A stretch of DNA of 64,000 bases from Bacteroidales bacterium (lineage in GTDB: Bacteria; Bacteroidota; Bacteroidia; Bacteroidales; Cfx3-03): NCBI GenBank assembly GCA_963663125.2, contig CAXXNW010000001.1:253497-317496 (forward strand), read 5' to 3'. The position numbers and the translations under genes are program-made. The stretch's first letter is position 1. The number at the start of each line of letters is the position of its first letter. The notes under the pieces were generated by a model that was given only the letters and a program-made list of their open reading frames with translations, was not told the origin of the DNA and ran no database searches. Below are positions 1 to 64,000 of this stretch, in pieces.

Positions 1-306
1 AATACAAAGTCGTGAATTTGTCAGAAAAGTTGTAGCGATTATCAATGACTTTGATTTCCGGCTTTATAAAGACCAAGCGATATACATATTTCATAACAAT
101 ACGGATAACTTCAAATCTTCTTTCAACGCTCTATGATCATCCTTTCATGAATCGTCCGGTAGACAAACTTCCTAAAAAAAGACACAGCTAAAATTAATCA
201 ATAAAAAATCATTAATTTCACAAACGATATTAAAACATTTTGAAATAGCACTTAAATTTATCGCAAAAGCTTTTCATTAATCCCCCATCTTAAATTCAAA
301 AACATA

Positions 307-786
307 ATGAGCACAGCTATTCTATTTGCAAGTAACCATGGTACGACCGAAAAAGTAGCCTCACAAATCGCTACACAACTTGAAGAGCACAAACCGATCG
401 TCATTAATCTAAAAAAGGATCCAAATCCCGACTTAACCGGTTATAGCACCATTTTAATCGGTGGATCGATCCATGCAGGCGGAATACAGAAAGCGGTAAC
501 TGCATTGATCAAAAACAATAAAGATGTTTTGCTACAAAAAAAGGTAGCCCTATTTCTATGCTGTATGGAAGAAAAAAAAGCAGAGGAGGAATTTAATACG
601 GTTTATCCTGACTGGTTGAGAGCTCATGCCACGAGCAAAAAGATTATTGGAGGTGAATTTAATTTTGAAAAGATGAACTTTTTTGAAAAATTCCTCATTA
701 AGAAGATTTCAGGAGTGAAGGAATCGGTCTCTAAAATAGATAATACCCAAATCAATGCACTTGTTGAGGATATAAGAACAGTATAA
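307..786 (+). CDS. flavodoxin-domain protein (short flavodoxin / HemG-like fold)
   Basis: 159-aa ORF. The N-terminal 'ILFASNHGTTEKVA' resembles the flavodoxin FMN phosphate-binding loop. Confidence 0.6.
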   Translation: MSTAILFASNHGTTEKVASQIATQLEEHKPIVINLKKDPNPDLTGYSTILIGGSIHAGGIQKAVTALIKNNKDVLLQKKVALFLCCMEEKKAEEEFNTVYPDWLRAHATSKKIIGGEFNFEKMNFFEKFLIKKISGVKESVSKIDNTQINALVEDIRTV

Positions 787-789
787 TTG

Positions 790-3057
790 TCAAACGACGA
801 TCAGTCCGGCACTTCTAAGTCCTTTCCAGACTCGTGATTTAACCATCTTTTCTGATGCCGTACCGGTTATGGTTGAAAACAACACCTCGCTTTCATCAAA
901 AGTAAAAGGGTTGTTTCTCGGTTTTGATTTTTCAATAAGCGCAAAGGCAAAATCGGTTTGTTTACGGTCTGTAATGATCTCTGTTATATCACTTCCCGAA
1001 TAACAGGATAAAACAAACTCCTCGCCGCCTGATTTAGCTTTCCGAACTGTTTGGCTCAATCCATCACCCAACCAGATCAGTCTACTGTTTTTCGTTGTAT
1101 TCTCCGCTCTGTTTGTCACCAGAAACGATTCAACGAACGTTGGAGAATAAGTCGTTTTAGGCAATCTTGTCTCAAACCATGTAAAGACCTTTTTATCGAA
1201 TCCTACTCCATTCATATAATTATAGGTAGCTATTCGTAGTCCTTCACCAAATTGATCGTGATCTGTTGAAACGGAATCATTAAAATATACCTCGTTATTT
1301 GAAAAAGAGTTGGGTTGCTCGGTAATCCGTTTAACACCAAACCGTTCAGGATTACAGCCAACCGGACTATGTACCGTCATGGCAAACCGATGCCAAAATG
1401 CAGACTGAATGAGCCCCAGAGAAAAGAGCTGACGAACCACTTCCAGCGAATCTATCGTTTCCTGAGTAGTTTGCGATGGGAAGCCATACATCAGATAAGC
1501 ATGTACCATTATTCCGGCCTTCGAAAAAGCAGCACAAGCATTGGTTGCTCCAAATAGCGTGACTCCTTTATTCATCAATTGAAGCAGTCGGTCGGAAGCA
1601 ACCTCAATACCCCCAGAAACAGCAATACATCCTGACTTGGCAAGTAACCTGCATAGATCGGGGGTAAACGACTTCTCAAAACGAATATTACCCCACCACG
1701 AGACCTGCAAACCCCTACGGATAACCTCTATAGCCACCCGCTTTAAAACGGCCGGAGGAGCAGCCTCATCAACAAAATGGAAGCCCGACTGACCTGTTTG
1801 AGCCATCATTGCTTCCATCCGGTCTACCAGTATAGAGGCCGGGATGCTTTCGTAACGCGAAATATAATCAAGCGAGGTATCGCAAAAAGCACATTTGGCC
1901 CAATAGCAACCATGTGCAAGGGTTAGTTTATTCCATCGTCCATTATTCCATAACCGCAACATGGGGTTTGCAACTTCGGTCATATCCAAATACAACGAAA
2001 GCGGCAATCCTGAATAATCGGGAGTTCCACGATCTACCATCGGAATATTTTGAATGGAGTCCGGTTGAGCCACTTCGATTTTGCCCTGATAGCAAAACAT
2101 CGTTCGGATGAGGGGCTCGCCTTCTCTTTCTCCCTTTGTGACCAAAGCTTTTAGCTGTTCAATAGAATTACCGGATGCTACAAAGCCTTTCACCAATCTT
2201 TCGAGAGGTAATTCACCGTCATCAAAAGTAAGAAAGTCAAGATAATTAAATAAACGGGGATCAGAAAGCTGCCGAAGTTCCGTATTAACATACCCGCCTC
2301 CCATTACAGTTAGAATCGAAGGATATTTTTGCTTTAAAAGCGCACCACACTTTAATGCACCATAAAGATTACCGGGAAAAGGGACACAAAAACCTACAAC
2401 CTGAGGATCTGCTTTTAATAAATGTTCTTCAAATATGGAGAGCATCAACAAATCAACACTATTCTTTTGTGTCTGCTCCAACTCGACAATTAATGGATCA
2501 AACGTAGGAAGATACAAACAGAGTTTCTCTGCATATTTAATCAGTTCGAAGTTGGGCGCAACATTGGTTCTGATAAAATCAACAATATCTTCAATAAAAA
2601 GCGTTGCCAGATGAATCGCTTTATCGTGTATTCCGATTTCTCCAAAAGCCCAATCCAATTCATACACATCTTTAAACCGGTCTCCTTCCGGAAGATACTG
2701 ACGCGTACAGATACGTTGCGCCAGCATGGGTTCCCGACCTCTTAGAAAACGTATTACCGCATCAACAGTATCTTCATAGCCTGAGCGACAAGCCAGCATC
2801 CTTTGTTGCGATTCCGGCATTGCATAAGTTGATCGGTTCTTAGCAACCTCACTAACCGGCACACGCTCTTCAGTCAAAGCCTCATCAAATAAGTTATGAA
2901 GAAACGACCGGGTAAATATCCGATCAACCAACATGATACCTAAATCAAGCTGTGCGACGTCATATCCGCATTTTTCAAGATAACCGGCAAGATAAGGCGA
3001 TGCCGGATAGGGTGTATTCAACTGAGTCAACGGAGGGGTCACCAATAATATTTGCAT
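790..3057 (-). CDS. large radical-SAM protein with N-terminal B12-binding-like domain
   Basis: 755-aa ORF. The N-terminal 'MQILLVTPP...' Rossmann-like start is typical of B12-binding radical-SAM proteins. It carries the Cys triad 'CYWAKCAFC' (Cx4Cx2C, radical-SAM-like). Confidence 0.65.
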   Translation of the reverse strand: MQILLVTPPLTQLNTPYPASPYLAGYLEKCGYDVAQLDLGIMLVDRIFTRSFLHNLFDEALTEERVPVSEVAKNRSTYAMPESQQRMLACRSGYEDTVDAVIRFLRGREPMLAQRICTRQYLPEGDRFKDVYELDWAFGEIGIHDKAIHLATLFIEDIVDFIRTNVAPNFELIKYAEKLCLYLPTFDPLIVELEQTQKNSVDLLMLSIFEEHLLKADPQVVGFCVPFPGNLYGALKCGALLKQKYPSILTVMGGGYVNTELRQLSDPRLFNYLDFLTFDDGELPLERLVKGFVASGNSIEQLKALVTKGEREGEPLIRTMFCYQGKIEVAQPDSIQNIPMVDRGTPDYSGLPLSLYLDMTEVANPMLRLWNNGRWNKLTLAHGCYWAKCAFCDTSLDYISRYESIPASILVDRMEAMMAQTGQSGFHFVDEAAPPAVLKRVAIEVIRRGLQVSWWGNIRFEKSFTPDLCRLLAKSGCIAVSGGIEVASDRLLQLMNKGVTLFGATNACAAFSKAGIMVHAYLMYGFPSQTTQETIDSLEVVRQLFSLGLIQSAFWHRFAMTVHSPVGCNPERFGVKRITEQPNSFSNNEVYFNDSVSTDHDQFGEGLRIATYNYMNGVGFDKKVFTWFETRLPKTTYSPTFVESFLVTNRAENTTKNSRLIWLGDGLSQTVRKAKSGGEEFVLSCYSGSDITEIITDRKQTDFAFALIEKSKPRNNPFTFDESEVLFSTITGTASEKMVKSRVWKGLRSAGLIVV

Positions 3058-3069
3058 ATTTATACAAGC

Positions 3070-3648
3070 TTAAAGACGCTTCAGAAATGTGATCAGTTGC
3101 GCTGTTGCCTTTCCTCTATGGCTGATTTCATTCTTCGCCTTCAATTCCATCTCCGCAAAGGTCTGGGAATATCCATCCGGTTGAAATACCGGATCATATC
3201 CAAATCCATCACTACCTTTGCGATCTTTGGTAATATGTCCGTTAATAATACCTTCAAAGAAATACGCTTTACCTTGTAGAATTAAACAGATAACGGTTCT
3301 AAACCGGGCTTTGCGGTTTTCCTTCCCATCCATCTCAACTAAAAGCTTGGCTAAATTAGCAGCAGAATTTTGTTCCGGTCCTGCATAGCGTGCCGAATAG
3401 ACACCCGGACGACCATCCAATGCCTCAACTTCCAAGCCGGTATCATCTGCAAAACAGTTTCGTCCGAACTTATCCCATATATAGTGCGCCTTAATGGCTG
3501 CATTACCTTCAAGCGTATCGGCTGTTTCGGCAATATCATCAAAACAATTTATATCACGCAAGCTTAATAATTTAAATTTTTCGCCTGCCAAATGAGCTAT
3601 CTCTTCGAGCTTATGTTTGTTATTAGTAGCAAAAACAAGTTCCATCAT
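3070..3648 (-). CDS. rdgB: non-canonical purine NTP pyrophosphatase (RdgB/HAM1 family)
   Basis: 192 aa with '[11 protein letters not shown]' and 'GFGYDPVF' family motifs. Confidence 0.85.
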
Positions 3649-3762
3649 AATATGTTATTTATTAAAGGGCAAAGGTACGGTTCTGTTTTGAAAAGATTTT
3701 TTTTCATGACTATTGTTTTTGATAAATATTTCTGATTAAATTTGCAGCAGAAGTGTAATATT

Positions 3763-3843
3763 ATGCAAAGCAACTATCTTCTTCCTTTTCTACTATGGAA
3801 CCTACTCCTCATTAATCTGGGCAGGAAGCATGGCTGTTTGTAA
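3763..3843 (+). CDS. putative leu leader peptide (26 aa, 9 Leu): MQSNYLLPFLLWNLLLINLGRKHGCL
   Basis: ATG at 3763 and TAA at 3841. Leu codons sit at 3778, 3781, 3790, 3793, 3802, 3805, 3808, 3817 and 3838. It lies directly upstream of a terminator hairpin and leuA. Confidence 0.5.
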   Translation: MQSNYLLPFLLWNLLLINLGRKHGCL

Positions 3844-3878
3844 AAAGGAATTCACATAACAAGTGAAAAAAAAATTCA

Positions 3879-3912
3879 AGCGAGCCAATTTCAAAAAGGG
3901 CTCGCTTTTTTT
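3879..3912 (+). terminator. intrinsic terminator (attenuator) between leader peptide and leuA
   Basis: Stem gcgagcc (3880-3886) pairs with ggctcgc (3899-3905) and is followed by ttttttt (3906-3912). An alternative pairing exists between tggctgtttg (3831-3840) and caagcgagcca (3877-3887). Confidence 0.55.
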
Positions 3913-3934
3913 ATGTAATCAAAATCGAATAAAT

Positions 3935-5431
3935 ATGAATAACAGAGTGTACATTTTCGACACAACCCTACGCGACGGAGAACAAGTTCCGGGGTGCCAG
4001 CTTAACACTATCGAAAAGATAGAAGTAGCTCGTAAACTTGAGGCCCTTGGCGTCGATGTCATCGAAGCAGGTTTTCCGATATCTAGTCCGGGCGACTTTA
4101 AATCGGTTGTTGAAATTTCAAAAGCAGTGTGCGAACCTACCATTTGTGCCTTAACCAGAGCGGTTGAGAAAGACATTGAAGTAGCAGCCGATGCATTAAA
4201 ATATGCCCGCAAAAAACGAATTCATACAGGAATCGGAACTTCATACTATCACATATATCAAAAACTCAAATCCAACCCCGAAGAAATTATTGAACGCGCC
4301 AAAGCAGCCGTTAAATATGCCAAACATTTCGTGGAAGATGTGGAGTTCTATGCCGAAGATGCAGGACGGACTGATAATGAATATCTGGCGCGTGTAGTCG
4401 AAGCGGTTATCGGGGCAGGTGCCACCGTGGTCAACATCCCGGATACTACCGGTTACTGTCTTCCATCCGAATATGGAGAAAAGATTAAATACCTGATGGA
4501 GAATGTATCAAACATCGATAAAGCAATTCTCTCCACCCACTGTCATAATGATTTAGGAATGGCTACGGCAAACTCAATGGCAGGTCTGATAAACGGTGCG
4601 CGCCAGGTTGAAGTAACCATAAATGGAATTGGTGAACGTGCCGGTAATACCGCGCTTGAAGAGATCGCTATGATTCTTAAATGTAGATCACATCTTAATC
4701 TGACAACCGGAATCCATACCGAAAACATCTATAACACGAGTCGTCTGGTATCCAGATTAATGCGCATGCCCGTTCAACCCAATAAAGCCATTGTCGGTCG
4801 TAATGCTTTTGCCCATTCTTCCGGCATCCATCAAGACGGGGTTCTGAAAAACAGAGAGAACTATGAAATTATCGATCCGAAAGATGTTGGCATCAATGAA
4901 TCATCGATTGTCTTAACGGCACGGAGTGGTAGAGCTGCATTAAAACACCACCTCGACTTGTTAAATATTGAACTGGATAGCGATGAATTAAATGAGGTAT
5001 ACACGAAGTTTCTAAAGCTGGCCGATTCTAAAAAAGACATCACCGACGAAGATTTATTTGTGCTTGCCGGAGTAAAAAGATCGGCATTGGGTAGAAGAAT
5101 GAAGTTAGAACATCTTCAGGTACTTTGTGGACAATCTGCTATTCCTATGGCAACGATCACACTGAACATTGATGGTGAAAGTTTGACCTCTTCAGCAACA
5201 GGAAACGGACCTATCGATGCAGCATTTAGCGCCGTAAAGCAGGTCATCCAAAAGAAGGTGATACTCGAAGAATTTCTGATCCAAGCCATTACCAGAGGTA
5301 GTAACGACCTCGGCAAAGTACATGTTCAGGTTGAAAACAAAGGAAGCCTTTACTATGGATTTTCTGCAAATACAGACATTGTAACCGCTTCAGTTGAAGC
5401 ATTTATCGATGCGATTTCGAAGATACATTAA
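3935..5431 (+). CDS. leuA: 2-isopropylmalate synthase
   Basis: '[11 protein letters not shown]' and '[12 protein letters not shown]' motifs plus a C-terminal LeuA regulatory domain. I place the start at ATG 3935 (MNNRVYIF). The ORF-track GTG at 3863 would read through the terminator hairpin. Confidence 0.9.
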
Positions 5432-5790
5432 GCCTCCTGTAACATTACTATGCATCCGTTGGTTGAATTCTTTTTCAATTTTTAGATCATCAAACAGTTG
5501 ACATGTTTTATTTCTACTACATTAAAACTGTAATCAATTAATTTTGATCATATTCCAAATTAATTCAACCACCGGGTTATTATTAATGAAGTTTTATTTT
5601 AAAAGCCATATAAATCGGTTATGTGCTGATATAATTAAAGAATTCACACCCAAGTCTTAGAAAAAAGGACCTTTAACCTTAGCGACTGTTTAAATTTTAT
5701 TTTCCGGTTTCGATAAGACCTCAATATTGAACCATTCTACCGATAGTTCTTTTCTACGGGAAATCTTTTAACAGTTGCTTAATTTATTAA

Positions 5791-5824
5791 AGAAGCCCCA
5801 TGACGTTAAAATCATGAGGCTTCT
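5791..5824. terminator. hairpin, probable bidirectional terminator next to the GT2 gene stop
   Basis: Arm agaagcc-c-catga pairs with tcatg-a-ggcttct, flanked by T/A runs on both strands. Confidence 0.45.
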
Positions 5825-5829
5825 TTTCA

Positions 5830-6594
5830 TTATCGTCTATTCTGCAACCACACTTCGCGTAGCTTTAAATATTGCAATACAGCATACCACGATCCAAGCA
5901 AAGACATTACCAGACCATCCATACCATCAAGGAACCCACGTTTAAAGAAATAACTTTTTATAAAACGAAATAAAGGCGAAAACAAAAGCTTCATAGCATT
6001 AGGTCGCTTTCCTCTTTCATAAAGCATGAGCGCCTTTTCGTTAGTATATCGGTTTGTTTTATTAATATAATGCGTGATATCCCTATACGTATAGTGTTTG
6101 ATATTCTGATGAATTTTATCAACTACCGCACCTGTCCGGGTCTCAAAATAGCTATGAATAATATGCGGGCTGAACTTTCCAGCACCGTTTTTAAAGAACC
6201 TGACCTTGTAAAACGCGCTCCAACCACCATGTTTCACCAATCTACCAAAACAATAACACTCAAAACGAACTTCATAGACATCAGCAGCCTGTGATAACTT
6301 CATTATTCGGCGAATCTCTTCTTTTAGCTCATCAGTCACCACCTCATCCGCATCAAGAAAAAGGATCCAATCACCTGTACATCGTTGAATGGCTTCGTCT
6401 TTCTGCAATCCACACCCTTTATAAGGTGAGACTGTAAATACTTTAACGCCTAAAGACTCTGCTATTTCAACAGTCCGGTCGGTAGATCCGCTATCTACCA
6501 AAATCATTTCATCAGCGATATCTTTAACCGCGCTAAAGGTTTTGCCAATAATCCATTCTTCATTAAAAGACACACTACAAACAGATAAGCTCAT
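5830..6594 (-). CDS. family 2 glycosyltransferase
   Basis: 'LVDSGSTDRT' and 'FLDADE' (DxD) motifs. Confidence 0.8.
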   Translation of the reverse strand: MSLSVCSVSFNEEWIIGKTFSAVKDIADEMILVDSGSTDRTVEIAESLGVKVFTVSPYKGCGLQKDEAIQRCTGDWILFLDADEVVTDELKEEIRRIMKLSQAADVYEVRFECYCFGRLVKHGGWSAFYKVRFFKNGAGKFSPHIIHSYFETRTGAVVDKIHQNIKHYTYRDITHYINKTNRYTNEKALMLYERGKRPNAMKLLFSPLFRFIKSYFFKRGFLDGMDGLVMSLLGSWYAVLQYLKLREVWLQNRR

Positions 6595-6595
6595 A

Positions 6596-7516
6596 TTATG
6601 ATAATATTTGATAAATACGTCCTAAAAACAGATTCTGGCACATCTTTAAGGTAAGCCAAAACTTAAAAGCTGTGTAATTACGATGTTCTATACGTAGAAT
6701 ACACTCCAGGTTAATTCTTCTGGGATTAGTTCCTTTTTTTGTTGACACAAATCCAACAATACCTGTTTTTTTTATAATCTGCTTTCCAAATTCCGATCGA
6801 TGTCCATAGGGCCAACAAAAAAAATGAGCCTCTTTGTTTAAGTGCGATTCAATGAGCTCTTTATTTAAACTAACGTCTTCTGTTATTCGCTCAACAGCTT
6901 CTTCATCTGTCTCAAATCGAATAGCCGACAAATCCCGGTTCAGATAAAACTGATCTTCAAACCTTATGGCTCTTTCACTATAGCCTGAACGGGTTTTAAA
7001 GATAGGATCGCCTAATTTAAGTTCGTTCCTGTATAAATATTGCAAATTTTCATCCTTTAAATCCGCTTCCGTAGCTGACCGGATAACTTTTGTATCAATA
7101 AATACAGAAGCATGACGATGTGAGTGTAATTCAAAATCTACCAAACCGCTTTTATACATTTCCTGAATTTGATTCCAGTTTAAGTAAACCGGATTATGAC
7201 CAATAGATGCGGTATTAATGAAAATAGTTGCTTTGATTTTATATTTTTTTAATAAGGGAAATGCGATAAGATAGTTATCAACATACCCATCATCAAACGT
7301 AAGCAGACAACTATTTTCTTTTACATGAATATGCTGCAAATACAAATCATATATCTCATTAAATCTATAAGTATGAACTTTTGTTTTTTCAATAACCTTT
7401 AAAAGTTCTTCAAAGTTGGTTGGGGTATTATGAAATAAAAAAGCGGGGACTCCTTCATCCTTATAAACAAAGAAGATAATCGAAAACACCAAAATAATAA
7501 ACAGTAATGTGTGCAC
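6596..7516 (-). CDS. polysaccharide deacetylase (NodB-type) with N-terminal TM segment
   Basis: 'LTFDDGY' NodB motif and a 'HSHRH' His cluster. There is a 1-nt gap to the GT2 gene. Confidence 0.7.
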   Translation of the reverse strand: MHTLLFIILVFSIIFFVYKDEGVPAFLFHNTPTNFEELLKVIEKTKVHTYRFNEIYDLYLQHIHVKENSCLLTFDDGYVDNYLIAFPLLKKYKIKATIFINTASIGHNPVYLNWNQIQEMYKSGLVDFELHSHRHASVFIDTKVIRSATEADLKDENLQYLYRNELKLGDPIFKTRSGYSERAIRFEDQFYLNRDLSAIRFETDEEAVERITEDVSLNKELIESHLNKEAHFFCWPYGHRSEFGKQIIKKTGIVGFVSTKKGTNPRRINLECILRIEHRNYTAFKFWLTLKMCQNLFLGRIYQILS

Positions 7517-7940
7517 CTTACGCTATATTTTAAAAAAGACCATACATGAAACGGTGTAAAAGTACAACCTGTAACGATTGTTTAAAAAATAATCTTATCA
7601 TTTTTTTAAACAAATTTATTTTTATTCAATATACTGAAATTCAGAGTAAAAGTTGCGAACGAAAGATCAATATATTAAGTATATCAATATGCTAAAAGCA
7701 AACGAGACTGTCACGAAATAGGAATAGCCTCGTTTATTTTTATATTTTCGCTAATATTATCGTGTTTACTCAACAACCAGCTTTTCTCCGGTATACCTGA
7801 AATACCAGTCATCCAATAACCCGGCTGCGAATCATCATCAAAATACGCACCAAAGCACAGGCTGTTTAAATAGGGAAAGTGTTCCAGACATAAATTGGAT
7901 TAGAATAAGGCAATCTGCTGAATCAAATAATAATAAACCC

Positions 7941-9590
7941 TTAAACTTTTATACGGAAGAGCAGCTTCAAACAGATCCAGGCCGCAAGAAAGAATGAGAT
8001 ACCAAAGCTTATCTTAGCCAACAAAGGCTCAATACCCCAGTTTAATAGCATAATAGAACTCGCCAACATACCACATATCAATAATACCAATGCGATACGC
8101 TGACTAAATTGTAGTATGGTAGAACGAAACAATTTTGAATCTTTTAAATGGATTTCATGTTGTATCTTTCCCTCCTTCAGCTTATACAAAATTTCATTAG
8201 CCTGCTTTGGAAAGTCATGAATCAAAGCGAAATAATCAGCTACCGTATCATACAATTCAGTTGCAATCTTGCGGGGATCATATTTTTTTGCCACCAATAC
8301 TTTCGCATAAGGCAAAATGATGGGACCTAACGAAAGGTTTGGTGAAAGATCTGAAGCAAATTTCTGAATAGTTCCAAGCGCCTTGAGTAATAAGAAAATA
8401 TTTGAAGGGATTTGTAATTCATATTTAATAATGACATTGATACAGTCCTGCATAATCCTTGTAAAGTCCATATTTTCAAAAGGCACGTATGAATGTCGTT
8501 TTAGAAGATCATCAATTTCAAAGAGTAGCTCCTCTTCCTTATCATAAAATTTTATTCCACAAAGAGTGATTAGCGCATTAGTGATAGCCTTTGAATCCTG
8601 ACGGGCAAATCCCATAGCAAAGCTAGCAAGGAAGTTCATATGGTTCGGTTTAAGAACACCCGTCATACCAAAATCAATGAACGACAATACATTTCCGGGT
8701 AAGATAAATATATTTCCGGGATGAGGATCGGCATGAAAGAATCCATATTTTAAAACCATCTGAAGAATGATATCAGCCCCATTACGAGCAATCACATCCA
8801 GATCATACCCTTTTTGAATCATCTCTTCCGTTTTATCCGGTGAAATTCCATCAATATACTCCATCACCAGCAGACGTTTGGTAGTATAATCCATATACAC
8901 TTTGGGAATATGTATCCGGGCATCGCCTTTAAAGAGTTCATTAAACCTATTGATATTAGAAGCTTCCGAATAATAGTCGAGTTCCTTGATTATATTCTGT
9001 CCAAACTCATCAATGAGTCCCACAATATTTATAGCAGCCAATTCCGGATAATTTTCAACAGCTTTTCGGGCCAGATAACGCATCAGGTAAAGGTCGAGCT
9101 TAATCTTGTTTTCAATATGAGGTCGTTGAATCTTCACTACGACCTCCTCCCCTTCCATTAGCCGAGCCCGATAGACCTGCCCTATGGACGCCGAAGCCAG
9201 ACATTGTTTGTCAAATTCAGCGAATACATTTTCGATAGAGTCTCCCAGTTCCTTCTCAATCAATCGGAAAGCATCGTCGTCATCTAACGGAATAGCTTTT
9301 GACTGTAGCTTTTTCAGTTCAAGTCTAAATCGCTCGGAAACCATATCCGGTCTGTCTGCAAGAATTTGTCCGAATTTAATATAAGTCGGTCCCAACTCCT
9401 CAATCGTAATTCTCAAACGTTCTTGCGTAGTATGAACTTGTCGCTTGCTACCGGGACGGGGAGGGAAAAAGCCTTTTCCCCAACGACTTCTGCTTACCCA
9501 TTCGCGAAAACCGTGTTTTAATATGACGAATAAAATTTCTTTTGCCCTGATCAATTGTAAATAAGCGGTATAGATTCTAGTAATACGCAT
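7941..9590 (-). CDS. ubiB: ABC1/UbiB-family atypical kinase
   Basis: 'ASIGQVYRA', 'VVVKIQRP', 'HADPHPGNIF' and 'IDFGM' motifs, plus C-terminal TM helices. Confidence 0.85.
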   Translation of the reverse strand: MRITRIYTAYLQLIRAKEILFVILKHGFREWVSRSRWGKGFFPPRPGSKRQVHTTQERLRITIEELGPTYIKFGQILADRPDMVSERFRLELKKLQSKAIPLDDDDAFRLIEKELGDSIENVFAEFDKQCLASASIGQVYRARLMEGEEVVVKIQRPHIENKIKLDLYLMRYLARKAVENYPELAAINIVGLIDEFGQNIIKELDYYSEASNINRFNELFKGDARIHIPKVYMDYTTKRLLVMEYIDGISPDKTEEMIQKGYDLDVIARNGADIILQMVLKYGFFHADPHPGNIFILPGNVLSFIDFGMTGVLKPNHMNFLASFAMGFARQDSKAITNALITLCGIKFYDKEEELLFEIDDLLKRHSYVPFENMDFTRIMQDCINVIIKYELQIPSNIFLLLKALGTIQKFASDLSPNLSLGPIILPYAKVLVAKKYDPRKIATELYDTVADYFALIHDFPKQANEILYKLKEGKIQHEIHLKDSKLFRSTILQFSQRIALVLLICGMLASSIMLLNWGIEPLLAKISFGISFFLAAWICLKLLFRIKV

Positions 9591-9592
9591 AG

Positions 9593-9895
9593 TTAGTCAT
9601 TTTGCTTCTTATTCAACGTCTCAGTCAACTGACGAATGGCTTCAGTCAGTTCCTTGATTTCCTTACTACTGCCTTTTCCACTTCTAGCAAAGGCATTGGC
9701 AGCAATTTGTTCAGCAGTCAACTGTTCTTTAAATTCAGCCATCTGAGCGACAAGAAACTCACCAATCTTTTCGGTTTGAGCCTCATCCGTCATCACATGC
9801 TGCAAAACTTCACTTACCTTATTAATAAAAGCCTCTCGTTCGGTCAGTCCATACGAAAGAGCCATCCGGAGAAGTATCGATGCCACATCATTCAT
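9593..9895 (-). CDS. small helical protein (phasin-like), co-oriented with ubiB
   Basis: There is a 2-nt gap to ubiB. The ORF could extend to 9955, but MNDVASILL (9895) looks the more plausible start. Function is not established. Confidence 0.4.
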   Translation of the reverse strand: MNDVASILLRMALSYGLTEREAFINKVSEVLQHVMTDEAQTEKIGEFLVAQMAEFKEQLTAEQIAANAFARSGKGSSKEIKELTEAIRQLTETLNKKQND

Positions 9896-10474
9896 GAAAA
9901 AAAGATTAGTATTTCGAGCTACAAATATATTCATAATACAGTAAAAGGCTCCCATATTGGCTTTCTTGGTTTAAGCCTTTTTATATATTTGTAAAAATCA
10001 AACAGCAATTAGAGTTACTGTCATCTTATTTTGCTGATTTATACCAATAACACTGAAACCAAAATATAAGAAACTGCTTAAAAATTTTCCCAAGGAAAAA
10101 AATAACAGGTAGAAAGGTAACTATTCAGTCATTATAATACATTGAATAACAATTAAATAAATTTGTACAAAAAGCGCTAAGAAAAATAAAAATAAATACA
10201 AAGCATTGTATTTTAATTTGTTAAAGTCTGCGCATACTTAGTGCCCCCTTAAGTCTCCTTAATTGCTACATGTGTTAATTAGCTAAATATCAACATGTTT
10301 AATTGTTTTTAATAGACTGAATAGTTACGTAGTACGTAGAAAGAATGAAATTCTTCATTAAATATTGGCTCCTACGAGACAATATCAGGATCTATTGAAT
10401 CTTTTTCTATCAATATTCAGTTTCTAACGGAACCATTTCGATAATTATATCACACGCTCAGGGGTTACTTATTT

Positions 10475-10708
10475 GAGCCCACTCCGAAAACCCTTTCGTG
10501 TAGTATTTTCATTAAATAATATTACTGAATAGTGATCTCATACATCATGCAAGTTTCGGGTTACGCTGTACAGGATCATTGCTTAAATTTAACACTTTTT
10601 AGCTCAAGTTATTCTATTGGGGACCATGTTTTTTAAATACTACGGGGGCTGAATGACAACTTATTACACAATAATAATTTGGCAAAATTGACTTTTCGGA
10701 ATGAACGC
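10475..10708. repeat. degenerate, enlarged copy of the MITE-like element family
   Basis: The first ~57 nt are about 84% identical to the reverse complement of the right end of the 60774-60883 copy. The far end 'aattgacttttcgga' matches the reverse complement of the left end of the 57179 copy. No target duplication is visible. Confidence 0.45.
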
Positions 10709-10716
10709 TTGCCTTA

Positions 10717-10794
10717 AATTCCAAAGGGATAATATGATTATAACAAAAAGGCATGTTAATTTCAAGAATTCTGGGGAGATAATATGATTATACC
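10717..10794 (+). promoter_or_regulatory. two ~28-bp direct repeats exactly 50 bp apart upstream of the GH20 gene
   Basis: The repeats are AATTCC-aaa-GGGATAATATGATTATAAC (10717-10744) and AATTCT-ggg-GAGATAATATGATTATACC (10767-10794). They share a 15-bp perfect core, GATAATATGATTATA. Confidence 0.4.
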
Positions 10795-10878
10795 AACATA
10801 ATTCTAAAACAGGAATAATAAAAAAGCAATACTTTTGAATAAGTTTATCGGATCAACCAATCAATCAACAATCTTTTT

Positions 10879-13185
10879 ATGAAGTATTCATTTTTCTTCT
10901 CCATTTGCCTTTTAGCATTCACGTTCCAATCTTTTGCACAATCAAACGTGTCATTGGTTCCTATCCCTGCATCCATTTCGACCCAGGAAGGAAAATTCAC
11001 ATTCACATCCAGAACGAAAATATTTCTTCAAACAAAAGATGCAGAGATATTAAATGCAATAGAACCATTGTGTACTAAACTAAAAGATGCAGCAGGATTA
11101 GATCTGGCAATCTCAAAAAAAGCAAAAAACAGAGCATCTATAATAATTAGTTTAGATAACACAATCAGACATGAAGAAGGTTATGTACTGAAAGTCACAA
11201 AGAACAACATTGAGCTAAAAGCCAGGACCGCTGCCGGAATTTTCTATGGTGTGCAAACCCTATTACAACTATTACCGGTAGAGATTGAAGCCCAAACACT
11301 TCAGGATGGGATAACATGGAGTGTTCCATGCGTTGATATTACCGATGCGCCAAGATTTTCATATCGGGGAGTCATGTTGGATGTTGCTCGTCATTATCAG
11401 CCTATACCATTTATTAAAAAATTGATCGACTTATTAGCAATGCAAAAGATGAATCGCTTACATATCCATTTAACGGATAGTCAGGGTTGGCGTTTTGAGA
11501 GTAAAAAGTATCCGAAACTCACACTGATTGGCGCATATAGAAAAGGAACGCCTTTAAATACGACATACGACTATAGCTCCCGTCCCCAAGATACTTTGTA
11601 TGGCGGATATTATACACAGGCAGAGTTGAAAGACATTGTAAACTACGCTGCAACGAAATTCATCACCATCATTCCAGAGATAGAGATGCCTGCACATTCC
11701 AAATCTGCATTGGCTTCATATCCTGAGTTCGCATGTTTAGACAGTACCGGACGCCCATTTGCTTATCCACAAATGATACAAGACGAATACTGCACCAAAG
11801 ATTCCACCTTTACATTCCTAACCGATATATTAGAAGAGGTAATGAACGTCTTCCCATCGAAATATATTCATATAGCAGGTGATGAAGCCAGTAAAGTAAA
11901 CTGGAAGACCTGTAAGATTTGCCAGCAAAGGATGAAAGACGAAGGATTGAAGAACGTGGAAGAGCTGCAAAGCTACTTTATCAAGCGTATTGAAAAATTT
12001 GTAAATAGCAAAGGAAGAAATATCATCGGCTGGGACGAAATATTACAAGGTGGACTAGCCCCCAACGCTACCGTGATGAGCTGGACGGGAATCGAAGGAG
12101 GAATCAAAGCAGCAAAAGAACATCATCATGTGATCATGACACCCGGTAATTATTGCTATCTGGACCATTATCAATCAAATGAGTCAGGAGAACCTGCAGC
12201 GTTCGGAGCGTATACTCCACTGGAAGAAGCGTACAGCTACAACCCGATCCCCGCAGAACTGAATGAAGAAGAAAGCAAATATATCATAGGCGTACAGGGA
12301 AACCTATGGACTGAAAATTTTAACACACCGGCACTCTGCGAGTATATGATATTTCCAAGAGCCATTGCACTGGCAGAAACCGGCTGGAGCAAAAATGAGT
12401 TAAAGAATTTCGACAGTTTCATTTTAAGAACGGCAACTCATCTGAAGAGATTGGATTATCATCAGGTAAATTACAGTAAACATCTGTTTGAATTAAAATT
12501 CAGAACAGAGATAAATCATGAAGGTCATATAACAGTCTCTATTCATGGCGTGCCGAAGGAATACAATATTCACTACACTTTAGACGGAAGCATTCCAAAC
12601 GTCTCCTCCCCCATTTATCATACGCCCATATCAATCATCAATAATGCAATATTAACCGCCGCGGTTCTGATTGACGGAGCGGTTGTAGATCAGATGAAAA
12701 AAACATTTTCATTGAATAAAGCGACCGGGAAACCTGTGACATTAAAAACCTTACCCAGCCAAAGCTACAACAAGGGTGGCTATAACGCATGGGTCAATGG
12801 AAGTTTCGGAGGTGACAATAGTTTTAATGATGATGAATGGTTAGGATGGGAAGGGCATATCTTTGAAGGCACCATTAACTTTGAAAAGCCTACAACGATC
12901 AGTTCATTACGTACACGTTTCTTCCATCGTCCTCCAAGCTGGATATGGACGGCGAAGAAGGTCACGTTACAAACATCCGATGACGGTATAAACTTCAAAC
13001 CGATACTTGAAAAAGAGGTAATGCTCCCCACAACTTATGGAGCAAGTCCATTCGAAGCATCCTGGACACCAATCACCACAACCCATTTAAGAATCATTGT
13101 CGAACCCTGGGGTAATATTCCGAAAGGTAATCCCGGCGAAGGCACTCCGGCATGGCTCTTTGTAGATGAGATGGTGGTGGGATAA
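10879..13185 (+). CDS. beta-N-acetylhexosaminidase (GH20) with C-terminal carbohydrate-binding-like domains
   Basis: Signal peptide present. 'HIHLTDSQGWR' and 'IHIAGDE' are GH20 catalytic-region motifs. Confidence 0.9.
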   Translation: MKYSFFFSICLLAFTFQSFAQSNVSLVPIPASISTQEGKFTFTSRTKIFLQTKDAEILNAIEPLCTKLKDAAGLDLAISKKAKNRASIIISLDNTIRHEEGYVLKVTKNNIELKARTAAGIFYGVQTLLQLLPVEIEAQTLQDGITWSVPCVDITDAPRFSYRGVMLDVARHYQPIPFIKKLIDLLAMQKMNRLHIHLTDSQGWRFESKKYPKLTLIGAYRKGTPLNTTYDYSSRPQDTLYGGYYTQAELKDIVNYAATKFITIIPEIEMPAHSKSALASYPEFACLDSTGRPFAYPQMIQDEYCTKDSTFTFLTDILEEVMNVFPSKYIHIAGDEASKVNWKTCKICQQRMKDEGLKNVEELQSYFIKRIEKFVNSKGRNIIGWDEILQGGLAPNATVMSWTGIEGGIKAAKEHHHVIMTPGNYCYLDHYQSNESGEPAAFGAYTPLEEAYSYNPIPAELNEEESKYIIGVQGNLWTENFNTPALCEYMIFPRAIALAETGWSKNELKNFDSFILRTATHLKRLDYHQVNYSKHLFELKFRTEINHEGHITVSIHGVPKEYNIHYTLDGSIPNVSSPIYHTPISIINNAILTAAVLIDGAVVDQMKKTFSLNKATGKPVTLKTLPSQSYNKGGYNAWVNGSFGGDNSFNDDEWLGWEGHIFEGTINFEKPTTISSLRTRFFHRPPSWIWTAKKVTLQTSDDGINFKPILEKEVMLPTTYGASPFEASWTPITTTHLRIIVEPWGNIPKGNPGEGTPAWLFVDEMVVG

Positions 13186-13229
13186 CAGTACATCGTTATA
13201 AAATCGTTCAAAAGGCCAAAGGGAGTGAG

Positions 13230-14390
13230 TTATTTAAAACGGGATGGCGTTAGTTTTATCAAAAAAATAATTACAAGAAAAACAACGACTGCAAAAGCAA
13301 GCCAGAGGACATTATAATTTGTCCGCGACAGTATAAATCCGCCTAATGCAGTACCGACGCCTCCACCTCCGAAAAGCCCAAGCCCTATCAAAGCGGAAGG
13401 CAAACCTTTCGCTTCCGATTTAACTTCAAAAGCGCTGGTTGCCAATGTAGATTGAATGAAAATGTATCCCATTCCCAACAGAACTGTTAACACACAACTT
13501 ATCAGCCATTGATTAAAGAAGATAAGTAGTAATGCTGAGGTTAATCCCAAGGTATATCCCAGAATCAATAGATACTTTCTGCTTTTTTTCACCGAGAGTT
13601 TGCCTACGAACCATCCGGCCAGCAAGCATGCGAAGCCGAAAAGCATTACTGTTAAACCGACCTGTAGATAATTCAGGCCGCCAACTTCATGAAAGTATGC
13701 ACCTAAATAGCTATAAAGACCTAATAACAAAAAGCCGGTTATAAAAGCCATCGGAAAGATAAAAGAACCTTTTTTACTCCATAAAGCCGCTTTCACCTCT
13801 TTGAGAAAATTAAGATGATCCTTTTGTACGATCGTTTTAGGCAATAGCTTCAATGAGAGAGCAGAACAAACGGCAATGAAAGAAAACAAAGCAAAAATAA
13901 GTCGCCAATTTAAAAATTTAATCAATAATCCGCCAATACCGACACTTAATCCCTGACCCAAAAAAACGATTCCCATAAATCTGCCTACATAAACCTGCCT
14001 TTCTCCGGGTGGGATCTTATCTCCGATCAATGCCAGAGAAACAGCAATGATGCCGGCAGCAAAGAAGCCGGTCAATGCACGCCACAAGCATAAGGCATGA
14101 AACGATGTGGAGAGGCTGCATCCGAGCGTTCCGATAGCTAATGCCGTCACAATTACCCTCAAAACCTTCGATTTATCATGACGGTCGCTTATAAAACCAT
14201 ACACAGGCTGCATCAAACCGTAAGGAATCATGTAAGCGGTAAGAATAATGCCGGCAGTTGGAATGGTAATGTTAAATCCTTTCGCCAAGGCAGGTAAAAT
14301 AGGTGCGACAATCCAATTGTCGGCCGCAGATACAAAACCGGCCAATCCTAATATATAAACAAGCTTTTTATTTACTTTGTTCCTTTCCAT
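13230..14390 (-). CDS. MFS transporter
   Basis: 386 aa, about 12 hydrophobic segments, and an MFS-like 'GFISDRHDKSKV' loop. Confidence 0.8.
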   Translation of the reverse strand: MERNKVNKKLVYILGLAGFVSAADNWIVAPILPALAKGFNITIPTAGIILTAYMIPYGLMQPVYGFISDRHDKSKVLRVIVTALAIGTLGCSLSTSFHALCLWRALTGFFAAGIIAVSLALIGDKIPPGERQVYVGRFMGIVFLGQGLSVGIGGLLIKFLNWRLIFALFSFIAVCSALSLKLLPKTIVQKDHLNFLKEVKAALWSKKGSFIFPMAFITGFLLLGLYSYLGAYFHEVGGLNYLQVGLTVMLFGFACLLAGWFVGKLSVKKSRKYLLILGYTLGLTSALLLIFFNQWLISCVLTVLLGMGYIFIQSTLATSAFEVKSEAKGLPSALIGLGLFGGGGVGTALGGFILSRTNYNVLWLAFAVVVFLVIIFLIKLTPSRFK

Positions 14391-14836
14391 TCGAGAAGTG
14401 TTATGCGGGGATAAAAGTCCAAATGTCTATAAAATTCCAGAACACTTTCATGTCCATAACTAACGCCAAGCCTTATAGTATGGCAATTTTTGTTTTTTAA
14501 CCATTCCATACTTTTTTCCATTAGCGTTTTTCCTATTCCGTTTCCACGAAAATCAGATTGAAGGAATAATGAATCAATCTCGCCGGATAAATCTTCTTTA
14601 ATTACTGATACACAATAACATACTGCAATATTCTTTTCCGTTTCAGCCACAAGAACATGAATATCATTTTCCGGCATATATTTCCACCGGCCAATTCTTT
14701 TTTCGAAAGTAAAAGTCGCATAATGATCTTTGAAAAACGCAGAATCGCCCAGATGTATTTTATTTAATTCCTCCCAAAGCGGTTTAATTTCATCTAATTG
14801 AAGTTGGGTCAATTCTCGATAACCTACTGCTTGCAT
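14372..14836 (-). CDS. GNAT-family N-acetyltransferase
   Basis: 'FRGNGIGKTLM' acetyl-CoA-binding motif. It overlaps the MFS start by 19 nt. Confidence 0.8.
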   Translation of the reverse strand: MQAVGYRELTQLQLDEIKPLWEELNKIHLGDSAFFKDHYATFTFEKRIGRWKYMPENDIHVLVAETEKNIAVCYCVSVIKEDLSGEIDSLFLQSDFRGNGIGKTLMEKSMEWLKNKNCHTIRLGVSYGHESVLEFYRHLDFYPRITLLEWKGTK

Positions 14837-14988
14837 GGTTTCGATTTTACAGCTAACTTGTATTCCGGTCTTAATGGCCCTGCTTATCCTATCATTTATT
14901 AGGATTTACAAATGTACAGAAATTGACAGTGAGAACCAGCAATAACATTTATAGTAGTAGTTACTAATTTCAATTTGCCAAAATAAAT

Positions 14989-16287
14989 CACTACTGTCCA
15001 GTTAAAATAAACTGAGTGACAGTTGGTTACAATTCAGTTCTTTGACATCTTTGTAATCTACATTTGCAAGAAGCTCGTTTACAGGAGTTTTATCAAGAAG
15101 TGATATTCCAATCACCTGTAATATTTCGTAGGTTGACCGTGATATTTTCAACTCATTTCCTATGATTGAAACCAAACAGTAGGTAATAAGTGCACAATAT
15201 ATCTGGATCAAAACAGCATTTTGAGAAGTACCCCAAAAGGATTTTATTTTTAAGTGTTGTTTAATCCATTTGAAAAAGAGTTCTATCTGCCAACGATTTT
15301 TATAGAGCAAAGCTACCTGAGCGGACGTGATATCAAAATTATTGGTGAGGTAAATGAATGTTCGATTGGTTTGTTCATCGTGAAATTTAACTCTGCGAAG
15401 TTTGTCTGGATACTTTTTGGAGATGTAAAATCCTTTCAGTTTTCCAATTTGGTCACATAATACACCAGAACTCTTATCAATCTTTTGGGAATACATCCTG
15501 TTAAATTGAAGATTTGATTTTGCACGGATAACAAAAAAAGCTGAGTGCTGTGTGATCTTGAATAGCCTCGTGTAATCGATATAACCTCTGTCAAAGATGT
15601 AATATGCACTTTGCTCATAGTTGAGATAATCCATTGCGTTGACATCATTCACTGTGGCTGGAGTAATATGCACGAAAGCAGGTATTTGAGTTGTAATGTC
15701 AAAAAGAGTATGTAGTTTTATTCCTCCTTTTGCTTTACGAAACTTTGCCCACCAGAAGACGCTCAAGCAAAGATCAATGGTTGATGAGTCAAAAGCATAT
15801 ACTGTTCCTTTGATCTCAAAATCATCATTAGCTCTGTTCCTTCTGGCTACATCAATTAGATGATAAGCAAACTCTTCAAATATTTTGCTATTTCTCTTTT
15901 CATTGGCTTTAGCCAGATTGCTCCTGGTAACGTTTTTACCAAAACCAAGATGATAGGATTTGTTACTATGAGCATCCAGTGCAACTAATAAATCTCGAAG
16001 ACTATCCCGATTGGTGAGTTGTCCAAAGAGCATGCAAAGCAATTGGTTCCAGCAGGTGAAATGCTTGACATACTTATTGCCTTCATACTTTTCAACTATA
16101 CGATCGAAAATCCGTTGAGGGAGAAATTCAACTATCTGTGCGAACACATATTTGCCTTGATTCATTGTTGGGTATTAATTTTCCAACGAACATAATCAAT
16201 TCAAATCGTCACGCTACAAAATAGCTTGCATAATATAGATTCTCAATGATTTCAAAGAACAATTTTTATTTTAACTGGACAGTAGTG
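14989..16287 (-). mobile_element. intact IS4-family insertion sequence (1299 bp)
   Basis: 23-bp perfect terminal inverted repeats cactactgtccagttaaaataaa sit at 14989-15011 and 16265-16287. A 9-bp direct target duplication aaaataaat sits at 14980-14988 and 16288-16296. Confidence 0.88.
15002..16165 (-). CDS. IS4-family DDE transposase (DUF4372-type N-terminus)
   Basis: 387 aa. The N-terminal 'KYVFAQIVEFLP...FDRIV' is typical of Bacteroidota IS4 transposases. The DDE core has 'YAFDSSTIDL', 'YIFDRGY' and 'RWQIELFFKWIKQ'. Confidence 0.9.
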   Translation of the reverse strand: MNQGKYVFAQIVEFLPQRIFDRIVEKYEGNKYVKHFTCWNQLLCMLFGQLTNRDSLRDLLVALDAHSNKSYHLGFGKNVTRSNLAKANEKRNSKIFEEFAYHLIDVARRNRANDDFEIKGTVYAFDSSTIDLCLSVFWWAKFRKAKGGIKLHTLFDITTQIPAFVHITPATVNDVNAMDYLNYEQSAYYIFDRGYIDYTRLFKITQHSAFFVIRAKSNLQFNRMYSQKIDKSSGVLCDQIGKLKGFYISKKYPDKLRRVKFHDEQTNRTFIYLTNNFDITSAQVALLYKNRWQIELFFKWIKQHLKIKSFWGTSQNAVLIQIYCALITYCLVSIIGNELKISRSTYEILQVIGISLLDKTPVNELLANVDYKDVKELNCNQLSLSLF

Positions 16288-16361
16288 AAAATAAATAAGT
16301 ATTTACTGCATTAAATTGAATAAAAAACAATTGTAACTTTGGTTAAAGATTATCAAAATAA

Positions 16362-16844
16362 ATGGAAGTATTTTTGACAGATAAAGAGATACAGGAACTT
16401 ATCAGCGAACGAAAGCAAATGACTATTACTCCAGACGAGTTGTTTCGGAATATGAGAGATAAAAGAGGACATAAGGGATCTGAACATTTCATTGAACGAT
16501 CGGATGGTAGCTCATTTGTGTTAAAAGTTCGCTTAAGTAATGAAAACCTTCTTGACTTTTCAGCAATTTTAGGTTTTATTCCATCAAAATCGACTAAACT
16601 ATTTTTGTTAAAGAGGTACAATGGGAAAAGCCATGAACACCGAAATAAGCTGGAAAAGACAAATGGCTTTTATGATTTTCATATACATACAGCAACGGAG
16701 CGTTATCAAAGAGAAGGTGTAAAAGAAGAATATTTTGCCGAAGTCACAGACAGATATTCTACCGTTCAGGAGGCATTGAATTGTTTGATAAATGATTGCA
16801 ATGTAGTATTACCTCAAAATTCACAACTCAATTTGGAAATTTAA
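16362..16844 (+). CDS. hypothetical protein (160 aa)
   Basis: ORF with a 3-nt gap to the next gene. It has a His-rich segment 'GKSHEHRN...FHIHTATERYQ'. I recognise no family. Confidence 0.5.
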   Translation: MEVFLTDKEIQELISERKQMTITPDELFRNMRDKRGHKGSEHFIERSDGSSFVLKVRLSNENLLDFSAILGFIPSKSTKLFLLKRYNGKSHEHRNKLEKTNGFYDFHIHTATERYQREGVKEEYFAEVTDRYSTVQEALNCLINDCNVVLPQNSQLNLEI

Positions 16845-16847
16845 CAA

Positions 16848-17621
16848 ATGGAAATAACGCAAATAGAAAAAGAATTTAAAGAAAAGGTTTGCAAGGAAAT
16901 TCGATTGCATCAAGAAGGCATTGACCGGTTCAGAGTTTTCACTCCTTTTCAATTTGACGATGGTGATTCGTTTGCTATCGTATTGAAAAGAAATAGCGGA
17001 AACTGGATTCTATCGGACGAGGGACATACTTTTATGCACTTGAGTTATGATATGGACATTGATGCATTAGACAAAGGCACAAGGGATAAAATCATCAGCA
17101 CTGTTTTAAATAATTTTGGAATTACAGAAAAAAACGGCATACTACTTTCGCCTTTGGATATTGAGAATATGGGTAATGTTTTTTATAATTATATTCAGGG
17201 GCTAATAAAAATCACTGATGTAAATTATTTAAGCCGTGAGCGAGTAAAATCAACATTCTTTGAAGACTTTAAAATATTTATGGTTCAAAAAGTAGCAATA
17301 GACAGGATTAAGTTCAATTTTCATGATGGACTACACGACCCGCAATCGAAATATCCTATTGATTGCCACATCAACAAAATGGAACGACCTATCTTTGTTT
17401 TTGCTATTGGAAATGAGGATAAATGTAGAGACACCACAATAAGCCTTTTGCAATATGAAAAATGGGGACTTCAATTCAAGTCACTTGCAATTTTTGAAGA
17501 TCAGGAAACTATAAACAGAAAAGTTCTTGCACGTTTCAGTGATGTCTGCGAAAAGCAATTTTCAAGCTTAACTCCGAACAAAGATCGGATTGAAAAATAT
17601 TTAAAAGAGAATGTGGAATAG
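16848..17621 (+). CDS. hypothetical protein (257 aa), possibly DUF1828/DUF1829-like
   Basis: ORF coupled to 16362..16844. The domain guess is from memory of the family architecture only and is not verified. Confidence 0.45.
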   Translation: MEITQIEKEFKEKVCKEIRLHQEGIDRFRVFTPFQFDDGDSFAIVLKRNSGNWILSDEGHTFMHLSYDMDIDALDKGTRDKIISTVLNNFGITEKNGILLSPLDIENMGNVFYNYIQGLIKITDVNYLSRERVKSTFFEDFKIFMVQKVAIDRIKFNFHDGLHDPQSKYPIDCHINKMERPIFVFAIGNEDKCRDTTISLLQYEKWGLQFKSLAIFEDQETINRKVLARFSDVCEKQFSSLTPNKDRIEKYLKENVE

Positions 17622-17756
17622 CCCACCCTATCATCTTAAAAACAAAACATCTCTTTTGATAGTGAATTGAACATTAAGCCAACCCTAAAAGCCATTGAAC
17701 CATATCGGTTAAAAGCACTAATAGGGGAATATTTCACATTGCATAATTAATTAACA

Positions 17757-17778
17757 TGTCCACTTTTCGGAGTGGACA
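17757..17778. repeat. hairpin made of two abutting MITE-type terminal repeats
   Basis: tgtccact-tttcgg-agtggaca. The arms match the MITE ends (gtccacT.cg / cggagtggac). Confidence 0.4.
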
Positions 17779-17786
17779 CAAGGAGA

Positions 17787-18789
17787 GTTAGAATTTATTG
17801 AATTACAATTTATTCTCAAGGTGATAATTTTATACCTTTATCTTCCTCATAGCATATAAATGCCAGCCGTTTAGTAGCAATATTGAAAAAGACAATTCAA
17901 AATTAAATAACTATGAAAAAACTATTTTTTATCATCTCGTCTTTACTATTTTACTATTGTAGCTTTTCACAAGAAACAATCATTCAGGGGAAAGTGATGG
18001 ATTCAGTGACTAATACAGGTTTAAGTTACGTAAATATCGGTATCGCAAAAAAAGGTGTGGGTACTGTATCTGATAAAGATGGCGTATTTAAGTTGAAGCT
18101 AAACGAAAAAACGACTTCGAATGATACGATATTATTTTCTTTTATTGGGTATGAAACACAAAGAGTCTTGGTTTCCGCATTGAAAAATAAAAACACCGTT
18201 ATTTTATTGGAACCCAAAACTACCACTTTAAGTGAGGTTGTTATAAAGCCAAAAAAGTTTAAACTCAAAAAAATAGGAAGAAGTACAGTAGGAGTTGGTT
18301 TAACCTCTATGAACTTTTATTCGTACTATGAGAAAGACGTAGATGATAGATTGAGTAAAGAAAGAGGGATGAAATTAGAATTAAAAAAGGACTGTAGAAT
18401 CAAAGACTTGAACTTTAATATTAAAGCCAATCAATTCAAAAGCTTAAAATTTCGAATTAATTTTTATAAAATCGAAAACGGGTTACCCTCTGATCTAATT
18501 GTGAGTAAAAATATTATTTGTGAAATAAAAGATGGTTATTTAGGTTGGTTTAAAGTTGATTTGGAACCCTATAACATTTGTTTTGACAAAGAGACGAAAG
18601 AAGTTGCCGTTACCATACAATGGGTTGAAAGCAAAAAGATGAACGAACAAAGTAAATTTTTTGATATTTCTTGTGTAATATCACCATTTCATACCTGTTA
18701 TTACAGGGAGAAAGCAATGGATACTTGGACTAAAAATAATGCATGTAGTTTATGTTTTTATTTAACTGCACTGTGTAATTAAAAAAAAC
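17787..18789 (+). repeat. segmental duplication copy 1 (promoter region plus CDS)
   Basis: It aligns colinearly with 20181..21179, starting at 'gttagaa...aattacaatttattctcaa' and ending just after the stop codon. Confidence 0.85.
17913..18782 (+). CDS. secreted CarboxypepD_reg-like domain protein, paralog 1
   Basis: Signal peptide present. 'IIQGKVMDSVTNTGLSYVNIGI...GTVSDKDGVFKL' is typical of the carboxypeptidase regulatory-like domain. Confidence 0.7.
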   Translation: MKKLFFIISSLLFYYCSFSQETIIQGKVMDSVTNTGLSYVNIGIAKKGVGTVSDKDGVFKLKLNEKTTSNDTILFSFIGYETQRVLVSALKNKNTVILLEPKTTTLSEVVIKPKKFKLKKIGRSTVGVGLTSMNFYSYYEKDVDDRLSKERGMKLELKKDCRIKDLNFNIKANQFKSLKFRINFYKIENGLPSDLIVSKNIICEIKDGYLGWFKVDLEPYNICFDKETKEVAVTIQWVESKKMNEQSKFFDISCVISPFHTCYYREKAMDTWTKNNACSLCFYLTALCN

Positions 18790-19218
18790 TGCTACCCAAT
18801 AAAGCATTTCATCCAGAAAGACCCACAAAAGATTTATGATATATTTTCCGGATATATATACATTTATGTAAACATCCGGGTAATCTGCTGAAAAGCTCAA
18901 CAGGAATTTTTCATGATATTCTTGTCAGAATTCAATTGCATAATTGATAAAAATGCTTTGACATAAAACTCCCTCTGTATTTCCACATTACCTTTGCAGA
19001 GAAAGCTAATGTCATTTTTGATAAGAGACACTGGCGTACGAACCCGGCTAATTTAACCACGTTAAGTACCTAAAAGATACAGACAACCTATGGCTCTCTG
19101 GCTCTTCTAAGCCTAGCTTTGATACGATTGAGCCCATAAGAGCCAAACCGGTATTCATTATGTTTTTTTCTTTTAGCAATAAGAGCGTTCGGCTCAGGCC
19201 TTGTCTTTACCATCTTCC

Positions 19219-19998
19219 TTATTTTATATGTCGTTCGGAAGCATAGTTCAGCCAATTCTGCTTAATGGCGAAGTATAAATCATAATTTTTTGAAGTGGTA
19301 ATAAAGCTAACAGAGAAATGGCAGTGTTGCATAAAGTCTTTGATCAGGGCGGGATCTTCCCGACCGATAATCTTTGCAACAATTTCAGCATTAAATTTCC
19401 TGTTGATTAGCGTATCTTTGTTTTCTACTTGTGAAACCTTCACATACTTTTTTCGGCCTTTAGTCTCTTTACTAAACAAATTGTAAATAGCCGAAGCAAT
19501 GCCGATAATTGATATTCCGGATGTGGGGAATGCTCCTATTTCATAACGCGTAATTTTTAATCTTTTTTTCACCTCCATTTCCATGCTGTCTTTTTCAGAT
19601 CGCTTCATAGCAAGAAAGGCTTTTGTAAGTCCCTTACTTGTATTGAAAGGGAAAATGGTAACGGTGGGGAGCAGATAAATCCCTGGAATAAGTCTTATAC
19701 GTAATGAATGTTGAATATTTGCAGAGTCTATATGTCTTGCGACAAAATAAGCGCGTTCATATCCAACAGAACTAAATTGCAGGGTGTCGCCATAACGACA
19801 TAAAATTGAGAAGTTACCAGCCTGGTCGCTAATGGTTCCTGAGGGATAGGTTAAATTTAAAACATGCACATAAGATATACCGCTGGTGTCTTTTAGGGCA
19901 ATGACACGCCCCGTGACGTTGATCAGTTTTTGTTGTTCCTGTGCACTTAGCGTAAAACAAGTTATGAAGATAAAGAAGAATCCTAGCACAATACGCAT
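19219..19998 (-). CDS. secreted CarboxypepD_reg-like domain protein (distant relative of the flanking paralogs)
   Basis: Signal peptide present. 'VTGRVIALKDTSGISYVHVLNL...GTISDQAGNFSI'. Confidence 0.65.
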   Translation of the reverse strand: MRIVLGFFFIFITCFTLSAQEQQKLINVTGRVIALKDTSGISYVHVLNLTYPSGTISDQAGNFSILCRYGDTLQFSSVGYERAYFVARHIDSANIQHSLRIRLIPGIYLLPTVTIFPFNTSKGLTKAFLAMKRSEKDSMEMEVKKRLKITRYEIGAFPTSGISIIGIASAIYNLFSKETKGRKKYVKVSQVENKDTLINRKFNAEIVAKIIGREDPALIKDFMQHCHFSVSFITTSKNYDLYFAIKQNWLNYASERHIK

Positions 19999-20180
19999 AT
20001 AGCCTTGAGTTTAGAAAGTAAATTTACACATTCTTCATATTCTTTAATTTGAGCAGCGCCTGTTTAACAATATTTATGATCACTAAGCGCTCTCAGTAGC
20101 AATCTTAGGAGCAAGTAAACCTCCGGTTAATCGTGCTGAAGAATAACTTACATAGTCATACTACATTCGACTTTATCAAA

Positions 20181-21179
20181 GTTAGAAACTATTTAATTAC
20201 AATTTATTCTCAATGTGATAATTTTATACCTTTATCTTTCACATAGCATATAAATGCCAACCGTTTAGTAGTAATATTGAAAAAGTCAATTCAGAATTAA
20301 ATAACCATGAAAAAACTATTTTTTATCATCTCTTCTTTACTATTTTACTATTGTAGCTTTTCACAAGAAACAATCATTCAGGGAAAAGTGATGGATTCAG
20401 TGACGAATACAGGTTTAAGTTACGTAAATATCGGTATCGCAAAAAAAGGTGTGGGTACTGTATCTGATAAAGATGGCATATTTAAGTTGAAGCTAAACGA
20501 AAAAACGACTTCGAATGATACGATATTATTTTCTTTTATCGGGTATGAAACACAAAGAGTCTTGGTTTCCTCATTGAAAAACAAAAACACTGTTATTTTA
20601 TTGGAACCCAAAACCACTACTTTAAGTGAGGTTATTATAAAGCCAAAAAAAACTAAACTCAAAAAAATAGGAAGAAGTTCCGGAGGGCTTTGTTTAATGA
20701 GTGTAGATTTCTATTCGTATTATGAGAAAGATGTAGATGATAGATTGAGTAAAGAAATGGGGATGAAATTAGAATTGAAAAACGATTGTAGAATCAAAGA
20801 TTTTAACTTTCGTATTAGTCAGAATGATTTTAAAAATATAAAATTCAGAGTTAATTTTTATAAAATAGAAAACGGTTTACCTTCTGATCTAATTGTGAGT
20901 AAAAATATCATATGTGAAATAAAAGATGGTTATATAGGTTGGTTTAAAGTTGATTTGGAACCTTATAACATCTGTTTTGACAAAGAGACGAAGGAAATTG
21001 CGGTTACCCTACAATGGGTTGAAAGCAAAAAGATGAACGAAAAGAGTAAATATTTCTCTATCTCGGCGGCAATAACACCATTCAATACTTTTTACCATAG
21101 AGAAGAAGCGTTTGATAAATGGGCTAAACTCAATCAGAGTATGAGTTTTTATTTAACTGCACTGTGTAATTAAAAAAAT
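20181..21179 (+). repeat. segmental duplication copy 2
   Basis: See 17787..18789. Confidence 0.85.
20307..21173 (+). CDS. secreted CarboxypepD_reg-like domain protein, paralog 2
   Basis: 288 aa. The N-terminal ~114 aa are nearly identical to paralog 1. Confidence 0.7.
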   Translation: MKKLFFIISSLLFYYCSFSQETIIQGKVMDSVTNTGLSYVNIGIAKKGVGTVSDKDGIFKLKLNEKTTSNDTILFSFIGYETQRVLVSSLKNKNTVILLEPKTTTLSEVIIKPKKTKLKKIGRSSGGLCLMSVDFYSYYEKDVDDRLSKEMGMKLELKNDCRIKDFNFRISQNDFKNIKFRVNFYKIENGLPSDLIVSKNIICEIKDGYIGWFKVDLEPYNICFDKETKEIAVTLQWVESKKMNEKSKYFSISAAITPFNTFYHREEAFDKWAKLNQSMSFYLTALCN

Positions 21180-21397
21180 TATTCACAGGTTCCAGGCTTA
21201 CAGGCTCCTCTTTGACCTAATTTCATGTTTAATGTATAGCTTCCCAACTTTGTCAAACCGTTTAATTTGTTTTTAATATAATTTTTCAATTCATATTGAT
21301 CTTCAGCAATTTACATTGACATTTCTTTTGCTTTATTTATTACTCTTAGAGATAAATTTATAAAAATATACTTGTAATTGTTTATTGAGGCGAGTAT

Positions 21398-21826
21398 CTA
21401 ACTAACTTTTAGTGAAGTTAGCTCCGTTAAAAGCTTTTCAAAACGTATATTTCTTGGTTTCAAATTTTTAATTTCACATTGCCAAATTACTATAACATTC
21501 CACCCCATTTCTTTCAACTTTGTAATATTATTATTATCTCGTTCAACATTACTGCCTATTTTTCTCATCCAAAATTCGATATTTGTATCAGGCATTTTAC
21601 CTGCTTTACAAGAATGTCCATGCCAAAAACAACCATTTATAAAAATCACCGTTTTATATTTGAAAAGAACAACATCCGGTTTTCCTGGAAGCCCTTTTAC
21701 ATTTTTCCTATACCTAAAGCCTTTTAAGAACAAATATTTTCGTACTAAAACCTCAGGTTTTGTTTCCTTTCCTGAGATTTTAGACATAATATTACTACGC
21801 TTATCTTTAGTATAAATATCACTCAT
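21398..21826 (-). CDS. vsr: very short patch repair endonuclease
   Basis: 142 aa with 'TKPEVLVRKYL', 'GKPDVVL' and 'FINGCFWHGH'. Its ATG overlaps the upstream stop (ATGA). Confidence 0.9.
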   Translation of the reverse strand: MSDIYTKDKRSNIMSKISGKETKPEVLVRKYLFLKGFRYRKNVKGLPGKPDVVLFKYKTVIFINGCFWHGHSCKAGKMPDTNIEFWMRKIGSNVERDNNNITKLKEMGWNVIVIWQCEIKNLKPRNIRFEKLLTELTSLKVS

Positions 21827-23373
21827 TTTTTTTCTGCTGATCGCCTAAGCCATTCGGAATGATTTGTCCCCACTCGTGATAAAGTAGCCGCAAAATCATT
21901 AGAAATACTTTGAGCAAAATCATTTTTCAATTCACCAATCCAATTAAATACAGCACCAGAGTTTGACTTAAAAACAAACTTTTCATTAACTTTTTCAGAT
22001 CGTATAACCCCTTTTTGTTGAGCCCCGAAAAGAACATATTGACAATTATAGATTTTATAATTAATTTGAAGATAGATATTGCTATCAATAACTATATTAA
22101 ATCTGTCAGAGGAAGATGTTGCTTTTAAGTTCAGAAAAAGGAACTCCCTTTGGTCTTGTATTCGAGTACTATCACATTTTGGTTGAATACAAAGTAAATA
22201 TTTATTACTTTGAGATAATAATATAGTTCCTAAAGTTAAGACTGGGGAACTTTCATCGTACCTTAATGTTTTTAATGTTGTAAGTTTTGCGAATCTAATG
22301 TCACTGTTTTTTGCAGAATCTTCATTTAATGTAAAACATGAAGTTAATGTCTTATGAGATTTTCTTATAAGTTTATATTCATCTTTTATTAGATAGTTAT
22401 CAATACCTTTTTTATGCAGATCCTTTAATATTTCTTTGGATAATATTATAACATCATCATTTCCATTTCCATTCGTGATTTTTTGTTTTTTATTACCAGA
22501 AATATAGGAATCAATATAACTATCTATGTAATCATCATCTATAATTTCTTCAATATGTGATGAAATTAATGTCTTTATATCAGATCCAATTATATCAATC
22601 ATCTGTTCATAAGCATCATCTGGAATAGGGAGTAGTATTTTATGTGTAAGAAATGCCGGATCCAGATCGCTTTCAAACCTATGAAGGATATCAAATGTAT
22701 TTTCCCTTATTACAGATAATGACTTAATTGCCATATTACTAACTAATCCACATGTTAAATGTGTGAACTCATTTGATATAAATTCAAAAAGTCGATCATA
22801 TCCGATAATTCTATCGATTATATCATTGCCAAGATATTTTCCTGTTGTTCTTAAGGATTCCTTGCCAACTACTGATATAATATAGTTTTTATTACTAAGC
22901 TTAAAGTTCTCTTTTTTTAATCCAGGAATTTTAGCTACAAGTGCGCCATATAAAGTATCAGTTATTCCACGAAGATCAATTTCACCAGTATAGATAATAA
23001 ATAATTTCGGTTTATTTAATTCTCTCGCAATAACGTTCTGAATAATTTTCAATGTAAAAGCGCCTCTTTCATTATCTGTATCTTCCTCTTCAATATATCC
23101 ATCTATAGCTGATGGGAATTCTATCTTCCAATCTAATATAGAAACGTCCGATTTAATAGATAATGATACAACATTGCTCAAATCTTGTTCTTTATCAACT
23201 TTATAAATTGCACAAATTTTACCTTTGGATGCTAGATCACTAGTTATTGATTTAGCATCCAATTTATGTTCCCCTATTTCTCTATTAAAGTTAGCTTCAT
23301 CATCAATGAAGGTAATTGTTTGAATAAATTCATTTACAATTCTTTTTGATAATTCAAAAAAAGAGCTATTCAT
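21823..23373 (-). CDS. receiver (REC)-like domain protein with uncharacterised C-terminal domain
   Basis: The N-terminal ~180 aa show a REC-like pattern: 'TFIDDE' (acidic pair), 'SILDWKI' (candidate phospho-acceptor Asp), 'FIIYTGE' (Thr) and 'SVVGKE' (Lys). I recognise no motif in the remaining ~330 aa. Confidence 0.6.
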   Translation of the reverse strand: MNSSFFELSKRIVNEFIQTITFIDDEANFNREIGEHKLDAKSITSDLASKGKICAIYKVDKEQDLSNVVSLSIKSDVSILDWKIEFPSAIDGYIEEEDTDNERGAFTLKIIQNVIARELNKPKLFIIYTGEIDLRGITDTLYGALVAKIPGLKKENFKLSNKNYIISVVGKESLRTTGKYLGNDIIDRIIGYDRLFEFISNEFTHLTCGLVSNMAIKSLSVIRENTFDILHRFESDLDPAFLTHKILLPIPDDAYEQMIDIIGSDIKTLISSHIEEIIDDDYIDSYIDSYISGNKKQKITNGNGNDDVIILSKEILKDLHKKGIDNYLIKDEYKLIRKSHKTLTSCFTLNEDSAKNSDIRFAKLTTLKTLRYDESSPVLTLGTILLSQSNKYLLCIQPKCDSTRIQDQREFLFLNLKATSSSDRFNIVIDSNIYLQINYKIYNCQYVLFGAQQKGVIRSEKVNEKFVFKSNSGAVFNWIGELKNDFAQSISNDFAATLSRVGTNHSEWLRRSAEKK

Positions 23374-26359
23374 CTTTATAATTTTGAGGTGAAATTTTAA
23401 ATGTTACTGCATAACCTTCTCTAGGAGTATCTAATTCAATTTGATAATTAACACTATTCATTACTTCTCTGGAGATATGTAACCCCAAACCTCTACCATT
23501 TGGTTTTCGAGAAAATCCAAGATCAAAGATTCTTTCAAAATCCTTAATATCTATTGATGGTCCATTATTAGAAATATAAAAGGCTTCTTCATCTGAATGT
23601 AGTATAATAATTTTTTCGCCTTCATCATTTTTCTGATTTACCCAATGAATAGCATTATCAACTATATTAACAAAGACCGGATAGAATGTAGATTTATAGC
23701 CCATAATCTTTCTTTTACTAAAACCTTTTGTATGTTTTAGCTGAATATTATGACGTTCCATTCTTGTTTTAAATAGGTCAGACAAAAAATACTTTATTTC
23801 AATCGCTGAAAACTCTTCTTTTTCCCGATATAATCTTCTATTTAGAGGGGTAAATAAGGTCAAATACCCATCCAGATGTTCAAAATTCGTACGAATATTT
23901 TTATAAACCCCATCCATTTGCTCATTTACATCAGCCCAAACTTTTAATTCTTTTATACTACTTCGAATTGATTTTATTGTACTATTAAACTCATGCTGTA
24001 TTACACCAACGGCCAAGCCAAGTTGGCTCAATTCTACATCAGCATGAAGACGATCCTTCAATTCATATACTTCTTCCTCTAATGAGCGATAAATTTCCTC
24101 ATTAGTAATGATATTTCCTTCCTGATTTCGTTCCCAATATATGCCTTCAAGTTGTTTTATAATGCTTTCAAGAATTTGAGTACTCTTACTCTTTTCTATA
24201 TCTATTTCATTTTCCATACGCTTCCGTTCAGATACTAAATCAAAATCAGCTACTTCATCAATCTTTAATGTTTTAAATTGATCTTTAATCTCTCGAATTT
24301 TATCTTCTAATTCAGACATCAATTCATTAGTCAGTTCTTTGACTTTACTAGAAACAATTGAAGCAGCTTCTTTTGCTTCTTTTTCCTTTTTTGAAGTAAC
24401 CTTTTTTGCTTCTTCCGAAATTTGTTCTACGGCCAATTCAAGTCTTTTCCTTTTGCTTATTTCCAAATGTAATCTATTCTTGTAGTCATTTACAAGTTCT
24501 TCTATACGATCGGCAGTCGGAATAAAAACACTTCCATTTAAATTCTCAAATTCGGAGAGATAGGCTTCCCAATCCTGCTTTGTATCTTTAGATAATGCAA
24601 TACCTCTCGGCAAAGTTATATTCAATGACAGTTTCAATCCTTCTAATTTTCTACGTGCTTGAGACTCATATTCAATAAGTTGTTGACCTGACACATCGAC
24701 ATCCTCAATATGTGCTAAAGAGCTAAATTTAGCTTCTGTTTCTTCAAGTAAATTATCAAAAGGGACTTTTATAGTTGTATTTCTTGTACGTTCAAAAAAA
24801 ACATTTAATTCATTAATGAATTTATCTTTTCGTATCTTACTTTGCTGTTCTCTCTTTTCAATTGCCTTATAATATTTTTCACGTTCTTTTCTTTTCCCAA
24901 GCCAAAAATCAGTCTTTGGCCCCCCGCTTGCTTCACGAAAAAAATCTGCAGCCAATTGAACAAAGAAATTCTTTAATATCTCTCTAACTTGCCGATATGC
25001 TTTATTCTCAATAAAACCTTCACGACCTGCTTTTTCTTTAAGTTCAGAATTGGCCTGCTTACTAATATTTATCACACCAAACATTCGTCGGTACGAAAAA
25101 AAATAATAAGAAGCACTTTTAGTCCTATTTTTTTCTATATCAATAAAATCATAATCAGAATTTCCATAAGGCAAAATTCTAATATTATCTTTATAAATAT
25201 ATACACCTCCGTATTTATCACCTTTGGCGCATAATCGAGCATGATCTTCAGCTGTTAAAATTGATTGACGTAATGCACCTTGAATATAAGCAATATTAAT
25301 AGAGAATGGACCACAGTCCGTAAGTTTATAATTATTTCCAGCCCAATTTATTTTATGACTAAAGCTTTTTTCATTATATACTTTTATGGTTCCTGAAAAT
25401 TGGCCAAATTCGTCAAAACGGCCTTGGAAATGATGGTCTGCTATTTCAAAATCCTCTGGAGTGAAAAATTCTTCTTTACCTAATATACTGTAATAACGTT
25501 CATCATTCCCTCTGTAGTCTCTAAAAGCAACTTCTATTTGAGGTTTAGGATGATTGAGAGTCATTGTATTAGTGAAACCTACTAACATTTTTTCAATCTT
25601 CGTAGCATTTTTACTGTCAGGCTCACCATCAATATCAGAATTCAAAGAATCATCAGTTGGTGAAATATAAAAATGTGTTCCATATCCAATTCCATACAAA
25701 GAAATCAACCCTGGTAATTTTCTCTCTATTTCAGCAGGATCAACTATAAAACTACTAATCTCATTTATAATTTGATTGCCACTTTGTTCAGAAATATCAT
25801 CATCTTTAATCAATTTTTTTATAGAATCAATTAATTCTGTTTTCATTTCATTAATAATAATACTATCTGGGAGTTGACCTTGAGCAATAGTTCTTATTGG
25901 TATAATAATATCTTCCAAATTTAAACCAGGTAGTTCAAATATGCTCCAGTTTATAAATGCGATTACTAAATCATGAAGTATATTGCCTCTTTTTGCTTTA
26001 GTTAAAATAAGTGTTTGCTTTCCAATAGATGAAATGGCCAAACGGCCTATACCTTTTTCGCCCATAATTGGTCGCTCAGGTTTATCAGGATCAATGGGTG
26101 GGGCTGATATTTTTTTATTAGCAAATTTACTTTCTGTGCCTAAAGTCAACCAACGAATTTCAAAATCCTCTTTTGTCATTCCTAGACCATTATCTCTAAG
26201 AATGAAAAGTTTATTTTTTCTAAAATAATCAACTTCCACATTATCAGCATAAGCATCATGGGCATTCTTAAAGAGTTCATTTATTGCTGTTGGAATTCCA
26301 GCTATTTGTTGTTTTCCTAATAAATCTAATGCTCTTGCTCTTGCTTTGAAATTAGCCAT
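23366..26359 (-). CDS. cytoplasmic dual-ATPase protein: N-terminal MORC/MutL-type GHKL module, coiled coil, C-terminal histidine-kinase module
   Basis: N-terminus: 'ELFKNAHDAYA', 'DNGLGMT', 'GEKGIGRLA'. The middle ~290 aa are K/E-rich and coiled-coil-like. C-terminus: H-box-like 'GVIQHEFNSTIKSI', N-box 'NIVDNAIHW', 'ISNNGPSI' and 'GRGLGLHISREV'. No TM segments. Confidence 0.7.
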   Translation of the reverse strand: MANFKARARALDLLGKQQIAGIPTAINELFKNAHDAYADNVEVDYFRKNKLFILRDNGLGMTKEDFEIRWLTLGTESKFANKKISAPPIDPDKPERPIMGEKGIGRLAISSIGKQTLILTKAKRGNILHDLVIAFINWSIFELPGLNLEDIIIPIRTIAQGQLPDSIIINEMKTELIDSIKKLIKDDDISEQSGNQIINEISSFIVDPAEIERKLPGLISLYGIGYGTHFYISPTDDSLNSDIDGEPDSKNATKIEKMLVGFTNTMTLNHPKPQIEVAFRDYRGNDERYYSILGKEEFFTPEDFEIADHHFQGRFDEFGQFSGTIKVYNEKSFSHKINWAGNNYKLTDCGPFSINIAYIQGALRQSILTAEDHARLCAKGDKYGGVYIYKDNIRILPYGNSDYDFIDIEKNRTKSASYYFFSYRRMFGVINISKQANSELKEKAGREGFIENKAYRQVREILKNFFVQLAADFFREASGGPKTDFWLGKRKEREKYYKAIEKREQQSKIRKDKFINELNVFFERTRNTTIKVPFDNLLEETEAKFSSLAHIEDVDVSGQQLIEYESQARRKLEGLKLSLNITLPRGIALSKDTKQDWEAYLSEFENLNGSVFIPTADRIEELVNDYKNRLHLEISKRKRLELAVEQISEEAKKVTSKKEKEAKEAASIVSSKVKELTNELMSELEDKIREIKDQFKTLKIDEVADFDLVSERKRMENEIDIEKSKSTQILESIIKQLEGIYWERNQEGNIITNEEIYRSLEEEVYELKDRLHADVELSQLGLAVGVIQHEFNSTIKSIRSSIKELKVWADVNEQMDGVYKNIRTNFEHLDGYLTLFTPLNRRLYREKEEFSAIEIKYFLSDLFKTRMERHNIQLKHTKGFSKRKIMGYKSTFYPVFVNIVDNAIHWVNQKNDEGEKIIILHSDEEAFYISNNGPSIDIKDFERIFDLGFSRKPNGRGLGLHISREVMNSVNYQIELDTPREGYAVTFKISPQNYKDE

Positions 26360-27450
26360 TGTTGATAATAATTTAAAATCGTTTTGCCTATATGTTTAGC
26401 CATTAAAGGAGGAACCGCATTTCCGATCATACGTCCTATTGTCCCTTGCCCCTTTGCATAAAACACATAATTCAATGGAAAAGATTGAAGCGTAGCTCCT
26501 TCCCTTAAAGAAATCGCACGATCTTGTTCTGGATGACCATATCTTCCATTCGAAAGACTACAAAAACGAGTTGTTATAGTCGGAGATGGCTTATCCCAAA
26601 ACATACGTCCATATACATCCCAATGACCTTCATGCTCTAAATAACATTTCAATTGCAACTCAGGGTCATTAGCCCAGGCCTTTCTATCACCTCCATCATG
26701 CTCTACTCGTTGTATCCTTTTGATATTATTTTTTTGCAACTGAGCAGTTGAATTCTGAAGAGGTGTTTTATCTATATATCCAGCCGGAATAGGATGAAAG
26801 ACATTGACATTCCCAATAGCTTCACGCACAGTTACTATTTTCTCTTTATCTCCTTTTGGTAATTTTAAATTTTCACCAAGTCTCGTAGCTATTAGCATAT
26901 ATCTACGCCGATTCTGAGGAACGCCATAATATTTAGTATTTAAAACACTATCATCAAAAGAATATCCTCTCGCTATGAGAAATAATTTAAATTCTCCTAA
27001 TGGGCTTTCTGTTTTTAATTCCAGTCCAGGAACATTTTCAATAAATATAAAACCCGGTCTGAAATAATCAACAAAAGTCTTAAAATCAGCAAGTAACAAC
27101 CTTGATTCTTCCGATTTAGTTTTATCTGTTTTTAAGTTCGTATAATACTGACATGGGCTACATCCTACAAAAATAAGACTATTATCATTCTTTGATATTC
27201 CAAGAATTGACTCTAATTCTGTGGGATTAAATTTTGAAATATCTCGAATAATGAATTGAGAGTCATGATTATTTTTTTCATAAGTATCTTTGCATTGAGA
27301 ATCTATATCAATACCGGCCAGCACATTAATTCCAGCTTGCCTAAAGCCGCAAGTCACACCACCGGCTCCACAAAAGAAATCTACTGCACGAATTATTGGT
27401 AATAATTCAGTATTCTTCTTGATATTTTCTCCATGCATAACAAATCTCAA
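26326..27450 (-). CDS. dcm: DNA (cytosine-5)-methyltransferase
   Basis: Motif I 'DFFCGAGG', IV 'GCSPCQ', VI 'ENVPGL', VIII 'QNRRR' and X 'GNAVPP'. The 3' end overlaps the next gene by 34 nt. Confidence 0.92.
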   Translation of the reverse strand: MRFVMHGENIKKNTELLPIIRAVDFFCGAGGVTCGFRQAGINVLAGIDIDSQCKDTYEKNNHDSQFIIRDISKFNPTELESILGISKNDNSLIFVGCSPCQYYTNLKTDKTKSEESRLLLADFKTFVDYFRPGFIFIENVPGLELKTESPLGEFKLFLIARGYSFDDSVLNTKYYGVPQNRRRYMLIATRLGENLKLPKGDKEKIVTVREAIGNVNVFHPIPAGYIDKTPLQNSTAQLQKNNIKRIQRVEHDGGDRKAWANDPELQLKCYLEHEGHWDVYGRMFWDKPSPTITTRFCSLSNGRYGHPEQDRAISLREGATLQSFPLNYVFYAKGQGTIGRMIGNAVPPLMAKHIGKTILNYYQQWLISKQEQEH

Positions 27451-27904
27451 TTTATAGTAAAAATAAACAATTTTTTCACTTCAGCTTTTAATAAAACGTT
27501 CATATTAATTAACGTTTCTAAAGATGGACATATTTCATTTTTATTAAAAAAATATGATATTATTCATTTTATAATTTATTCATTTACAGTTATTTGCAAT
27601 TTAAATTTCATTTAATAAAAAAGATACTACAAATCCATTTACTTTTTTATTACTAAAAGACATTGACATGTATTGCAAATATATTGATTTCTAATTGTGC
27701 ATTCAACCTTTTATTCTATTTTTTTTATGATAATAGTTTTCATTGCAATCTTATACAAAATATAATGCGTTTGGCAAATAGAATATATTTTGTTTACTGC
27801 AAAAAACATGTTTTCAGTTTCGAAAATCATTAATTTTTCATAACAAGGTCAAGCCCTGAAACAATAATTATTCTGAACTTGCATTTTTCATCATTCATCC
27901 CATT

Positions 27905-28708
27905 TTAAAAGCACCCCACTATTGCCATCGTTCCACAATCTTTCACGATAACGGGTGTGTTGTATTGAAGGGATGAGGCAAGCTCAATACCCATCGCAGC
28001 TATTACAGTGGTTTTCTCCCGGGGCACAAAACCATCGGGGAAATTGGTTATAATCTGGACATCGGCAAGCTCAGTATTTATCGGCATCCATTCGCTGACA
28101 TTTGTAGCATGCATTCTTTTAAAAGAGGGAGTTGTCGTTGTATATTCCTTTTCCGCTTCGTTCCAGACCACATCGGGGATTTCTGCAATAGTCAGATAGA
28201 CTCGATAGTAACCAATCCTTTCGGGCCACGAAAACATTCTATTCGTGATAATATTATTCAATCTCAAGGTTGCCGCACTGCGATCATCCGTAATTGAGAG
28301 GTCGGGGATTCCAAAGAATACTTCCTTGAAGGGATGGGCATTACTCATGCTAAATCCGATCAATGGAAAGTTATATTTCGATGACTCGATACTTCTCTTT
28401 CCGCGAGAGCCCTCTTGGTCCATTAATTGCAGCTGTTTGGCTATCTTCAACAACCGGTAATTATTCCGACCTTGTTTTAAATGGCTCAGGTCGAACGTTC
28501 CGCTTCGTATTAATTTCGACCAGATATTACAACCTTTCCACTCTTCGTTATTTTCACGGGTTCGTGCAAATGCTCTGTTGTTTTTGATTAAGTTTTTATT
28601 GGCGCCACCCTTGGTTGAGCATATCCATTTTTTTAAATCTTTGTCGTAATACGACCTGATGTTTCCCAAGCTTCCGCTGAAGCGAATGGGACCTTCTATT
28701 GTTGCCAT
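27905..28708 (-). CDS. hypothetical protein (267 aa)
   Basis: Long ORF with host-like composition. No recognisable motif. Confidence 0.5.
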   Translation of the reverse strand: MATIEGPIRFSGSLGNIRSYYDKDLKKWICSTKGGANKNLIKNNRAFARTRENNEEWKGCNIWSKLIRSGTFDLSHLKQGRNNYRLLKIAKQLQLMDQEGSRGKRSIESSKYNFPLIGFSMSNAHPFKEVFFGIPDLSITDDRSAATLRLNNIITNRMFSWPERIGYYRVYLTIAEIPDVVWNEAEKEYTTTTPSFKRMHATNVSEWMPINTELADVQIITNFPDGFVPREKTTVIAAMGIELASSLQYNTPVIVKDCGTMAIVGCF

Positions 28709-28850
28709 TTTTAGCTGCTTTTATGATCACTATCGGCTGTTCGTTTTTGGAGTTCAGCTTCCGGCGACCCATTCATAATTTTGTTCATTGATTGGTTAGT
28801 TGATCAACAAAACAAATTTATGAAACAGGCATCCGACTAGTCAAGAATTC

Positions 28851-28893
28851 GATAGGAGACATTGGAGGACAATGGAAGACATTCGCGGACATT
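28851..28893. repeat. four tandem 10-bp units (consensus ATTGGAGGAC)
   Basis: gataggagac | attggaggac | aatggaagac | attcgcggac | att. The GAC-AWT cores start at 28858, 28868, 28878 and 28888. Confidence 0.6.
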
Positions 28894-29024
28894 TTCATAG
28901 TTCTTCCGAAAAAAAAGAAAATATCGGGCAGTGGTAATCATTTTTCAGCATGATTGAAGTAAATTTGTATTGAAAGAAATCGGGTTGTTTTTCAGCAAGA
29001 ATCACTTCCGGATCATGATCAAAA

Positions 29025-29127
29025 CCGGATTTCAAAAGCGTTATTTCCCTTCAATATCATGCCTTTTATATCGAATATAGCAATTCGCACAACGGTTTCA
29101 AAAGCGCTATTCCATTTCAATATCAGG
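29025..29127. repeat. two ~36-bp imperfect direct repeats 67 bp apart
   Basis: ccggatttcaaaagcgttatttcccttcaatatcatg (29025-29061) versus acggtttcaaaagcgctattccatttcaatatcagg (29092-29127). Confidence 0.55.
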
Positions 29128-29200
29128 TTAAAAAGGCTGGAATAATCTGGATACATCACTTCGTAACACCTAAAACAGCCCAATTCTTTGTCCAACCCAT

Positions 29201-29274
29201 GCCGAACAGATGCCGTATACAGTGAACGTTACATGTTCGGCGAAGATACGGCCCAGATACGGCGAAGGTACGGC
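29201..29274. repeat. iteron-like array: three tandem 11-mers ending in (A/G)TACGGC plus one inverted copy and an 8-bp inverted repeat
   Basis: The 11-mers are gaagatacggc (29242-52), ccagatacggc (29253-63) and gaaggtacggc (29264-74). The inverted copy gccgtat is at 29212-18. The inverted repeat is gccgaaca (29201-08) with tgttcggc (29234-41). Confidence 0.55.
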
Positions 29275-29872
29275 AACAGGAATAATTATGGAAGAAGTGT
29301 TCCTTACTGAAATAGGTATACACATTTAAGGATCAGGCAGTAATAGAAGGAGATTTAAAACATATCTGAAACAGAGGTTCTTTTGGAAGTGAACTGGAAG
29401 GATAACAAAACAAGCTTATGACGCACTAAAATCCCCGGTAAGATCATCCAATAACTCCTATAAAAAATAAAACCCGGCATCTTGTCTTTCTAAACACTCC
29501 CTATTCTACTTCTAATGCTCGATAGAAAGAAGTTAGAGTTACAATAGAATTACATTAGGCTTAGGTTAGGCTCAGCGCTCTGTCATGTTTTAAATAAAGT
29601 TGACATTGCTTTCTTTATAATCCTGAGCAACGCTTACCATAACAAAATCTAAGGGGTAAATGAGTGGCAGGAAAATAAGTTCTGTTTAAAACAGCTTGAG
29701 CTCGAAACCTTAGCTGTTTTATCGGAGTAAAATTGCTTTCTGCCAAATTTTAAAGAGAGAATTAACATTGATAAACTTACGTTTAGTCAACATCTTTAAC
29801 CTATATCTGTTAATAATTTCTGCAAAGAGTCCTCAAAATTTAATAAGATTTAAAGTATCTTTGAATCTAGAA

Positions 29873-29890
29873 TTGTAAAAGCTTTTACAA
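29873..29890. promoter_or_regulatory. perfect 18-bp palindrome TTGTAAAAGCTTTTACAA, 38 bp upstream of the 29929 ATG
   Basis: The sequence is exactly self-complementary. It sits in the position of a promoter or operator for the membrane-protein/PRTase pair. Confidence 0.35.
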
Positions 29891-29928
29891 ATCAACATAT
29901 GATTTATCAAAACTAAAAAATATAAAAG

Positions 29929-30450
29929 ATGAATTCAGCAATTCAATTTTCGCAAACGAAACAGGGACTGACAAATGTCAACACATATCTTTTAAGTGGC
30001 GCTTTTATAGCGGGCAATCTTATACTACCGCAACTGTGTCATCTCATTCCTAATGGCGGATTCATTTTTCTGCCCATCTTTTTCTTTACACTCATCGCAG
30101 CGTATAAGTATGGTCTGATCACCGGTTTGATGACGGCCATCCTTTCACCAACCCTAAACTTTCTGTTGTTCGGTATGCCGCCGGCAGCCATGTTACCGAT
30201 CATCCTTACAAAATCTATTTTACTTGCGGTTGCGGCAGCCATGATTGCTCAACGCACCGGTAAACTCTCTTTGCTGACACTGGCGCTTGTCGTTTTGGCT
30301 TATCAAGTTCCGGGTATGATGATCGAAGGAATTTCGCAAAACAGCTTCTTCATTGCCACGCAAGATGTCAGAATAGGTCTTCCGGGCATATTAATACAGA
30401 TAGTTGGCGGATTCTTCCTACTGAAATGGCTCGACAAACATGGAAACTAA
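29929..30450 (+). CDS. small polytopic membrane protein (ECF-transporter S-component-like)
   Basis: 173 aa with about 5-6 hydrophobic helices. It overlaps the downstream PRTase gene by 11 nt. The substrate is unknown. Confidence 0.55.
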   Translation: MNSAIQFSQTKQGLTNVNTYLLSGAFIAGNLILPQLCHLIPNGGFIFLPIFFFTLIAAYKYGLITGLMTAILSPTLNFLLFGMPPAAMLPIILTKSILLAVAAAMIAQRTGKLSLLTLALVVLAYQVPGMMIEGISQNSFFIATQDVRIGLPGILIQIVGGFFLLKWLDKHGN

Positions 30451-30838
30451 GAGCTGGAACGAAATCGTCGAAAGACTTCGTACGATACATTTCAATGAGC
30501 ATTTTGATTTTATCGTCGCCATTGCAAACGGAGGTATCATCCCTGCAGCACTCTTGAATCAGCGTTTCGGCTTCGAGATACAACTCTTGAAGCTTAACCT
30601 GCGCGATGCCCAACAAAATAAACTTTACGATACACCCAAGTTATTGGAAGAGATTAAATTTGACTTTGAAGGAAAATCAATCCTTTTGGTCGACGACCGT
30701 ATCAAGACCGGAACCACCATTGTCTATGCAAAACAACTACTTGCAAAAGCCGGCCTCATTAAAACTTTTGCGGTCAATGGGGATGCCGATTATTGCCTCT
30801 ATAATGAATTATGCTTCAGGCTTCCATGGCTAATATAG
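30440..30838 (+). CDS. phosphoribosyltransferase-domain protein
   Basis: PRPP-binding motif 'ILLVDDRIKTGTT'. Confidence 0.7.
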   Translation: METKSWNEIVERLRTIHFNEHFDFIVAIANGGIIPAALLNQRFGFEIQLLKLNLRDAQQNKLYDTPKLLEEIKFDFEGKSILLVDDRIKTGTTIVYAKQLLAKAGLIKTFAVNGDADYCLYNELCFRLPWLI

Positions 30839-30996
30839 TCCTCACGGTTCAATCAAAACGACAGTCCGGTTGTTTATTCTGTTAATTCTTTTATTTGCGA
30901 TGTTTGAAATTTCGTTGTCTGATATCTATTATACGTCAGTGGAATAACAAACTTTCGTTTATGAATTATTCAGGTTTAAACTATAAAAATCGAATT

Positions 30997-31956
30997 ATGA
31001 AAAGACGGGATTTTATCAAAGCAACTACTATTTCAGCCTCTATGCTGGGTCTCTTTTTTCCTGATTTATCTGCCATAGCCAGGACGTTAGACACCGGGAA
31101 GCTAGAAAAACGATCATTGGGACGTACCGGAAGAATGTTATCGGTGATTGGTTTTGGCGGAATTATTGTCCAGAACACTACTGCGGAAGAGGCTTCTGCC
31201 TATGTGAAGCTGGCTATTGATGCAGGCGTTAACTATTTTGATGTAGCTCCTTCATACGGGAATGCGGAAATCATGCTCGGCCCGGCACTGGAACCTTATA
31301 GACAGGATGTTTTTCTGGCATGTAAAACCGGAGACAGAACCAGAGATGGATCAAGAGCAGAACTGGAACGGTCGTTGCAACGAATGCGCACCGATCATTT
31401 CGACTTATATCAACTTCATGCCATGACCACAATGGAGGATGTCAAAAAAGTAATGGGGAAAGGTGGTGCGATGGAGACTTTTATTGAAGCAAAGAAAGAG
31501 GGGAAAATAAAAAATATCGGATTTTCGGCTCATTCCGTTGAAGCGGCCCTTGCACTTATGGATCAGTTTGATTTTGACACAATATTATATCCGGTAAATT
31601 TCACGACTTGGTATGCAGGAAATTTCGGTCCGCAGGTACTTGCACGCGCTCAGGAAAAGAAAATGGGCATCCTCGCGCTGAAGGCAATGGCGAAAGGTCC
31701 ATGGCCACAGGGTGCCGATCGCTCGCAATTTTCCAAGTGCTGGTACGAACCTTTATCAAACAAAGAGGATATAAGAATGGGGCTGCGCTTCACGCTTTCA
31801 CACCCGGTAACGGCTGCTATTCCTCCCGGTGAAGGTAAACTGTTTAAAATCGCGTTGGAACTGAGAAATAGTTTGACGCCGTTGAAAGAGAAAGAAGTGG
31901 AGGCTATAAAAGCAAAAGCGCTCTCGGGACAGCCAATATTCAAATTTGTAGGATGA
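30997..31956 (+). CDS. aldo/keto reductase with twin-arginine signal
   Basis: I place the start at 'MKRRDFIKATTISASMLG' (Tat-type RR motif). The AKR core has 'LGRTG...IGFGG' and 'FDVAPSYGN'. Confidence 0.8.
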   Translation: MKRRDFIKATTISASMLGLFFPDLSAIARTLDTGKLEKRSLGRTGRMLSVIGFGGIIVQNTTAEEASAYVKLAIDAGVNYFDVAPSYGNAEIMLGPALEPYRQDVFLACKTGDRTRDGSRAELERSLQRMRTDHFDLYQLHAMTTMEDVKKVMGKGGAMETFIEAKKEGKIKNIGFSAHSVEAALALMDQFDFDTILYPVNFTTWYAGNFGPQVLARAQEKKMGILALKAMAKGPWPQGADRSQFSKCWYEPLSNKEDIRMGLRFTLSHPVTAAIPPGEGKLFKIALELRNSLTPLKEKEVEAIKAKALSGQPIFKFVG

Positions 31957-32057
31957 TTTTAAATATCCGGCATGAATGAGGCGACATTCTCATTTTACCG
32001 GTAATCGGAGACATTTCTCCGGTAAGTATAAATAATTAATCAACGTTTCTACTTCAT

Positions 32058-32093
32058 ACTTCCTTAATCAGGAAGTAATTATTTTTGATTTTT
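32058..32093 (+). terminator. probable intrinsic terminator after the AKR gene
   Basis: acttcc-ttaatca-ggaagt followed by aattatttttgattttt. Confidence 0.45.
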
Positions 32094-32117
32094 ATGATCA
32101 TACAAAACGGTCCATTA

Positions 32118-34103
32118 ATGGGCAAGAAAGAATACGTGTTATCTGCAATTATTTTGATATTCCTAGGCGTTGTACCTTTTACATCAATTGCTCAGGAGAA
32201 AAAAGATTCTACGGTAATTAAACTGCACGAAGTCGTTATAACGTCTCAACGTGTCAACGATAGCCGGAAACTATTACCCGCATCGTTAACTGTCATCAAC
32301 CGGGCAACCCTGCAGATCTCTCCTAAAACCGATCTGTTGAAAGAGGCCGAACTGGCTACTCCCGGACTCTTCATCACCGGCAAAGGAATCATGGGTGCCG
32401 GAGCAGGACCATTGTCGTCGGGAAAAATTTCAATGCGTGGGTTGATGAGCTCTTCAAATTCTTCCACCCAGGTTCTCATCGACGGGGTGCCAATGATGAT
32501 GGGACTCTTCGGGCATCCGCTACCTGATGCCATTGATCAATCGAACATCGAACGAATTGAGGTTCTCAGGGGACCTGCATCCATGCAATATGGCGGCAGC
32601 GCTTTGGCCGGCGTTATCAATATCATCGCATCTGATCCGGCTGCTAATACGCAAAGTCTCTCTGCTTCAATGCAGTGGGGTTCTTATGGCACCGTAAAAC
32701 GATCGTTTTCAGCCTCTATCGGTAAAGAGAAATATTTCATACAAGCCGGGTATTCACATAATGCTACAGATGGATATAGAGAAAATTCCGCCTTTACAAA
32801 CGATGATTATTATTTCCGTTCCGGACTCAATCTCTCAAAGAATCTACTTCAAACATTCACCCTCTACCGTTCGAATGCTACAACAAACGATCCCGGAACA
32901 ACAGATACCCCGTTTCTGACCGTTACCCATGTACAACGGACGTTGGCTGCTTATAAACTCATGAATAGCTATCAGGGATTAAAGGGTGGGCTTACCGTAT
33001 ATTATCAGGAAGGGATTAACCATTTTTCGGATGGTTGGAATTCTAAGGATTATATGGGAGGCGCCCGTCTGGAAGAACAATTTGCTCTTTTCAAAGGGAA
33101 TACAATATTAACCGGTGCCGAAGCATGTTGGTACGGAGGGAAGGGTTCGCCGGTCGGATTTCCAACTTCAACGCTTAATGATGTATGGATTAAAGAAACC
33201 GAACAAAGCGCGTTTATCACGATGCAACAAAAGGCCGGTGAGATGCTTTCATTCAATGCCGGGGCAAGAACAGATCATCACAAATTATTCGGTAATACAA
33301 CCAGTCCCGCTGTAGGAGCTACACTTGCTATTGGTACCGGAACATCGATACGGGGATTATTCTCGCAGGGCTTCAGAAACCCTACTATTGGTGAGTTATA
33401 TTATTTTCCGCCTGCTAATGCAACACTAAAAACGGAGAAAGCCAGAAACTTTGAAATGGGTTTGGTTTCCAGCCTGCTCAAAAACCGCTTGTCTATCGAC
33501 CTCACTCTTTTCTCAACGATGGCTTCCGACCTTATTTTCACGGTTCCATCACCTGCCGGAAGCGTGTCTCCGGTTACGAATCTAAATGCCAAAAAAGTTT
33601 CGAATACAGGACTTGAGCTATCCACGCATTTTGCTATCGGTGCATTGAATCCAAATTCAAACACTTCCGATAATCAGGTTGACAAGCACGAGGCTACTGC
33701 AGGTGCCTACGAAACGGGCAAAAACAATCAGAATTTACTATTTGCGGATAATGGTATTTTTTCTGCCGCCCGGCTTTCCATAAACTACATGTATCTACAA
33801 CAAAACGATACGCCTCTCCCCTATTCTCCGAAGCATAAGCTTGCAGTTCAGCTTCAATCATCCGTCAGACGACTGTGTATCAATATGGAATACCAATTTA
33901 TCAGTGGAATGTACACAGACTATCCGGCTATAACATTAACAAAATACAATGTGGTTGATCTGGCGTTGATCTATCCGCTGATGCGACGAGTGCAATTGAA
34001 AGTAACCGGGAACAATCTATTTGATGAAAAATATCAGATTATGAAGGGATATCCCATGCCGGGCCGCATATTGATGGGTGGTTTTTCAGTAAATCTTTTT
34101 TAG
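32118..34103 (+). CDS. TonB-dependent receptor (small, ~660 aa)
   Basis: The signal peptide begins at MGKKEYVL. It has a plug motif 'IERIEVLRGPASMQYG' and a C-terminal Phe. The start could instead be ATG 32094. Confidence 0.85.
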   Translation: MGKKEYVLSAIILIFLGVVPFTSIAQEKKDSTVIKLHEVVITSQRVNDSRKLLPASLTVINRATLQISPKTDLLKEAELATPGLFITGKGIMGAGAGPLSSGKISMRGLMSSSNSSTQVLIDGVPMMMGLFGHPLPDAIDQSNIERIEVLRGPASMQYGGSALAGVINIIASDPAANTQSLSASMQWGSYGTVKRSFSASIGKEKYFIQAGYSHNATDGYRENSAFTNDDYYFRSGLNLSKNLLQTFTLYRSNATTNDPGTTDTPFLTVTHVQRTLAAYKLMNSYQGLKGGLTVYYQEGINHFSDGWNSKDYMGGARLEEQFALFKGNTILTGAEACWYGGKGSPVGFPTSTLNDVWIKETEQSAFITMQQKAGEMLSFNAGARTDHHKLFGNTTSPAVGATLAIGTGTSIRGLFSQGFRNPTIGELYYFPPANATLKTEKARNFEMGLVSSLLKNRLSIDLTLFSTMASDLIFTVPSPAGSVSPVTNLNAKKVSNTGLELSTHFAIGALNPNSNTSDNQVDKHEATAGAYETGKNNQNLLFADNGIFSAARLSINYMYLQQNDTPLPYSPKHKLAVQLQSSVRRLCINMEYQFISGMYTDYPAITLTKYNVVDLALIYPLMRRVQLKVTGNNLFDEKYQIMKGYPMPGRILMGGFSVNLF

Positions 34104-34126
34104 CAAAAAGCTGTGATAAGCTGAAT

Positions 34127-34165
34127 AAAAAGAGTGCCGTAACTTAAGGTTGCAGCACTCTTTTT
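34127..34165. terminator. bidirectional terminator between convergent TBDR and gnd genes
   Basis: aaaaagagtgc ... gcactcttttt. The 11-bp arms include the A/T runs. Confidence 0.65.
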
Positions 34166-34183
34166 ATTGATCAAAGGCAATAC

Positions 34184-35632
34184 TTATGCGGTATAAGTAG
34201 ATGATGCGGTATCTCCACCATGACCGGTCCAGTTGGTATGGAAGAATTTACCGCGCGGGCTATCCACTCTTTCATAGGTATGTGCGCCAAAGTAATCACG
34301 CTGAGCCTGAAGAAGGTTAGCCGGTAGCCGTTCGCTACGGAAACCGTCAAAGTAAGTCAATGCGGCAGCCAGACACGGAGCAGGAACGCCGTTAGTAACA
34401 GCGGTAGCCACAACACGTCGCCATCCTGCCTGGGCTTTCTCAATCTTTGCCTTGAAATAATCATCAAGTAACAGATTTTCCAGGTTGGGATTCTTATCAA
34501 AAGCTTCTTTTATCTTGCCCAAGAATACCGAACGGATGATACAACCTCCGCGCCACATCAACGCGATGCCGCCATTATTCAGTTTCCAATGATATTCTTT
34601 TGCAGCTTCAGCCATCAGATCATAACCTTGTGCATACGAAATAATCTTTGCAGCCAAAAGCGCATCTTTTAAATCACTAATAAACTGAGCTTTGTCGCCT
34701 TTAAACAATTTATCAGGGCCGTTTAAAAAGGCGGAAGCCTTTACGCGTAGGTCTTTCTGTGCAGAGAGACAACGTGCAAATACCGATTCGCCAATGAGTG
34801 TAAGAGGAATGCCCAGATCAAGCGCTGCTACGCCTGTCCATTTCCCGGTGCCTTTTTGGCCTGCAGTATCCAGAATCTTCTCTACCAAAGCTTCACCGTT
34901 TTCATCTTTGAAGCCTAAAATATCACGGGTGATTTCGATTAAATAACTATCGAGTTCACCCTTGTTCCATTCTGCGAAGACATCGTGCATCTCATCATCA
35001 CTCAAACCTAATAGATCCTTCATCAGCTGATAGGTTTCGCAAATAATCTGCATATCCCCATATTCGATGCCGTTATGAACCATCTTAACGAAATGACCGG
35101 CGCCATTTTCGCCAACCCATTCACAACATGGAGCGCCGTCAACCTTGGCGGCAACGGCCTGAAAGATATTTTTTACGGCAGGCCATGCTTCAGGTGAGCC
35201 ACCGGGCATCAATGAAGGACCGAGTAAAGCGCCTTCTTCGCCACCCGAAACGCCGGTGCCGATATAAAGCAGTCCCTTGCTTTCAACATATTTTGTACGA
35301 CGAATAGTATCGGGGAAGTGAGAGTTTCCCCCATCAATGATAATATCGCCCTTTTCGAGATGTGGGATAATCTGTTCAATAAGATCATCAACCGCATTTC
35401 CTGCTTTTACAAGCATCATCACCTTACGGGGACGTTCAAGGTTGGCACAAAGTTCGGCAACTGAATGACTGCCTATGAATTTTTTGCCGGCGCCACGTCC
35501 TGCAATGAATTTATCAACTTTTTCGACCGTACGATTGAATACAGCAACCGTAAAACCTTTGCTTTCCATATTAAGGACGAGATTTTCGCCCATTACGGCA
35601 AGGCCGATGAGGCCAATGTCTGCTTTTTTCAT
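34184..35632 (-). CDS. gnd: 6-phosphogluconate dehydrogenase, decarboxylating
   Basis: 482 aa with 'IGLIGLAVMGENL' (NADP site). Conservation is typical of Gnd throughout. Confidence 0.92.
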   Translation of the reverse strand: MKKADIGLIGLAVMGENLVLNMESKGFTVAVFNRTVEKVDKFIAGRGAGKKFIGSHSVAELCANLERPRKVMMLVKAGNAVDDLIEQIIPHLEKGDIIIDGGNSHFPDTIRRTKYVESKGLLYIGTGVSGGEEGALLGPSLMPGGSPEAWPAVKNIFQAVAAKVDGAPCCEWVGENGAGHFVKMVHNGIEYGDMQIICETYQLMKDLLGLSDDEMHDVFAEWNKGELDSYLIEITRDILGFKDENGEALVEKILDTAGQKGTGKWTGVAALDLGIPLTLIGESVFARCLSAQKDLRVKASAFLNGPDKLFKGDKAQFISDLKDALLAAKIISYAQGYDLMAEAAKEYHWKLNNGGIALMWRGGCIIRSVFLGKIKEAFDKNPNLENLLLDDYFKAKIEKAQAGWRRVVATAVTNGVPAPCLAAALTYFDGFRSERLPANLLQAQRDYFGAHTYERVDSPRGKFFHTNWTGHGGDTASSTYTA

Positions 35633-35697
35633 TTACTTGAAATTTTTTAAATCGTTGTTTAAATAATTACATACAAATTTACGATTATCTAACAGCT

Positions 35698-36828
35698 TTA
35701 GATGGTATTTACTTTGAATCCGATATTGCGAAGTTTGTCAATCATTCGTTGATCCAGATTGACGGCCTTAATCTCAAACACCGGGAATTCTCTTCGTACC
35801 GGATAATCACCACGTAACTTTTCGAACGCCCTGACCGAATCTCTCAACGCCTGATCATCATCACGGATGTCGTAGGTAGCCAAGATGGCTTCGCTTAAAA
35901 TCTGCTGTTCGGTTTTATGGTATCCATCTATTTCAATGGTCGTTGTTGCAGGTAATTCAACCTGTAAGCATTCCCAGTTGTCGATTCCTAAACCGAAGAA
36001 TTTACTGACAGCCCTGACACTCATACTGGTGCCGTTTGCTTTCCCATCTTTCGAATATCCGGCAATATGAGGCGTGCCCAGATCAATCATATCCAGCAAT
36101 CCGGTGTCGATATCAGGTTCATTCTCCCAACAATCGATTATTACACCCGAGAGGAGGTGGTTTTTGATAACAGATTTCAACGATTCTCTCTCTGCCACCT
36201 CGCCGCGGCATGAATTGATGAAGACCGGTTTTCTCCCGGCTTTCGCGAAGAAGTTTTCATCGGCCAGATGAAATGTTTTATCAACCCCTTCCATATTTAA
36301 AGGCACGTGCAAAGTGATGATATCCGCCTTTTCAAGTATTTCATCCAACGCAACAAAACCATGGGATCCTTCTTTTCGTGCCCTGGGTGGATCGTTCAGC
36401 AAGACCTTCAATCCAAGAAGTTCACTGATACGCGCTACTTTAGAGCCTACATTTCCAACACCGATGACACCAATAGTTTTGTCGGATAGAATCATCTCTT
36501 TTTTATGAGCCATTACCGATAATGCGGAAGCGACATACTGCTCCACCGATTTTGAATTGCATCCCGGGGCATTCGTCCATGCAATACCGGCTCTTTCGCA
36601 GTAATCGGTATCAATATGGTCAAAGCCAATGGTTGCAGTAGCAATAAACTTCACAGACGATCCGGCCAAAAGCTTTTCGTTACAAATGGTTCTTGTTCGT
36701 GTGATAATCGCATCCGCATCCTTCACAACCTCAGGAGTCGTCTTACTCCCGGGCAGGTAAAGAACCTCTGCAAAAGGTTCGAGAGCACCCTTGATATAAG
36801 GGATTTTGTCATCAATTATAATCTTCAT
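35698..36828 (-). CDS. pdxB: 4-phosphoerythronate dehydrogenase-type D-2-hydroxyacid dehydrogenase
   Basis: 'GVIGVGNVGSKV' NAD site, a PdxB-like N-terminus 'MKIIIDDKIPY' and a C-terminal extension. Confidence 0.75.
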   Translation of the reverse strand: MKIIIDDKIPYIKGALEPFAEVLYLPGSKTTPEVVKDADAIITRTRTICNEKLLAGSSVKFIATATIGFDHIDTDYCERAGIAWTNAPGCNSKSVEQYVASALSVMAHKKEMILSDKTIGVIGVGNVGSKVARISELLGLKVLLNDPPRARKEGSHGFVALDEILEKADIITLHVPLNMEGVDKTFHLADENFFAKAGRKPVFINSCRGEVAERESLKSVIKNHLLSGVIIDCWENEPDIDTGLLDMIDLGTPHIAGYSKDGKANGTSMSVRAVSKFFGLGIDNWECLQVELPATTTIEIDGYHKTEQQILSEAILATYDIRDDDQALRDSVRAFEKLRGDYPVRREFPVFEIKAVNLDQRMIDKLRNIGFKVNTI

Positions 36829-36830
36829 GC

Positions 36831-38120
36831 TTAATAGTTGAATCGGTCCTTAAATGCCCACAAACCCAGTGCGGGATTTGAAATATAATAAATCTCCTCA
36901 CCATCAGGAAGAAGGTTGTAACCATCTTTCAAAACCTTCGGATCATATTTCTTCGTCATCTCATCCAGATCGGCATATTTGAATCCGACACTTTCAATTT
37001 CTTTCTGCGTTAGGTTTTCCTTGGTACTTCCGGGACAATAAGTCACGGTGAAACGCCCTTCAGAAGAGCCATGAATAAGATGGGCGGCAGCACTGAGGTT
37101 ATTGCGCAGTTCTGCGTTTTCGTCGCATGCCTTCAAGGTAGCAGGAGTTCCGAAATAACCGTATTTCCGGATCAACCTGTCGATCTCTTTGTCCTCTCCA
37201 AACTCTTTCAAAGCAGGCGCTAACACGATTAACTCGCCGTCATCGGCAATAGCCATACGTGTCCGGTAGATTGATTTATTCCCCAGCCAGGTACTCTTAA
37301 ACTCGGTAGGATCGAGATATACCACCACTTTTTTCAAAGGCTTGTCGAGCATTTCGAAGTTTACCTGTAATGCTAATTTAGCAGCCTTATCGAAAACCTC
37401 AAAATCGTCACCGATAAATAGTCCGCGTGTTTTCACCTTTCCATCGGTCTTATCAAGTCCGACGACAGTTTGCACGTAAACGATCGGCAAGTGATTGGTA
37501 AAGTTTTCAGAGGCATAATTAAATACCCGCCGTACAGGCGTATCGGCATGTCCCATCATGCGTTCCATACCATACGCAGCACCAATGAAATGGCTCTTAT
37601 TGATTCCCTCCACTCCACCGGTGCCGACGAAAATGTTTTTGTTGTAGTTCGCCATTCCGACCACTTCGTGGGGAACAACCTGTCCGATGGAAAGGATCAA
37701 ATCAAAGTGTCCGTTAACCAGCAGTTTGTTGACTTGTGCCGGCCATGGGAAGTTTACGGCGCCGCCTGATACCTCCTTCACAAAGGCGGCAGGGACCTCG
37801 CCTACCGTAACCACATCATTACGCCAGTCGTGTACACGGATTAATGAGGATGGCAATGATCCGAACATGTGTGCAATCTGCTGACCGGTCATGGGGGAGT
37901 GCGTTCCCAATGCAGGAAGTACATCCGTAAGACGTTTTCCAAAATATTGCCACGCGAACTCGGTCAGCTCTCCGGCCCTGCTTGGCAGCCGGGTATAATC
38001 AGGAGGAATTGCCAATACCTTGTTACACCAGTCCATTTTATCCAACGCTTCGAACAAACCTCTTTTCAGGTCTTCAGCACTTAATTCGAGGCCAACGGAA
38101 CCGATTTCATAATACATCAT
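36831..38120 (-). CDS. LarA-like (DUF2088, lactate racemase family) putative 2-hydroxyacid racemase/epimerase
   Basis: About 429 aa starting from MMYYEIG. The family assignment comes from overall resemblance and the His/Lys/His segment 'VPHEVVGMANYNKNIFVGTGGVEGINKSH'. It is recalled from memory, not aligned. Confidence 0.55.
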   Translation of the reverse strand: MMYYEIGSVGLELSAEDLKRGLFEALDKMDWCNKVLAIPPDYTRLPSRAGELTEFAWQYFGKRLTDVLPALGTHSPMTGQQIAHMFGSLPSSLIRVHDWRNDVVTVGEVPAAFVKEVSGGAVNFPWPAQVNKLLVNGHFDLILSIGQVVPHEVVGMANYNKNIFVGTGGVEGINKSHFIGAAYGMERMMGHADTPVRRVFNYASENFTNHLPIVYVQTVVGLDKTDGKVKTRGLFIGDDFEVFDKAAKLALQVNFEMLDKPLKKVVVYLDPTEFKSTWLGNKSIYRTRMAIADDGELIVLAPALKEFGEDKEIDRLIRKYGYFGTPATLKACDENAELRNNLSAAAHLIHGSSEGRFTVTYCPGSTKENLTQKEIESVGFKYADLDEMTKKYDPKVLKDGYNLLPDGEEIYYISNPALGLWAFKDRFNY

Positions 38121-38125
38121 AGTCG

Positions 38126-39205
38126 CTACCTTTTTACTCTGGCATTTCCATTCCAGATGCTCCAAACCATTTCTTCATCGGCAGGTTGAGCATAGTCTGT
38201 CTGTAATGTTGTTGCCAGCGCTCCGGTAGCCCATCCGAATTGTGACCACTTTTCGGGGTCCCATCCTTTCAGGATACCATACAGCATGCCGCCTACAAAA
38301 CCATCACCACCTCCGATACGATCGAGTACGTGTATTGCTTTGGGTTCAATTACATGCCAGTTATTGCCTTCAAGCATAATGGCGCCCCAAAGGTGTTCGT
38401 TTGTGTTGACAACCTGTCTGAGTGTAGTTGCAAAGACTGAAGCATTGGGGAATGCCACCTTTACACGATGAATCATCCCTTTGAATCCATCTATTTTAGA
38501 TTGAATGCCGTTGCCCCCTGCTTCAGGACCTTCGATGCCCAAGCATAGTTGAAAATCTTCTTCATTTCCGATGAGAATATCGGAAATGGAAGCTATCTCG
38601 GTAAAGATATTGCGTAATTCAACTTCGCGACCCTTCCAGAATGAAGCGCGATAATTAAGATCAAAAGAAATACGGGTGCCGTATTTCTTTGCAAAACGGG
38701 CTATTTCCAGGCAAAAATTGCTGGTTTCGGAAGACAGGGCTCCGACTAATCCGGAAAGATGTACAATCTGAACACCTTCTTTTCCGAAGATTCGTTCCAA
38801 ATCAAAGTCTTTCGCATTCAACGTAAGACCCACTTCACCTGCACGGTCGTTTTGTACACGTGGTCCGCGTGCACCATAACCACTATCTGCAATATTGAAC
38901 TGATGACGATAGCCCCAAGGGTTGCCCTGTGGGACTTCGGGTCCTTCGTATGTCATGTGGCGGCTAAGAAGGTTACTCTTGATAAATTGAGCAATAGGAC
39001 TGTCTTTCACGAAAGTAGTCAATACCTTAACAGGCAGTCCCAAAAAAGATGCGACACTTGCGACATTGGTTTCGGCGCTGGTTGCCTGCATCTTGAATGT
39101 ATCGCTGGCATAAACGGGTTGTCCGTTAAGAGGCGTAATTCGCACCCCCATACTGGTTGGGACCAGTAATGAATAAGCAAAATCTTTTTTAAGTGGTAAG
39201 CTCAT
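38126..39205 (-). CDS. PfkB-family sugar(-acid) kinase
   Basis: 'GGGDGFVGG' ATP/anion-hole motif near the C-terminus. Confidence 0.75.
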   Translation of the reverse strand: MSLPLKKDFAYSLLVPTSMGVRITPLNGQPVYASDTFKMQATSAETNVASVASFLGLPVKVLTTFVKDSPIAQFIKSNLLSRHMTYEGPEVPQGNPWGYRHQFNIADSGYGARGPRVQNDRAGEVGLTLNAKDFDLERIFGKEGVQIVHLSGLVGALSSETSNFCLEIARFAKKYGTRISFDLNYRASFWKGREVELRNIFTEIASISDILIGNEEDFQLCLGIEGPEAGGNGIQSKIDGFKGMIHRVKVAFPNASVFATTLRQVVNTNEHLWGAIMLEGNNWHVIEPKAIHVLDRIGGGDGFVGGMLYGILKGWDPEKWSQFGWATGALATTLQTDYAQPADEEMVWSIWNGNARVKR

Positions 39206-39266
39206 ATCATTAATAAATTAGTCGATAAAAATTTGTACGGTTATTTGTATTGCTTGGTTTGTTAAA

Positions 39267-40118
39267 CTAAACACCGCTATATGCATTAAATCCACCATCA
39301 ATAGGAATGACAACACCTGTGACAAATGACGATATGTCTGAAAGCAAATAGAGCGCTGCGCCCTGAAGATCTTCCGGATCACCAAATTTACCCATGGGGG
39401 TACTACTGACAATTTTATTGCCACGTGCCGAGTAACCGCCATTCTTTTCGTCCAATACAAGGAAACGATTCTGGTCGGAGATGAAGAAACCGGGAGCAAT
39501 AGCATTCACTCTGATTCCCACTTTAGCCAAATGGACGGCAGACCATTCGGTGAAATTATTAACGGCAGCTTTTGCGGCTGAATAAGCAGGAATTTTGGTT
39601 AATGGATGATACGAGTTCATAGAAGAGACATTTAATACAACGCCCTTTTTCTTTGCAAGCATATCACGAGTTAATATCATGGTAGGAATGATCGTACCAT
39701 TAAAGTTAAGTGCAAATACTTTTTCGAAACCTTCCATTTCAAGTCCATAGAAAGTTTTTTCCAAATGATCAAGATCGGCTTCTTCAATTTGTTCTACCTG
39801 TGTAGTTGCCAGAGGAGAATTACCACCGGCACAGTTGATAAGCAGTTCGATAGGTCCAAGTTTTTCATTAATCACGGTCTTGGCGGCTTCAATAGAGGCT
39901 TTATCCAAAACATCTCCTTTAACCCCTATCACTTCGGCTTTATACGCTTTAGATATTTCGGCTGCAACTTTTTGGGCAGCCTCTTCATTCCGACCAATGA
40001 TAGCAACCTTCGTGCCAACAGATGCGAGCGCTTTTACAATAGCACTGCCAATGACTCCATATCCGCCGGTAATCACACAAACCTTACCTTTAAGGTCGTC
40101 GAATGAGATTTTTTCCAT
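39267..40118 (-). CDS. SDR-family oxidoreductase (UxuB-like sugar-acid reductase type)
   Basis: 'TGGYGVIGSA' (TGxxxGxG) and 'YSAAK' (YxxxK). Confidence 0.85.
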   Translation of the reverse strand: MEKISFDDLKGKVCVITGGYGVIGSAIVKALASVGTKVAIIGRNEEAAQKVAAEISKAYKAEVIGVKGDVLDKASIEAAKTVINEKLGPIELLINCAGGNSPLATTQVEQIEEADLDHLEKTFYGLEMEGFEKVFALNFNGTIIPTMILTRDMLAKKKGVVLNVSSMNSYHPLTKIPAYSAAKAAVNNFTEWSAVHLAKVGIRVNAIAPGFFISDQNRFLVLDEKNGGYSARGNKIVSSTPMGKFGDPEDLQGAALYLLSDISSFVTGVVIPIDGGFNAYSGV

Positions 40119-40564
40119 TTTATTATTTTTTATATTGTTTATAGTTATATGATAAATTAAGTACCTGACTAAAAGAATGACGAATAATATTCAATATTTT
40201 CCTTTGCATCAATATCATTGGGTGTATGGAGGCAGTGGCACTCCCGCTGTTTTTTACACTTCAGCTTTTATTTTTCGATTTAAGAATCAGTGTAACAAAG
40301 CTAATAAAAAATTACGATGCTATAGCAAAAAAATAAACAACCGATTGCATTATTTTCAATTCATCCATATTTCGGGTCTATTCAACAACAAGAAATCTCA
40401 TCAGAAAAACATTCGAATCATGAACATGCATCCGACATTTCATATTGCAGGGGTACTTGTCCTCAATCATTCACCATTTGCAAATTTAAGAGCAGTATCA
40501 TATGCTACATAATAGATAAAGAAATATTTAAGAATTTTTAGTGCTTTTGAAATATTTATATCTA

Positions 40565-40614
40565 TTAGTATCCTGATAACAAATTACATTAGCAACTTGT
40601 TATCAGGGTACTAA
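40565..40614. promoter_or_regulatory. inverted repeat with 18-bp arms (1 mismatch) and a 14-nt spacer
   Basis: ttagtatcctgataacaa (40565-82) and ttgttatcagggtactaa (40597-614). It lies upstream of the SDR-kinase-LarA-pdxB gene string. Confidence 0.4.
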
Positions 40615-40674
40615 TGACACTACAATACAGTATATGACACGTTTATTTTATTCAATCTGTAACCTAAACAACTA

Positions 40675-40723
40675 CATCAAAAAAGGACGTCCTCTAATAT
40701 ATATAGGGCGTCCTTTTTTGATG
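40675..40723. terminator. strong bidirectional terminator downstream of nfeD
   Basis: catcaaaaaaggacg ... cgtccttttttgatg. Confidence 0.7.
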
Positions 40724-40758
40724 TAGATAAATATTCAATCGACAGGGAGAGACTTTTT

Positions 40759-41220
40759 TCAGGCTTCCTTGCTCTTTGCTACGGTGACATAGACTTTTAT
40801 TCCATCCATGTGGTGAATATAAGCCTGCATACCTGCCTTAAGTTCTACCTCATCAATATTGATGGCTATCCACTCTGATCCGCGATAGCTAATCCGACCC
40901 TCACCATGCAAGGGAATATCTTTTACCACTACAACCGGATCGCCAACAAATTCCACATAGGATTTTCGCCCACCTTCTTTACGGGTAAACTTGTTTTTCA
41001 GCCATTTGCGAAGAGTGACCAACAAGATGAGTGACGAAACGCCAAAGAATACCATTTGCCAAGCCGTTGTAGGTAATAGGCCTACCCACGCAAACAGTGC
41101 AGTTAGTAGCGCTGCCACACCCAAAAAGAGAAAGAAGAAAGAAAAGCTGGTAACCTCCACGATCAGCAAGATCAACCCCAATGCCATCCAGAGCTGAGGA
41201 TCACTTAATAACTTCAGCAT
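40759..41220 (-). CDS. NfeD-family membrane protein
   Basis: 153 aa with N-terminal TM helices and a C-terminal OB-like soluble domain. It is paired with an SPFH gene. Confidence 0.8.
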   Translation of the reverse strand: MLKLLSDPQLWMALGLILLIVEVTSFSFFFLFLGVAALLTALFAWVGLLPTTAWQMVFFGVSSLILLVTLRKWLKNKFTRKEGGRKSYVEFVGDPVVVVKDIPLHGEGRISYRGSEWIAINIDEVELKAGMQAYIHHMDGIKVYVTVAKSKEA

Positions 41221-41294
41221 AATGTGTTTGTATTAAACATAATTAATTCACTAATAAAATATCGGGCAATGACAGAATATCATCTCAAAAAAGA

Positions 41295-42212
41295 TTATTT
41301 CTGAGCTTTAATCACCGTTAAAGCAGCCGAGATCATCGAACCCATTTCACCGAAGTTGGCAGGTAAAATAAGCGTATTGGTTTGCTTTGCAAGGTTTCCG
41401 AATTGCTCTATATATTTTTCTGCTATACGTAATTGAACAGCATCAAATCCGCCCTGTTGGTTAATGGCTTCTGCCAGAACTTTAAGTCCTTCGGAGGTAG
41501 CAATGGCAACAGCCTTAATGGCTTCTGCCTGACCACTCGCTTCATTGATCTGACGTAACTTGACACCTTCCGATTCGAGGACCACCTTCTGCTTAAAGCC
41601 TTCAGCTATATTAATAGCACTCTGCTTTTCGCCTTCCGACTGCAAAATCTTGGCACGTTTTTCACGTTCAGCCTGCATCTGTTTTTCCATAGCATGCAAA
41701 ACACTTTGCGGAGGATTGATATTCTTTATCTCATAACGAAGCACTTTGACGCCCCAATGGATAGCAGCCTCATCAATAGACTGTACTACGGCATGATTTA
41801 TCGTCATACGTTCTTCAAATGTACGATCGAGTTCAATCTTTCCAATCTCACTACGCATCGTAGTTTGAGCCAACTGGTTTACGGCAAAAACATAATTGTT
41901 AATTCCATAAACAGCCTTTTGAGGATCGATAACCTGAAGAAAGACAACGCCATCAACCTGTACCTGCACGTTATCATTGGTGATACACACCTGCTCAGGA
42001 ATATCATAAGCCTGTTCTTTTAAACTCATCTTGTAGGCTATACGATCGAAGAACGGGATAATAAAGTTGATACCCGGCTTCAGTACAGAGTGGAACCGAC
42101 CAAAACGTTCCAAAATAAGAGCGGTTTGTTGAGGCACCACTTTTACGGATGCTGATATAATAATAATTGCCAAAAAGGCAAAAACAAGAGTGGTAATTAA
42201 TGACGGTGTCAT
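41295..42212 (-). CDS. SPFH/band-7 (stomatin-like) protein
   Basis: 305 aa with an N-terminal TM anchor and typical SPFH core conservation. Confidence 0.9.
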   Translation of the reverse strand: MTPSLITTLVFAFLAIIIISASVKVVPQQTALILERFGRFHSVLKPGINFIIPFFDRIAYKMSLKEQAYDIPEQVCITNDNVQVQVDGVVFLQVIDPQKAVYGINNYVFAVNQLAQTTMRSEIGKIELDRTFEERMTINHAVVQSIDEAAIHWGVKVLRYEIKNINPPQSVLHAMEKQMQAEREKRAKILQSEGEKQSAINIAEGFKQKVVLESEGVKLRQINEASGQAEAIKAVAIATSEGLKVLAEAINQQGGFDAVQLRIAEKYIEQFGNLAKQTNTLILPANFGEMGSMISAALTVIKAQK

Positions 42213-42317
42213 TTTTTTTAAGTATTTAAGGGTTACAGAATTAATTTAAGACTGTTTTTACTGAACATAAAATTACATATAAAAGCAGTCGTTTAATTAA
42301 TTATTTCCGAATTAATC

Positions 42318-42354
42318 AAAAAAATAAAGCCGTGGAGGAAATCCCCCCACGGCT
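42318..42354 (-). terminator. intrinsic terminator downstream of the MFS gene (minus strand)
   Basis: gccgtgg (42329-35) pairs with ccacggc (42347-53), with a T-run on the minus strand. A second 14-bp-stem hairpin lies at 42425-42464. Confidence 0.6.
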
Positions 42355-42505
42355 AAAATCATACTGATTTTAATTTGCTTTCACCATCAAGCTTTTATCA
42401 ACGGATTGAACCTATCTTATGAGGACGAAAGTTTATAATAAATAATGTATTTATAAACTTTCGTTGTCTTCAATATGGAATTTTATATCAAATAAATCGA
42501 ATGGT

Positions 42506-43963
42506 TTATAAATCAGTGATCGGACTGTGTTTAGGAACCAATACTTTCATGATAATCCAAGCGATTAAGTAAGCAAAACCACAAAATCCGAAGATAATAG
42601 CATAGGCTGATTGAACAGATCCCTGAACAACCATGTTAGCTGCATCACCGACAAGATTCTGTGCAGCAGCAGCGGCTTCGCCAACAGCTTTAAAATGATC
42701 CGTTAAACGGCCTGCAAATATCTGTACCAATACACCTCCGACACCACCTGCCAATCCACCGATTCCGGTTACGGAACCAACCGTCTTCTTGGGAAACATA
42801 TCAGAAACGGTAGTGAAAAGATTGGCCGACCATGCCTGATGGGCGGCGGCACCAATGCAGACAACAATTAATGCCAGAATATATGCATTACCGCCAAAGC
42901 GGGAAACATTACCAAAGTAAGGAGTTAACAATAACGCCAAAGGAAGAATGGCTATAATCAACATCGCTGTCATACGCGCCTTATAGGCTTCCATCCCTTT
43001 ATTCATAAAGAACATCGAGAATCCACCACCCGAAACACTTCCGACAATAGCTATACCATAAACGATAAACAACGGAATCATGATAGACTGACCAACCATA
43101 TTAAACTGTTGTTTCATAAAGTCGGGCAACCAGAATAACAGGAACCACCAAATACCATCAGTCATAAATTTTCCGATGACAAAAGACCATGTCTGACGAT
43201 ATCCTAACAATTTATACCATTTGACTTTGTCGGTGTTCGTTTCGATGACATCACCATTGGCTGCATAATCATCACTATTTATGTAATTGAATTCGGTTTT
43301 TGATAAACGTTTTTGCTTAGCAGGCGTTTCATAAAGCCAGAACCAAAAGATCAACCAAATAAGACCTATTACGCCGGTAATAATGAAAGCCATCTGCCAT
43401 CCTGCAATAGCTCCTCCAAACCAAGTTCTAAGGATTGACTGACCGTCTACGGTATAATAAACGATTAATGGAACAATGATCGAGGCGAGCATCGCTCCTA
43501 CATTGGAACCCGAGTTAAAAATTCCGGTTGCTAAAGCACGCTCTTTCTTAGGGAACCATTCGGCAATTGTTTTAATAGAAGACGGGAAGTTTCCTGCTTC
43601 ACCAATACCAAACAGCGAACGAATTACGGCATGAACAGCGGCCAGACTGCCTGCAAAGGCATTTAAGATGCCAAAGAGGGACCAGACGATCAACGATAAA
43701 GCCAAACCTAATTTGGTTCCGATTTTATCTACAATAAATCCGGCAAAGAAAGTAACAAGGGCATAAAAAGCAGTAAAGCAAGAGGTGACAAGGGCAAAAT
43801 CCGTATTTGTCCATCCCAGACCGCCCTCTCCGGTCGGCAGTGAGAATAATGGTTTCAGGTAACCTATTACCTGACGATCCATATAGTTAATTGTGGTGGC
43901 GAAGAATAGCAACGCAACTATCGTCCAGCGATACCGGCCAATCTTCTGGGTAACATTTTCCAT
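42506..43963 (-). CDS. MFS sugar-acid transporter (ExuT/hexuronate-type)
   Basis: 485 aa with 12 TM segments. The N-terminal 'RWTIVALLFFATTINYMDRQVIG' is typical of this subfamily. Confidence 0.75.
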   Translation of the reverse strand: MENVTQKIGRYRWTIVALLFFATTINYMDRQVIGYLKPLFSLPTGEGGLGWTNTDFALVTSCFTAFYALVTFFAGFIVDKIGTKLGLALSLIVWSLFGILNAFAGSLAAVHAVIRSLFGIGEAGNFPSSIKTIAEWFPKKERALATGIFNSGSNVGAMLASIIVPLIVYYTVDGQSILRTWFGGAIAGWQMAFIITGVIGLIWLIFWFWLYETPAKQKRLSKTEFNYINSDDYAANGDVIETNTDKVKWYKLLGYRQTWSFVIGKFMTDGIWWFLLFWLPDFMKQQFNMVGQSIMIPLFIVYGIAIVGSVSGGGFSMFFMNKGMEAYKARMTAMLIIAILPLALLLTPYFGNVSRFGGNAYILALIVVCIGAAAHQAWSANLFTTVSDMFPKKTVGSVTGIGGLAGGVGGVLVQIFAGRLTDHFKAVGEAAAAAQNLVGDAANMVVQGSVQSAYAIIFGFCGFAYLIAWIIMKVLVPKHSPITDL

Positions 43964-43987
43964 AATAAATCAGATTAGAGCGTGAAG

Positions 43988-44677
43988 TTATATTTTTACA
44001 GGATAAGTTTGTCGAAGTTTCTGAACAATAGCCATGGCATTCCGCACATTTTCTTCTAGTTTAACATAATCATTGTTCTTGATTATTTCTTTAGAAATCA
44101 ACTGAGAGCCCATACCAACACAAGTAACTCCCGCTTTAAACCACTCCGTTAAATTTGCTTCGGTTGGTTCTACTCCACCGGTAGGCATGATACTGGTCCA
44201 TGGCATAGGGCCCTTCACTGCCGCAACAAATTTCGGTCCTCCAACCTGTGATCCTGGAAATATCTTAACGATTTCAACACCTAACGACTCTGCTCTCGAT
44301 ATTTCTGTAACAGATCCGCAACCGGGCGACCATAATATTTTTCTTCTGTTAACAACCGGGGCAATATCTTCATTCAACAAAGGAGAAACAATAAAATCCG
44401 AACCCATTTGAATATACAATGCGGCTGTAGGTGCATCAATAATAGAACCGGCGCCAAGAATAAGTTCCGGACACTCAACAGCTACCCACTTCTTCAGTAC
44501 AGAAAACGTTTCATGGGCGAAATCGCCTCTGTTAGTAAACTCAAAGACGCGCACCCCGGCACGATAGCAGGCAATAATAACCTTCTTGCAGGTATCAACA
44601 TCTTTGTGAAAAAATACGGGCACCATTCCGGTCTCAGCCATCTTGGTTGCCACTTGTATCCTTGTAAACCTTGCCAT
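43988..44677 (-). CDS. eda: KDPG / 4-hydroxy-2-oxoglutarate aldolase
   Basis: 229 aa in the Eda family, located between kdgK and the transporter. Confidence 0.85.
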   Translation of the reverse strand: MARFTRIQVATKMAETGMVPVFFHKDVDTCKKVIIACYRAGVRVFEFTNRGDFAHETFSVLKKWVAVECPELILGAGSIIDAPTAALYIQMGSDFIVSPLLNEDIAPVVNRRKILWSPGCGSVTEISRAESLGVEIVKIFPGSQVGGPKFVAAVKGPMPWTSIMPTGGVEPTEANLTEWFKAGVTCVGMGSQLISKEIIKNNDYVKLEENVRNAMAIVQKLRQTYPVKI

Positions 44678-44731
44678 ATCCTATTATTTATGTTTTTTAG
44701 TTTCGTTTATTTTGCAATGATATTGTAGTTA

Positions 44732-45769
44732 TTATCTGGAAACGCGTCCTGAAGCATCTCCACTCATCAGGGTTTCAACCTCGCTAACGGTAGCCAGATT
44801 ATAATCACCATAAATTGTATGTTTCAAACATGAAGCAGCAACAGCAAAATTTAATGCCTTTTGATCATTACCCGGATAGGTAATTAAACCGTAGATTAAT
44901 CCGCCCATAAAACTATCGCCACCACCAACGCGATCAACAATATGTGTAATGTCATAGGTTGGAGCCTGGAATAATTTTGAACCGTCATATAAAACGCCTG
45001 ACCAGGTGTTGTGATTTGCACTGATAGATCCACGCAAGGTTATAATCACTTTCTTTGCCCTTGGAAAACGCTCCATTAACTGTGTACAAACCGACTCGTA
45101 AGCGGCAGCATCAACATGCCCACTCGTCACATCCACACCCTGTGGATGAATACCGAATACTTTTTCGGCATCTTCTTCATTTCCTAAAATGATATCACAA
45201 CCGGCAACAAGCTCCGGCATTACTTCTGATGCGGTTTTACCCCATTTCCATAAATTCTTACGAAAGTTCAAGTCGGTCGAAACAGTTATTCCTTTGCGGT
45301 TTGCTATCTCAATAGCCTCTTTACATGCTAAAGCGGCACCTTCAGATATTGCCGGAGTAATACCGGTCCAATGAAACCATGTAGCATCTTCAAATACCGC
45401 ATCCCAATCAACCATTCCCGGTTTAATTTCTGCGATAGCTGAATTTGCACGATCATAAATAACCTTGCTTGAGCGTGCCACAGCACCTGTCTCAAGAAAA
45501 TAAATTCCGATCCGATCGCCACCAATAAGGATATGATCTGTACCAACATTATATTTACGGAGGTCCATTAAACACGATTGTGCTATATCATTCTTTGGCA
45601 AACGGGTAACAAAATCTGCCTTGATGCCATAATTAGCTAATGAGACCGCCACATTTGCCTCTCCACCTCCGAAGGTAGCATTAAACTGACGTGATTGACT
45701 AAAGCGTTCGAAGCCTGGCGCGGCCAGTCTTAACATAATTTCTCCGAATGTTACTACTTTTTTGTTCAT
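44732..45769 (-). CDS. kdgK: 2-dehydro-3-deoxygluconokinase
   Basis: PfkB family with 'GGGDSFMGG', adjacent to eda. Confidence 0.85.
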   Translation of the reverse strand: MNKKVVTFGEIMLRLAAPGFERFSQSRQFNATFGGGEANVAVSLANYGIKADFVTRLPKNDIAQSCLMDLRKYNVGTDHILIGGDRIGIYFLETGAVARSSKVIYDRANSAIAEIKPGMVDWDAVFEDATWFHWTGITPAISEGAALACKEAIEIANRKGITVSTDLNFRKNLWKWGKTASEVMPELVAGCDIILGNEEDAEKVFGIHPQGVDVTSGHVDAAAYESVCTQLMERFPRAKKVIITLRGSISANHNTWSGVLYDGSKLFQAPTYDITHIVDRVGGGDSFMGGLIYGLITYPGNDQKALNFAVAASCLKHTIYGDYNLATVSEVETLMSGDASGRVSR

Positions 45770-46010
45770 GTACTTTTATATTTCTGAAATCAAAATTACT
45801 TACAATAATATTGCAAAACAAAACATCACCTTATGTCAAAAAACGCCCTTCTTACTAGTTTCCTTTACATAAAACCGTTTCCGAGCGAATTTCCTCTAAA
45901 TACCTTTATGCAATAGGTTTTTTATGAATGTAGATGAAATCGATTGCGCAAATTTAAATTTTTTTCAATGCATAAGCACAATCATTTAAAAAAAATCATG
46001 AATTATTTTA

Positions 46011-46955
46011 TTATTCGATTTTCGTCCGGCTGAGTTTAGCTCCTAAGATACTAGCATTTAACTCGAAACCTATCAATATAACCAAGGCGTTGAAGTTAAT
46101 CCAGATCATTACAATCATCAATGTTCCGATAGAACCGTAAAGTGTATTATATTTTGAAAAATTATTGACATAAAAATTGAATCCGATAGAAGCAGCAATT
46201 GTTAAAATGGTAGAGAGCATGGAACCGGCAGAGATAAAACGAAACTTATTTTTTCCGGCAGGCGCCAGATAATAGAGAAAGGAATAGGCAAAAAGGAACA
46301 TGCCCAAAATAATAAGCCACCTGACACCAGAAAGAAGGTAGAGGATAAACTCGTTATGCAAAAAGCCGTATTTGACCAATAATCGCATTGCCGGAGGACC
46401 TAATGTTATCAAACTGATAGCAATAATAATGATGAACGAAATGATGACAACCAATAAACCGGAGATCATACGTTGAATGTATGCCGGGCGTGTTTCGATC
46501 TGATGGATACTTTGGTTGAAGGCTTCAATCAAACTATTGATGCCATTTGTAGAAAAGTAAAGTGCCAAAATAAAACCGAGAGAGAGTAATCCTCCCCGGG
46601 GACGTTTGATAATATCAAATAAAGTGGCCTCAACAGATTTAAAGATCCCTTCGGGAATAATATCGCGCATCAAGCCAAGTAGTGTATCCTGAAAATGGGG
46701 AATCGGGATATAAGGGATAATAGTAAAAAAGAAAATGATAGCCGGGAAGAGTGAAAGAAAGAAGTTGAATGAAAAAGCGGAAGCTCTTTGGTTTATTGAG
46801 CCTTTCTGCAACGCCCTCCAAAAAAAAACGGTAACATCATACAAAGGAATACCATCGAAGCCGGGCAGTACAATCAGTCTGGAACGGCTAATTGTTTTCG
46901 ATACCAACCGATTCTCGAGTATTCTTGTAACTGCCCGTTCTTTAAATGTCGTCAT
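46011..46955 (-). CDS. YihY/BrkB-family membrane protein
   Basis: 314 aa with 6 TM segments and family-typical N-terminal conservation. Confidence 0.8.
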   Translation of the reverse strand: MTTFKERAVTRILENRLVSKTISRSRLIVLPGFDGIPLYDVTVFFWRALQKGSINQRASAFSFNFFLSLFPAIIFFFTIIPYIPIPHFQDTLLGLMRDIIPEGIFKSVEATLFDIIKRPRGGLLSLGFILALYFSTNGINSLIEAFNQSIHQIETRPAYIQRMISGLLVVIISFIIIIAISLITLGPPAMRLLVKYGFLHNEFILYLLSGVRWLIILGMFLFAYSFLYYLAPAGKNKFRFISAGSMLSTILTIAASIGFNFYVNNFSKYNTLYGSIGTLMIVMIWINFNALVILIGFELNASILGAKLSRTKIE

Positions 46956-46958
46956 TGT

Positions 46959-47798
46959 TTATGATGAAATTGCCTTCAAACTCATATCCAAACTTTTGAT
47001 ATGATGAGTTAAAGCTCCCACAGAGATATAATCAACACCGGTTAAAGCATATTCGCGTAGATTATCAATCGTAATACCTCCTGAGGCTTCCGTTTTATAT
47101 TGCCCGCCAATCATTTGAACGGCTTCATTCATTAATGCGGGGGCAAAGTTATCAAGCATAATTATATCTACGCCTCCTATCCTCATGATCTCTTGTACAT
47201 CATTAAGCGTTCTGGCTTCAATCTCAATCTTCAGGTTCAGCTTATTTTTAGCCAGATACAGCTTGACGGCTGTTATAGCCTGTTCTATTCCTCCAGCGAA
47301 GTCGATATGGTTATCTTTTATCAAAATCATATCATAGAGCCCGAAACGATGGTTTTCACCACCACCCGTTTTAACAGCATATTTCTCAAATACACGCATC
47401 AAAGGAGTAGTCTTGCGGGTATCCAGCAAACGGGTATTCGTACCTTCCAATTGCTTAACATATTGACCGGTGACGGTAGCAATGCCGCTCATCCGTTGCA
47501 TAAAATTCAGTACCAGCCTTTCAGCGGTAAGCATAGAGATAGACGAGCCCTCTACTATAAAAGCGATATCCCCGTATTTTACGGCATCTCCATCACTTAA
47601 AAGCCGGGTGACTTTAAGCGTCGGATCGACCTTTTCGAATACTTTAACGGCTACATCCATTCCACAAAGGACTCCATCCTCCTTGATGATTAAACGCGAC
47701 TTACCACATGCTGTTTTGGGAATAGCAGAAAGAGAGGTGTGGTCACCTGTGCCGATATCTTCTTGTAAGGCGGCTTCAATAATTTGATCGATAGTCAT
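46959..47798 (-). CDS. nadC: nicotinate-nucleotide pyrophosphorylase (carboxylating)
   Basis: 279 aa with QPRTase conservation throughout. Confidence 0.9.
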   Translation of the reverse strand: MTIDQIIEAALQEDIGTGDHTSLSAIPKTACGKSRLIIKEDGVLCGMDVAVKVFEKVDPTLKVTRLLSDGDAVKYGDIAFIVEGSSISMLTAERLVLNFMQRMSGIATVTGQYVKQLEGTNTRLLDTRKTTPLMRVFEKYAVKTGGGENHRFGLYDMILIKDNHIDFAGGIEQAITAVKLYLAKNKLNLKIEIEARTLNDVQEIMRIGGVDIIMLDNFAPALMNEAVQMIGGQYKTEASGGITIDNLREYALTGVDYISVGALTHHIKSLDMSLKAISS

Positions 47799-47808
47799 AT
47801 AATAGAAA

Positions 47809-48210
47809 TTAATCCTTCTCTAATTGTAGTTGACGAATTACGAATTTACCTCCACTGTTTTTAAGAAGTATGTAGGCGCGGTAATTCTGATTAGCTGTAC
47901 GGCAAGTGCCAATAGCATAGCGAGATCCATCATTAGATGTTCCCTGATGGTTAATAATAAAACTTTTAGGATGGTTCTTACTGAAAAAATCTTTCAAAAT
48001 CATCTCTGCTTGTTGCCTACTGTAAGTTCCCTCATTTTCCGGAAGAATCACATCGAGCGATGAAGCAAAATAAAATCCCAGTTGAGAGGCATCACCTTCA
48101 CGAAAAGCCTTTCCAATGTTATCGAATATTACTTTAGACTGCTCCTCACTCTGCGCCTGAGCCTGAAAGACAGAAAAGACTGTTAGCAGAATGAATATGA
48201 TTTTTTTCAT
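47809..48210 (-). CDS. secreted DUF4783-like protein
   Basis: The signal peptide begins at MKKIIFILL. This small protein commonly sits next to nadC in Bacteroidota (from memory). Confidence 0.55.
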   Translation of the reverse strand: MKKIIFILLTVFSVFQAQAQSEEQSKVIFDNIGKAFREGDASQLGFYFASSLDVILPENEGTYSRQQAEMILKDFFSKNHPKSFIINHQGTSNDGSRYAIGTCRTANQNYRAYILLKNSGGKFVIRQLQLEKD

Positions 48211-48406
48211 GTTCTCTTTTTTAATCATTTTCTATCAAAAACCGAACCAAATTAGAAAATTCTTATACATATGATTCCAAAAGGAGCCACACAAATGTTC
48301 TAACCTTACAGTATTCAATTGCTATTACAAAAATAACTTAATTTGCACTTATTCTTTTCCAAAAAAGAAAAGAAATCCATTTTTAACCATTGAAAGATTT
48401 TTCAAA

Positions 48407-48880
48407 ATGAAAATCAGTCTGATAGTAGTCGGTAAAACCGAAGAAGATTATCTTCAACGGGGGATAAATATATATGAGCAACGGATTTTACACTATATAA
48501 ATTTCTCTTTAAAGGTTATTCCGGCCTTAAAGAACACCAAAAGTTTATCCCCGTTACAACAAAAGGAAAAAGAGGCGGACCTGATTCTTCAGGCTACTGA
48601 GGGATGTGAACAAATTGTGTTGCTCGATGAAAAAGGAAAGGTCTATCGTTCTACTGAATTTGCGGCAAACATTCAACAGTATATGAATAGTGGAATAAAA
48701 CATCTCGCATTTGTCGTTGGTGGTCCATTTGGCTTTTCCGAAAGAGTATATGCAAAAGCGACGGCTAAGCTTTCTCTTTCGGCTATGACTTTTTCACACC
48801 AGATGATACGGCTCCTCTTTACAGAACAATTGTATCGGGCCTTCACCATCTTAAAAAATGAGCCTTATCACAACGAATAA
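48407..48880 (+). CDS. rlmH: 23S rRNA (pseudouridine1915-N3)-methyltransferase
   Basis: 157 aa, SPOUT/RlmH family. Confidence 0.9.
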   Translation: MKISLIVVGKTEEDYLQRGINIYEQRILHYINFSLKVIPALKNTKSLSPLQQKEKEADLILQATEGCEQIVLLDEKGKVYRSTEFAANIQQYMNSGIKHLAFVVGGPFGFSERVYAKATAKLSLSAMTFSHQMIRLLFTEQLYRAFTILKNEPYHNE

Positions 48881-48923
48881 TTACCACATCACCCCAATGA
48901 CAAATTAGCACATTTTTATCTAA

Positions 48924-49814
48924 CTAAAACTCATCTCGATCTCTGTCTCTATCTCTCGCTGTGTTTGACTTCTGAGCAGGTTTTGGGACAACAGAAGTAG
49001 CTTTTCGCGTGGTATCAAAAGTATTCAGATACGTGCCCCAATCAAATCCGGGATCGCTTTTATAATAGAGATCGATGCTCTGCCCTACATTCAACAATAA
49101 CCCTGATGAGTAATTAGGACTCTGTTTGTAAACCCGGGCATTGATCGTATCTTTTTTATCGGTATAAATTTCGGCACCAACATATAATGAATCGGCAGCA
49201 AGTTCCCGTAATGCTTCGGAGCGACTCATACCGATCAAAAACGGCATTTTAATTCTATTTCCGCCTATCCCCATACCGAGGACAAGATCAATAACGGCTC
49301 CCTTTTCCAACATGGTTCCCGGCCTGACTTCCCTGCCATTGTAGAGCTGTCGTAAAACGGCATTCGTCCCGATATCCGGAACATACTCCATCTTTCCAAC
49401 TATAAGTCCGAAAGTCTGTAGTGTAGCGATAGCCTGGCGCAGCGTCAAATCCTTCAAATCCGGCATTGAAACCTTTTCAGGCATACTGGCAATAACCGTT
49501 AAGTAAATCTTCCGATGCGCTTTTACCTGTGACTTTGGCAAAGGATCTTGTGTAACAATGGTTCCTTTTTCCTTTTGAGGATCGTAAACAGAATCTACAA
49601 CAACAAAGTCAAAGTCGGCAAAAGCAGGCGAGTTTTGTATCTCATTAAGGGTAAATCCGGTACAGTCGGGAACTGTTACTTCACGACCATGAAAAGTATA
49701 TGCTGCCAGTATTTTAAAAATTGCAAATAAAATAATGACAGTAAGGAGGACAGATATTAAGAAATGCCTCAAGAAGAGACGTGATTTTAAAAATTCTCCA
49801 AAACCCATGGCCAT
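48924..49814 (-). CDS. membrane-anchored PASTA-domain protein
   Basis: N-terminal TM segment and repeated PASTA-like modules. The C-terminus has an (RD)4 tail. Confidence 0.7.
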   Translation of the reverse strand: MAMGFGEFLKSRLFLRHFLISVLLTVIILFAIFKILAAYTFHGREVTVPDCTGFTLNEIQNSPAFADFDFVVVDSVYDPQKEKGTIVTQDPLPKSQVKAHRKIYLTVIASMPEKVSMPDLKDLTLRQAIATLQTFGLIVGKMEYVPDIGTNAVLRQLYNGREVRPGTMLEKGAVIDLVLGMGIGGNRIKMPFLIGMSRSEALRELAADSLYVGAEIYTDKKDTINARVYKQSPNYSSGLLLNVGQSIDLYYKSDPGFDWGTYLNTFDTTRKATSVVPKPAQKSNTARDRDRDRDEF

Positions 49815-50021
49815 AAATATTTATAACGAAATCAGTAACCCAATTGTAAAAAAACAGATCATAAGATTATGATACATAATCCGAATTCTCTATCCGTTGC
49901 AAATATATGAATTATCTGCAATGACCCCATAAGATGATTTTGGTCTATTTTCATAAACAATGACATCAATTCATTCATTTAAAGTATTTTTGCAAAAGAA
50001 TTATTGCTAAAGCTTTTTTAT

Positions 50022-51002
50022 ATGCAAAAGACGATTGCCCTTGTGATGGGCGGAGACTCAGGCGAATATGAAGTCTCCATTCAGAGTGCGGCCATGATCC
50101 GCAAAAACATAGATCCTGATCAATATGTGGTTTACCCCATTCTGATCAGAGGGCGAAACTGGACCTATACTACCGATCAAGGACTTGTATTCCACATTAA
50201 TAAGAATGATTTCTCACTTCAGATTCCAGAGAGAAAAGTTGTTTTTGATGCCGTGTTTATTGCTATACATGGCACGCCCGGCGAAGATGGTAAGCTCCAG
50301 GGCTATTTTGATCTGATGCGAATTCCTTATACTTCGTGCGATCTAACGGTATCGGCTATCACCTTCAACAAATACTTTTGCAACGATCTGGCCATACAAT
50401 ACGGTATGAATGTACCGGCTACCGTTCTTTTAAGAAGTTACGATAAGATAAATACCGAAGCGATTCTGGCTCAAACAGGACTGCCCTGTTTTGTGAAGCC
50501 AAATAAAGCAGGCTCTTCATGTGGCGTTTCTAAAGTAAAGAGTGCTTCTGAGCTAGAAAAAGCTATTAATCATGCATTTAATGAAGATGATGAGGTACTG
50601 ATTCAACAATTTATAGAAGGACGCGAGCTGGCCTGTGGCGTTTTCAGATACCATGGCGAGGTTATTGTATTACCTATTACAGAAATTGTCAGTAAAAAAG
50701 AGTTCTTCGATTACGAGGCAAAATACACCTCCGGATTGGCTGACGAGATCACTCCTGCCCCACTGACAACGGATCAGACCAAAGAATGTCAGCAACTAAC
50801 CGAGTTACTCTACAACAAATTTAACTGTAAAGGTGTTGTACGTTTCGATTATTTCTTTAGTCAGGATAAATTCTGGTTCCTTGAAGTAAATACGGTTCCC
50901 GGTCTTTCCGAAGCCAGTCTGGTACCGAAACAAGCTGCAGCAAAAGGAATCCCCATCGACAAACTTTTCAGCATGCTGCTTGAAGAAACGCTTAAGAAAT
51001 AA
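50022..51002 (+). CDS. ddl: D-alanine--D-alanine ligase
   Basis: ATP-grasp fold. I place the start at MQKTIALVMGG. Confidence 0.9.
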   Translation: MQKTIALVMGGDSGEYEVSIQSAAMIRKNIDPDQYVVYPILIRGRNWTYTTDQGLVFHINKNDFSLQIPERKVVFDAVFIAIHGTPGEDGKLQGYFDLMRIPYTSCDLTVSAITFNKYFCNDLAIQYGMNVPATVLLRSYDKINTEAILAQTGLPCFVKPNKAGSSCGVSKVKSASELEKAINHAFNEDDEVLIQQFIEGRELACGVFRYHGEVIVLPITEIVSKKEFFDYEAKYTSGLADEITPAPLTTDQTKECQQLTELLYNKFNCKGVVRFDYFFSQDKFWFLEVNTVPGLSEASLVPKQAAAKGIPIDKLFSMLLEETLKK

Positions 51003-51106
51003 TATAATTAGATTCTGTTAAAAAAATCGAGAGTGTGGTTTCTTTATTATTCCATCATTATTTTAAAACAGAACCCATAATCTAAACATTTACCGAAAAC
51101 AACTTT

Positions 51107-52186
51107 ATGACCCAATTTAATGAATCTGATGAACTGGAAGATTTTGATCCTGAGATAGGAGACGCTTCTGATAATACTGAAGAAGGCGAACTATTCGAGC
51201 ATTTCAAACTTACCGTAGATAAGGGGCAAGGACTTCTCCGCATCGATAAGTTTTTAATGGCCCGAATTGAAAACGCTTCCAGAAATAAGATTCAAAATGC
51301 AGCCAAAGCCGGAAATATTCTGGTGAATGAAAAAGCGGTAAAGTCGAATTATAAAGTCAAACCTCTCGATCTGATTTCAATTGTTCTTCCGCATCCTCCC
51401 CGCGATATTGAAATCATTGCACAAGATATTCCATTGGAAATTCCTTATGAAGATGACGACATCATCGTTATCAATAAGAAGGCTGGAATGGTGGTTCACC
51501 CCGGATATGGTAATTATACAGGCACACTGGTCAATGCCCTTGCCTGGCATTTTAGAGATCAACCGGACGTAAAGCCCTATCTGGTCCATCGGATCGACAA
51601 AGATACTTCCGGGATTATACTGGTCGCAAAAACAGAATTGGCTCAGACACGTCTGGCACGCGAATTCTTCAACCATACAATCGACAGGAAATATATGGCA
51701 TTGGTATGGGGTGATTTTGAGCTGGAAGAGGGAACTATCGTCGGTAATATCGGTCGTAGCGCCAAAGATCGTCGCCAAATGATGGTTTATGTTGACGGAA
51801 GCGTTGGCAAACATGCCATTACTCATTACAAAGTCTTGAAAAGATTTGGCTACGTTACGCTGGTGGAATGTGTGCTTGAAACCGGAAGGACTCATCAAAT
51901 CAGAGCCCACATGCGCTTTCTGGGACATCCCCTGTTTAATGACGAACGCTATGGAGGCGACCAGATTCTCAGAGGCACCACCTTTACCAAATACAAGCAA
52001 TATATCAAAAACTGCTTTGACATCATGCCCCGGCAGGCGCTTCATGCTAAATCTTTAGGATTTAAACACCCCATCACAGGAGAATACATGTTTTTCGATT
52101 CGGAACTGGCTCCTGATATGCAGCAGGTAATCGACAAATGGGAACGGTATATTGCAAACAGAGAGATTGATCCCGACGAGTTATAA
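51107..52186 (+). CDS. rluD: RluA/RluD-family 23S rRNA pseudouridine synthase
   Basis: S4 domain plus the catalytic 'HRIDKDTSG' motif. Confidence 0.88.
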   Translation: MTQFNESDELEDFDPEIGDASDNTEEGELFEHFKLTVDKGQGLLRIDKFLMARIENASRNKIQNAAKAGNILVNEKAVKSNYKVKPLDLISIVLPHPPRDIEIIAQDIPLEIPYEDDDIIVINKKAGMVVHPGYGNYTGTLVNALAWHFRDQPDVKPYLVHRIDKDTSGIILVAKTELAQTRLAREFFNHTIDRKYMALVWGDFELEEGTIVGNIGRSAKDRRQMMVYVDGSVGKHAITHYKVLKRFGYVTLVECVLETGRTHQIRAHMRFLGHPLFNDERYGGDQILRGTTFTKYKQYIKNCFDIMPRQALHAKSLGFKHPITGEYMFFDSELAPDMQQVIDKWERYIANREIDPDEL

Positions 52187-52231
52187 ACGCACCAAGATTC
52201 AATCTAACAAAACAGCAAAAGGAATTTATTA

Positions 52232-52279
52232 GCCGCGAAGATTATTCTTAACAAGGTGATCTTCGCGGCATTCTTGTTT
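52232..52279 (+). terminator. intrinsic terminator after rluD
   Basis: gccgcgaagat (52232-42) pairs with atcttcgcggc (52259-69), followed by attcttgttt. Confidence 0.6.
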
Positions 52280-52427
52280 ACGGAGAATCCTATTTCGGAA
52301 GGAATAAACAGACTCAAATAAAGAATATATTCTTCAATTGCTAATTTATTGTTAATACTTTCACAATGCTAGGCTATGATAAAAATAACGCTAAACTTTG
52401 TTATCGAAACCACCCATCCTAAAAGCC

Positions 52428-54350
52428 ATGCACAAAAAAATAAATTTATACCGGCTCCCTTTTCAGATCGTCATACTTGCTATTGCACTGTTTGCATTAT
52501 TCATGCCGTTCTTCATCAGCACATTCAATCCCGACATTGAAGCTTTTTGTCCATTTGGAGGGATCCAGGCATCATTAGGGTATATTGTATCCGATTCTCT
52601 GGCTTGCTCCATGACAACCCGTCAAATCTCATTAGGAGGCATGCTAATCCTCGGAGTCATTCTGGCCGGAAAACTTTTTTGCAGCTACATCTGTCCACTC
52701 GGTACCCTTTCCGGATGGATAGGACGGTTCGGAAAGTCAAAAAAGATGAACCGGATTCCTCCTATTTGGTTGGACAGAGGATTACGAGCCATAAAATATA
52801 TTCTCCTTTTTACTACACTTTATTTCACGATCTCTTCCAGTGAGCTTTTCTGTAAAAAGTTTGATCCTTATTTCGCCATGATGAATAGCGGCAGTAACGA
52901 CATCCTATGGATCACAGCCTCGGTTTCTCTTCTGCTGGTCTTTGTCTTTCCGCTATTTATAACCAACTGTTGGTGCAAATATATCTGTCCGCTCGGAGCG
53001 ATATCCAATATTTTTAAGCTTCTCCCTATATGGCTTCCAGCCATCATTCTTATTATCGGACTTAACTATTTTGCTATTTTCTCAACTAACTGGATCATTG
53101 TTCTGGCTATCATTATCTTCTCTGCATTAGTTGTCGAGGTTTGGAAAACCAGATCCTATTCACTCTTCGGCCTTCAAGTAGTGCGAAACGAATCAAAATG
53201 TATCGGCTGTAAAAAATGTGACAGGAACTGTCCAATGAATATTAATGTATCGACAGCAACAACCGTCACGCACATCGACTGTCATCTTTGCGGAGAATGC
53301 ATCACCCATTGTCCTGAAAAAGACGCGCTCACCTTTAATAAAAAAAGAATACGTTGGGTTCCCTCCCTTCTCTTAGTAGTTTTGATTTCGTCCGGATTAC
53401 TCATTTCCGCCTATACCGAGATACCCACAATTAACCAGTATTGGGGGAAACCTGAGCAGATCCAACGCGCCGGATCTTTTATGCAGGAAGGGCTCCTGAA
53501 CATCAACTGCTTTGGCAGCGCCAGTAGTTTTGCAACCCGAATGCAAGAGATAAACGGGGTTGTCGGCGTATCATGCTTTGCCGGAAAACATAATGCCCGA
53601 ATCTATTTTGATCCGGAAATCACTTCAGCGCTCCTGATCAAAAAAGAGATATTTGAACCCTCAACCCGGATTATCTCCTTTCCAAAACAGATCACACAAA
53701 ATGTGGACATCGTCAAGCTGGGTATTGATCATTTCTTCGATCCCGGTGATGCGGACATTTTATCTGAAAGATTTGCAGACCACAAAGGCATCTATGCTTT
53801 TTCAACATCATTTGGCGAACCCGTCATAACAACCATTTATTTTAATCATCATTTAATCGGCATAAACGAATTGGTAACCCTCATCAATAATCGGGATTAC
53901 CGTTTTAAACACAGTGAGGCACAATCACAACAAACCAATTTCAAAACAGCAACAAGCAATCAAAAGGATGAAATTAGTGCCACACAAATGATTGATTTAT
54001 TATACCCTGCGCTTGATATTGCCTTAAACGATAAAGAGACCTATAAAAAGGAAAATATAAAAGACCTCACCTTAGACTTTCGACAATCAATTGCAGGCGA
54101 TAATTTTAATTGGATTCCCCACTTGATGAGTCACATCTCAGGAAATAAAGGAGTGGTTAATTTTAAAGCGGCTTGTCAGGATGGCAAACCACTTCTCACG
54201 ATCGGATATGTTCTCTCAAAAACAGATGGTGCTAAAATATTAAAGATGCTCAACCAACCCGATCTAAGTGTTTTTATGGATGATGGAGAAAATATGACCT
54301 ATAAAAATCCATTTCTATTTAAGCCGGATAACATTAAGAAACCTAATTAA
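52428..54350 (+). CDS. membrane-bound 4Fe-4S (NapH/polyferredoxin-like) protein with long C-terminal extension
   Basis: Multiple TM helices with CxxC-type motifs. It has two ferredoxin motifs, 'CIGCKKCDRNCP' and 'CHLCGECITHCP', and a ~300-aa C-terminal region of unknown function. Confidence 0.7.
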   Translation: MHKKINLYRLPFQIVILAIALFALFMPFFISTFNPDIEAFCPFGGIQASLGYIVSDSLACSMTTRQISLGGMLILGVILAGKLFCSYICPLGTLSGWIGRFGKSKKMNRIPPIWLDRGLRAIKYILLFTTLYFTISSSELFCKKFDPYFAMMNSGSNDILWITASVSLLLVFVFPLFITNCWCKYICPLGAISNIFKLLPIWLPAIILIIGLNYFAIFSTNWIIVLAIIIFSALVVEVWKTRSYSLFGLQVVRNESKCIGCKKCDRNCPMNINVSTATTVTHIDCHLCGECITHCPEKDALTFNKKRIRWVPSLLLVVLISSGLLISAYTEIPTINQYWGKPEQIQRAGSFMQEGLLNINCFGSASSFATRMQEINGVVGVSCFAGKHNARIYFDPEITSALLIKKEIFEPSTRIISFPKQITQNVDIVKLGIDHFFDPGDADILSERFADHKGIYAFSTSFGEPVITTIYFNHHLIGINELVTLINNRDYRFKHSEAQSQQTNFKTATSNQKDEISATQMIDLLYPALDIALNDKETYKKENIKDLTLDFRQSIAGDNFNWIPHLMSHISGNKGVVNFKAACQDGKPLLTIGYVLSKTDGAKILKMLNQPDLSVFMDDGENMTYKNPFLFKPDNIKKPN

Positions 54351-54540
54351 ATCTAGCTTAATTAATGATGCTTTGTAAAATCTGTAAATAACATATATAA
54401 TTTCGATTTATCTATTAGGTTCTGTTGATGTATCGAAATATATAATGACAAGATCAGTTTTCAACAATCACCTGTTAGTATCTTTATAAGATTTACTGCT
54501 ATCTTATTAAATAATTTCATTTCTTTGCTTCATCAAATTT

Positions 54541-54716
54541 ACAGGTTCCTGTTTCGATTCTATCGAAACTGAGGATTAAAAGGGAACCCGGTGAAAATCC
54601 GGGGCTATCCCCGTAGCTGTAAGTCCAATAAAGTGTTTTGACCCACTTTCGCCACTGTTTGCCTATCGGCAAATGGGAAGGCAGTCAAAACAGGACGAGC
54701 CAGAAGACCTGCCTGC
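54541..54716 (+). promoter_or_regulatory. cobalamin riboswitch upstream of nrdD
   Basis: Conserved core 'aaaagggaacccggtgaaaatccgggg', B12 box 'gccactg' (54651-57), 'gggaaggc', and 3' 'gccagaagacctgcc'. The closing helix is caggt/acctg. Confidence 0.85.
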
Positions 54717-54848
54717 AAATGTAATTCGTAGCTTTCGGGTGAAAGGCGAAGAGTAAAGATTTCTGTAAAGAGACTTCTTTATTTTTCATTTATTTTCATT
54801 CTTGGCTATCATTATTCCTGTTTATTATTTTATTAAATATCAAAAACC

Positions 54849-57050
54849 ATGGAAACTAATGAAGCATTAAAGAACATTTCTATTTACAAACGCAATGGTC
54901 TGGTAGTACCATTCGATGCTGAGAAAATTGCATTCGCTATTTTTAAGGCTTTACGTGCGGCGGGTAAGCCAGACCGTCAATTAGCTCAAGATCTCATGTT
55001 AGATGTACTAAAACAGTTAGGGATATTTGAGAAAACTGACTTCACGCCCTCCGTTGAAGAGGTGCAAGATTTAGTCGAGAAAGTATTATTTGATAACAAA
55101 CTGTTTGATGTAGCCAAAACCTATATTTTGTATCGTAAACAGCATGAGAATATCCGTAACACAAAAGAGCTCTTCTCAAACTTGGATATGGTGGAAAAGT
55201 ATCTTAATCTCGATGACTGGCGCATCAAGGAAAGTGCGAATTCATCGTATTCCCTGCAGGGACTTAACCAACACATTGCAACTATTATAAGTTCACAATA
55301 CTGGCTTGAACGTATTTATTCCGATGAGATTAAACAAACTTTCCAATCAGGTCGTTTCCATATTCACGACCTTGGCTTCTTAAGTGTGTATTGTGTGGGC
55401 TGGGATCTGGAAGATCTCCTAATCTCTGGATTCACAGGTGTGACTGGGAAGATTGAATGTCGACCGGCCAAGCACCTGCGTACTATTCTGGGACAAATCG
55501 TGAATTTCTTTTATACCATGCAGGGAGAAGCTGCGGGGGCACAAGCCTTTTCAAACTTCGACACCTATCTTGCACCATTCATTCGATTCGACAAACTTGA
55601 TTATGCACAGGTAAAGCAAGCCTTGCAAGAGTTTATGTTCAATATAAATGTCCCTACCCGTGTAGGATTTCAAACTCCATTTACCAATATCACGCTTGAT
55701 TTAAAAATACCTGATTTTCTAAAAAGCCAACCGGTCATAATCGGCGGTAAAGCACAAGAATTAACTTACGGTGATTTTCAGTCGGAAGTAGATGTTTTCA
55801 ATATTGCTTTTGCGGAAGTGATGGCCGATGGAGACGCCAATGGATGTGTATTTTCCTTTCCTATTCCGACCTACAATATTACCCGTGACTTTGACTGGGA
55901 AAACCCGGTTTACACAAAGATATGGGAAATCACAGCAAAATACGGCATCCCGTATTTTTCCAACTTTGTAAACTCGGATATGAGTCCTGACGATGTGCGA
56001 AGCATGTGTTGTCGTTTACGCTTGGACAAGCGCGAACTACAAAAACGTGGCGGAGGACTTTTTGGTGCCAACCCGCTTACAGGAAGCGTAGGTGTGGTTA
56101 CAATAAACCTCCCCAGATTAGGTTACGAATCAAAATCGGAAACTGAATTTTTTCAACGTATGGATAAGTTGATGGAGTTAGCTAAAGAAAGTCTGGAAAC
56201 TAAACGTAAAGTAATAGAGAATCTTACGGACAAAGGATTGTATCCTTATTCAAAATTTTACTTGCGCCATGTTAAGGCGCGATTAGGAAAATACTGGAAA
56301 AATCATTTTTCGACCATCGGGATTATCGGCATGAACGAATGTTGCTTGAATTTCCTTGGCTGTAATATTGCAGAGGAGAAAGGACACGCCTTTACTTTAA
56401 GAGTGATGGACTTTATGCGTTCCAAGCTTAAAATATTTCAGGAAGAAACCGGGAACATATATAACCTAGAAGCCACACCCGCCGAAGGAACCTCATATCG
56501 ACTCGCACGTATTGATAAAGCAGAATACCCTGATATAATTACCGCTAATGAAGCACACGTGCGCAAAGGTGCAAAACCATATTATACAAATTCAACTCAA
56601 CTCCCTGTGAATTATACCGATGACCTATTTGAAGCTTTACATTTACAGGACGATTTACAAACCAAATATACCGGAGGAACTGTTTTTCATACATTTCTCG
56701 GAGAAAGTCAATTACCTGTCGAATCGGTAAAAGCACTGATTAAAAAAATAACCGCCAACTTCCATCTACCGTACATTACTCTTTCTCCAACCTTTAGCAT
56801 TTGTCCTGAACATGGATACTTGTTCGGTGAACATAAACAGTGTCCAAAATGTGCCGAGGTTGGTTCTCATACAAATTGCGAAGTTTTCTCACGTATTGTT
56901 GGTTATTTGCGTCCTGTGCAACAATGGAACGATGGGAAACAGGAAGAATTTGCAGATCGTAAATTATACGATAATAATGGATTGTATAAAAGTAATACTA
57001 CTCCAGCCGCAGTTAAGAAAACCGGATATGAAAAGATTAAACAAGAATAA
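54849..57050 (+). CDS. nrdD: anaerobic ribonucleoside-triphosphate reductase (class III)
   Basis: N-terminal ATP-cone, 'CCRLRLD', a C-terminal Zn ribbon 'CPEHG...CPKC' and a glycyl-radical motif 'SRIVGYLRP'. Confidence 0.92.
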   Translation: METNEALKNISIYKRNGLVVPFDAEKIAFAIFKALRAAGKPDRQLAQDLMLDVLKQLGIFEKTDFTPSVEEVQDLVEKVLFDNKLFDVAKTYILYRKQHENIRNTKELFSNLDMVEKYLNLDDWRIKESANSSYSLQGLNQHIATIISSQYWLERIYSDEIKQTFQSGRFHIHDLGFLSVYCVGWDLEDLLISGFTGVTGKIECRPAKHLRTILGQIVNFFYTMQGEAAGAQAFSNFDTYLAPFIRFDKLDYAQVKQALQEFMFNINVPTRVGFQTPFTNITLDLKIPDFLKSQPVIIGGKAQELTYGDFQSEVDVFNIAFAEVMADGDANGCVFSFPIPTYNITRDFDWENPVYTKIWEITAKYGIPYFSNFVNSDMSPDDVRSMCCRLRLDKRELQKRGGGLFGANPLTGSVGVVTINLPRLGYESKSETEFFQRMDKLMELAKESLETKRKVIENLTDKGLYPYSKFYLRHVKARLGKYWKNHFSTIGIIGMNECCLNFLGCNIAEEKGHAFTLRVMDFMRSKLKIFQEETGNIYNLEATPAEGTSYRLARIDKAEYPDIITANEAHVRKGAKPYYTNSTQLPVNYTDDLFEALHLQDDLQTKYTGGTVFHTFLGESQLPVESVKALIKKITANFHLPYITLSPTFSICPEHGYLFGEHKQCPKCAEVGSHTNCEVFSRIVGYLRPVQQWNDGKQEEFADRKLYDNNGLYKSNTTPAAVKKTGYEKIKQE

Positions 57051-57178
57051 ACAAATTAAAGGCGGACCTCTAATTTGCTGGGATATTTTTTCGACATTCT
57101 ATTTCAACCTGCCTAACAAAATAGAAAATAAAGATATTCGACCAGAAAAAAAGGCAAAACAAAATAAAGTTTAAAATT

Positions 57179-57288
57179 GAGTCCGCTCCGAAAAGTCAAT
57201 TCTCCTTAGTCGTTGCTTTGTAATCAACTGATATACAGTAGATATTTTTAATTAAAATAAGCATGAAAAGGGATCTCGGAGTGGACTC
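57179..57288. repeat. MITE-like element (110 bp) between nrdD and nrdG
   Basis: Imperfect terminal inverted repeats gagtccgctccgaaaag and ctcggagtggactc. It is flanked by a 6-bp direct duplication aaaatt (57173-78 and 57289-94). Confidence 0.65.
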
Positions 57289-57306
57289 AAAATTTATTAT
57301 TAAAAT

Positions 57307-57933
57307 ATGAAAATAGGTGGATTTGTAAAACAAAGCCTTATCGATTATCCGGGTAAAATTGCAGCTATTGTATTTACACAAGGTTGCAATTTCCGCTGTG
57401 GATATTGCCATAACCCTCAGTTGGTCTTGCCTGAATTATTTCATCAAAACCCATTGATTTCTGTCGATGAAGTATTAGCATATTTGCAAGAACGAAAAAA
57501 ATGGCTCGATGGAGTGGTGGTTACTGGTGGCGAGCCAACTATTCATAAGGACTTACCGGCATTTCTAAAAAGAATTAAAGAGATGGGATATCTGGTAAAG
57601 TTGGACACTAATGGATCTGATCCATACATGTTGGAACAGATCATCAAAGAAAAGCTGACCGATTATATTGCCATGGACATAAAAATATTACCTGAAGATA
57701 GTCTGTATGCTAAAATCATAGGTATAACTGATGTTTCCGATCTAACCGAAAGAATCATCGTTTCAATAATTATGTTAAAAAGCACTTCTATTGACGTGGA
57801 ATTCCGAACGACCAACATACCCGGCATCCACAATAAAGTTATGCTTGAGCTCATACAAAAGCTTGTGGGAAATGACAAACGTTACAAGGTAAACGATTTT
57901 CGTGACGGGCAAATCATAAGTTCATACAACTAA
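57307..57933 (+). CDS. nrdG: anaerobic RNR activating protein (radical SAM)
   Basis: 'CNFRCGYCHN' cluster motif. Confidence 0.9.
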   Translation: MKIGGFVKQSLIDYPGKIAAIVFTQGCNFRCGYCHNPQLVLPELFHQNPLISVDEVLAYLQERKKWLDGVVVTGGEPTIHKDLPAFLKRIKEMGYLVKLDTNGSDPYMLEQIIKEKLTDYIAMDIKILPEDSLYAKIIGITDVSDLTERIIVSIIMLKSTSIDVEFRTTNIPGIHNKVMLELIQKLVGNDKRYKVNDFRDGQIISSYN

Positions 57934-58117
57934 CTTTAAAGGATGCAATATATGAATTCAACTTGCAATATGTAGTAACCAGAGATCGCCCATCAAGTCT
58001 CAAATAATTTATTAATCCAGAAGTATTATACTATCACTTAATTATTACTAAAGTGGAAGTAATAATTTTTAATTACTTTTGCACCTTTCAGAGTTCTTTC
58101 TATATTTCTATCAACCT

Positions 58118-58282
58118 TTAAGGTTCCCGGCTTGCCGGGATTAATAGGGAACCGTGTGAGAATCACGGACTGTCGCGCAACTGTAAACACCGAAAAAGGT
58201 TTTTACCACACATATCCACTGTACGTTTTAACGTATGGGAAGGATGGTAAAAACGGTGAAAGTCAGGAGACCTGCCTTATAG
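58118..58282 (+). promoter_or_regulatory. cobalamin riboswitch upstream of metE
   Basis: 'aatagggaaccgtgtgagaatcacgg', 'caactgtaa', B12 box 'ccactg' (58216-21), 'gggaagg' and 'agtcaggagacctgcc'. Confidence 0.85.
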
Positions 58283-58449
58283 GAATTGACAATGCTTTCG
58301 CTGAAAAAGCCGTGTCAGACAGTCATTCTATGCCTTTAACCAAGGGGTCTATTATTCTCTTTCTGTAACATTTTTTCTGTACGCAAGCATTGTGAAGTTT
58401 ATCAGAGAACTTTTAAAATAATAATTTATTCATTTAAAAGTTTAGAATT

Positions 58450-60768
58450 ATGCGAACACACAATCTTGGCTACCCGCGTATTGGCAGTCAACGCGAATTA
58501 AAACGAGCCTGTGAAAATTTCTGGGAAGGCAAAATTGACAAAAAACAATTGTTCGAGGTCGGACAACAACAACGATTTAATAATTGGCAAATCCAGATGG
58601 ATGCCGGCATCGACCTTATCCCATGTAACGATTTTTCATTCTACGATCAGATTCTCGATCTCATTGTAATGTTTGAAGTTATTCCGGAGAGATTTAAGAC
58701 CCTTAATGAAAAACTTAACCCACTAGAATTATACTTTGCCTTAAGTAGAGGATATCAAAATGGCGAAATAGATGTTACAGCCATGGAAATGACAAAGTGG
58801 TTCGACACGAACTACCATTACATCGTTCCGGAATTTGAAGCTAATCAGACATTTAAATTACAATATGATGGCATTGTCAAGTCATATAAAGAAGCAAAGG
58901 AGTACGGAGTAAAAAATCCGAAACCAGTTATTGTAGGGCCACTAAGCTTTCTTAAACTTGGAAAATCAAAAGGCCAGCATTTTGAAATCAAAGCACTTAT
59001 AAGCAATTTATTGCCTGTATATATTGAGCTTATTGGCAAGTTATCAAACGAAGGAGTACAATACCTACAAATAGACGAACCTTTTCTGTGTACCTCGCTC
59101 TCAATCGAAGAGCAAAGCATGTACCGGTATGTATTAACCGAACTGTTCAATTCTTTTCCGGATGTACATTTTATTTTGGCTACCTATTTTGGTTCAATAA
59201 CCCATAATAAATATATCATAGCACAACTGCCCCAATGTACCTTACATGTCGATTTAGTACGGTGCCCCGAACAATTAGACGATATATTAACAATAATACC
59301 CGATAATGTAAACCTATCGTTGGGAATTGTAGATGGCCGTAATATTTGGAAAAACGATTTTGAAAAGTCGTTGAAAATAATTAATAAAGCTGTTGAGAAG
59401 CTAGGAGAGAAACGGTTAATGTTAGCCCCGTCATGTTCGTTATTACACGTACCATACGACCTTGACATGGAAACTAATGAAAAAGATTTGCCAGCTGTAA
59501 TAAAACGATGGATGGCATTTGCTAAACAGAAACTTATCGAAACGGTTACACTTTCAAGGCTCTCAAGCAAGAATCCTTTCGACTTTGCCAATGATTTATC
59601 CGTATTAATAAAGAATACTGAAGATATATCTACCCGTAACAACTCAGAACTAGTTCACGATGCATTGGTTCAACTGCGTTTAAAAGAGATAAGTGAAAAA
59701 GATCTGGAACGCGAAAAGCCATATTCTATCCGTCATGAACTGCAACAGCAACTTCTCAACCTCTCTCTTTTCCCTACTACCACCATTGGTTCGTTTCCGC
59801 AAACAACCAAAGTAAGAGGCTTACGGGCCAAATTAAAAAAAAGGCAAATAACACCTGTTGAATATGATCAACAAGTTGAAGACGCTATAAAAGATGCCAT
59901 CCGCTGGCAGGAAGAAATCGGTCTGGATGTATTAGTGCACGGGGAGTTTGAACGAAATGACATGGTAGAATATTTTGGAGAGCAGCTCAAAGGTTTTGCA
60001 TTTACCCAAAACGGATGGGTACAAAGTTATGGCTCACGCTGTGTTAAACCACCTGTTATTTATGGCGATGTATCGCGTCCGTTACCCATGACTGTAAAAT
60101 GGATTGTCTTTGCCCAATCACTTACCTCAAAACCAATGAAAGGAATGCTTACCGGTCCTGTCACTATTTTGCAATGGTCGTTTGTGCGTGATGACCAACC
60201 ACGTTCCGAAACAGCCATGCAGATTGCCTTAGCGATTCGCGACGAGGTTCTGGATCTGGAACGTGCCGGAATAAACATCATTCAAGTTGATGAACCGGCT
60301 ATACGTGAAGGGCTTCCGTTGCGTAAAACCGACTGGCAGGAATATCTTGACTGGGCTGTAAAGGCCTTTAAACTTTCGGTGGCAGGAGCTCAGCCCCGTA
60401 CACAAATCCATACGCACATGTGCTACTCTGAGTTTAATGATATTATTGAGGCCATTGCCGCTATGGATGCCGATGTCATTACCATCGAAACTTCACGTTC
60501 ACAAATGGAACTGCTTGATGCCTTTGCTCATTTCAAATATCCTAACGACATTGGACCCGGAGTGTACGACATTCATTCGCCCCGTGTTCCATCTATCGAT
60601 GAAATAGTTAACTTGCTTGAAAAGGCAACAAACGTAATCCCATACAAACAAATATGGGTGAATCCGGACTGTGGACTCAAAACACGTGGTTGGGATGAAA
60701 CCCGTAGAGCCATTGGTAATATGGTCGAAGCAGCAAATAAAATGCGGATTAAGTTTATCAATATATAA
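58450..60768 (+). CDS. metE: cobalamin-independent methionine synthase
   Basis: 772 aa with two Meth_synt domains. Zn ligand regions are 'HTHMCYSEF' and 'WVNPDCGLKTR'. Confidence 0.93.
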   Translation: MRTHNLGYPRIGSQRELKRACENFWEGKIDKKQLFEVGQQQRFNNWQIQMDAGIDLIPCNDFSFYDQILDLIVMFEVIPERFKTLNEKLNPLELYFALSRGYQNGEIDVTAMEMTKWFDTNYHYIVPEFEANQTFKLQYDGIVKSYKEAKEYGVKNPKPVIVGPLSFLKLGKSKGQHFEIKALISNLLPVYIELIGKLSNEGVQYLQIDEPFLCTSLSIEEQSMYRYVLTELFNSFPDVHFILATYFGSITHNKYIIAQLPQCTLHVDLVRCPEQLDDILTIIPDNVNLSLGIVDGRNIWKNDFEKSLKIINKAVEKLGEKRLMLAPSCSLLHVPYDLDMETNEKDLPAVIKRWMAFAKQKLIETVTLSRLSSKNPFDFANDLSVLIKNTEDISTRNNSELVHDALVQLRLKEISEKDLEREKPYSIRHELQQQLLNLSLFPTTTIGSFPQTTKVRGLRAKLKKRQITPVEYDQQVEDAIKDAIRWQEEIGLDVLVHGEFERNDMVEYFGEQLKGFAFTQNGWVQSYGSRCVKPPVIYGDVSRPLPMTVKWIVFAQSLTSKPMKGMLTGPVTILQWSFVRDDQPRSETAMQIALAIRDEVLDLERAGINIIQVDEPAIREGLPLRKTDWQEYLDWAVKAFKLSVAGAQPRTQIHTHMCYSEFNDIIEAIAAMDADVITIETSRSQMELLDAFAHFKYPNDIGPGVYDIHSPRVPSIDEIVNLLEKATNVIPYKQIWVNPDCGLKTRGWDETRRAIGNMVEAANKMRIKFINI

Positions 60769-60773
60769 TCAAT

Positions 60774-60883
60774 GAGCCCACTTCGAAAAGTCAGTTTTAC
60801 TAAATTATCATTTTATAACATATTGTTATTCAGTAATATTATTTAGCAAAAGCACTATACAAAAGGGTTCTCGGAGTGGACTC
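60774..60883. repeat. MITE-like element (110 bp) immediately after metE
   Basis: Terminal inverted repeats gagcccacttcgaaaag and ttctcggagtggactc. It is flanked by a 6-bp direct duplication atcaat (60768-73 and 60884-89). Confidence 0.65.
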
Positions 60884-60938
60884 ATCAATAAAATCTTCAG
60901 AAGCCAGAAAATTTTATTGATGATAAACGTTAGAAAAT

Positions 60939-62603
60939 ATGGAATTTATCAAAATCTTATTTACATCCTCTAATACGGCAACAACCGTTCTCTATATTAG
61001 TCTCACTGCTTTTCTAGGTGTGCTTATCGGTAAACTAGAAGTAAAAAAAGTAAGGCTAGGGATTGCGGGCGTTCTATTTGCCGGATTGTTTTTTGCTCAT
61101 TTCGGTGCACAACCCGACATGCAAGTTCTTGGCTTTGTAAGAGATTTCGGACTCATCCTGTTTGTTTATGCGATTGGACTTGATGTTGGACCTAGGTTTT
61201 TTTCATCATTTAAAAACGAAGGACTGATAATGAACCTATTGGCTGCCGGGATTATTTTTATCGGATATGTAATTTCGTATGCATTTTACAGGCTTGCGAC
61301 CATTCAGCCTGATGTTATCACTGGAATCATGTGTGGTGCGGTTTTTAATACGCCTAGTCTCGGAGCGGCACAACAAGTAATAGCCGAACATAGTGGTTCG
61401 GCGGCAACTCAAAGTATTAATACATTGGCTTTGGGTTTTGCCGTTTCTTATCCCTTCGGGGTAATTGGTGTGCTTATGGCAATGATTTTTATCCGGTTAA
61501 TTTTCCGAATTAAGATACAAAACGAAGTAGATAATTATAACCATCAGTTCGAGAATGGACAAAACAAATTAGAGAGTGTTACAATAGCGGTTACCAACCC
61601 TAATTTATTCGGGCGAAAAATAAGTTATATTAAAAAAGTTATCGATAAAGAATTGGTTATTTCCAGAATAGAACGTGATAAAATTTTCATTATTCCTACC
61701 GACAATGAAGAGCTAAGGATTGGTGATATTATCTATGGTGTGTCTGCAATTAATCATATTGAGAACCTTCAAATAACAGTAGGGAAAGTAGATATATCCT
61801 TAAAACGTGAAATTACAGGAGATCTGGCAATGGCACACGTGTTAGTCACTAATCGAAAAATTGCAGGAAAAACCATCGAGCAAATTGGCATTTATCGTCG
61901 TTACGAAGCCAACATTACTCGTATTTTTCGGGCGGGAATAGAGATATTGCCGGCACTAGGTACAACCGTAGAACGGGGAGATACCGTTCGAATTGTTGGG
62001 AAACGTGAGATATTGTCCGACATTCGCTCAGAACTTGGTAATTCTGTAAAGGAGTTGGCAATACCAAATACTATTCCTATATTTCTTGGTATTTTTCTTG
62101 GTATTATCCTTGGATCCATTCCTATTTTTATTCCCGGATTAGCATCACCGGCAAAATTAGGATTGGCGGGAGGCCCCTTGCTTGTAGCCATTTTGCTGGG
62201 ACACAAAGGACGTATAGGACACCTTGATTTTTACATGACTCCCGGCGCCAACATGATGCTTCGCGAAATCGGTATCATCCTATTTCTTGCTGCAGTTGGG
62301 CTAATGTCTGGTAGCTGCTTTGTGGAAACTATTGTTAACGGAGGATACAAATGGATGCTTTATGGTACAGTAATTACCTTTGTTCCTATAATGTTCGTAG
62401 CTATTATAGCCCGTCTACTAAAGATCAATTATTTTAAGATATGTGGACTTCTTGCAGGTTCGATGACTAATCCACCTGCTCTTGAATTTGCCAATTCCAT
62501 GGCCCCTATTCAAGCGCAATCAACTGTATATGCTACAGTTTACCCGCTTACTATGTTTTTACGGGTATTGCTTGCACAGGTATTAATATTAACAACACTT
62601 TAA
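60939..62603 (+). CDS. YidE/YbjL (AspT-type) duplicated-domain transporter with two internal RCK_C/TrkA-C domains
   Basis: 554 aa. Two membrane halves flank a soluble ~170-aa insert. Confidence 0.78.
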   Translation: MEFIKILFTSSNTATTVLYISLTAFLGVLIGKLEVKKVRLGIAGVLFAGLFFAHFGAQPDMQVLGFVRDFGLILFVYAIGLDVGPRFFSSFKNEGLIMNLLAAGIIFIGYVISYAFYRLATIQPDVITGIMCGAVFNTPSLGAAQQVIAEHSGSAATQSINTLALGFAVSYPFGVIGVLMAMIFIRLIFRIKIQNEVDNYNHQFENGQNKLESVTIAVTNPNLFGRKISYIKKVIDKELVISRIERDKIFIIPTDNEELRIGDIIYGVSAINHIENLQITVGKVDISLKREITGDLAMAHVLVTNRKIAGKTIEQIGIYRRYEANITRIFRAGIEILPALGTTVERGDTVRIVGKREILSDIRSELGNSVKELAIPNTIPIFLGIFLGIILGSIPIFIPGLASPAKLGLAGGPLLVAILLGHKGRIGHLDFYMTPGANMMLREIGIILFLAAVGLMSGSCFVETIVNGGYKWMLYGTVITFVPIMFVAIIARLLKINYFKICGLLAGSMTNPPALEFANSMAPIQAQSTVYATVYPLTMFLRVLLAQVLILTTL

Positions 62604-62605
62604 AT

Positions 62606-64000
62606 ATGAGAAAAGCGTACGAAAAATTCACCGAAAGACAGCAACTACTGAAAGATCAATATAATATCGAATATTTCGAAAAGCAACACAATCGTGGCAA
62701 GCTTACTGCCCGCGAGCGCATTTTAAAATTATTCGATGAGGATACGTTTGAAGAAATAGATGCCTTTGCCCGTCCATCCGATGTTACTTTTGGGAAATCG
62801 ACGCAAATGTATGGAGATGGAGTTATTGTAGGTTTCGGAACTGTCAATGGAAAACAGGTATATGCGTACTCGCAGGATTTTAATATATTAGGTGGGTCAT
62901 TAGGTGCTACACATGCTGCAAAAATAGTAAAAATACAAGATATGGCACTCAAAACCGGTTCCCCGATAGTAGGGCTAATCGATTCAGGCGGTGCACGTAT
63001 TCAGGAAGGCGTTGATAGTTTAATGGGATATGCAAATATTTTTCGTCGTAATGTGTTAGCTTCCGGTGTAATACCTCAGATCTCAGCTATAATGGGGCCT
63101 GCTGCCGGAGGGGCTGTTTATTCTCCTGCACTTACCGATTTTATTTTCATGACTGCTTCTACCAGCTATATGTTTGTTACCGGTCCAGATGTGGTAAAAC
63201 AAGTACTCAATGAATCGGTAACACCCGAAGAACTAGGTGGGGCATCCGTTCACGCTGTAAAATCAGGGGTGGCAGATCTTGTATTCAACGATGATGAGAA
63301 TGCTATTCTCGGCATAAAGATGCTACTTTCGTTTCTTCCATCAAATAATATCGAAAATCCTCCCTTTGTCGCAACCGATGATCCGGTAAACCGCATAGAA
63401 GAAACTTTACGCGATATCATTCCCAATGATCCGGACAAACCTTATGACGTACATGATGTAATTAAACTGGTTACCGATAAAGGTAATTTTTTTGAAATTG
63501 CCGAAGCGCATGCTTCTAATATCATTATCGGACTGGGACGTCTAGGTGGCAATGTAGTAGGAATAATTGCAAACCAGCCCAAAATAATGGCTGGAACGCT
63601 TGACATTAACTCGTCTATAAAAGCCGCACGATTCATTAACTTTTGTGACAGTTTCAATATTCCGATTATAACATTCGAAGATGTTCCAGGGTTCCTTCCG
63701 GGCATAGATCAGGAACACGCAGGCATCATCCGTAACGGAGCCAAATTACTTTATGCCTACACCCGTGCCACTGTGCCGAAAATTACTGTGATACTCCGTA
63801 AATCATATGGCGGAGCATACATTGTAATGAACAGTAAAGGAATTGGCGGCGATTTTAATTTTGCTTGGCCTACCGCTGAAATTGCTGTAATGGGACCTGA
63901 AGGTGCTATTGCGATTCTTTACCGTAAAGAGTTGGCAAAAGCTTCCGACCCCGTCGCTCTAAAAAAAGAACTCGTTCAAGAATACAGGAACATAATAGCT
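62606..64000 (+). CDS. acyl-CoA carboxyltransferase (methylmalonyl-CoA decarboxylase alpha / propionyl-CoA carboxylase beta type), 3'-truncated by window end
   Basis: ATG at 62606, open to 64000 (465 codons), so it is absent from the ORF track for lack of a stop codon. 'GKLTARERI', 'GGSLG', 'DSGGARIQEG' and 'VPGFLPG' are carboxyltransferase motifs. Confidence 0.85.
   Translation, partial: MRKAYEKFTERQQLLKDQYNIEYFEKQHNRGKLTARERILKLFDEDTFEEIDAFARPSDVTFGKSTQMYGDGVIVGFGTVNGKQVYAYSQDFNILGGSLGATHAAKIVKIQDMALKTGSPIVGLIDSGGARIQEGVDSLMGYANIFRRNVLASGVIPQISAIMGPAAGGAVYSPALTDFIFMTASTSYMFVTGPDVVKQVLNESVTPEELGGASVHAVKSGVADLVFNDDENAILGIKMLLSFLPSNNIENPPFVATDDPVNRIEETLRDIIPNDPDKPYDVHDVIKLVTDKGNFFEIAEAHASNIIIGLGRLGGNVVGIIANQPKIMAGTLDINSSIKAARFINFCDSFNIPIITFEDVPGFLPGIDQEHAGIIRNGAKLLYAYTRATVPKITVILRKSYGGAYIVMNSKGIGGDFNFAWPTAEIAVMGPEGAIAILYRKELAKASDPVALKKELVQEYRNIIA

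Follow-up and report, generated by a model that had tools for sequence, protein, structure and literature searches.

A C5-methylase, HEF_HK kinase and Response_reg_2 receiver module with an accessory Vsr on a low-GC island of a Bacteroidales bacterium

Four co-oriented genes lie on the minus strand of the window, a 64,000-nucleotide stretch of a Bacteroidales bacterium genome. They encode a C5-cytosine methyltransferase (dcm, longest open reading frame 27450..26326), a 997-aa protein composed of a GHKL ATPase, a predicted coiled coil and a histidine kinase (HK, 26359..23366), a 516-aa receiver protein (RR, 23373..21823) and a Vsr endonuclease (vsr, 21826..21398). Neighbouring frames overlap by 34 nt (dcm/HK), 8 nt (HK/RR) and 4 nt (RR/vsr), exactly as claimed in the original prediction, which was made from the DNA letters alone. 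Family alignments, in which M1, A2 and F4 of HK are invariant and the RR N-terminus is conserved, back the starts of both genes, and thus the overlaps are real. The genes are located in a low-GC island, and open reading frames of such length in DNA of 29-32% GC, together with strong family matches, are well above chance. No transmembrane segment was found in any of the four proteins, in agreement with the predicted solubility of the 997-aa product. An AT-rich intergenic region 5' of dcm (27451..27904, minus strand) is likely the promoter region of the operon, and contains TATATTTG, which is compatible with the Bacteroidota -7 motif, TAnnTTTG. A sigma-70 scan returned fewer sites than shuffles did, and no terminator-like site was found in the four-gene junctions or 3' of vsr. 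Next to the module, which sits on an IS-flanked low-GC island, lie PDC-M24B (a PADLOC candidate) and an IS element.

The longest dcm frame begins at a TTG at 27450 (374 aa), and an independent gene call of 370 aa is consistent with the ATG at 27438 (gene 26326..27438, minus strand). Its product matches Pfam DNA_methylase (2.3e-49), TIGR00675 dcm (9e-35) and PADLOC MTase_II (1.4e-82), and motifs I, IV, VI, VIII, IX and X were all found (FCGAGG, PCQ, ENV, QNRRR, REGA and GNAVP). At the other end of the operon, vsr (21398..21826, minus strand) encodes a very-short-patch T:G mismatch endonuclease of 142 aa (Pfam Vsr, 2.8e-34; TIGR00632, 1.1e-42). Together with HATPase_c_3, HEF_HK and HATPase_c in HK and Response_reg_2 in RR, these matches bear out all four predicted domain calls. 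The HEF_HK (PF19191) and Response_reg_2 (PF19192) matches score well over the Pfam gathering thresholds, and the identification in the window of an intact copy of the C5-methylase, HEF_HK kinase and Response_reg_2 receiver module, with an accessory Vsr, is solid.

The HK gene (23366..26359, minus strand) encodes a paraMORC-type GHKL ATPase, a middle region, a predicted coiled coil and a histidine-kinase core, and has 4297 homologues, the best 120 of which are 59-67% identical to it. Its Pfam domains are HATPase_c_3 (residues 24-124, 1e-13), HEF_HK (779-845, 1.4e-30) and HATPase_c (892-990, 8.8e-16). The N-terminal GHKL ATPase of MutL/Hsp90/MORC class (residues 1-130; 25970..26359, minus strand) has intact catalytic motifs, with E28, N32, D35, D56xG58xG60 and G100EKGIG105 invariant in 71 sequences. 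Profile matches over residues ~26-127 include MutL (1e-4), its best solved relative, and HtpG (2e-4), and residues 9-123 match the NCBIfam family of BbrUII/HgiDII type II enzymes (8e-17, 61 bits against a 550-bit cut-off). The conserved middle region (131-475; 24935..25969, minus strand) has no Pfam or PDB-sequence match, a diverse profile included. It carries many invariant polar residues (for example R394, D404, E409, R412, R424, R425, E442, K443, R446 and E447), pairwise identity across phyla averages 67% over residues 376-475, and the region may correspond to the S5-like transducer of paraMORCs or bind DNA.

Between the ATPase half and the kinase core, composition and heptad score mark HK residues 476-775 (24035..24934, minus strand) as a helical linker rich in E, K, R, Q and L, and probably a coiled coil. 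This is the least conserved HK segment (35% identity) and weakly matches coiled-coil parts of CREPT and ZorA; the heptad signal, derived from composition only, peaks over 601-850, compatible with a coiled coil running into the DHp domain. That domain (HEF_HK, residues 779-845; 23825..24025, minus strand) contains the phospho-acceptor His789 (codon 23993-23995), with H789 and E790 invariant and F791 present in 70/71 sequences. Its profile matches the DHp and CA domains of ThkA at 8e-11, which confirms the kinase core against solved kinases. The catalytic ATP-binding (CA) domain (892-990; 23390..23686, minus strand) has an invariant N box (N898/D901/N902) and G2 box (G955xG957xG959) in the 71 sequences. 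Its G1 box reads N931-N-G933, with Asn in 56/71, a variant also found in the functional kinase ThkA (3a0r, 'WNSGPPI'). HK shows more conservation than is usual in immune sensors, which counts against reading it as a defence sensor.

The RR gene (21823..23373, minus strand) encodes 516 aa that match Response_reg_2 (residues 16-173, 1.6e-19), with 79 full-length homologues at 25-39% identity and an AlphaFold2 model of pLDDT 88 and pTM 0.85. Residues 1-180 (22834..23373, minus strand) form a receiver (REC-like) domain in which Asp81 (codon 23131-23133) is the phospho-acceptor; the model shows a (βα)5 pattern, and fold matches include PorX and receiver domains. D24, D76, D81, W82, T129 and K171 are invariant in the family alignment and D25 is conserved in at least 90%. 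The phosphorelay residues originally proposed (H789-E-F in HEFNS; D24, D25, D81 in ILDWKI, T129 and K171) are therefore present and conserved in the family. An all-helical middle domain in the model (186-367; 22273..22818, minus strand) is the most variable part of RR, at 29% mean identity; R223 and D238 are invariant and N225, H244 and D253 nearly so, and it has no family match and no fold match.

The remaining residues, 368-516 (21826..22272, minus strand), are confidently modelled as a β-barrel plus two helices (domain pLDDT 86), a putative output or effector domain with the conserved motifs Y392..C395.Q397..C400-D401..R404....R409.F.FL.L and K483...R500...E507-W508. As anticipated, the C-terminal ~340 aa of RR had 0 matches in Pfam, NCBIfam, PADLOC, PHROGs and PDB sequences; no PADLOC 2.0 model covers the protein, and the barrel has no significant fold match in the PDB or viral libraries. 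The C-terminal domain falls into 1510 clusters at 50% identity, occupies the C-terminal position in all of the 150 proteins listed, and is exclusive to the receiver-protein architecture. A small β-barrel followed by a helix resembles MazF/PemK/CcdB, and MazF/PemK are its only structural neighbours at TM >0.4 in both the PDB and viral libraries (0.44-0.47 on the query and 0.57-0.63 on the target; best E = 0.12, not significant). However, identity is 7-10%, the hhalign probability against MazF is 0.1%, PemK Pfam occurs in 0/77 members and the conserved motifs differ, and a MazF-like topology is a weak lead from the models. An HTH or other known output domain was likewise found in 0/77 family members, and the output part is not a DNA-binding transcription-factor domain. 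We found no recognised catalytic fold or motif in the effector part, which could be a non-enzymatic adaptor, and no nuclease in the module. The restriction-modification-like frame without a recognisable nuclease holds, with HK and RR in the place usually taken by a restriction enzyme.

We surveyed gene context with two independent searches, both seeded with motifs of the close subfamily: an RR-seeded search of 80 species genomes and an HK-seeded search of 42 non-redundant metagenome and viral loci. HK adjoined RR in 74/75 and RR adjoined HK in 36/36. Among testable loci, Dcm lay directly upstream in 68/72 of the former and at another flank position in the remaining 4 (72/72 in all), and was adjacent in 36/37 of the latter, with 1 elsewhere (37/37). 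Dcm, HK and RR, in that order, are an obligate triad in the subfamily surveyed. Vsr was found in 41/80 loci of the first search and 17/42 of the second. It lay immediately downstream in the same orientation in only 10/77, and elsewhere varied in position and strand, often lying on the opposite strand or kilobases off. Thus, Vsr is an accessory and the triad is the conserved unit, a correction to the original four-gene reading. In subsets of loci, the next genes downstream encode an HNH_2 nuclease, an OLD/AbiEii-like ATPase or McrBC-like proteins, in keeping with a conflict-system setting; most loci have no restriction gene.

The patchy occurrence of the module in many bacterial phyla and in archaeal MAGs, with HK at 55-65% identity, points to horizontal transfer. 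Plasmid and phage records contain almost no copies. Integrases and transposases surround the gut-Bacteroidales and E. coli copies. In E. coli, a remnant in 573/5,426 genomes combines a truncated HK gene with an intact RR gene; the stretch examined holds no Dcm, and a frameshifted IS3 transposase lies directly upstream. Thus, RR alone is not lethal. This remnant is the one exception to the finding that the kinase and receiver pair occurs neither in ordinary signalling contexts nor apart from methylases.

All catalytic residues for ATP hydrolysis by the N-terminal GHKL, His autophosphorylation and Asp phospho-acceptance are invariant across phyla. Mean identity is about 33% for RR and 57-68% for HK; RR evolves much faster, a usual trait of components that act as effectors or contact a target. 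The two co-evolve (rho 0.57-0.89), with looser coupling to Dcm (0.29-0.54), and partial correlation with the Dcm target-recognition domain was about 0 for every HK and RR segment. Additionally, a natural cassette swap between two loci, L041 and L050, pairs HK of 92-99% and RR of 89-97% identity with Dcm at 33%/27%. Near-identical HK-RR pairs beside unrelated Dcm show that the pair is not matched to the methylase target sequence, and the proposal that the large protein reads that target in unmethylated form finds no support. Self and non-self would then be told apart by generic reading of modified bases, or through Dcm itself.

[quoted passage not shown] The window copy has both Pfam domains, adjacent genes, a soluble kinase, the methylase upstream and Vsr directly downstream, and its HK architecture (HATPase_c_3, HEF_HK, HATPase_c) is their 'group 1' (PMC8011034). 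There is no structural difference, and the copy is a member of this widespread, computationally described module, and a rediscovery. The arrangement had been predicted to be uncharacterised; this holds for experimental work, of which our literature search found none, but not for computational description (PMC8011034).

The predicted link to MORC-type GHKL proteins in restriction-modification operons is upheld (Iyer, Abhiman and Aravind 2008, PMC2292703). Like prokaryotic MORC or paraMORC proteins, HK has an N-terminal MutL/MORC-class GHKL with intact ATPase motifs and is encoded near a cytosine methylase, Vsr and, in some loci, HNH nucleases (PMC2292703). In contrast to them, the window module has no helicase or nuclease partner of restriction-endonuclease fold and no demonstrable S5 domain, and HK is unique in being fused C-terminally to a coiled coil and an entire histidine-kinase core that has a cognate receiver protein. 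BbrUII/HgiDII enzymes (NF050001) share an N-terminal HATPase_c_3-type GHKL in a large protein beside an m5C methylase, but the remaining ~540 residues of NF050001 are absent in HK, and a kinase core and a receiver partner are both missing from these enzymes. In Detocs, reportedly described by Rousset et al. in 2023, kinase-to-receiver phosphotransfer is said to gate an anti-phage effector. The proposed logic is similar in its cytoplasmic histidine kinase, phosphotransfer to an effector-fused receiver and conflict-system context. However, no sequence relationship was found (0 PADLOC matches for RR), the window module has neither the third 'buffer' receiver gene nor a nucleosidase (PNP) effector, and Detocs lacks the obligate DNA methylase and GHKL sensor. 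Type III restriction-modification, BREX, DISARM and MADS likewise combine a methylase self marker with ATP-using proteins, lack a simple type II nuclease and lie in islands. Yet the methylase class is the sole common component (the PADLOC DISARM class 2 and Druantia methylase models match Dcm as generic C5-methylases; MADS has an N6-methylase and eight other genes), and none uses His-Asp phosphotransfer.

Our best reading, held at about even confidence, is a mobile conflict module linked to methylation, which would serve defence, addiction or both without a classical restriction nuclease; the case for defence is contextual. Dcm would place m5C on resident DNA. The 997-aa protein would act as a soluble dimer held together by the DHp domain and coiled coil, and its paired GHKL heads of MutL/MORC type would bind and hydrolyse ATP and engage DNA or a DNA-bound partner; DNA binding and an S5 transducer, with HK 131-475 in mind, are assumptions. 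The state of the heads, passed along the coiled coil, would set autophosphorylation of His789 by the C-terminal CA domain. The phosphoryl group would then pass to Asp81 of RR and switch its helical and β-barrel effector module. Vsr, where present, would repair T:G mismatches from m5C deamination and do nothing else.

We consider it unlikely that the module serves pure addiction, as post-segregational killing by a mobile island with no primary antiviral role. Dcm methylation would then be a long-lived antidote, diluted after island loss until HK-RR killed or arrested the cell. The obligate linkage of Dcm to HK-RR, the integrative or IS-flanked locations and the known behaviour of type II restriction-modification systems (discussed in PMC8011034) all fit. 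However, every mechanistic step is common to the best explanation and compatible with defence, the Dcm swaps should be hard to tolerate for a module adapted to a single methylation pattern, and the E. coli copies show that RR alone is not lethal. Similarly doubtful is a regulatory two-component system, suggested by Bellieny-Rabelo et al., in which the kinase senses an intracellular cue such as nucleotide levels and the receiver controls the expression or activity of the methylase or neighbouring restriction-modification genes. Kinase and receiver signatures are bona fide, and the genes are induced in potato tuber infection (PMC8011034), but none of the 77 family members carries a known output domain, most loci lack a restriction gene to regulate, the sensor slot holds a catalytically intact DNA-enzyme-type GHKL, and patchy island spread with one obligate partner enzyme is not normal for ordinary regulators.

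The MutL-like head invites an improbable reading, as a mutation-avoidance or repair accessory of Dcm that aids Vsr, like MutL in E. coli, or handles methylase-DNA adducts while the phosphorelay reports m5C-related damage. MutL is the best solved relative of that head, a MutL-Vsr functional interaction is cited by Iyer et al. (PMC2292703), and vsr is translationally coupled to RR in the window. Against this, about half of loci have no Vsr and others carry it distantly or on the other strand, most bacterial dcm-vsr pairs do without such proteins, and the fast-evolving unique output domain is left unaccounted for. It is very improbable that kinase and receiver are structural relics within an ATP-driven restriction complex that uses no phosphotransfer, its nuclease unrecognised in HK 131-475 or the RR C-terminus. 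Both regions carry invariant acidic and basic residues, and GHKL proteins encoded beside m5C methylases carry annotations as genuine type II restriction enzymes (BbrUII/HgiDII), yet that match covers the GHKL part only and falls far below its cut-off. Invariance of His789, the N and G2 boxes and the receiver DD/D/T/K in >70 sequences from many phyla would be unexpected for relics.

For this subfamily, our data add to the published description (PMC8011034) a strictly obligate Dcm, an optional Vsr, exchange of the Dcm cassette and a fast-evolving RR, as well as a modelled three-domain RR with a family-unique barrel. The module is a strong candidate for experimental work.

The four minus-strand genes at 21398-27450 belong, with near certainty, to the published HEF_HK/Response_reg_2 family. 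An ORF search recovered a C5-cytosine methyltransferase gene (dcm, 27450..26326 as the longest ORF), a 997-aa GHKL-coiled-coil-histidine-kinase protein (HK, 26359..23366), a 516-aa receiver protein (RR, 23373..21823) and the T:G mismatch endonuclease gene vsr (21826..21398). Successive ORFs overlap by 34, 8 and 4 nt, and the genes, positions and overlaps are as the original prediction described them. The start codons of HK and RR are fixed by family-conserved N termini, and thus the gene overlaps are real; an independent gene call makes Dcm 370 aa, which fits an ATG at 27438. Pfam, NCBIfam and PADLOC confirmed the methylase and Vsr, and all six Dcm motifs (I, IV, VI, VIII, IX and X) were located. 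G+C content is 28-33% in the four-gene segment compared with about 40-45% across most of the window. Promoter and terminator scans of the module gave no informative signal.

HK residues 779-845 match the whole HEF_HK profile (PF19191, positions 1-67; 106 bits, 1.4e-30) against a Pfam gathering score of 24.1, and RR residues 16-173 match Response_reg_2 (PF19192; 71.1 bits, 1.6e-19) against one of 27. The Pfam order in HK, HATPase_c_3 (24-124), HEF_HK (779-845) and HATPase_c (892-990), is the group 1 architecture, and no transmembrane segment was found in this protein (maximum Kyte-Doolittle 19-residue score 1.24). The C5-cytosine methylase lies upstream and Vsr is adjacent downstream of RR. [quoted passage not shown] The same authors described HEF_HK kinases as soluble and proposed their descent from paraMORC ATPases (Iyer et al. 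2008). The window module is a rediscovery of this family, which was already in Pfam and the literature (PMC8011034), and an attractive target; the functional sketch first drawn for it was reasonable. The accompanying claim that the four-gene arrangement had not been characterised experimentally agrees with our literature searches, in which no experimental work on the pair came up.

Two context surveys delimit the conserved unit. Among 80 species-representative genomes, seeded with the RR barrel motif, HK and RR were adjacent in 74/75, and Dcm was directly upstream of HK in 68/72 and elsewhere in the flank in 4. Seeding with HK across 42 non-redundant metagenome and IMG/VR loci gave adjacency in 36/36, with Dcm directly upstream of HK in 36/37 and elsewhere in one. 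Vsr occurred in the flank of 41/80 genomes (directly downstream on the same strand in 10/77) and of 17/42 loci in the second survey. Thus, the conserved unit is the Dcm-HK-RR triad, which is obligate in the surveyed loci, and Vsr is an optional accessory, as it is to many m5C methylases. Directly downstream of RR we found an HNH_2 nuclease in 10 loci, an AAA_21/AAA_15 ATPase in 7, and a pair of McrB-like (MrcB_N) and DUF2357/PD-(D/E)XK (McrC-like) genes in 5, such as the homologous locus L015 (9561-14213). These neighbours, missing from most loci and from the window, are typical defence-island company. Methyl-cytosine-dependent, McrBC-like restriction beside a cytosine methylase module raises a question of compatibility in the five loci concerned.

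The module is very common: after clustering at 90%, kinase homologues number >4,000, and receiver proteins form about 1,500 clusters at 50% identity. Its hosts span many bacterial phyla, with human-gut Bacteroidales among them, and archaeal MAGs; the taxa recovered were Bacteroidota, several proteobacterial classes, Acidobacteriota, Actinomycetota, Chloroflexota, Chlorobiota and Patescibacteria, as well as archaeal MAGs. Carriage by plasmids or phages was rejected because complete copies are almost absent from plasmid and phage records; a divergent full triad lies on a Pantoea megaplasmid, and the IMG/VR matches look like integrative elements. The common gut-Bacteroidales copy is flanked by tyrosine recombinases and a transposase. 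A remnant occurs in 573/5,426 complete E. coli genomes (about 10%), beside an integrase at the ssrA/tmRNA site, for example at 7122-10590 in L179 (NZ_CP051698.1) and 2738-6332 in L083. Its 572-aa kinase, annotated 'ATP-binding protein' and represented in PHROGs by phrog_8137, matches only HK residues ~349-982, and thus the N-terminal GHKL is missing; the 582-aa partner is annotated 'response regulator receiver domain'. The pair is immediately preceded by a frameshifted IS3 transposase, and no Dcm gene was found within the stretch shown.

The surroundings of the module within the window hold several features of their own. A 267-aa ORF (27905-28708) precedes dcm in the same orientation, with an AT-rich 455-bp spacer between them; neither Pfam nor PADLOC matched it, and the genes that recur beside related loci include no counterpart, so it is probably not part of the module. 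Beyond vsr, where a public 8.4-kb assembly contig ends after about 250 bp, a recent duplication (17786-21178) comprises two 300-nt stretches that are 95% identical (17786-18085 and 20180-20479) and 3' ends that are likewise 95% identical (18747-18787 and 21138-21178). It yields two paralogous CarbopepD_reg_2 proteins (17913-18782 and 20307-21173), between which a third, diverged paralogue lies on the opposite strand (19219-19998). Two plus-strand genes occupy 16362-17621 as a pair. The product of one (160 aa) matches DUF6978 weakly, and that of the other (257 aa, DUF1828) matches PDC-M24B, a candidate defence protein in PADLOC (1.6e-20); the pair may represent another candidate defence system within this low-GC island. 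A complete insertion sequence (14988-16288), lying about 5 kb from vsr, has perfect 24-nt terminal inverted repeats (TCACTACTGTCCAGTTAAAATAAA) and a minus-strand transposase ORF with DUF4372 and DDE_Tnp_1 domains (15002-16165).

HK combines two conserved ATP-binding modules. The protein is remarkably conserved, with 4,297 homologues, the best 120 of which share 59-67% identity, and residue invariance was judged on a 71-sequence alignment spanning many phyla. Motifs I (E28, N32, D35), II (D56xGxG60) and III (G100EKGIG105) of the N-terminal GHKL are invariant, and thus, judging from these residues, this domain should be an active ATPase. It is recognized by HATPase_c_3 (1e-13, Pfam), and the matches of a diverse N-terminal profile, to MutL (1e-4) and to HtpG/Hsp90, are confined to residues ~26-127. 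In the kinase core, H789 and E790 of the H box, the N box (N898, D901, N902) and the G2 box (G955xGxG959) are invariant, F791 is present in 70/71 sequences, and Asn replaces Asp in the G1 box of 56/71. A dead kinase was rejected as an explanation of the G1 substitution, given that ThkA, a solved functional kinase, carries the same residue; the family profile matches ThkA across DHp and CA at 8e-11. Residues 131-475 have no Pfam or PDB sequence match, so that an S5 transducer or a DNA-binding part there is an assumption, and yet the region is well conserved (67% mean identity at 376-475). The heptad signal is strongest at 601-850. Additionally, two IMG/VR contigs encode proteins that match only HK residues ~2-460 at 27-33% identity (L177, 5940-7139; L178, 6001-7221), which may be stand-alone paraMORC-type modules lacking the kinase half.

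RR is far more variable in sequence. All 79 homologues recovered are full length, at just 25-39% identity; across 77 sequences at least 90% have D25, and D24, D76, D81, W82, T129 and K171 never vary. An AlphaFold2 model (pLDDT 88, pTM 0.85) divides the protein into a receiver domain (residues 1-180), a helical domain (190-366) and a β-barrel with two C-terminal helices (380-515); the first has the (βα)5 form and fold matches to receivers. The barrel bears the motif Y392..C395.Q397..C400-D401..R404....R409, together with K483, R500 and E507-W508. An exhaustive profile search placed it in 1,510 clusters, and in all 150 proteins listed it is the extreme C terminus of an RR-architecture protein or an apparent fragment; a portable effector domain common to other systems was therefore rejected. 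We found no known output domain: among 77 family members only Response_reg_2 rose above faint noise at E<=1, with no PemK, HEPN or HTH match in Pfam. Neither the whole protein nor the barrel alone (pLDDT 86) has a fold match at E<=0.001 in the PDB or the BFVD viral models.

Structural leads for the barrel are few. The sole superpositions with TM >0.4 are on MazF/PemK toxins (TM 0.44-0.47 by query and 0.57-0.63 by target, rmsd about 4 Å, E>=0.12, identity 7-10%). A MazF-like topology of the modelled barrel is a lead only, and one that came out negative by hhalign (probability 0.1%) against a MazF/Kid/EndoA alignment in which MazF is the verified sequence. DH/PH and Dcp1/EVH1 matches were rejected on very low TM. 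DUF86/HEPN, a JGI annotation of one homologue, was likewise rejected, as the Rx4-6H motif is not conserved in the RR alignment consensus; DUF86 is also outside the 25 most frequent of 69 families listed in a relaxed Pfam scan. The first loop of the barrel holds an invariant C395/C400 pair (RR 395-401, window about 22171-22191), with faint matches to the zinc-binding zf_CopZ in 9/77 members (best E = 0.018). This hints at a metal site or a redox-sensitive pair, but no more than these two Cys are conserved.

Comparison with known systems recovered no cognate endonuclease. Searches of all four proteins against Pfam, NCBIfam, PADLOC and PHROGs found nothing in HK or RR beyond GHKL, kinase and receiver domains; relaxed Pfam scans of 77 RR and 14 diverse HK N-terminal halves found no nuclease family, and profile searches against PDB sequences returned only GHKL, kinase and receiver matches. 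A BbrUII/HgiDII model scores 61 bits on HK against a cut-off of 550 and covers the GHKL only, the same stretch that gives the PADLOC REase_II match (4e-6). PADLOC-DB 2.0.0 matched this stretch and coiled-coil noise in HK, and 0 families in RR. Unlike a type II restriction-modification system, the module showed no endonuclease of recognisable family or fold in HK or RR. With the paraMORC/MORC ATPases (Iyer 2008), HK shares an intact N-terminal GHKL and a restriction-modification neighbourhood of methylase, Vsr and nucleases; paraMORC3, now filed under Shedu, was set aside for its different architecture. Identity with MADS was rejected because that system has an N6-methylase and eight different genes. 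The legend to Fig. 6F of DefensePredictor names a system containing HATPase and REC domains; this unvalidated prediction may concern the same family.

Constraint is distributed unevenly across the triad. Mean pairwise identity is 0.68 in the HK N-terminal GHKL, 0.67 in HK 376-475 and 0.57 in the kinase core, 0.46 in the Dcm core and 0.43 in its target-recognition domain (TRD), and 0.33, 0.29 and 0.36 in the RR receiver, helical domain and barrel. HK and RR distances are correlated (rho 0.57-0.89), and Dcm is loosely coupled to both (rho 0.29-0.54). With the HK and Dcm cores controlled for, partial correlations between HK/RR segments and the TRD are -0.11 to -0.02. In the homologous loci L041 and L050 (Pseudoalteromonas rubra / Marinomonas sp.), HK is 92-99% and RR 89-97% identical, whereas Dcm identity is only 33% in the core and 27% in the TRD; L041 and L046 have similar Dcm genes at the same HK/RR divergence. 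Three further loci (L030, L033 and L044) document Dcm replacement beside near-identical HK-RR. Loci with an alternative 387-392-aa Dcm have a gap of 77-308 nt in place of the dcm-HK overlap, as expected of cassette exchange. A Dcm-matched specificity element in HK or RR was therefore rejected, having no correlation signal and being contradicted by the L041/L050 swap. Thus, HK-RR need no recognition element matched to the methylase's site, and probably no docking surface closely adapted to a single Dcm. The original prediction had HK sense unmethylated or foreign DNA; a reading in which it recognises the unmethylated Dcm target gains no support, as no HK or RR segment tracks the TRD and unrelated Dcm proteins stand beside near-identical HK-RR.

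What has been demonstrated so far is the composition and linkage of the module, the conservation of its catalytic residues, its mobility and the modular exchange of Dcm. In the mechanism we propose, Dcm would mark resident DNA, the dimeric GHKL-coiled-coil-kinase would convert an ATP-dependent DNA-state signal into phosphorylation of His789, and phosphotransfer to Asp81 would switch the RR output module, which would harm the invader or the cell. His-to-Asp phosphotransfer from HK to RR is perhaps quite likely, a defence or addiction role is perhaps somewhat favoured, and the complete marking, sensing and output reading we regard as evenly balanced. A more specific version, in which a MORC/MutL-like clamp-kinase reads 5-methylcytosine independently of sequence and throws a His-Asp switch on an effector of an unseen β-barrel family distantly like MazF, is speculative and rather unlikely. 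Such reading would explain the swappable, unrelated Dcm cassettes and, if true, would make the module a restriction-like system without a restriction nuclease, with a signalling step between sensing and killing.

Other explanations bear on the same observations. A regulatory two-component system would account for the His/DHp/CA and receiver DD/D/T/K features, but a known regulatory output domain is lacking, RR has no DNA-binding output and most loci offer nothing to regulate, so this reading is doubtful. We also hold it improbable that the module is purely one of addiction. MutL-like assistance to Vsr repair is weakened by Vsr being optional, and seems quite improbable; less probable still is a restriction complex acting independently of phosphotransfer, which the invariant His/Asp machinery argues against.

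The constraints added here are the obligate triad, the optional Vsr, the specificity-independent HK-RR pair and a unique putative barrel effector carrying no nuclease signature. The Dcm cassette swaps impose a concrete, testable constraint on any mechanism, and E28, H789, D81 and C395/C400/D401/R404 are ready-made positions for mutants. If the module serves defence or addiction, it would be the first methylation-based system in which a two-component phosphorelay takes the place of a directly coupled nuclease, and would offer a bacterial model of MORC-type ATPases that link a DNA state, or an epigenetic one, to signalling downstream.
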